7,774 bases of DNA from Candidatus Woesearchaeota archaeon. Its GTDB lineage: Archaea > Nanobdellota > Nanobdellia > Nanobdellales > CAZNIQ01. Numbering within the stretch: position 1 is the first letter of the stretch; each line of letters opens with the position of its first letter. The notes under the pieces were generated by a model that saw nothing but the letters and a program-made list of their open reading frames with translations, was not told the origin of the DNA and searched no databases. Shown one piece after another: positions 1-7,774 of the stretch. Location: positions 5,887-13,660 of the forward strand of contig CAZNIQ010000019.1 of the NCBI GenBank assembly GCA_964573185.1, written 5' to 3'. The position numbers were made by a program, and so were the translations under genes.

Positions 1-1121
1 TTTAAAATATACTTCTCATATTGCAACATTGCTGGGCAAAAGTAACAGCCTATTCGTTCTATACCTAAATCATATAATGGATTATATGGTATTCTTCTGT
101 AAAAAATATATAACCACAATTCTAAGCCATTCCAATCTAAAATGGGAAATACTTGATAAGCATTAGGAATAAAGGGGTTTTTTCTAAAGTATGGGTACTT
201 TGCTCTTGAATAACTTTCATATTTCCTTACCCCTTCAAAAGATAGTACTTCTTTATATTTTTTAAGATATTCTTTTAAAGGATTTAACTTTAAAAATTCT
301 GTACACCATCTATTATCTTTTGTTGGAAATCCTCTTTTCTTTACTTCTTCCCAGAAATCTCCTTTAGGTTTTAAGATCGTAATATTCTTTCCTATAAATT
401 TTTCAAAAGTTCTAACAAATTCTATTGTTTCTTCATGTTCAAATCCAGTATCTATAAAGATTATTTCATCAACGTAATCTTTAGATAGATAAGAAACTAC
501 TGTAGAATCTTTTCCTCCAGAAAAAGCAGCAAATCTGAATTCACCAAAATCTTTATACTTTTCTATTAATTCTATAGCTTTACTTTCAATATTTTCTAAA
601 TGTCCTTTATTAACTTTTATCCAATCCTTTAGAGTACTTTTAGGTAATTTTTCAAACTGATGTCTTATAGCATCTATTACTTTTATCTTATTTCCAAGGT
701 TCTTAGCAACACCGTATGATCTGGAATTCTCATCATAGAAAGTAAAATACTCTTTGTCAATATTTGCTTTTATATCAAATTTCTTTCCTTTAATTCTTCT
801 TTTGGGAAGTTTTAAGATAATATCTGGTTCAACTAAGGAAGCTAAAGCTGCAGAGGGTATAAACTTCAATTTTCCATCAAAGAAAAGTTTACCCAAAAGA
901 ATTCCATCCGCATAAAGCTTACAAGCCCAGTCAGTATACGGAAATCTTGAAATTACAATAGGACTATTTGGAGAATATCTATATTCTCTTAGTATTTCTT
1001 TTATTCTCTTCTCCTCTTCTTTCAACACTATTCTAACATCTATTTCAATAGGAATTAAATCGTATCCTTTAGAACCATCTAGTATTGGAGCATTAGTATA
1101 TTTATCCCACTTGATGTACAT
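1..1121 (-). CDS. PP-loop ATP pyrophosphatase / PAPS-reductase-family protein with ~195-aa N-terminal extension; partial, C-terminus runs off the left edge
   Basis: Missing from the supplied track because there is no stop inside the window. I translated the reverse strand from the ATG (complement of 1119-1121), which is preceded in frame by a TAA (1122-1124). I checked every in-frame triplet down to position 3 and found no stop (373 codons). The translation contains the PP-loop FRFAAFSGGKDST (SGGKDS = nt 504-521), DNRWCTEFLKLNPL, and GCYFCP near the edge. These are hallmark blocks of the PAPS reductase / PP-loop family. Confidence 0.85.
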   Translation of the reverse strand, partial: MYIKWDKYTNAPILDGSKGYDLIPIEIDVRIVLKEEEKRIKEILREYRYSPNSPIVISRFPYTDWACKLYADGILLGKLFFDGKLKFIPSAALASLVEPDIILKLPKRRIKGKKFDIKANIDKEYFTFYDENSRSYGVAKNLGNKIKVIDAIRHQFEKLPKSTLKDWIKVNKGHLENIESKAIELIEKYKDFGEFRFAAFSGGKDSTVVSYLSKDYVDEIIFIDTGFEHEETIEFVRTFEKFIGKNITILKPKGDFWEEVKKRGFPTKDNRWCTEFLKLNPLKEYLKKYKEVLSFEGVRKYESYSRAKYPYFRKNPFIPNAYQVFPILDWNGLELWLYIFYRRIPYNPLYDLGIERIGCYFCPAMLQYEKYIL

Positions 1122-1128
1122 TTAAAAA
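1121..1128 (+). promoter_or_regulatory. TATA-like box (TTTAAAAA) positioned for a leaderless pcm transcript
   Basis: TTTAAAAA is centred ~24-25 nt upstream of the ATG at 1149, which is the archaeal TATA-to-TSS spacing. It overlaps the start codon of the divergent gene. AT-rich background makes chance matches likely. Confidence 0.3.
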
Positions 1129-1148
1129 AGAGAGTTCTAAAGATTATT

Positions 1149-1811
1149 ATGTACTTTGGATCTAATGATGAATTAGTAGATTACTTAAAAGAATTAGGAT
1201 TTATAAGGTCTAAAAGAGTTGAACAAGCTTTTAGAGCAGTAGATCGTAAGGATTTTGTTCCTGATGAATACAAGGAAATGGCTTATTTTGATAAAGTAAT
1301 TCCTATCGGTTATGGTCAAACAACATCTCAGCCATCTTTAATAGCCCAAATGCTAGAAGAATTAGATATAAAACCCGGAATGAAAGTTTTAGAAATAGGA
1401 ACTGGTTCTGGATATGTTACTGCTTTATTATCCTATTTGGTTGGTCCTGAAGGAAAAGTTATTTCTATAGAAAGAATACCTGAATTAGCTGAATTTGCTA
1501 AGAGAAATTTATCTAAATATCCTTTTACAAAAAATGTCGAGATTATTGTTGGAGATGGTACATTAGGATATCCAAAAGAAGCCCCTTACGATAGAATATA
1601 TGTTGGAGCTGCCGCCCCAGAAATTCCAAAACCGTTATTATGGCAATTAAAGGAAAATGGGATAATGATAATTCCAGTAGGTCCAGAATATGGACAAACT
1701 CTATATAAAATTATAAAGAAAAAAGATAAAATTGAAAAAATACCGATAGAGGATGTTATTTTTGTTCCTTTAATTGGGAAATATGGATATGATGAAGAGG
1801 AATGGAAATGA
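1149..1811 (+). CDS. pcm: protein-L-isoaspartate (D-aspartate) O-methyltransferase
   Basis: ATG at 1149, TGA at 1809-1811, 220 aa. Canonical PIMT blocks are present: GYGQTTSQPSLIAQMLE, the SAM motif VLEIGTGSGYVTALL, DRIYVGAAAPEIP, and MIIPVG...FVPL. Confidence 0.95.
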   Translation: MYFGSNDELVDYLKELGFIRSKRVEQAFRAVDRKDFVPDEYKEMAYFDKVIPIGYGQTTSQPSLIAQMLEELDIKPGMKVLEIGTGSGYVTALLSYLVGPEGKVISIERIPELAEFAKRNLSKYPFTKNVEIIVGDGTLGYPKEAPYDRIYVGAAAPEIPKPLLWQLKENGIMIIPVGPEYGQTLYKIIKKKDKIEKIPIEDVIFVPLIGKYGYDEEEWK

Positions 1812-2933
1812 TTATAGTAGCTCTATTTTTGGTATTCTCCTCTCTTTTTCTTCTTTAAACCTCTCTAACTGTTCTTCTAGTACTTCTAAAGCATTTCTTA
1901 AAGCATTATATAATTCCCAACCTTCATCTTGTGCATAAAACCTTCCTTTCTCGGAGAACAATCTTATTCTTACAGTATAAAATCTCATTGTATTATCCTG
2001 CTCAACTACTTCTTTTACTCTCTTAATATAAACATAAACTTGAATGTAATTTCCTAATATGCTCTTAAATCTTCTTATTATTTTTCTTTCAATAACGGTC
2101 CTTATCCATTCTTTATCGATTTCGTCCAACACTATATTTACTGGGTGTATTATTATTTCAACTTCTTTCTTTTTCTCAAAGGCTATTTCCTCTAAAATAT
2201 CTTTTCTAGTAATGATACCAACCAAATTGTCATTCTCGTCAACAACAGGTAAACCAGAGATATTCTTTTCTAACATTATTTCAATCGCTTTTTTAACAGG
2301 CTCATCATATCTTATTGTTATAACTGGAGAAGTCATTATTCCCTCCACGGGTAATGCTAATGAAGGATAATGTTCAGATCTTTCCCCAAACTCCGGTTTT
2401 TCTTTTGGATAAACTAATTTTTCAATTATATCTCTTGCAGTAATAATTCCTACAACCTTTTTACCCTCAACAATTGGTATTCTAGATATGTGCTTCTTTC
2501 TCATAATGCTAATAGCTTTTGCAACCTTCGCTTTTGGTGGTAAAGTAATAACATCCTCAACCATCAAATCCGCAACTAAAAGTTTAATTTTGTCTTTATA
2601 TAACTCTAACAGTTTTGAAGAGTTTACTATGCCCTCTATTTTTTCTTCAGTTCCTATAGGTACTATTCTTGATCCGGATTCTATCATTTTCTTAGCAATT
2701 CTTACCGGATTTACTTCTTTTTCTGGATGCAATCTGATAGTGATTTTCTCTACTTTCATTTCTGGATCCATTCTAGTTCTTATTATTGTTTTTTCATTAG
2801 CAACCCCATAATATTTTCCTTTATCCAAAACAACAACTCCTTCTATATATGGATCCTCTCTAAATATTCCTACTAATTTGGATATAGTTTCGTCCTTTTC
2901 TATGGTAGGATAATTCCTAATTACGATATCCAT
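1812..2933 (-). CDS. four-CBS-domain protein with a non-CBS C-terminal domain (HPF/RaiA-like)
   Basis: ATG is the complement of 2931-2933 and TAA the complement of 1812-1814; 373 aa. Four CBS repeats lie at about aa 1-56, 58-114, 118-173 and 194-252. Examples are RIPIVEGKKVVGIITARDIIEKL and GLPVVDENDNLVGIITRKDILEEI. A distinct C-terminal domain spans aa 257-373. Confidence 0.9.
   Translation of the reverse strand: MDIVIRNYPTIEKDETISKLVGIFREDPYIEGVVVLDKGKYYGVANEKTIIRTRMDPEMKVEKITIRLHPEKEVNPVRIAKKMIESGSRIVPIGTEEKIEGIVNSSKLLELYKDKIKLLVADLMVEDVITLPPKAKVAKAISIMRKKHISRIPIVEGKKVVGIITARDIIEKLVYPKEKPEFGERSEHYPSLALPVEGIMTSPVITIRYDEPVKKAIEIMLEKNISGLPVVDENDNLVGIITRKDILEEIAFEKKKEVEIIIHPVNIVLDEIDKEWIRTVIERKIIRRFKSILGNYIQVYVYIKRVKEVVEQDNTMRFYTVRIRLFSEKGRFYAQDEGWELYNALRNALEVLEEQLERFKEEKERRIPKIELL
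1815..2165 (-). other. C-terminal domain resembling the HPF/RaiA (ribosomal S30AE / sigma-54 modulation protein) fold
   Basis: The sequence is VEIIIHPVNIVLDEIDKEWIRTVIERKIIRRFKSILGNYIQVYVYIKRVKE...FYTVRIRLFSEKGRFYAQDEGWELYNALRNALEVLEEQLERFKEEK. It parallels E. coli HPF as I remember it: LNITGNNVEITEALREFVTAKFAKLEQYFDRINQVYVVLKVEK...[38 protein letters not shown]. This is a pattern match by eye only. Confidence 0.5.
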
Positions 2934-2942
2934 TTAGATTTT

Positions 2943-2954
2943 AAAAAAGAAAAA
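2943..2954 (-). terminator. oligo-T tract (TTTTTCTTTTTT on the minus strand) directly 3' of the 127-aa gene
   Basis: Archaeal termination typically uses T-runs. This one starts 2 nt after the TAA (2956-2958). It lies only ~10-20 nt upstream of the CBS gene start, so read-through or coupling cannot be excluded. T-runs are common in this composition. Confidence 0.25.
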
Positions 2955-2955
2955 T

Positions 2956-3339
2956 TTATTTCTTTTCTTCTTTGAGTTCCTTCTCTACTTTCTCAACTTC
3001 TCTTTCAATTTTAACCTCTAGTGATACTGCTTTCTCAAGCATTCTTCTTAAAATCCACAAATCTCTAGCTATAATGAATAATGCTAATAGTAATAACCAT
3101 GGTAAAACAAGATATCCTAAAAGGGATATTGTAAAAGCACCAAAGCTAACTATTTTAATCCCAAAAGTAGACAGAACTGCATTTAAAGACTGCTTTAATT
3201 GTCCAAGATTTGCTATTACATCAAAAGAAGCCAGAATTATTAATATGGAGAATATTGCCAAAAATGCTATTACTATGTCTTCTAAGAAAACTTCTATTTT
3301 CTCTAGTTTTCTTGCCAGATCTTTAAAGTTCTTGCACAT
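2956..3339 (-). CDS. small integral membrane protein (about 3 TM helices) with charged helical N- and C-termini; function unknown
   Basis: ATG is the complement of 3337-3339; 127 aa. Hydrophobic segments are IVIAFLAIFSILIILASF, IVSFGAFTISLLGYLV and LPWLLLLALFIIA. The tail is K/E-rich: EVKIEREVEKVEKELKEEKK. A weak resemblance to PsiE-like proteins is not supportable by eye. Confidence 0.75.
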   Translation of the reverse strand: MCKNFKDLARKLEKIEVFLEDIVIAFLAIFSILIILASFDVIANLGQLKQSLNAVLSTFGIKIVSFGAFTISLLGYLVLPWLLLLALFIIARDLWILRRMLEKAVSLEVKIEREVEKVEKELKEEKK

Positions 3340-3359
3340 AAAAAATAAGAGCGGCAGAG

Positions 3360-3367
3360 ATTTAAAT
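3360..3367 (-). promoter_or_regulatory. palindromic TATA-like box ATTTAAAT, possible internal promoter for the 127-aa gene
   Basis: It is centred ~24-25 nt upstream of the ATG at 3339, within the 37-nt spacer after the upstream stop (3377-3379). Confidence 0.3.
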
Positions 3368-3376
3368 TCTTTATTG

Positions 3377-4027
3377 TTAACTCTTAGTTTTACCGAATTC
3401 CTTTTCAGCCTCTTTTCTTAAGAGATCTCTTAACATTTCTAATATTGGTTTCTTCTCCTCTTTAGGTTTCTCAGGTTGTGATAACCACCAAATTATTGCT
3501 ATGAAGAATATCACAATTACTAGCATTGTTTGTACTGCAGGATCTTGAAGGTACTTGAATAGAACATCTAAAATACTTGCTGCTTCTTTTACCTCTTGAA
3601 CTTTGCTTTGGAACTTTAGGTAATAAAAACCTATAGCAAATATCGCTAACAAAGATAATGTAGGTATCCAAGCAGACCCTTGCCTAGCTCTTTCACCATA
3701 TATCAAACCACCTAAAATTAATATACCTAGATAAGCTATCATTAAGTAAAATACCAAGGAATACAAATCGGTAATATACCCTACCACAAATTCTAAAGCG
3801 TTTGCAAAGACGAATAATGCAAAGGCTAAAACTACTGTAATTAAACCCTTCAATTTTCTCTCTTTTGGAAAATCAATTCTATCTAATATTCCGTAAATAA
3901 CTGCTAAAGTTAGTAATACTGATGGAACAACTGTAAAGAAGCCCAAGGACTGTAGTGTCTGGAAAGCTTGTACTAATGTATTTGAAGACCCTATAGTATT
4001 TATCGTATTTACTATTTCTGCCGTCAT
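3377..4027 (-). CDS. multi-pass membrane protein, paralog C of a tandem family (WWLSQPEK motif plus charged amphipathic tail)
   Basis: The track lists 3377-4042 (221 aa), but the codon at 4042-4040 is TTG. The first ATG is at 4027-4025 (216 aa: MTAEIVNT...). It overlaps the upstream TGA as ATGA and has GGTGG 8 nt upstream. Either start is possible. The protein has N-terminal LGFFTVVPSVLLTLAVIYGILDR, several TM helices, and a last helix ending IIWWLSQPEKPKEEKK. Confidence 0.8.
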   Translation of the reverse strand: MTAEIVNTINTIGSSNTLVQAFQTLQSLGFFTVVPSVLLTLAVIYGILDRIDFPKERKLKGLITVVLAFALFVFANALEFVVGYITDLYSLVFYLMIAYLGILILGGLIYGERARQGSAWIPTLSLLAIFAIGFYYLKFQSKVQEVKEAASILDVLFKYLQDPAVQTMLVIVIFFIAIIWWLSQPEKPKEEKKPILEMLRDLLRKEAEKEFGKTKS

Positions 4028-4458
4028 TTTGACAACCACCAAATTAATATTAAGAACGTTCCCATCATAACAACCAATACTAGAACTCCGGGATCAATAG
4101 TAATACCTCCTACATTTGTTCCTTTTGGCAATAATGGTGCTATAAATAAGTAAGCTACAATAACTACGGATGCGAAGAATACTAGTGCTTTCAAAGCATC
4201 ACTTTTTACTCCCGGAAATATCAGTCCTGCTGCAATTATTAAAGCTAATAAAGTCAGTACATACATTGACATTTCGGGAATAGCATAAGAGAGCCACTGC
4301 CCTATATCTGTTCTTCCAAAAGCAAATAAAGCTATAGAAATTGCAATTAGCTTATTTACTTTTTCATTTTTGAAAATTCCAGATTGTTTTACAAGTACAT
4401 ATGATAATGTAAAGGCTAATAGTGATATGAAGAATTGATAAATAATGTTGACCTCCAT
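4024..4458 (-). CDS. multi-pass membrane protein, paralog B of the tandem family (ends LILIWWLSK)
   Basis: ATG is the complement of 4456-4458, 1 nt after the upstream TAA; 144 aa. It shares KLIAISIALFAFG with paralog A's SLVALSIALIAVG, and shares the terminal WWLSK. Confidence 0.8.
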   Translation of the reverse strand: MEVNIIYQFFISLLAFTLSYVLVKQSGIFKNEKVNKLIAISIALFAFGRTDIGQWLSYAIPEMSMYVLTLLALIIAAGLIFPGVKSDALKALVFFASVVIVAYLFIAPLLPKGTNVGGITIDPGVLVLVVMMGTFLILIWWLSK

Positions 4459-4459
4459 T

Positions 4460-5017
4460 TTAAGAACTTTGCTGTTGCTTTTTTTGTTCTTTTTTCTCAG
4501 GCTTGGTTAACCACCATACTACTATAAAGAATATTCCTAACATTACAAATCCAACTATCATCTCTAAAAGCTCTTGCGGTATAGAACCTACAGAAGAACC
4601 TACTGCACTGGGATTAAAGAAACCTAAAACATATAATAACCATAAGAATACTGCTGCAGCAGTTCCACCGCCTAATAAAGCTTTCCATCTTTTAGACATT
4701 TTCATTAATTCTTCATAAGATACTCCTCCGGTAAAACCAGCAACCATTATTATCCCAAAAATCGTTACAACAACTAATCCTATATATGGTAATATTATTT
4801 GTAATAATCTTAATATTTGATAAGAGCCTACTGCTATTAAAGCTATAGAAAGTGCTACTAGAGATGATAATTTTGTATCAACCTCCTTCCCTTTCTTAAA
4901 GAATTGTAATCTTATTAGAATTCCGTAAACTAAAGCCCAGATAAGTAATAAAGGAAGAAATATGTCAAAAAACCCAATATTTCTTAATACTTCAAGTATA
5001 GTTTCAAATGCTGACAT
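4460..5017 (-). CDS. multi-pass membrane protein, paralog A of the tandem family (about 5 TM helices, ends VVWWLTKPEKKEQKKQQQSS)
   Basis: ATG is the complement of 5015-5017; 185 aa. It has N-terminal IGFFDIFLPLLLIWALVYGILIR and five hydrophobic helices. The positive-inside rule suggests N-out/C-in topology. Confidence 0.85.
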   Translation of the reverse strand: MSAFETILEVLRNIGFFDIFLPLLLIWALVYGILIRLQFFKKGKEVDTKLSSLVALSIALIAVGSYQILRLLQIILPYIGLVVVTIFGIIMVAGFTGGVSYEELMKMSKRWKALLGGGTAAAVFLWLLYVLGFFNPSAVGSSVGSIPQELLEMIVGFVMLGIFFIVVWWLTKPEKKEQKKQQQSS

Positions 5018-5028
5018 TAGAATTATGA

Positions 5029-5036
5029 TTTATAAA
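5029..5036 (+). promoter_or_regulatory. TATA box TTTATAAA for leaderless trm5-like transcript
   Basis: It is centred ~29 nt upstream of the ATG at 5062, inside a 44-nt divergent spacer. No Shine-Dalgarno-like sequence lies between it and the ATG. Confidence 0.45.
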
Positions 5037-5040
5037 TCTC

Positions 5041-5048
5041 AATTTAAA
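5041..5048 (-). promoter_or_regulatory. TATA-like box (TTTAAATT on the minus strand) for the membrane-paralog gene string
   Basis: It is centred ~27 nt upstream of the minus-strand ATG at 5017. It lies beyond the + strand TATA, so the two divergent promoters cross. Confidence 0.4.
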
Positions 5049-5061
5049 GGTTCGTTAAACA

Positions 5062-6120
5062 ATGACGTTTGACATCATAGGGGATATAGCAATAATTAAA
5101 ATGAATACACCTGGGGATCCTTTAGAATTAGCTAAAAAAATTCTTGAAAAACATAAGCACGTTAAAACAGTGTTACTTCAGGTATCTAAAGTAGATATTC
5201 CATTTAGAGTTCCAAAATATAAATATCTTTTAGGAGAAAAGAAAACAGAGACTATACATAAAGAATTTGGTTTAAGATTTAAAGTAGATGTTACAAAATG
5301 CTATTATTCGCCAAGATTGGAAAATGAAAGAATGAGAATTGCTAAGCAGGTTAAAGAAAATGAAGAAGTTTTAGTAATGTTTTCCGGGGTAAATCCTTAT
5401 CCTATTTATATAGCTAAATTTGCAAAACCCAAAATAGTATACTCTATAGAAATTAATCCTTTTGCTGTGAGATATGGATTAGAAAATGAGAAATTAAATA
5501 AAGTAGATGATAAAATAAAAACCATATTAGGAGACGTAAGAGATGCTGTTCCTTTATTGGGTTTTCTTGATGATAAAGATGGAGTGGTATTTACAGAAGA
5601 ATGGTACCTTAAAGACGTTTTAGAATCAGGTTTAAAGCTAAACAAATTGGTTTTAAAAATAACAAATCCTGATCTTCTAGATTTAGCTTTCGAAATACCT
5701 TCAAAAGAGAAATATCTTTTAGTGAAGAAGGATATTAGACTTACTGATCTGGGAGAATATATATATAAAGCGGATGGAATAATAAAAGAGACAGAGAACT
5801 CATATATGATTGTGGATAAGAATAAAAATGTCTCTGAAGTAAAGAAATTTGAAAAGAAATTTGATAGAATTGTTATGCCTTTACCAAAGGAAGCAGATAC
5901 CTTTTTAGATGTAGCTATTCCAGTAATAAAAAATAATGGAATAATTCATTTATATCAATTCTTAAGAGAAGAGGAAATAGATAAAAAACCAAAAGATATT
6001 TTAGATTATTATTCAAAAAAACTTGGGTTTAAATACAAGATACTAAATGTTGTTAAATGTGGCGATATTGCGCCAAGGACATATAGAGTTTGTATAGACT
6101 TCCAAGTATATAAGGGATAG
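5062..6120 (+). CDS. trm5: Trm5-family (Met-10+ / TYW2-like) tRNA (guanine37-N1)-methyltransferase, D1-less, with a large internal insertion
   Basis: ATG at 5062, TAG at 6118-6120, 352 aa. It starts directly with the D2-domain motif FDIIGDIAII. Further blocks are FKVDVTKCYYSPRLENERMRIA, the SAM motif EVLVMFSGVNPYPIYIA, VYSIEINPFA, GDVRD, then DRIVMPLPKEADTFLDVA...GIIHLYQF. I cannot fully resolve Trm5 from Taw2/Taw22 subfamilies. SPRL..ER and the xLPK motif favour Trm5. Confidence 0.85.
   Translation: MTFDIIGDIAIIKMNTPGDPLELAKKILEKHKHVKTVLLQVSKVDIPFRVPKYKYLLGEKKTETIHKEFGLRFKVDVTKCYYSPRLENERMRIAKQVKENEEVLVMFSGVNPYPIYIAKFAKPKIVYSIEINPFAVRYGLENEKLNKVDDKIKTILGDVRDAVPLLGFLDDKDGVVFTEEWYLKDVLESGLKLNKLVLKITNPDLLDLAFEIPSKEKYLLVKKDIRLTDLGEYIYKADGIIKETENSYMIVDKNKNVSEVKKFEKKFDRIVMPLPKEADTFLDVAIPVIKNNGIIHLYQFLREEEIDKKPKDILDYYSKKLGFKYKILNVVKCGDIAPRTYRVCIDFQVYKG
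5551..5859 (+). other. about 100-aa lineage-specific insertion inside the Trm5 class-I methyltransferase domain
   Basis: GDVRDAVP (aa 157-164) and FDRIVMPLP (aa 267-275) are separated by ~100 aa (LLGFLDDKDGVVFTEEWYLKDVLESGLKLNKLVLKITNPD...VSEVKKFEKK). In the Trm5/Taw2 sequences I remember, these two blocks are only ~10-20 aa apart. Confidence 0.6.
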
Positions 6121-6214
6121 TACTGAAAAGTAGTTTATCTTAAAAACAGGTATTACTAAAAAGTTCTAACATTCTTCAAAAATTTATGAACTTGTGAAGG
6201 TCTAAGAACAAAAA

Positions 6215-6224
6215 CTATATAAAA
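6215..6224 (+). promoter_or_regulatory. strong consensus TATA box (CTATATAAAA) with an A-rich BRE-like stretch upstream; S-layer gene promoter
   Basis: The context is GAACAAAAACTATATAAAAGG, centred ~26 nt upstream of the ATG at 6246. This implies a leaderless or near-leaderless mRNA. It is the best TATA match in the window, consistent with a highly expressed gene. Confidence 0.55.
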
Positions 6225-6245
6225 GGGTAGTGTGTAAACTTTCTT

Positions 6246-6314
6246 ATGAAATCCCTCAGAAAGGTAGGAGCCTTGTCAGCAGTGGGTGTATTAACTGTAG
6301 GTACAACTTTTGCA
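6246..6314 (+). other. Sec-type signal peptide of the S-layer precursor
   Basis: The basic n-region is MKSLRK and the hydrophobic core is VGALSAVGVLTVG. There is a small-residue site at TFA|L. The exact cleavage site is not determinable by eye. Confidence 0.5.
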
Positions 6315-7774
6315 TTAACCTTTGACGCATGGAAAGCAAAATTACCAGAAAAAGCACAATATTACAAAATAGTAGTAGGTGAGAAAGCAGCAGCAGCAGA
6401 TGTAATAGGTGCTGTAGAATTAGCTGCAGCATTACAACAAGTTTCTGTAAAAGAAAAGAACGTATCTGTACCAGTAGAAGGGGTTGTTTTGGAGAAAACA
6501 ACTGTAAAGTATGCTGGGGAAGTTCCATTATATAAGGAAACAGCAAAATTATACTTAGAAGATAGCATCTCAAAAGTCAAACCGAAGATAAATTATGAAA
6601 CTGGGGTAGTAGAAGGAGACAATGATAAATACAAATATAGAGTTGAATTATGGCCAGGTAACCAAGCTATAATAACATTTGAAGACAAACCAGACACAGA
6701 TGAAAAAGATCCTGTTGTAATGATAAAAGGTGGTACTAATGGTGATCAACCAATATTTACCGTAAAAGTAAAATTTGAAACAGGATCTTACCTCAACTTA
6801 ACTGATGCCAAAGGCGAGGAGATAAAAATATTAGGAAAGACATTTTACTTGGATCAAGATGATGATGGAAATGTTGTATTAAGATCTGCAGCCTTAAAAG
6901 TAACATTAAATGCTGGAGAATCTACAGAATTTGAAGGAAAAACAATAAAATTATTAGATATTGTAAAACAGGGCAGTACCTATTATGTAAAGGTATCTGT
7001 AGATGGCAAAACGGCAACAATAAAGGTTGGAGATGACGATGAAGTTAATGGGATTTATATATATGTTAAAGGAGCATATGTATCTGAATTAGAAGAAGGT
7101 AAAGGTTATGCAGAATTAGTATTGGGAGGTAAAAAAGTAGTACTAAAAGATGGAGATGGAATTGAAGTAAATGGAGAATTAGATAAAAGAATAATACCAA
7201 AAATTGACAAGGATTCTAATGGTAAGATAAAAGAAATAGATTTCGATGTCTATGTATCAGATGATTCTGACAAAAACTATATAGAGGCGGGAAAAGAGTT
7301 TACTCCAGTATTGTTTGATACAATAAAGTTAGTATTTGCACCTGTAGATTTAAAGACTGGACAAAAAGTAGAATTAATACCATCTGGAGACAAAGAATAT
7401 AGGTTAAAAATAGTTGACTGGAGAGGAAAGAGCAAGACGTTGACAATCGCCAAATTAGGAAGCAATGGCAATGTAACTATGCTAGAAGATACAGATAAAG
7501 TAGTTGGAACAATAATAGATGTAGGCGGTGATGTTAGTACAGCAGCAAATAGATTTGCTGTGGATGAAAAAGAGTATTTTGCAGTATTTGACGAACAAAC
7601 AAAAGAATCCTACTTATATGAAGTTGAAGATATAAGTATAGATACAGATAACAATAAGGCTACTGTAACCCTAAAAGATGTGATTTCCGGCGATACTGTA
7701 AAGTTAGAAGACATTCCATATGGAGACGGAAGTCGTACAGAAACTTGGGATGTAGGACACTTTGTGTTTAAAGT
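6246..7774 (+). CDS. S-layer (surface layer) protein precursor, N-terminal 509 codons; continues beyond the right edge
   Basis: Missing from the track because there is no stop in the window. I read it from the ATG at 6246 to 7774 without a stop. It begins with the signal peptide MKSLRKVGALSAVGVLTVGTTFA. That is followed by YYKIVVGEKAAAADVIGAVELAAAL, the VVVG..AA..DV.GA..IAAAL signature of the Methanococcales/Thermococcales-type S-layer N-terminal domain. Beta-rich D/E/K/G/V repeats follow (KILGKTFYLDQDDDGNVVL, AELVLGGKKVVLKDGDGIEVNG). Purine-rich codon usage is consistent with the other genes. Confidence 0.8.
   Translation, partial: MKSLRKVGALSAVGVLTVGTTFALTFDAWKAKLPEKAQYYKIVVGEKAAAADVIGAVELAAALQQVSVKEKNVSVPVEGVVLEKTTVKYAGEVPLYKETAKLYLEDSISKVKPKINYETGVVEGDNDKYKYRVELWPGNQAIITFEDKPDTDEKDPVVMIKGGTNGDQPIFTVKVKFETGSYLNLTDAKGEEIKILGKTFYLDQDDDGNVVLRSAALKVTLNAGESTEFEGKTIKLLDIVKQGSTYYVKVSVDGKTATIKVGDDDEVNGIYIYVKGAYVSELEEGKGYAELVLGGKKVVLKDGDGIEVNGELDKRIIPKIDKDSNGKIKEIDFDVYVSDDSDKNYIEAGKEFTPVLFDTIKLVFAPVDLKTGQKVELIPSGDKEYRLKIVDWRGKSKTLTIAKLGSNGNVTMLEDTDKVVGTIIDVGGDVSTAANRFAVDEKEYFAVFDEQTKESYLYEVEDISIDTDNNKATVTLKDVISGDTVKLEDIPYGDGSRTETWDVGHFVFK

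Follow-up and report, generated by a model that had tools for sequence, protein, structure and literature searches.

One gene in the window, the 7,774-nucleotide stretch of DNA analysed here, very probably encodes an ortholog of HibA/AHA, a factor that mediates ribosome hibernation in archaea, with a mechanism that would be the one established for its structurally solved homologs. The encoded protein has the domain architecture and the fold of this family, is homologous to its members over the full length, and conserves both the long loop of the third CBS domain and the nucleotide-binding motifs. That it binds ribosomes and nucleotides, and what it does in the physiology of the source organism, are predictions by analogy with those homologs. 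HibA was described by Madru et al. (bioRxiv, October 2025, followed by Nat Commun, April 2026; PMC13324472), and AHA independently by Souza et al. (bioRxiv, February 2026; PMC12934967), with the CBS-only factors Sri/ARC and Dri published over the same period. An earlier reading, made from the DNA letters without database searches (the sequence-only reading), had regarded an archaeal CBS-HPF chimera as novel, a view made out of date by the 2025–2026 publications on HibA and AHA; the recent reports on archaeal CBS-domain ribosome-dormancy factors to which it alluded do exist, these being the HibA and AHA publications.

Gene and domain layout

The layout given by the sequence-only reading, with four CBS domains (aa 1-252) and a non-CBS tail in a single open reading frame, is present in both the ORF list and the Pfam matches, and the features are located in Table 1. 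In the Pfam scan of the window protein, four CBS stretches were distinguished (E 3.1e-44), the last of which spans aa 196-251, while PF02482 (Ribosomal_S30AE; Sigma-54 modulation protein/S30EA, HPF/RaiA family) was matched at aa 275-362 with 28.3 bits. The 117-aa tail by itself scored 32.4 bits against the same family (E 1.5e-7). Both scores exceed the PF02482 gathering cut-off of 23.7 bits. Against the NCBIfam equivalog TIGR00741 (yfiA/HPF), which has a cut-off of 40.9, the full protein and the tail scored 27.0 and 31.5 bits, respectively. The domain is homologous to bacterial HPF but lies outside the bacterial equivalog, scoring below its cut-off and being fused to a CBS tetrad; such a shortfall is expected for a divergent archaeal branch. 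Any role of aa 367-373, at the extreme C-terminus of the window protein, would be a matter of inference.

Table 1. Location and basis of the features of the hibA/AHA-family gene and its upstream spacer in the window
Feature	Position (nt)	Strand	Basis and remarks
hibA/AHA-family gene	1812..2933	-	One uninterrupted ORF, 373 aa and stop codon, ATG start
Bateman module 1 (CBS1 and CBS2, aa ~1-115)	2589..2933	-	Pfam CBS matches and AlphaFold2 secondary structure; boundaries approximate
Bateman module 2 (CBS3 and CBS4, aa ~119-252)	2178..2579	-	GhhTxxD motifs; predicted adenine-nucleotide site
CBS3 long loop (aa ~176-195, PKEKPEFGERSEHYPSLALP)	2349..2408	-	Corresponds to the 'PTC loop' of HibA and to 'loop 3' of AHA
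HPF/RaiA-like tail domain (aa ~257-366)	1836..2165	-	PF02482, tail model, Foldseek, tail profile
Short C-terminal tail IPKIELL (aa 367-373) and stop codon	1812..1835	-	pLDDT <50 at aa 368-373
22-nt A/T-rich spacer and last bases of the upstream membrane-protein ORF (AAATAAATTTTTCTTTTTTAAAATCTAA)	2934..2960	-	Direct sequence reading

Membership in the HibA/AHA family

Comparison against the PDB using phmmer aligned the window protein colinearly with P. abyssi HibA (9sr9_H; aa 3-366 against 9-377, E 4.2e-44), and the match in this search covers chain H of 9SR9 together with seven sister entries (9SR9-9SRF, 9T7H). According to the data availability statement of the HibA paper, these entries show P. 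abyssi HibA bound to the 70S ribosome, as solved by cryo-EM (PMC13324472). Chain H of 9SR9 carries the depositors' label 'Dehydrogenase'. A second archaeal CBS-domain chain, 9l96_a (406 aa), was also matched over both modules, with a weaker score (E 1.1e-26); no source paper for the PDB code 9L96 was found by literature search. The identity of the tail consensus to the more distant family members in alignment A2 ranges between 19 and 32 %, and at the sequence level identity to the characterised HibA is low, the match being carried by HMM scores instead. Since HibA has been solved on hibernating 70S ribosomes, inhibits translation and preserves 70S pools (PMC13324472), the colinear match supports by homology the ribosome-dormancy role that the sequence-only reading had proposed for the protein.

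The window protein and HibA (Pab0961; UniProt Q9UYR4) have in common the CBS3 'PTC loop', the GhhTxxD motifs in CBS3 and CBS4 and an extended β2-β3 hairpin. However, the former is 19 aa shorter (373 versus 392 aa), with a shorter C-terminal tail, and incorporates three additional residues in the β2-β3 hairpin. It is also distant in sequence, and belongs to a low-GC, uncultivated and probably Nanobdellota-like lineage, whereas HibA comes from the Thermococcales. The haloarchaeal ortholog AHA (Haloferax volcanii HVO_2384) represents the same family under another name and was compared on the basis of its published description (PMC12934967).

Distribution of the architecture

When 1.84 billion representative proteins were searched exhaustively by HMMER, the tail found 23 matches at E<=1e-3. 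Seventeen of these occur at the C-terminus of proteins of 363-403 aa, which therefore have the same architecture. Once the 23 matches were aligned with the window protein, CBS domains could be distinguished in 19/24 and PF02482 in 17/24 of the sequences. The recurrence of the CBS and HPF layout among the tail matches indicates that it characterises the family as a whole and did not arise from an artefactual local fusion. With the tail alone, a word-indexed search of proteins gave no match; this reflects a limit of the index, as the exhaustive HMMER search with the identical query found the 23 relatives. A scan of a genome contig collection with the full protein yielded only an unrelated bacterial CBS protein, and neither the source genome nor the sister MAG was encountered in it.

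The closest relative of the window protein (P0001; 92 % identity) is encoded in MAG GCA_054017035.1 and is also present in a Logan assembly, while beyond this single sister the nearest relatives found share only 52 % (P0123) and then ~33 % identity. This distance, in a lineage that resembles the Nanobdellota, would be compatible with repurposing or decay of a HibA homolog in a DPANN symbiont of reduced genome, where the fold would be kept but general hibernation activity lost, perhaps with action on the 30S subunit only, as in standalone HPF/RaiA-like proteins. The latter are common in DPANN, and the HibA paper reports them mostly from DPANN and Nitrososphaerales (PMC13324472). Such repurposing or decay is nevertheless very unlikely, given that the ORF is intact and that both modules, the PTC loop and the CBS3/CBS4 motifs are conserved. 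In addition, the 92 % identity between two independent assemblies, together with 52 % identity over the full length to a third lineage, argues for purifying selection on the protein in its entirety.

CBS modules, nucleotide motifs and PTC loop

The ribose-binding motifs of CBS1 and CBS2 are degenerate (GVANEKT, aa 43-49, and GIVNSSK, aa 101-107), with the canonical GhhTxxD motif found only in CBS3 (G162-IIT-AR-D168) and CBS4 (G239-IIT-RK-D245). Residues G162, D168, G239, T242 and D245 are invariant in the alignment of fifteen full-length homologs (A1). The placement of the motifs in CBS3 and CBS4 agrees with where HibA and AHA have their nucleotide sites, and by analogy with these proteins the CBS3/CBS4 pair would most likely bind AMP, ADP or ATP. 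The long loop of CBS3 was aligned by phmmer to the HibA segment KPRFKAQYGELAGEKIPPFSMKL and includes a glycine (G183) that is likewise invariant in A1. Its pLDDT in the AlphaFold2 model is low (46-65), as is expected of a flexible loop. In HibA, the loop residues 190-207 reach into the peptidyl-transferase centre (PMC13324472).

The full-length AlphaFold2 model, which was built on the alignment A1, incorporates two Bateman modules (pLDDT 86.4; pTM 0.82). Foldseek comparison of this model matched the CBS tetrad to the ribosome-bound factors SriA/B and SriD of Methanosarcina and Dri of Pyrobaculum (E 4.5e-21 to 1.3e-14), as well as to MJ1225 and AMPK-gamma. The CBS tetrads of Dri (Thermoproteota) and of SriA-D/ARC-A/P (Methanosarcinales) are homologous to, and superposable with, that of the window protein, and these factors also occupy the tRNA sites of dormant ribosomes. 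They lack an HPF/RaiA domain, which the window protein has, and differ further in their arrangement, with two CBS tetrads in Dri and standalone tetrads acting in pairs in Sri/ARC. AMPK gamma and MJ1225 share the disk of four CBS domains, in which the second Bateman module holds the adenine-nucleotide sites, but are kinase regulators or orphan proteins without a ribosome-binding domain.

MJ1225 and AMPK-gamma superpose on the tetrad of the window protein just as the ribosome-bound factors do, and in NCBIfam the protein has many generic CBS matches and a match to HhpR below threshold (44.9 bits against a cut-off of 520). These observations might point to a CBS-tetrad regulator of a non-ribosomal target (HhpR/CM-3-like, or AMPK-gamma- or MJ1225-like), in which the tail would serve only in dimerisation or partner binding. 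The probability of such a regulator is, however, slight. The tail is specifically HPF/RaiA-like in both sequence and fold, by Pfam, Foldseek and profile comparison, and the colinear HibA alignment spans both modules including the PTC loop, while none of the 280-aa-class CBS-tetrad proteins among the matches listed, such as MJ1225, reaches into the tail.

The HPF/RaiA-like C-terminal domain

The C-terminal tail of the window protein is a domain of the HPF/RaiA fold, as is evident from the Pfam threshold, from the tail profile against the PDB and from Foldseek analysis of the tail model. The β-α-β-β-β-α order that the sequence-only reading had assigned to it recurs in the AlphaFold2 models, with the elements at β258-265, α271-293, β297-311, β314-327, β331-339 and α341-366, and a separate model of aa 254-373 reached a pLDDT of 90.1. 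Foldseek comparison of the tail model against the PDB returned HPF, RaiA, pY or PSRP1 structures at all of ranks 1-28 (E 3.9e-6 to 2.5e-3; TM scores 0.5-0.75), a positive outcome for the fold comparison with HPF, YfiA and PSRP1 that had been suggested for the tail. These include the HPFs of S. aureus, Listeria, E. coli, Vibrio, Thermus and Mycobacterium, RaiA/YfiA, and the pY/PSRP1 proteins of spinach and Chlamydomonas. The PDB copy used in Foldseek extends up to 2026-04-08 and is older than the release of the HibA entries, and there were no 9SR* entries among the matches. When the tail profile was compared with the PDB, HibA ranked first (3.1e-23), followed by 9l96_a (4.7e-14) and by bacterial HPF chains from 2.5e-4.

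At the residue level, the tail alignment was compared by hhalign with an E. coli HPF sequence (E 9.5e-5; 87 columns). In this alignment NYIQVYVYIKRVK pairs with RINQVYVVLKVEK, and EKGRFYAQDEGWELYNALRNALEVLEEQLERFKEE with a 35-residue stretch of E. coli HPF, and the two pairings proposed in the sequence-only reading were reproduced exactly. The profile search of the PDB with the tail is consistent with them, in that the 95-residue E. coli HPF chain 6h4n_x was matched at residues 52-91. This is the stretch of the E. coli sequence that was paired with the tail by hhalign, which supports the residue register. A chance likeness to HPF, in a small α/β domain of biased, K/E/I-rich composition, might be suspected from the 30 % G+C of the genome, the abundance of lysine and glutamate in the protein and an hhalign probability of only 58.7 % against the single E. 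coli HPF sequence, but is scarcely credible where the Pfam score lies above the gathering threshold, the top 28 Foldseek matches belong to one family, and the tail profile retrieves HibA and many bacterial HPFs.

Relative to E. coli HPF, the domain of the window protein has a longer α1 helix and an extended β2-β3 hairpin; archaeal-specific insertions are likewise reported for the HPF domain of HibA (PMC13324472). Bacterial and plastid HPF, RaiA (YfiA, pY), long HPF and PSRP1 share the fold of the tail, and a common binding site on the 30S subunit may be inferred. These proteins are, however, devoid of a CBS module, in place of which the bacterial long HPF has a dimerisation domain at its C-terminus.

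Proposed mode of action

The characterised members of the family provide the basis for a predicted mechanism. Cryo-EM of HibA on the 70S ribosome showed three conformations, with the HPF domain lodged in the 30S subunit's mRNA/tRNA channel, much like bacterial HPF, and the CBS tetrad taking up three alternative positions on the 50S subunit, at the PTC, at uL5 and at the L1 stalk (PMC13324472). In the AHA-70S structure the CBS tetrad is similarly found on the 50S subunit, with loop 3 in the PTC and the HPF domain on the 30S subunit, and two AMP molecules are bound at the CBS3/CBS4 junction (PMC12934967). HibA inhibits translation in vitro, for which the C-terminal domain is required, and deletion of hibA in T. 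barophilus doubled the regrowth lag and lowered stationary-phase 70S ribosomes by ~60 % (PMC13324472). A knockout phenotype is reported for AHA as well, according to its preprint (PMC12934967).

[quoted passage not shown] As one polypeptide would then grip both subunits, the inactive 70S ribosome would be kept assembled, mRNA and tRNA would be blocked, and the rRNA would be shielded from degradation.

The contribution of adenine nucleotides to this process is a separate matter. The CBS module of HibA binds AMP, ADP and ATP at the CBS3/CBS4 interface with Kd values of 12, 65 and 113 µM, respectively, and the binding of HibA to the ribosome in vitro is unchanged by AMP or ATP (PMC13324472). For the ARC system, ATP-triggered release is claimed in its published description. 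The direct link between energy charge and dormancy that the sequence-only reading suggested is hypothetical for the window protein and its characterised homologs alike.

Genomic context

The window corresponds to the ENA metagenome contig ERZ27262635 k141_104715. Four small ORFs for uncharacterised membrane proteins (2956-5017) are encoded directly upstream of hibA on the same strand. Three of these are paralogs that share a C-terminal WWL(S/T)(K/Q)PEK motif. The genes are closely spaced, some overlapping and others separated by 22 and 37 nt, and the order of the membrane-protein cluster and hibA is kept in the sister MAG, a single 92 %-identical genome. No Shine-Dalgarno motif is visible in the 22-nt spacer before hibA. 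The corresponding spacer in the sister MAG is also A/T-rich, but differs in sequence and has an 8-nt gap. A TATA-like promoter of its own, giving rise to a leaderless hibA transcript, and an operon junction with co-transcription are equally possible explanations for this region. Scans for sigma-70 promoters and intrinsic terminators, the models for which are unsuited to archaea, returned no more sites than in shuffled sequence, and the window yielded no match in scans for Rfam families and tRNAs.

It is very unlikely that hibA and the four membrane-protein genes before it form a single transcription unit of five genes that is specific to this lineage and ends with hibA. Were they co-transcribed, an obligate ectosymbiont might have its ribosome hibernation linked to a module for the envelope or for host contact, and not only to adenylate levels. 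A membrane-protein operon as a general feature of the HibA family was rejected, as three other HibA loci have different neighbours. These comprise uS19 and RNA polymerase subunit L in one lineage, Cdc48, Hsp20 and Cpn10/Cpn60 in a second, and an rRNA adenine dimethylase in a third, with SBDS, proteasome and exosome genes close by.

The sister contig (L002) carries the genes for Cdc6/Orc1, the PolD small subunit, Rrp4, Rrp41 and RadA, and the presence of these archaeal replication, exosome and recombination genes supports an archaeal origin. The RadA encoded on this contig shares 66-69 % identity with named Nanoarchaeota, Nanopusillaceae and Nanobdella sequences. On the basis of this one marker, the lineage is probably a Nanobdellota-like member of the DPANN, which the G+C content of the window (27-33 %) fits.

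Significance for the HibA/AHA family

Published surveys place the HibA/AHA family in about 47 % of archaeal genomes or, counted by GTDB species, in 2,723/6,968 across seventeen phyla (PMC13324472, PMC12934967), and the window protein is a routine member of this already published and widespread family that reveals no new biology. The sequence-only reading had, without tools, recovered the layout of proteins that were presented by four groups in 2025–2026 as the main archaeal ribosome hibernation system. The window protein and its relatives are either unnamed in the databases or annotated only as 'CBS domain-containing protein', and the label of HibA/AHA-family ribosome hibernation factor is warranted. 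The window protein also represents a HibA of full length from a lineage that probably belongs to the DPANN and resembles the Nanobdellota.

Genes flanking hibA in the window and in its sister MAG

Four small membrane proteins are encoded directly upstream of hibA and on the same strand. The first three are tandem paralogs with pairwise identities of 30-35%, which have in common an N-terminal segment resembling GFFxxxxPxLLxxAxxYGIL and a C-terminal WWL(S/T)(K/Q)PEK motif. Comparison against Pfam yielded no significant match for any of the four ORFs. The cluster is retained on the contig of the sister MAG GCA_054017035.1 (L002) and was not found at the HibA loci of three other lineages (L005, L006 and L008). 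Immediately downstream of hibA, synteny is lost between the window and the sister contig (L002 11159-13945), whose HibA proteins are 92% identical. A protein-L-isoaspartate O-methyltransferase gene follows in the window, with no intergenic bases between it and the hibA stop codon. In the sister MAG this place is taken by a gene for an HTH protein, after which come those for the exosome proteins Rrp4 and Rrp41.

Features in the window, at a homologous locus and in the PDB (L001, window DNA numbered in the opposite direction; L006, locus of a HibA homolog in another lineage)
Feature	Location	Strand	Details
PAPS-reductase-domain protein	window ~28-1120 (L001 6655-7746)	-	PF01507, E 2.7e-45; runs off left end
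Protein-L-isoaspartate O-methyltransferase	window 1149-1811	+	convergent with hibA
Fourth membrane ORF	window 2956-3339	-	127 aa; after the three paralogs
Three tandem paralogous small membrane proteins	window 3377-5017	-	185, 144, 221 aa
Trm5b/TYW2-type tRNA methyltransferase homolog	window 5062-6120	+	E 2.4e-48 to PDB 5yac
Large ORF	window ~6246-7774 (L001 3-1529)	+	>509 aa; runs off right end; marginal S-layer-like match
Neighbourhood of HibA homolog P0003	L006 3110-9166		Cdc48 and Hsp20 upstream; Cpn10/Cpn60 (GroES/GroEL-type) downstream
CBS-domain protein	PDB 9l96, 9l98, 9l9c, 9l9v, chain a		406 aa

The Trm5b/TYW2-type homolog has no counterpart of the first ~98 residues of Trm5b, and its methyltransferase domain is interrupted by an insertion of ~100 aa (aa 162-261) whose position corresponds to residue 257 of 5yac. 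A gene of equal length (353 aa) is present in the sister MAG. The large ORF at the right edge matches PF05124 marginally, at 25.2 bits where the gathering cut-off is 23.9, and may encode the envelope protein of this lineage. No family match was obtained for the N-terminal ~200 aa of the PAPS-reductase-domain protein at the left edge.

HibA homologs and their genomic settings

Besides P. abyssi HibA, the PDB contains another CBS-domain protein (9l96 chain a) that matches the window HibA over both modules, the HPF-like tail included, with E-values of 1.1e-26 for the full protein and 4.7e-14 for the tail profile. A literature search for 9L96 returned no paper for the four entries. The stress and chaperone setting of P0003 is unusual for an archaeal MAG.

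The distance from hibA to the exosome/proteasome/SBDS superoperon is no more than a few kb in two distant lineages (L008 1-2296; L002 11615-13945). Rrp4 and Rrp41 are found nearby in both, with SBDS and the proteasome alpha subunit additionally present in L008. In Pyrococcus abyssi, aSBDS has been reported to co-occupy HibA-bound ribosomes (PMC13324472). The closeness of hibA to this superoperon could be meaningful or coincidental.

Follow-up and report, generated by a model that had tools for sequence, protein, structure and literature searches.

The bindosome assembly system of Sulfolobus consists of BasABC, the BasE ATPase and the BasF platform, where BasABC are pilin-like: they carry a class III signal peptide and have a single helix at the N-terminus. 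Accessory parts have been described for archaeal type-IV-filament systems, namely FlaC/D/E, FlaF/G and FlaX of the archaellum and the extra membrane proteins encoded in T4P loci, and some T4P subclades have 4-5-TM proteins, of unclear ancestry, alongside the ATPase (Makarova et al. 2016, PMC4858521). For the secretion ATPases of nanoarchaea, neither cognate pilins nor a prepilin peptidase can be identified (PMC4858521). A further point of reference is Module 98, which Castelle et al. 2021 (PMC8204110) present as 51 mostly unknown families specific to Pacearchaeota/Woesearchaeota, many of them membrane-bound.

We analysed a 7.8-kb stretch of DNA (hereafter the window) that carries three consecutive genes, A, B and C, on its minus strand. 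An earlier note on this DNA had described three ORFs of 185, 144 and 216/221 aa here, and the ORF list confirmed all of them. The genes and the adjoining features are as follows.

2956..3339, minus strand: gene D, 127 aa; the protein has 2-3 hydrophobic helices and its tail is a charged coiled coil (ORF list, hydropathy)
3377..4027, minus strand: gene C, 216 aa if translation starts at the ATG overlapping the stop of B
3377..4042, minus strand: gene C with the alternative TTG start at 4042, 221 aa
3467..3490, minus strand: DNA for WWLSQPEK of C, TGGTGGTTATCACAACCTGAGAAA (pattern scan)
4024..4041, minus strand: WWLSK and stop codon of B, including the ATGA overlap with the start of C (sequence read)
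4024..4458, minus strand: gene B, 144 aa (ORF list), the shortest and most divergent of the three
4460..5017, minus strand: gene A, 185 aa (ORF list), nearest to canonical subfamily 1
4493..4516, minus strand: DNA for WWLTKPEK of A, TGGTGGTTAACCAAGCCTGAGAAA (pattern scan)
5018..5061, no strand: intergenic region between A and the divergent Trm5/Taw-like gene, 44 bp, AT-rich (sequence read)

The tight coupling proposed for the three genes is evident at both junctions: the stop of A is spaced from the ATG of B by 1 nt, and the TGA of B overlaps the ATG of C (ATGA at 4024-4027). Because of this overlap, the 216-aa protein is the likelier form of C. A GGTGG within the two Trp codons of B, 9 nt upstream of the C ATG, looks like a Shine-Dalgarno site and is a candidate for that role. 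The 44-bp intergenic region holds TTTAAATT and TTTATAAA, both TATA-box-like, and is the likely promoter region of an A-B-C transcript. No tRNA and no Rfam elements were found within the window.

Loci of the A-B-C family share their general layout with the accessory parts of type-IV-filament systems: genes for small proteins of membrane or coiled-coil type neighbour those for a T2SSE-family ATPase and a polytopic platform, and several paralogues are adjacent. However, those accessories show no sequence or fold similarity to A, B and C, the triplet stands outside the ATPase operon, and the lineage of the window is devoid of the ATPase neighbour. We draw this parallel solely as an analogy of parts that may work with such a machine, and membership is not claimed. 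As in the bindosome system, a trio of small, related membrane proteins is encoded jointly and goes with an ATPase of T2SSE type and a platform, with no obvious pilus; A, B and C, however, are five-helix proteins lacking a class III signal, and no homology was detected. With the Module 98 families (PMC8204110), A, B and C share the taxonomic range, the membrane location and the uncharacterised status, and their family was probably counted among the unnamed clusters of Castelle et al. 2021 (PMC8204110).

Direct comparison with known filament and platform components was negative. An archaeal type IV pilin or archaellin would be expected to show a class III signal peptide, with a short basic leader and a [KR]-G/A cleavage site, a single hydrophobic helix at the N-terminus and a C-terminal domain outside the membrane. 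In A, B and C there are five hydrophobic helices, the N-terminus is acidic or neutral, and the loops that follow TM1 are rich in Lys; the NCBIfam archaellin/pilin N-terminal model (TIGR02537) matched C only, at E=0.13, below its cut-off. The cytoplasmic helical repeats of T2SSF/TadC/FlaJ platforms (PF00482-type) found no match in A, B, C or 65 family members. VirB2/TrbC-like conjugative pilins are helical hairpins of ~100 aa, in contrast to the five helices seen here; PF04956 gave E=0.98 with C (10.1 bits vs the 27.9-bit cut-off), and NF045849 matched just 3 of the 65 members (best E=5e-5).

The three proteins are true paralogues, with significant similarity to one another. BLASTP aligns A with B over 127 aa (31% identity, E=1e-9), A with C over an N-terminal stretch of 44 aa only (41%, E=1e-6) and B with C over a C-terminal stretch of 23 aa only (43%, E=0.007); compared by hhalign with profiles that contain no window sequence, A scores 3e-19, B 5e-9 and C 1e-12. 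Together with the null database searches presented below, these matches bear out the description of the three as paralogous multi-pass membrane proteins of an unrecognised family. The WWL(S/T)(K/Q) ending said to be common to all three also stands: W168, W169 and L170 are invariant, with WWLTKPEK followed by a Lys-rich tail in A, WWLSK placed right at the stop codon in B, and WWLSQPEK in C. The motifs noted for the first two helices hold for two proteins each, as GFF...YGIL..R in the first helix is present in A and C and missing from B, while (L/I)(I/V)A(L/I)SIAL in the second is present in A and B and missing from C. Conservation of the ending at the DNA level is real, since the pattern TGGTGGTTA-N6-CCTGAGAAA has two exact copies in the window (3467-3490 and 4493-4516) and matches in 0 of 200 shuffles; the second copy had previously been given as 4496-4516.

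The gene order Trm5-A-B-C-D-CBS is kept in the closest relative, L001. Relative to L001, A is 69-70% identical, B 71% (P0004) and C 66% (P0006), so that the three evolve faster than their neighbours, for which identity amounts to 88-92%. Gene D lies 37 nt downstream of C, with a T-run and a TATA-like box in between; its identity to the L001 copy is 88%, and a search of 5.8 billion proteins yielded one other homologue only, 50% identical; no Pfam or NCBIfam model matches it. We considered D as a part of the module or a member of the family and rejected it, as a protein with just one distant homologue beyond L001 is a lineage-specific neighbour.

The family to which A, B and C belong is large. 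A word-indexed homologue search with A alone returned 3 proteins, and the family emerged with profile and exhaustive searches. In the exhaustive HMM search, 2,450 cluster representatives passed a cut-off of E<=1e-3, and 1,020 passed one of E<=1e-10; the alignments were nearly always full-length, to proteins of 160-225 aa; A (185 aa) and C (216 aa) fall inside this range and B (144 aa) is shorter than typical. With a 12-sequence canonical alignment as the query, at least 571 family loci were confirmed in species-representative genomes, and among the best 80 of these at least 571 loci the labels are almost all Woesearchaeota, Pacearchaeota or Nanoarchaeota, i.e. the family, as sampled here, is close to exclusive to DPANN archaea. 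The source databases name its members 'hypothetical protein' and nothing else.

No known relative of the family was found by any of the searches. No Pfam or NCBIfam model exceeded its threshold for any of the 65 members; for A-D, Pfam, NCBIfam, PADLOC and PHROGs gave nothing but sub-threshold hydrophobic noise, and the same was true of members from distant loci in known-family searches. For A, B and C, all tabulated Pfam and NCBIfam matches lie under the curated cut-offs (e.g. 16.2 vs 24.4 bits and 20.5 vs 33 bits), different members match different families, and no family recurs in more than 9 of the 65. These sub-threshold matches are compositional noise, and the candidates DUF2070, Acyl_transf_3, YajC, RseC/MucC and ABZJ_00895 were all rejected, their likeness being confined to hydrophobic helical stretches of comparable length. 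Foldseek of the A model found no fold match in the PDB (best E=5.5, TM-score <=0.22) or in BFVD (best E=1.0), and the best hit of a profile search against PDB sequences was an unrelated protein (E=0.05). A clear profile match to a transporter or enzyme family, named earlier as an outcome that would overturn the idea, was thus absent from Pfam, NCBIfam and the PDB. In the literature searched, the family motifs, the three subfamilies, the tandem arrangement and the ATPase synteny are nowhere described. What these results reveal is a sizeable gap in the coverage of Pfam and NCBIfam.

The tandem arrangement is conserved across distant genomes. Exactly three co-directional members were found in 78 of the 88 sources scanned (87 fetched loci and the window) and four in one; the remaining nine have fewer, and all nine are interrupted by a contig end. 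Homologues are thus consistently triplicated, a point that the earlier note had put up for checking, with the exception of the later-fetched lineage L088, which has two tandem members only; its upstream 170-aa gene was considered as a third member and rejected. The three positions correspond to distinct subfamilies, each with its own signatures. In hhalign, A matches the subfamily-1 profile A7 (E=3.2e-19 over 177 columns) and C the subfamily-2 profile A8 (E=1e-12 over 171 columns, tail included), and a two-sequence profile of B and P0004 scores 1.8e-10 with subfamily 2, 7.6e-7 with subfamily 1 and 1.6e-6 with subfamily 3. The window and L001 have three tandem members each; B and C both score best with subfamily 2, from which both may be derived, and no clear subfamily-3 orthologue was seen in the window. 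The tandem set is ancient and lineage-wide, which contradicts the notion of a local triplication, even if B and C may share a subfamily-2 origin. One protein, P0110, looks like a fusion of subfamilies 1 and 2. We discarded it as evidence of interaction, as it is a single, C-terminally truncated cluster, is topologically inconsistent with an N-out/C-in five-helix unit, and has probably arisen by loss of a stop codon.

Five membrane helices are indicated by hydropathy and by an AlphaFold2 model of A (mean pLDDT 81.4), in which helices span residues 2-13, 16-37, 48-63, 66-96, 101-130 and 148-171; hydropathy, the modelled helices and the loop charges read from the sequence are in agreement. The charge distribution implies that the N-terminus is outside and the C-terminus inside. 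In A, an N-terminal amphipathic helix and a Gly are followed by TM1 (FFDIFLPLLLIWALVYGIL; motif region G-FFDIFLPLLLIW) and four further helices. B is devoid of the amphipathic helix and of the LPxLL motif, as is canonical subfamily 3. C shows the features of subfamily 2, i.e. a longer N-terminus, the GFFTVVPSVLLTLAVIYGIL TM1, DPAVQ before the last helix and a charged amphipathic C-terminal tail, and its TM1 motif region, G-FFTVVPSVLLTL, is a degraded version of the family's (D)(V/I)xLPFLLxF...L. Each subunit would be a five-helix bundle. A conserved extracellular amphipathic helix would lead through the invariant Gly into TM1 (LPFLL motif), and the Lys-rich C-terminal tail would be on the cytoplasmic side. 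The conserved positions of the family are Pro, Gly, Phe, Leu and boundary Lys, with no buried charges and no catalytic-looking residues among them; because of this, a structural scaffold is likelier than an enzyme or an ion-coupled transporter.

A secretion-type ATPase is a usual neighbour of the triplet. Of the 61 informative loci, i.e. those long enough to show it, at least 50 have a ~760-aa ATPase 3.8-6.3 kb downstream of the triplet and on its strand, as found with two back-translated motifs; synteny was otherwise judged from ORF lists. These ATPases are 51-66% identical to one another and match Pfam T2SSE at 1e-10 to 1e-16. At the inspected loci two coiled-coil proteins are encoded between the triplet and the ATPase, and a ~700-aa polytopic, platform-like protein, to which Pfam T2SSF gave no match, follows the ATPase. 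The ATPase is missing nearby in L007 and in ~10 of the 61 informative loci, and its motifs are absent from the window, L001 and L007. Within +/-10 kb of the L001 set no counterpart was found; an unrelated PIN-T2SSE-KH ATPase present there was rejected as such, having a different architecture and neither motif. For the window's own lineage the ATPase link is weak. It also needs to be mentioned that the best 80 loci are the top matches to a single query and form a related subset, because of which the synteny may partly be inherited gene order.

The most economical reading of the tandem set is a hetero-oligomeric complex, as the earlier note had suggested, and this reading is much strengthened because distant genomes retain members of three distinct subfamilies in tandem. 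A, B and C would be three non-identical subunits of one integral-membrane hetero-oligomer serving as a structural scaffold. In this scenario, the complex would be an accessory in the membrane, be it anchor, stator or scaffold, to an envelope machine resembling type-IV-filament systems, with the ~760-aa T2SSE ATPase, the two coiled-coil proteins and the ~700-aa platform-like protein as its putative partners. We give this reading, i.e. a heteromeric membrane scaffold working with such a machine, a probability of about 0.35. Paralogy, family size, the conserved tandem, the synteny and the lack of known homologues are observations, and the physical association of the subunits, their topology and the ATPase link are predictions.

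A possible, though doubtful, alternative is that A, B and C work as a membrane device of their own, independent of the ATPase, for example a channel, a facilitator or a complex for lipid handling or membrane homeostasis, and that the ATPase adjacency is nothing but inherited Woesearchaeota gene order. DPANN-type organisms are thought to scavenge host lipids, which makes a lipid-handling complex plausible. On one hand, the triplet occurs with no ATPase nearby in the window, L001 and L007, its transcription would be separate from that of the ATPase because the intervening coiled-coil genes are convergent with it, and its broad, near-universal retention in small genomes suits a housekeeping membrane role. 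On the other hand, the invariant residues are P, G, F, L and K, with no conserved intramembrane charged or polar residues for ion or solute coupling, no transporter family or fold resembles these proteins, and the downstream block (coiled-coil, coiled-coil, ATPase) is retained while the upstream genes vary.

The earlier proposal of an S-layer anchor or spacer, or of a host-contact structure, tied to the adjoining S-layer gene is quite unlikely to be right. The S-layer-like ORF of the window starts ~1.2 kb off and its Pfam S_layer_C match is above the cut-off (26.3 vs 23.9 bits); an outward position is predicted for the N-terminal amphipathic helix and for the loop between TM4 and TM5, the external loops of subfamily 3 are Ser/Thr/Gly-rich, and the faster evolution of A, B and C is frequent for surface-exposed proteins. 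However, this ORF lies on the opposite strand, beyond an unrelated tRNA methyltransferase gene, PIN-domain genes occupy its position already in L001, and only very short portions of A, B and C would be extracellular. Linkage to S-layer or CBS genes in relatives, likewise put up for checking, fails as well, as neither neighbour was found at any other inspected locus beyond the window and L001.

That A, B and C supply the filament or conduit subunits, of a non-canonical kind, that the orphan DPANN secretion ATPase is missing, in place of the class-III-signal pilins not found in these genomes, is highly improbable: the synteny with the ATPase, the nanoarchaeal ATPases with no identifiable pilins or prepilin peptidase (PMC4858521), the invariant Gly ahead of a highly conserved hydrophobic helix, and the weak sub-threshold matches of 3 of the 65 members to a VirB2-like 'pilin-like conjugal transfer protein' model would all fit, but the five hydrophobic helices are accompanied by neither a basic leader nor a [KR]G cleavage context, TM1 is oriented oppositely to that of pilins by the positive-inside rule, the pilin model match of C is below cut-off, and the lineage of the window has the proteins and no adjacent ATPase.

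A bolder form of the scaffold reading, which we regard as unlikely, is that the tandem set is the core membrane part of an unrecognised, DPANN-specific envelope machine, a ring or conduit of several subunit types, powered by the orphan ~760-aa ATPase together with its platform protein; neither pilins nor a prepilin peptidase can be identified for such a machine. Cells of DPANN archaea are attached to hosts and their genomes are tiny, their lineage-specific genes encode mostly unannotated membrane or surface proteins, and we know of no apparatus that joins DPANN cells to their hosts. If true, this structure could serve to attach the cell to its host or to pass material between the two. The presence of the family in hundreds of species-level genomes, the fixed, diverged tandem paralogues and the usual neighbour, a secretion-type ATPase for which no substrate filament is known, suggest a component of something indispensable and, with subfamily profiles, a topology model and a predicted set of partners at hand, offer a testable candidate for the envelope and host-contact biology of DPANN archaea.

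A, B and C, three adjacent minus-strand genes in the window, encode three paralogous five-helix membrane proteins of a lineage-wide family, retained as three diverged tandem genes. Their positions in the earlier note were confirmed, and the AT-rich window (GC of 0.27-0.36) is laid out as follows:

1-1119, minus strand: ORF running off the left window end, with the PP-loop motif FSGGKDS
1149-1811, plus strand: protein-L-isoaspartate methyltransferase
1812-2933, minus strand: CBS-domain protein with an HPF/S30AE-like C-terminus, 373 aa (Pfam)
2956-3339, minus strand: D, 127 aa, membrane and coiled-coil protein
3377-4027 (ATG) or 3377-4042 (TTG), minus strand: C
4024-4458, minus strand: B
4460-5017, minus strand: A
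5062-6120, plus strand: Trm5/Taw-type tRNA methyltransferase, 352 aa
from about 6246 to 7774, plus strand: S-layer-like ORF running off the right window end (Pfam S_layer_C)

The three genes are translationally coupled; one nucleotide separates the TAA of A from the ATG of B, and the TGA of B shares bases with an ATG (an ATGA overlap), which gives a C protein of 216 aa, while the 221-aa version requires an upstream TTG. Their paralogy is borne out by significant pairwise BLASTP similarity between A and B (31% over 127 residues, E=1e-9), A and C (N-terminal 44 residues, E=1e-6) and B and C (last 23 residues, E=0.007). The idea that each protein carries all of the shared motifs proved too strong: the WWL ending is invariant across the three-way alignment, but the other two motifs occur only in pairs, the GFF...YGIL..R helix in A and C and the SIAL helix in A and B. 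A 24-nt DNA motif does occur exactly twice in the window, at 3467-3490 and 4493-4516 (the second start had been placed at 4496, off by three), and no shuffled sequence matched it. According to hydropathy and to an AlphaFold2 model of A (mean pLDDT 81.4), an amphipathic helix at the N-terminus precedes five membrane helices (TM1-TM5). Because the loops carry net charges of +3 after TM1, +2 after TM3 and -2 between TM4 and TM5, with +3 in the C-terminal tail, the positive-inside rule implies an N-out/C-in orientation.

The family is real and large, and it is without a curated description. No Pfam, NCBIfam, PADLOC or PHROGs model reaches threshold for A-D. A word-indexed search with A returned only A itself, one fragment and one 69%-identical protein, located on a 49-kb NCBI contig of the closest relative (L001, GCA_054017035.1). 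A six-paralogue profile then found two distant proteins, at loci L004 and L007, each of which carries three tandem paralogues, and an exhaustive search of 50%-identity cluster representatives with an HMM of eight sequences yielded 2,450 of them at E<=1e-3 (1,020 at E<=1e-10), almost always matched over the full length and 160-225 aa long. Source records, from Candidatus Woesearchaeota or comparable MAGs, give the members no name beyond "hypothetical protein". The canonical signature starts with an amphipathic N-terminal helix and an almost invariant Gly, continues as D(V/I)xLPFLL(I/V)F(T/A)xVFAILEKT(K/R)IFG, and closes with W(F/W)(I/V)T at the end of the last helix and a charged tail. When 65 members were compared with Pfam and NCBIfam, none scored above threshold; scattered, inconsistent matches to DUF2070 (9/65), Acyl_transf_3 (6/65) and others were set aside as hydrophobic noise. 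Neither PDB nor BFVD offers a fold that matches the model of A (best E=5.5 and 1.0, respectively), and the family profile found nothing below E=0.05 among PDB sequences. The earlier note had not recognised the family, and the Pfam/NCBIfam, PDB and BFVD searches agree; nor did a literature search find a paper describing it. It probably lies within the anonymous Pacearchaeota/Woesearchaeota-specific families counted by Castelle et al. 2021 (PMC8204110).

Scanning the canonical alignment against one genome per GTDB species gave at least 571 confirmed family loci. With few exceptions the best 80, which include the complete genome GW2011_AR20, bear the label Woesearchaeota, Pacearchaeota, Nanoarchaeota or Nanoarchaeia; a few TPA records carry the unconfirmed label "Methanosarcinales". 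We ran the family HMM on all ORFs of 88 sequences (87 fetched loci and the window), gene 1 being found by construction and genes 2 and 3 being independent detections. Exactly three co-directional, tightly packed members were present in 78 of them and four in one (L031, 5872-8489, plus strand), and the 9 with one or two members are all cut by a contig end. Homologues are consistently triplicated wherever these sequences are not cut by a contig end, a point that the earlier note had left to be checked. Three is nevertheless a rule and not a law, since a locus fetched later (L088, 8001-9090, plus strand) carries just two tandem members, a subfamily-1/2-like gene and a subfamily-3 gene.

Tandem positions 1-3 correspond to three distinct subfamilies. 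The LPFLL helix is common to positions 1 and 2; the second position also has a PHxTGxY loop on the outside, a DDPxxQ motif and a C-terminal tail that is amphipathic. At position 3 the N-terminal helix and LPF are missing; its marks are an invariant PW in helix 3, HPKVLG ahead of the last helix and an external loop that is rich in Ser/Thr/Gly and variable. Scored against profiles that exclude the window proteins, A is nearest to subfamily 1 (3e-19) and C to subfamily 2 (1e-12, tail included). B, too, fits subfamily 2 best (5e-9; 1.8e-10 when a two-sequence profile is used), and its N-terminal half resembles subfamily 3. This placement makes the window set a divergent form of the canonical trio. 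The tandem set is ancient, three diverged genes retained lineage-wide, rather than the local triplication proposed before. One library protein (P0110, 365 aa) runs as a single ORF from a subfamily-1 into a subfamily-2 protein; a lost stop codon is the probable cause, since units with the predicted N-out/C-in topology could not be joined in a genuine fusion.

In other lineages the triplet is followed on its 3' side by a recurrent order of coiled-coil, coiled-coil and ATPase genes. The two convergently oriented coiled-coil genes (minus strand; L020 7678-8662, L004 4712-6547, L090 9840-10984) encode a larger protein of about 180-240 aa (312 aa in L004), which starts with a small helical domain at these loci, and a smaller one of about 125-177 aa, with a conserved NFARK motif common to L020 and L004. 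Neither could be assigned to a family; the larger has weak matches to UBA in L090 and to RepB_primase_C and RecX_HTH2 in L004. The ATPase, of ~750-780 aa and on the triplet's strand, has a Pfam T2SSE domain (1e-10 to 1e-16), with 51-66% mutual identity. In Nanoarchaeota archaeon SCGC AAA011-G17 (L029, 8666-12430, plus strand) it reaches 1,254 aa owing to an intein whose homing-endonuclease domain is of the LAGLIDADG type. At L088 and L090, the two loci where the gene is complete, the ATPase is followed by a ~700-740-aa polytopic protein without a Pfam match, whose layout looks like that of a platform protein.

We scanned all fetched loci with two back-translated ATPase motifs. The first matched 43 of the 80 genome loci and the second 7 more on the same strand, all 3.8-6.3 kb downstream of gene 1. 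With 19 loci too short to inform, 61 remain, and in at least 50 of these the ATPase lies beside the triplet; the 80 loci form a related subset. Upstream genes vary by locus group (Hef-unknown-TraB-like in some; translin, TnpB or others elsewhere), and persistence of the downstream block beside such different genes argues for more than inherited order. On the metagenomic contig L004, an IS605 OrfB/TnpB (Cas12f-like) gene (747-1844, plus strand) lies directly 5' of the triplet. The ATPase link is a lead from relatives, not from the window: both motifs are absent from the window, L001 and L007, and the ATPase near the L001 triplet is of an unrelated PIN-T2SSE-KH type. The triplet also lies outside the ATPase operon. 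An autonomous membrane device, for instance a channel or a lipid handler, is a possible but doubtful alternative.

S-layer anchoring, suggested by the neighbouring S-layer-like ORF, seems unlikely. This ORF has a signal-peptide-like N-terminus and passes S_layer_C marginally (26.3 vs 23.9 bits, Pfam). L001 shares the window's gene order, Trm5-A-B-C-D-CBS, but has PIN-domain genes in place of the S-layer gene, and the other inspected loci have neither S-layer nor CBS neighbours, so that this context is not general. Between the window (3377-5017) and L001 (10001-11709), A, B and C (70%, 71% and 66% identical) change faster than the flanking genes for Trm5 (88%), D (88%) and the CBS protein (92%), which suits envelope-exposed or partner-co-evolving proteins without being diagnostic. 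D, which has 2-3 hydrophobic helices and a charged coiled-coil tail, is conserved much more strongly than the adjoining trio; it is lineage-specific, as beyond L001 it has a single distant homologue (50% identical) among 5.8 billion proteins.

Other neighbours deserve mention. The 373-aa protein, with three passing CBS stretches (E=3e-44) and a C-terminal Ribosomal_S30AE match (28.3 bits vs a 23.7-bit cut-off), is an unusual fusion to a ribosome-hibernation-factor-like domain, which suggests possible ligand-sensing control of ribosome hibernation. The MTase domain of the Trm5/Taw-type protein is matched in two separate stretches, implying a putative ~100-aa insertion after residue ~162; L088 has a comparable gene, of 348 aa, close to its family locus. 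The PP-loop ORF looks like a member of the PAPS-reductase / ATP-pyrophosphatase family.

Sulfolobus has a bindosome with three small BasABC proteins. These, and the accessory membrane and coiled-coil proteins of archaeal type IV filament systems, are the nearest analogies to A, B and C; neither group has detectable homology to them, and we claim membership in neither. That A, B and C are themselves unconventional filament subunits is highly improbable, given five helices, no class III signal peptide and an inverted TM1 orientation. Nanoarchaeal secretion ATPases have been described without identifiable pilins or a prepilin peptidase (PMC4858521).

That small genomes keep distinct subfamilies points to non-redundant subunits, which strengthens the earlier proposal that A, B and C would assemble into one hetero-oligomer, whereas its local triplication and S-layer ideas found no support. 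As conservation falls on Pro, Gly, Phe and Leu, and on Lys at the edges of the membrane, with no buried charges or catalytic-looking residues, such a complex would more probably be a scaffold than an enzyme or an ion-coupled carrier. Since the ATPase, coiled-coil and platform-like neighbourhood recurs, it could serve as an accessory part of a type-IV-filament-like machine. Our best available functional guess, tentative and with a probability of roughly 35%, is thus that the three proteins would form a hetero-oligomeric scaffold accessory to such a machine.
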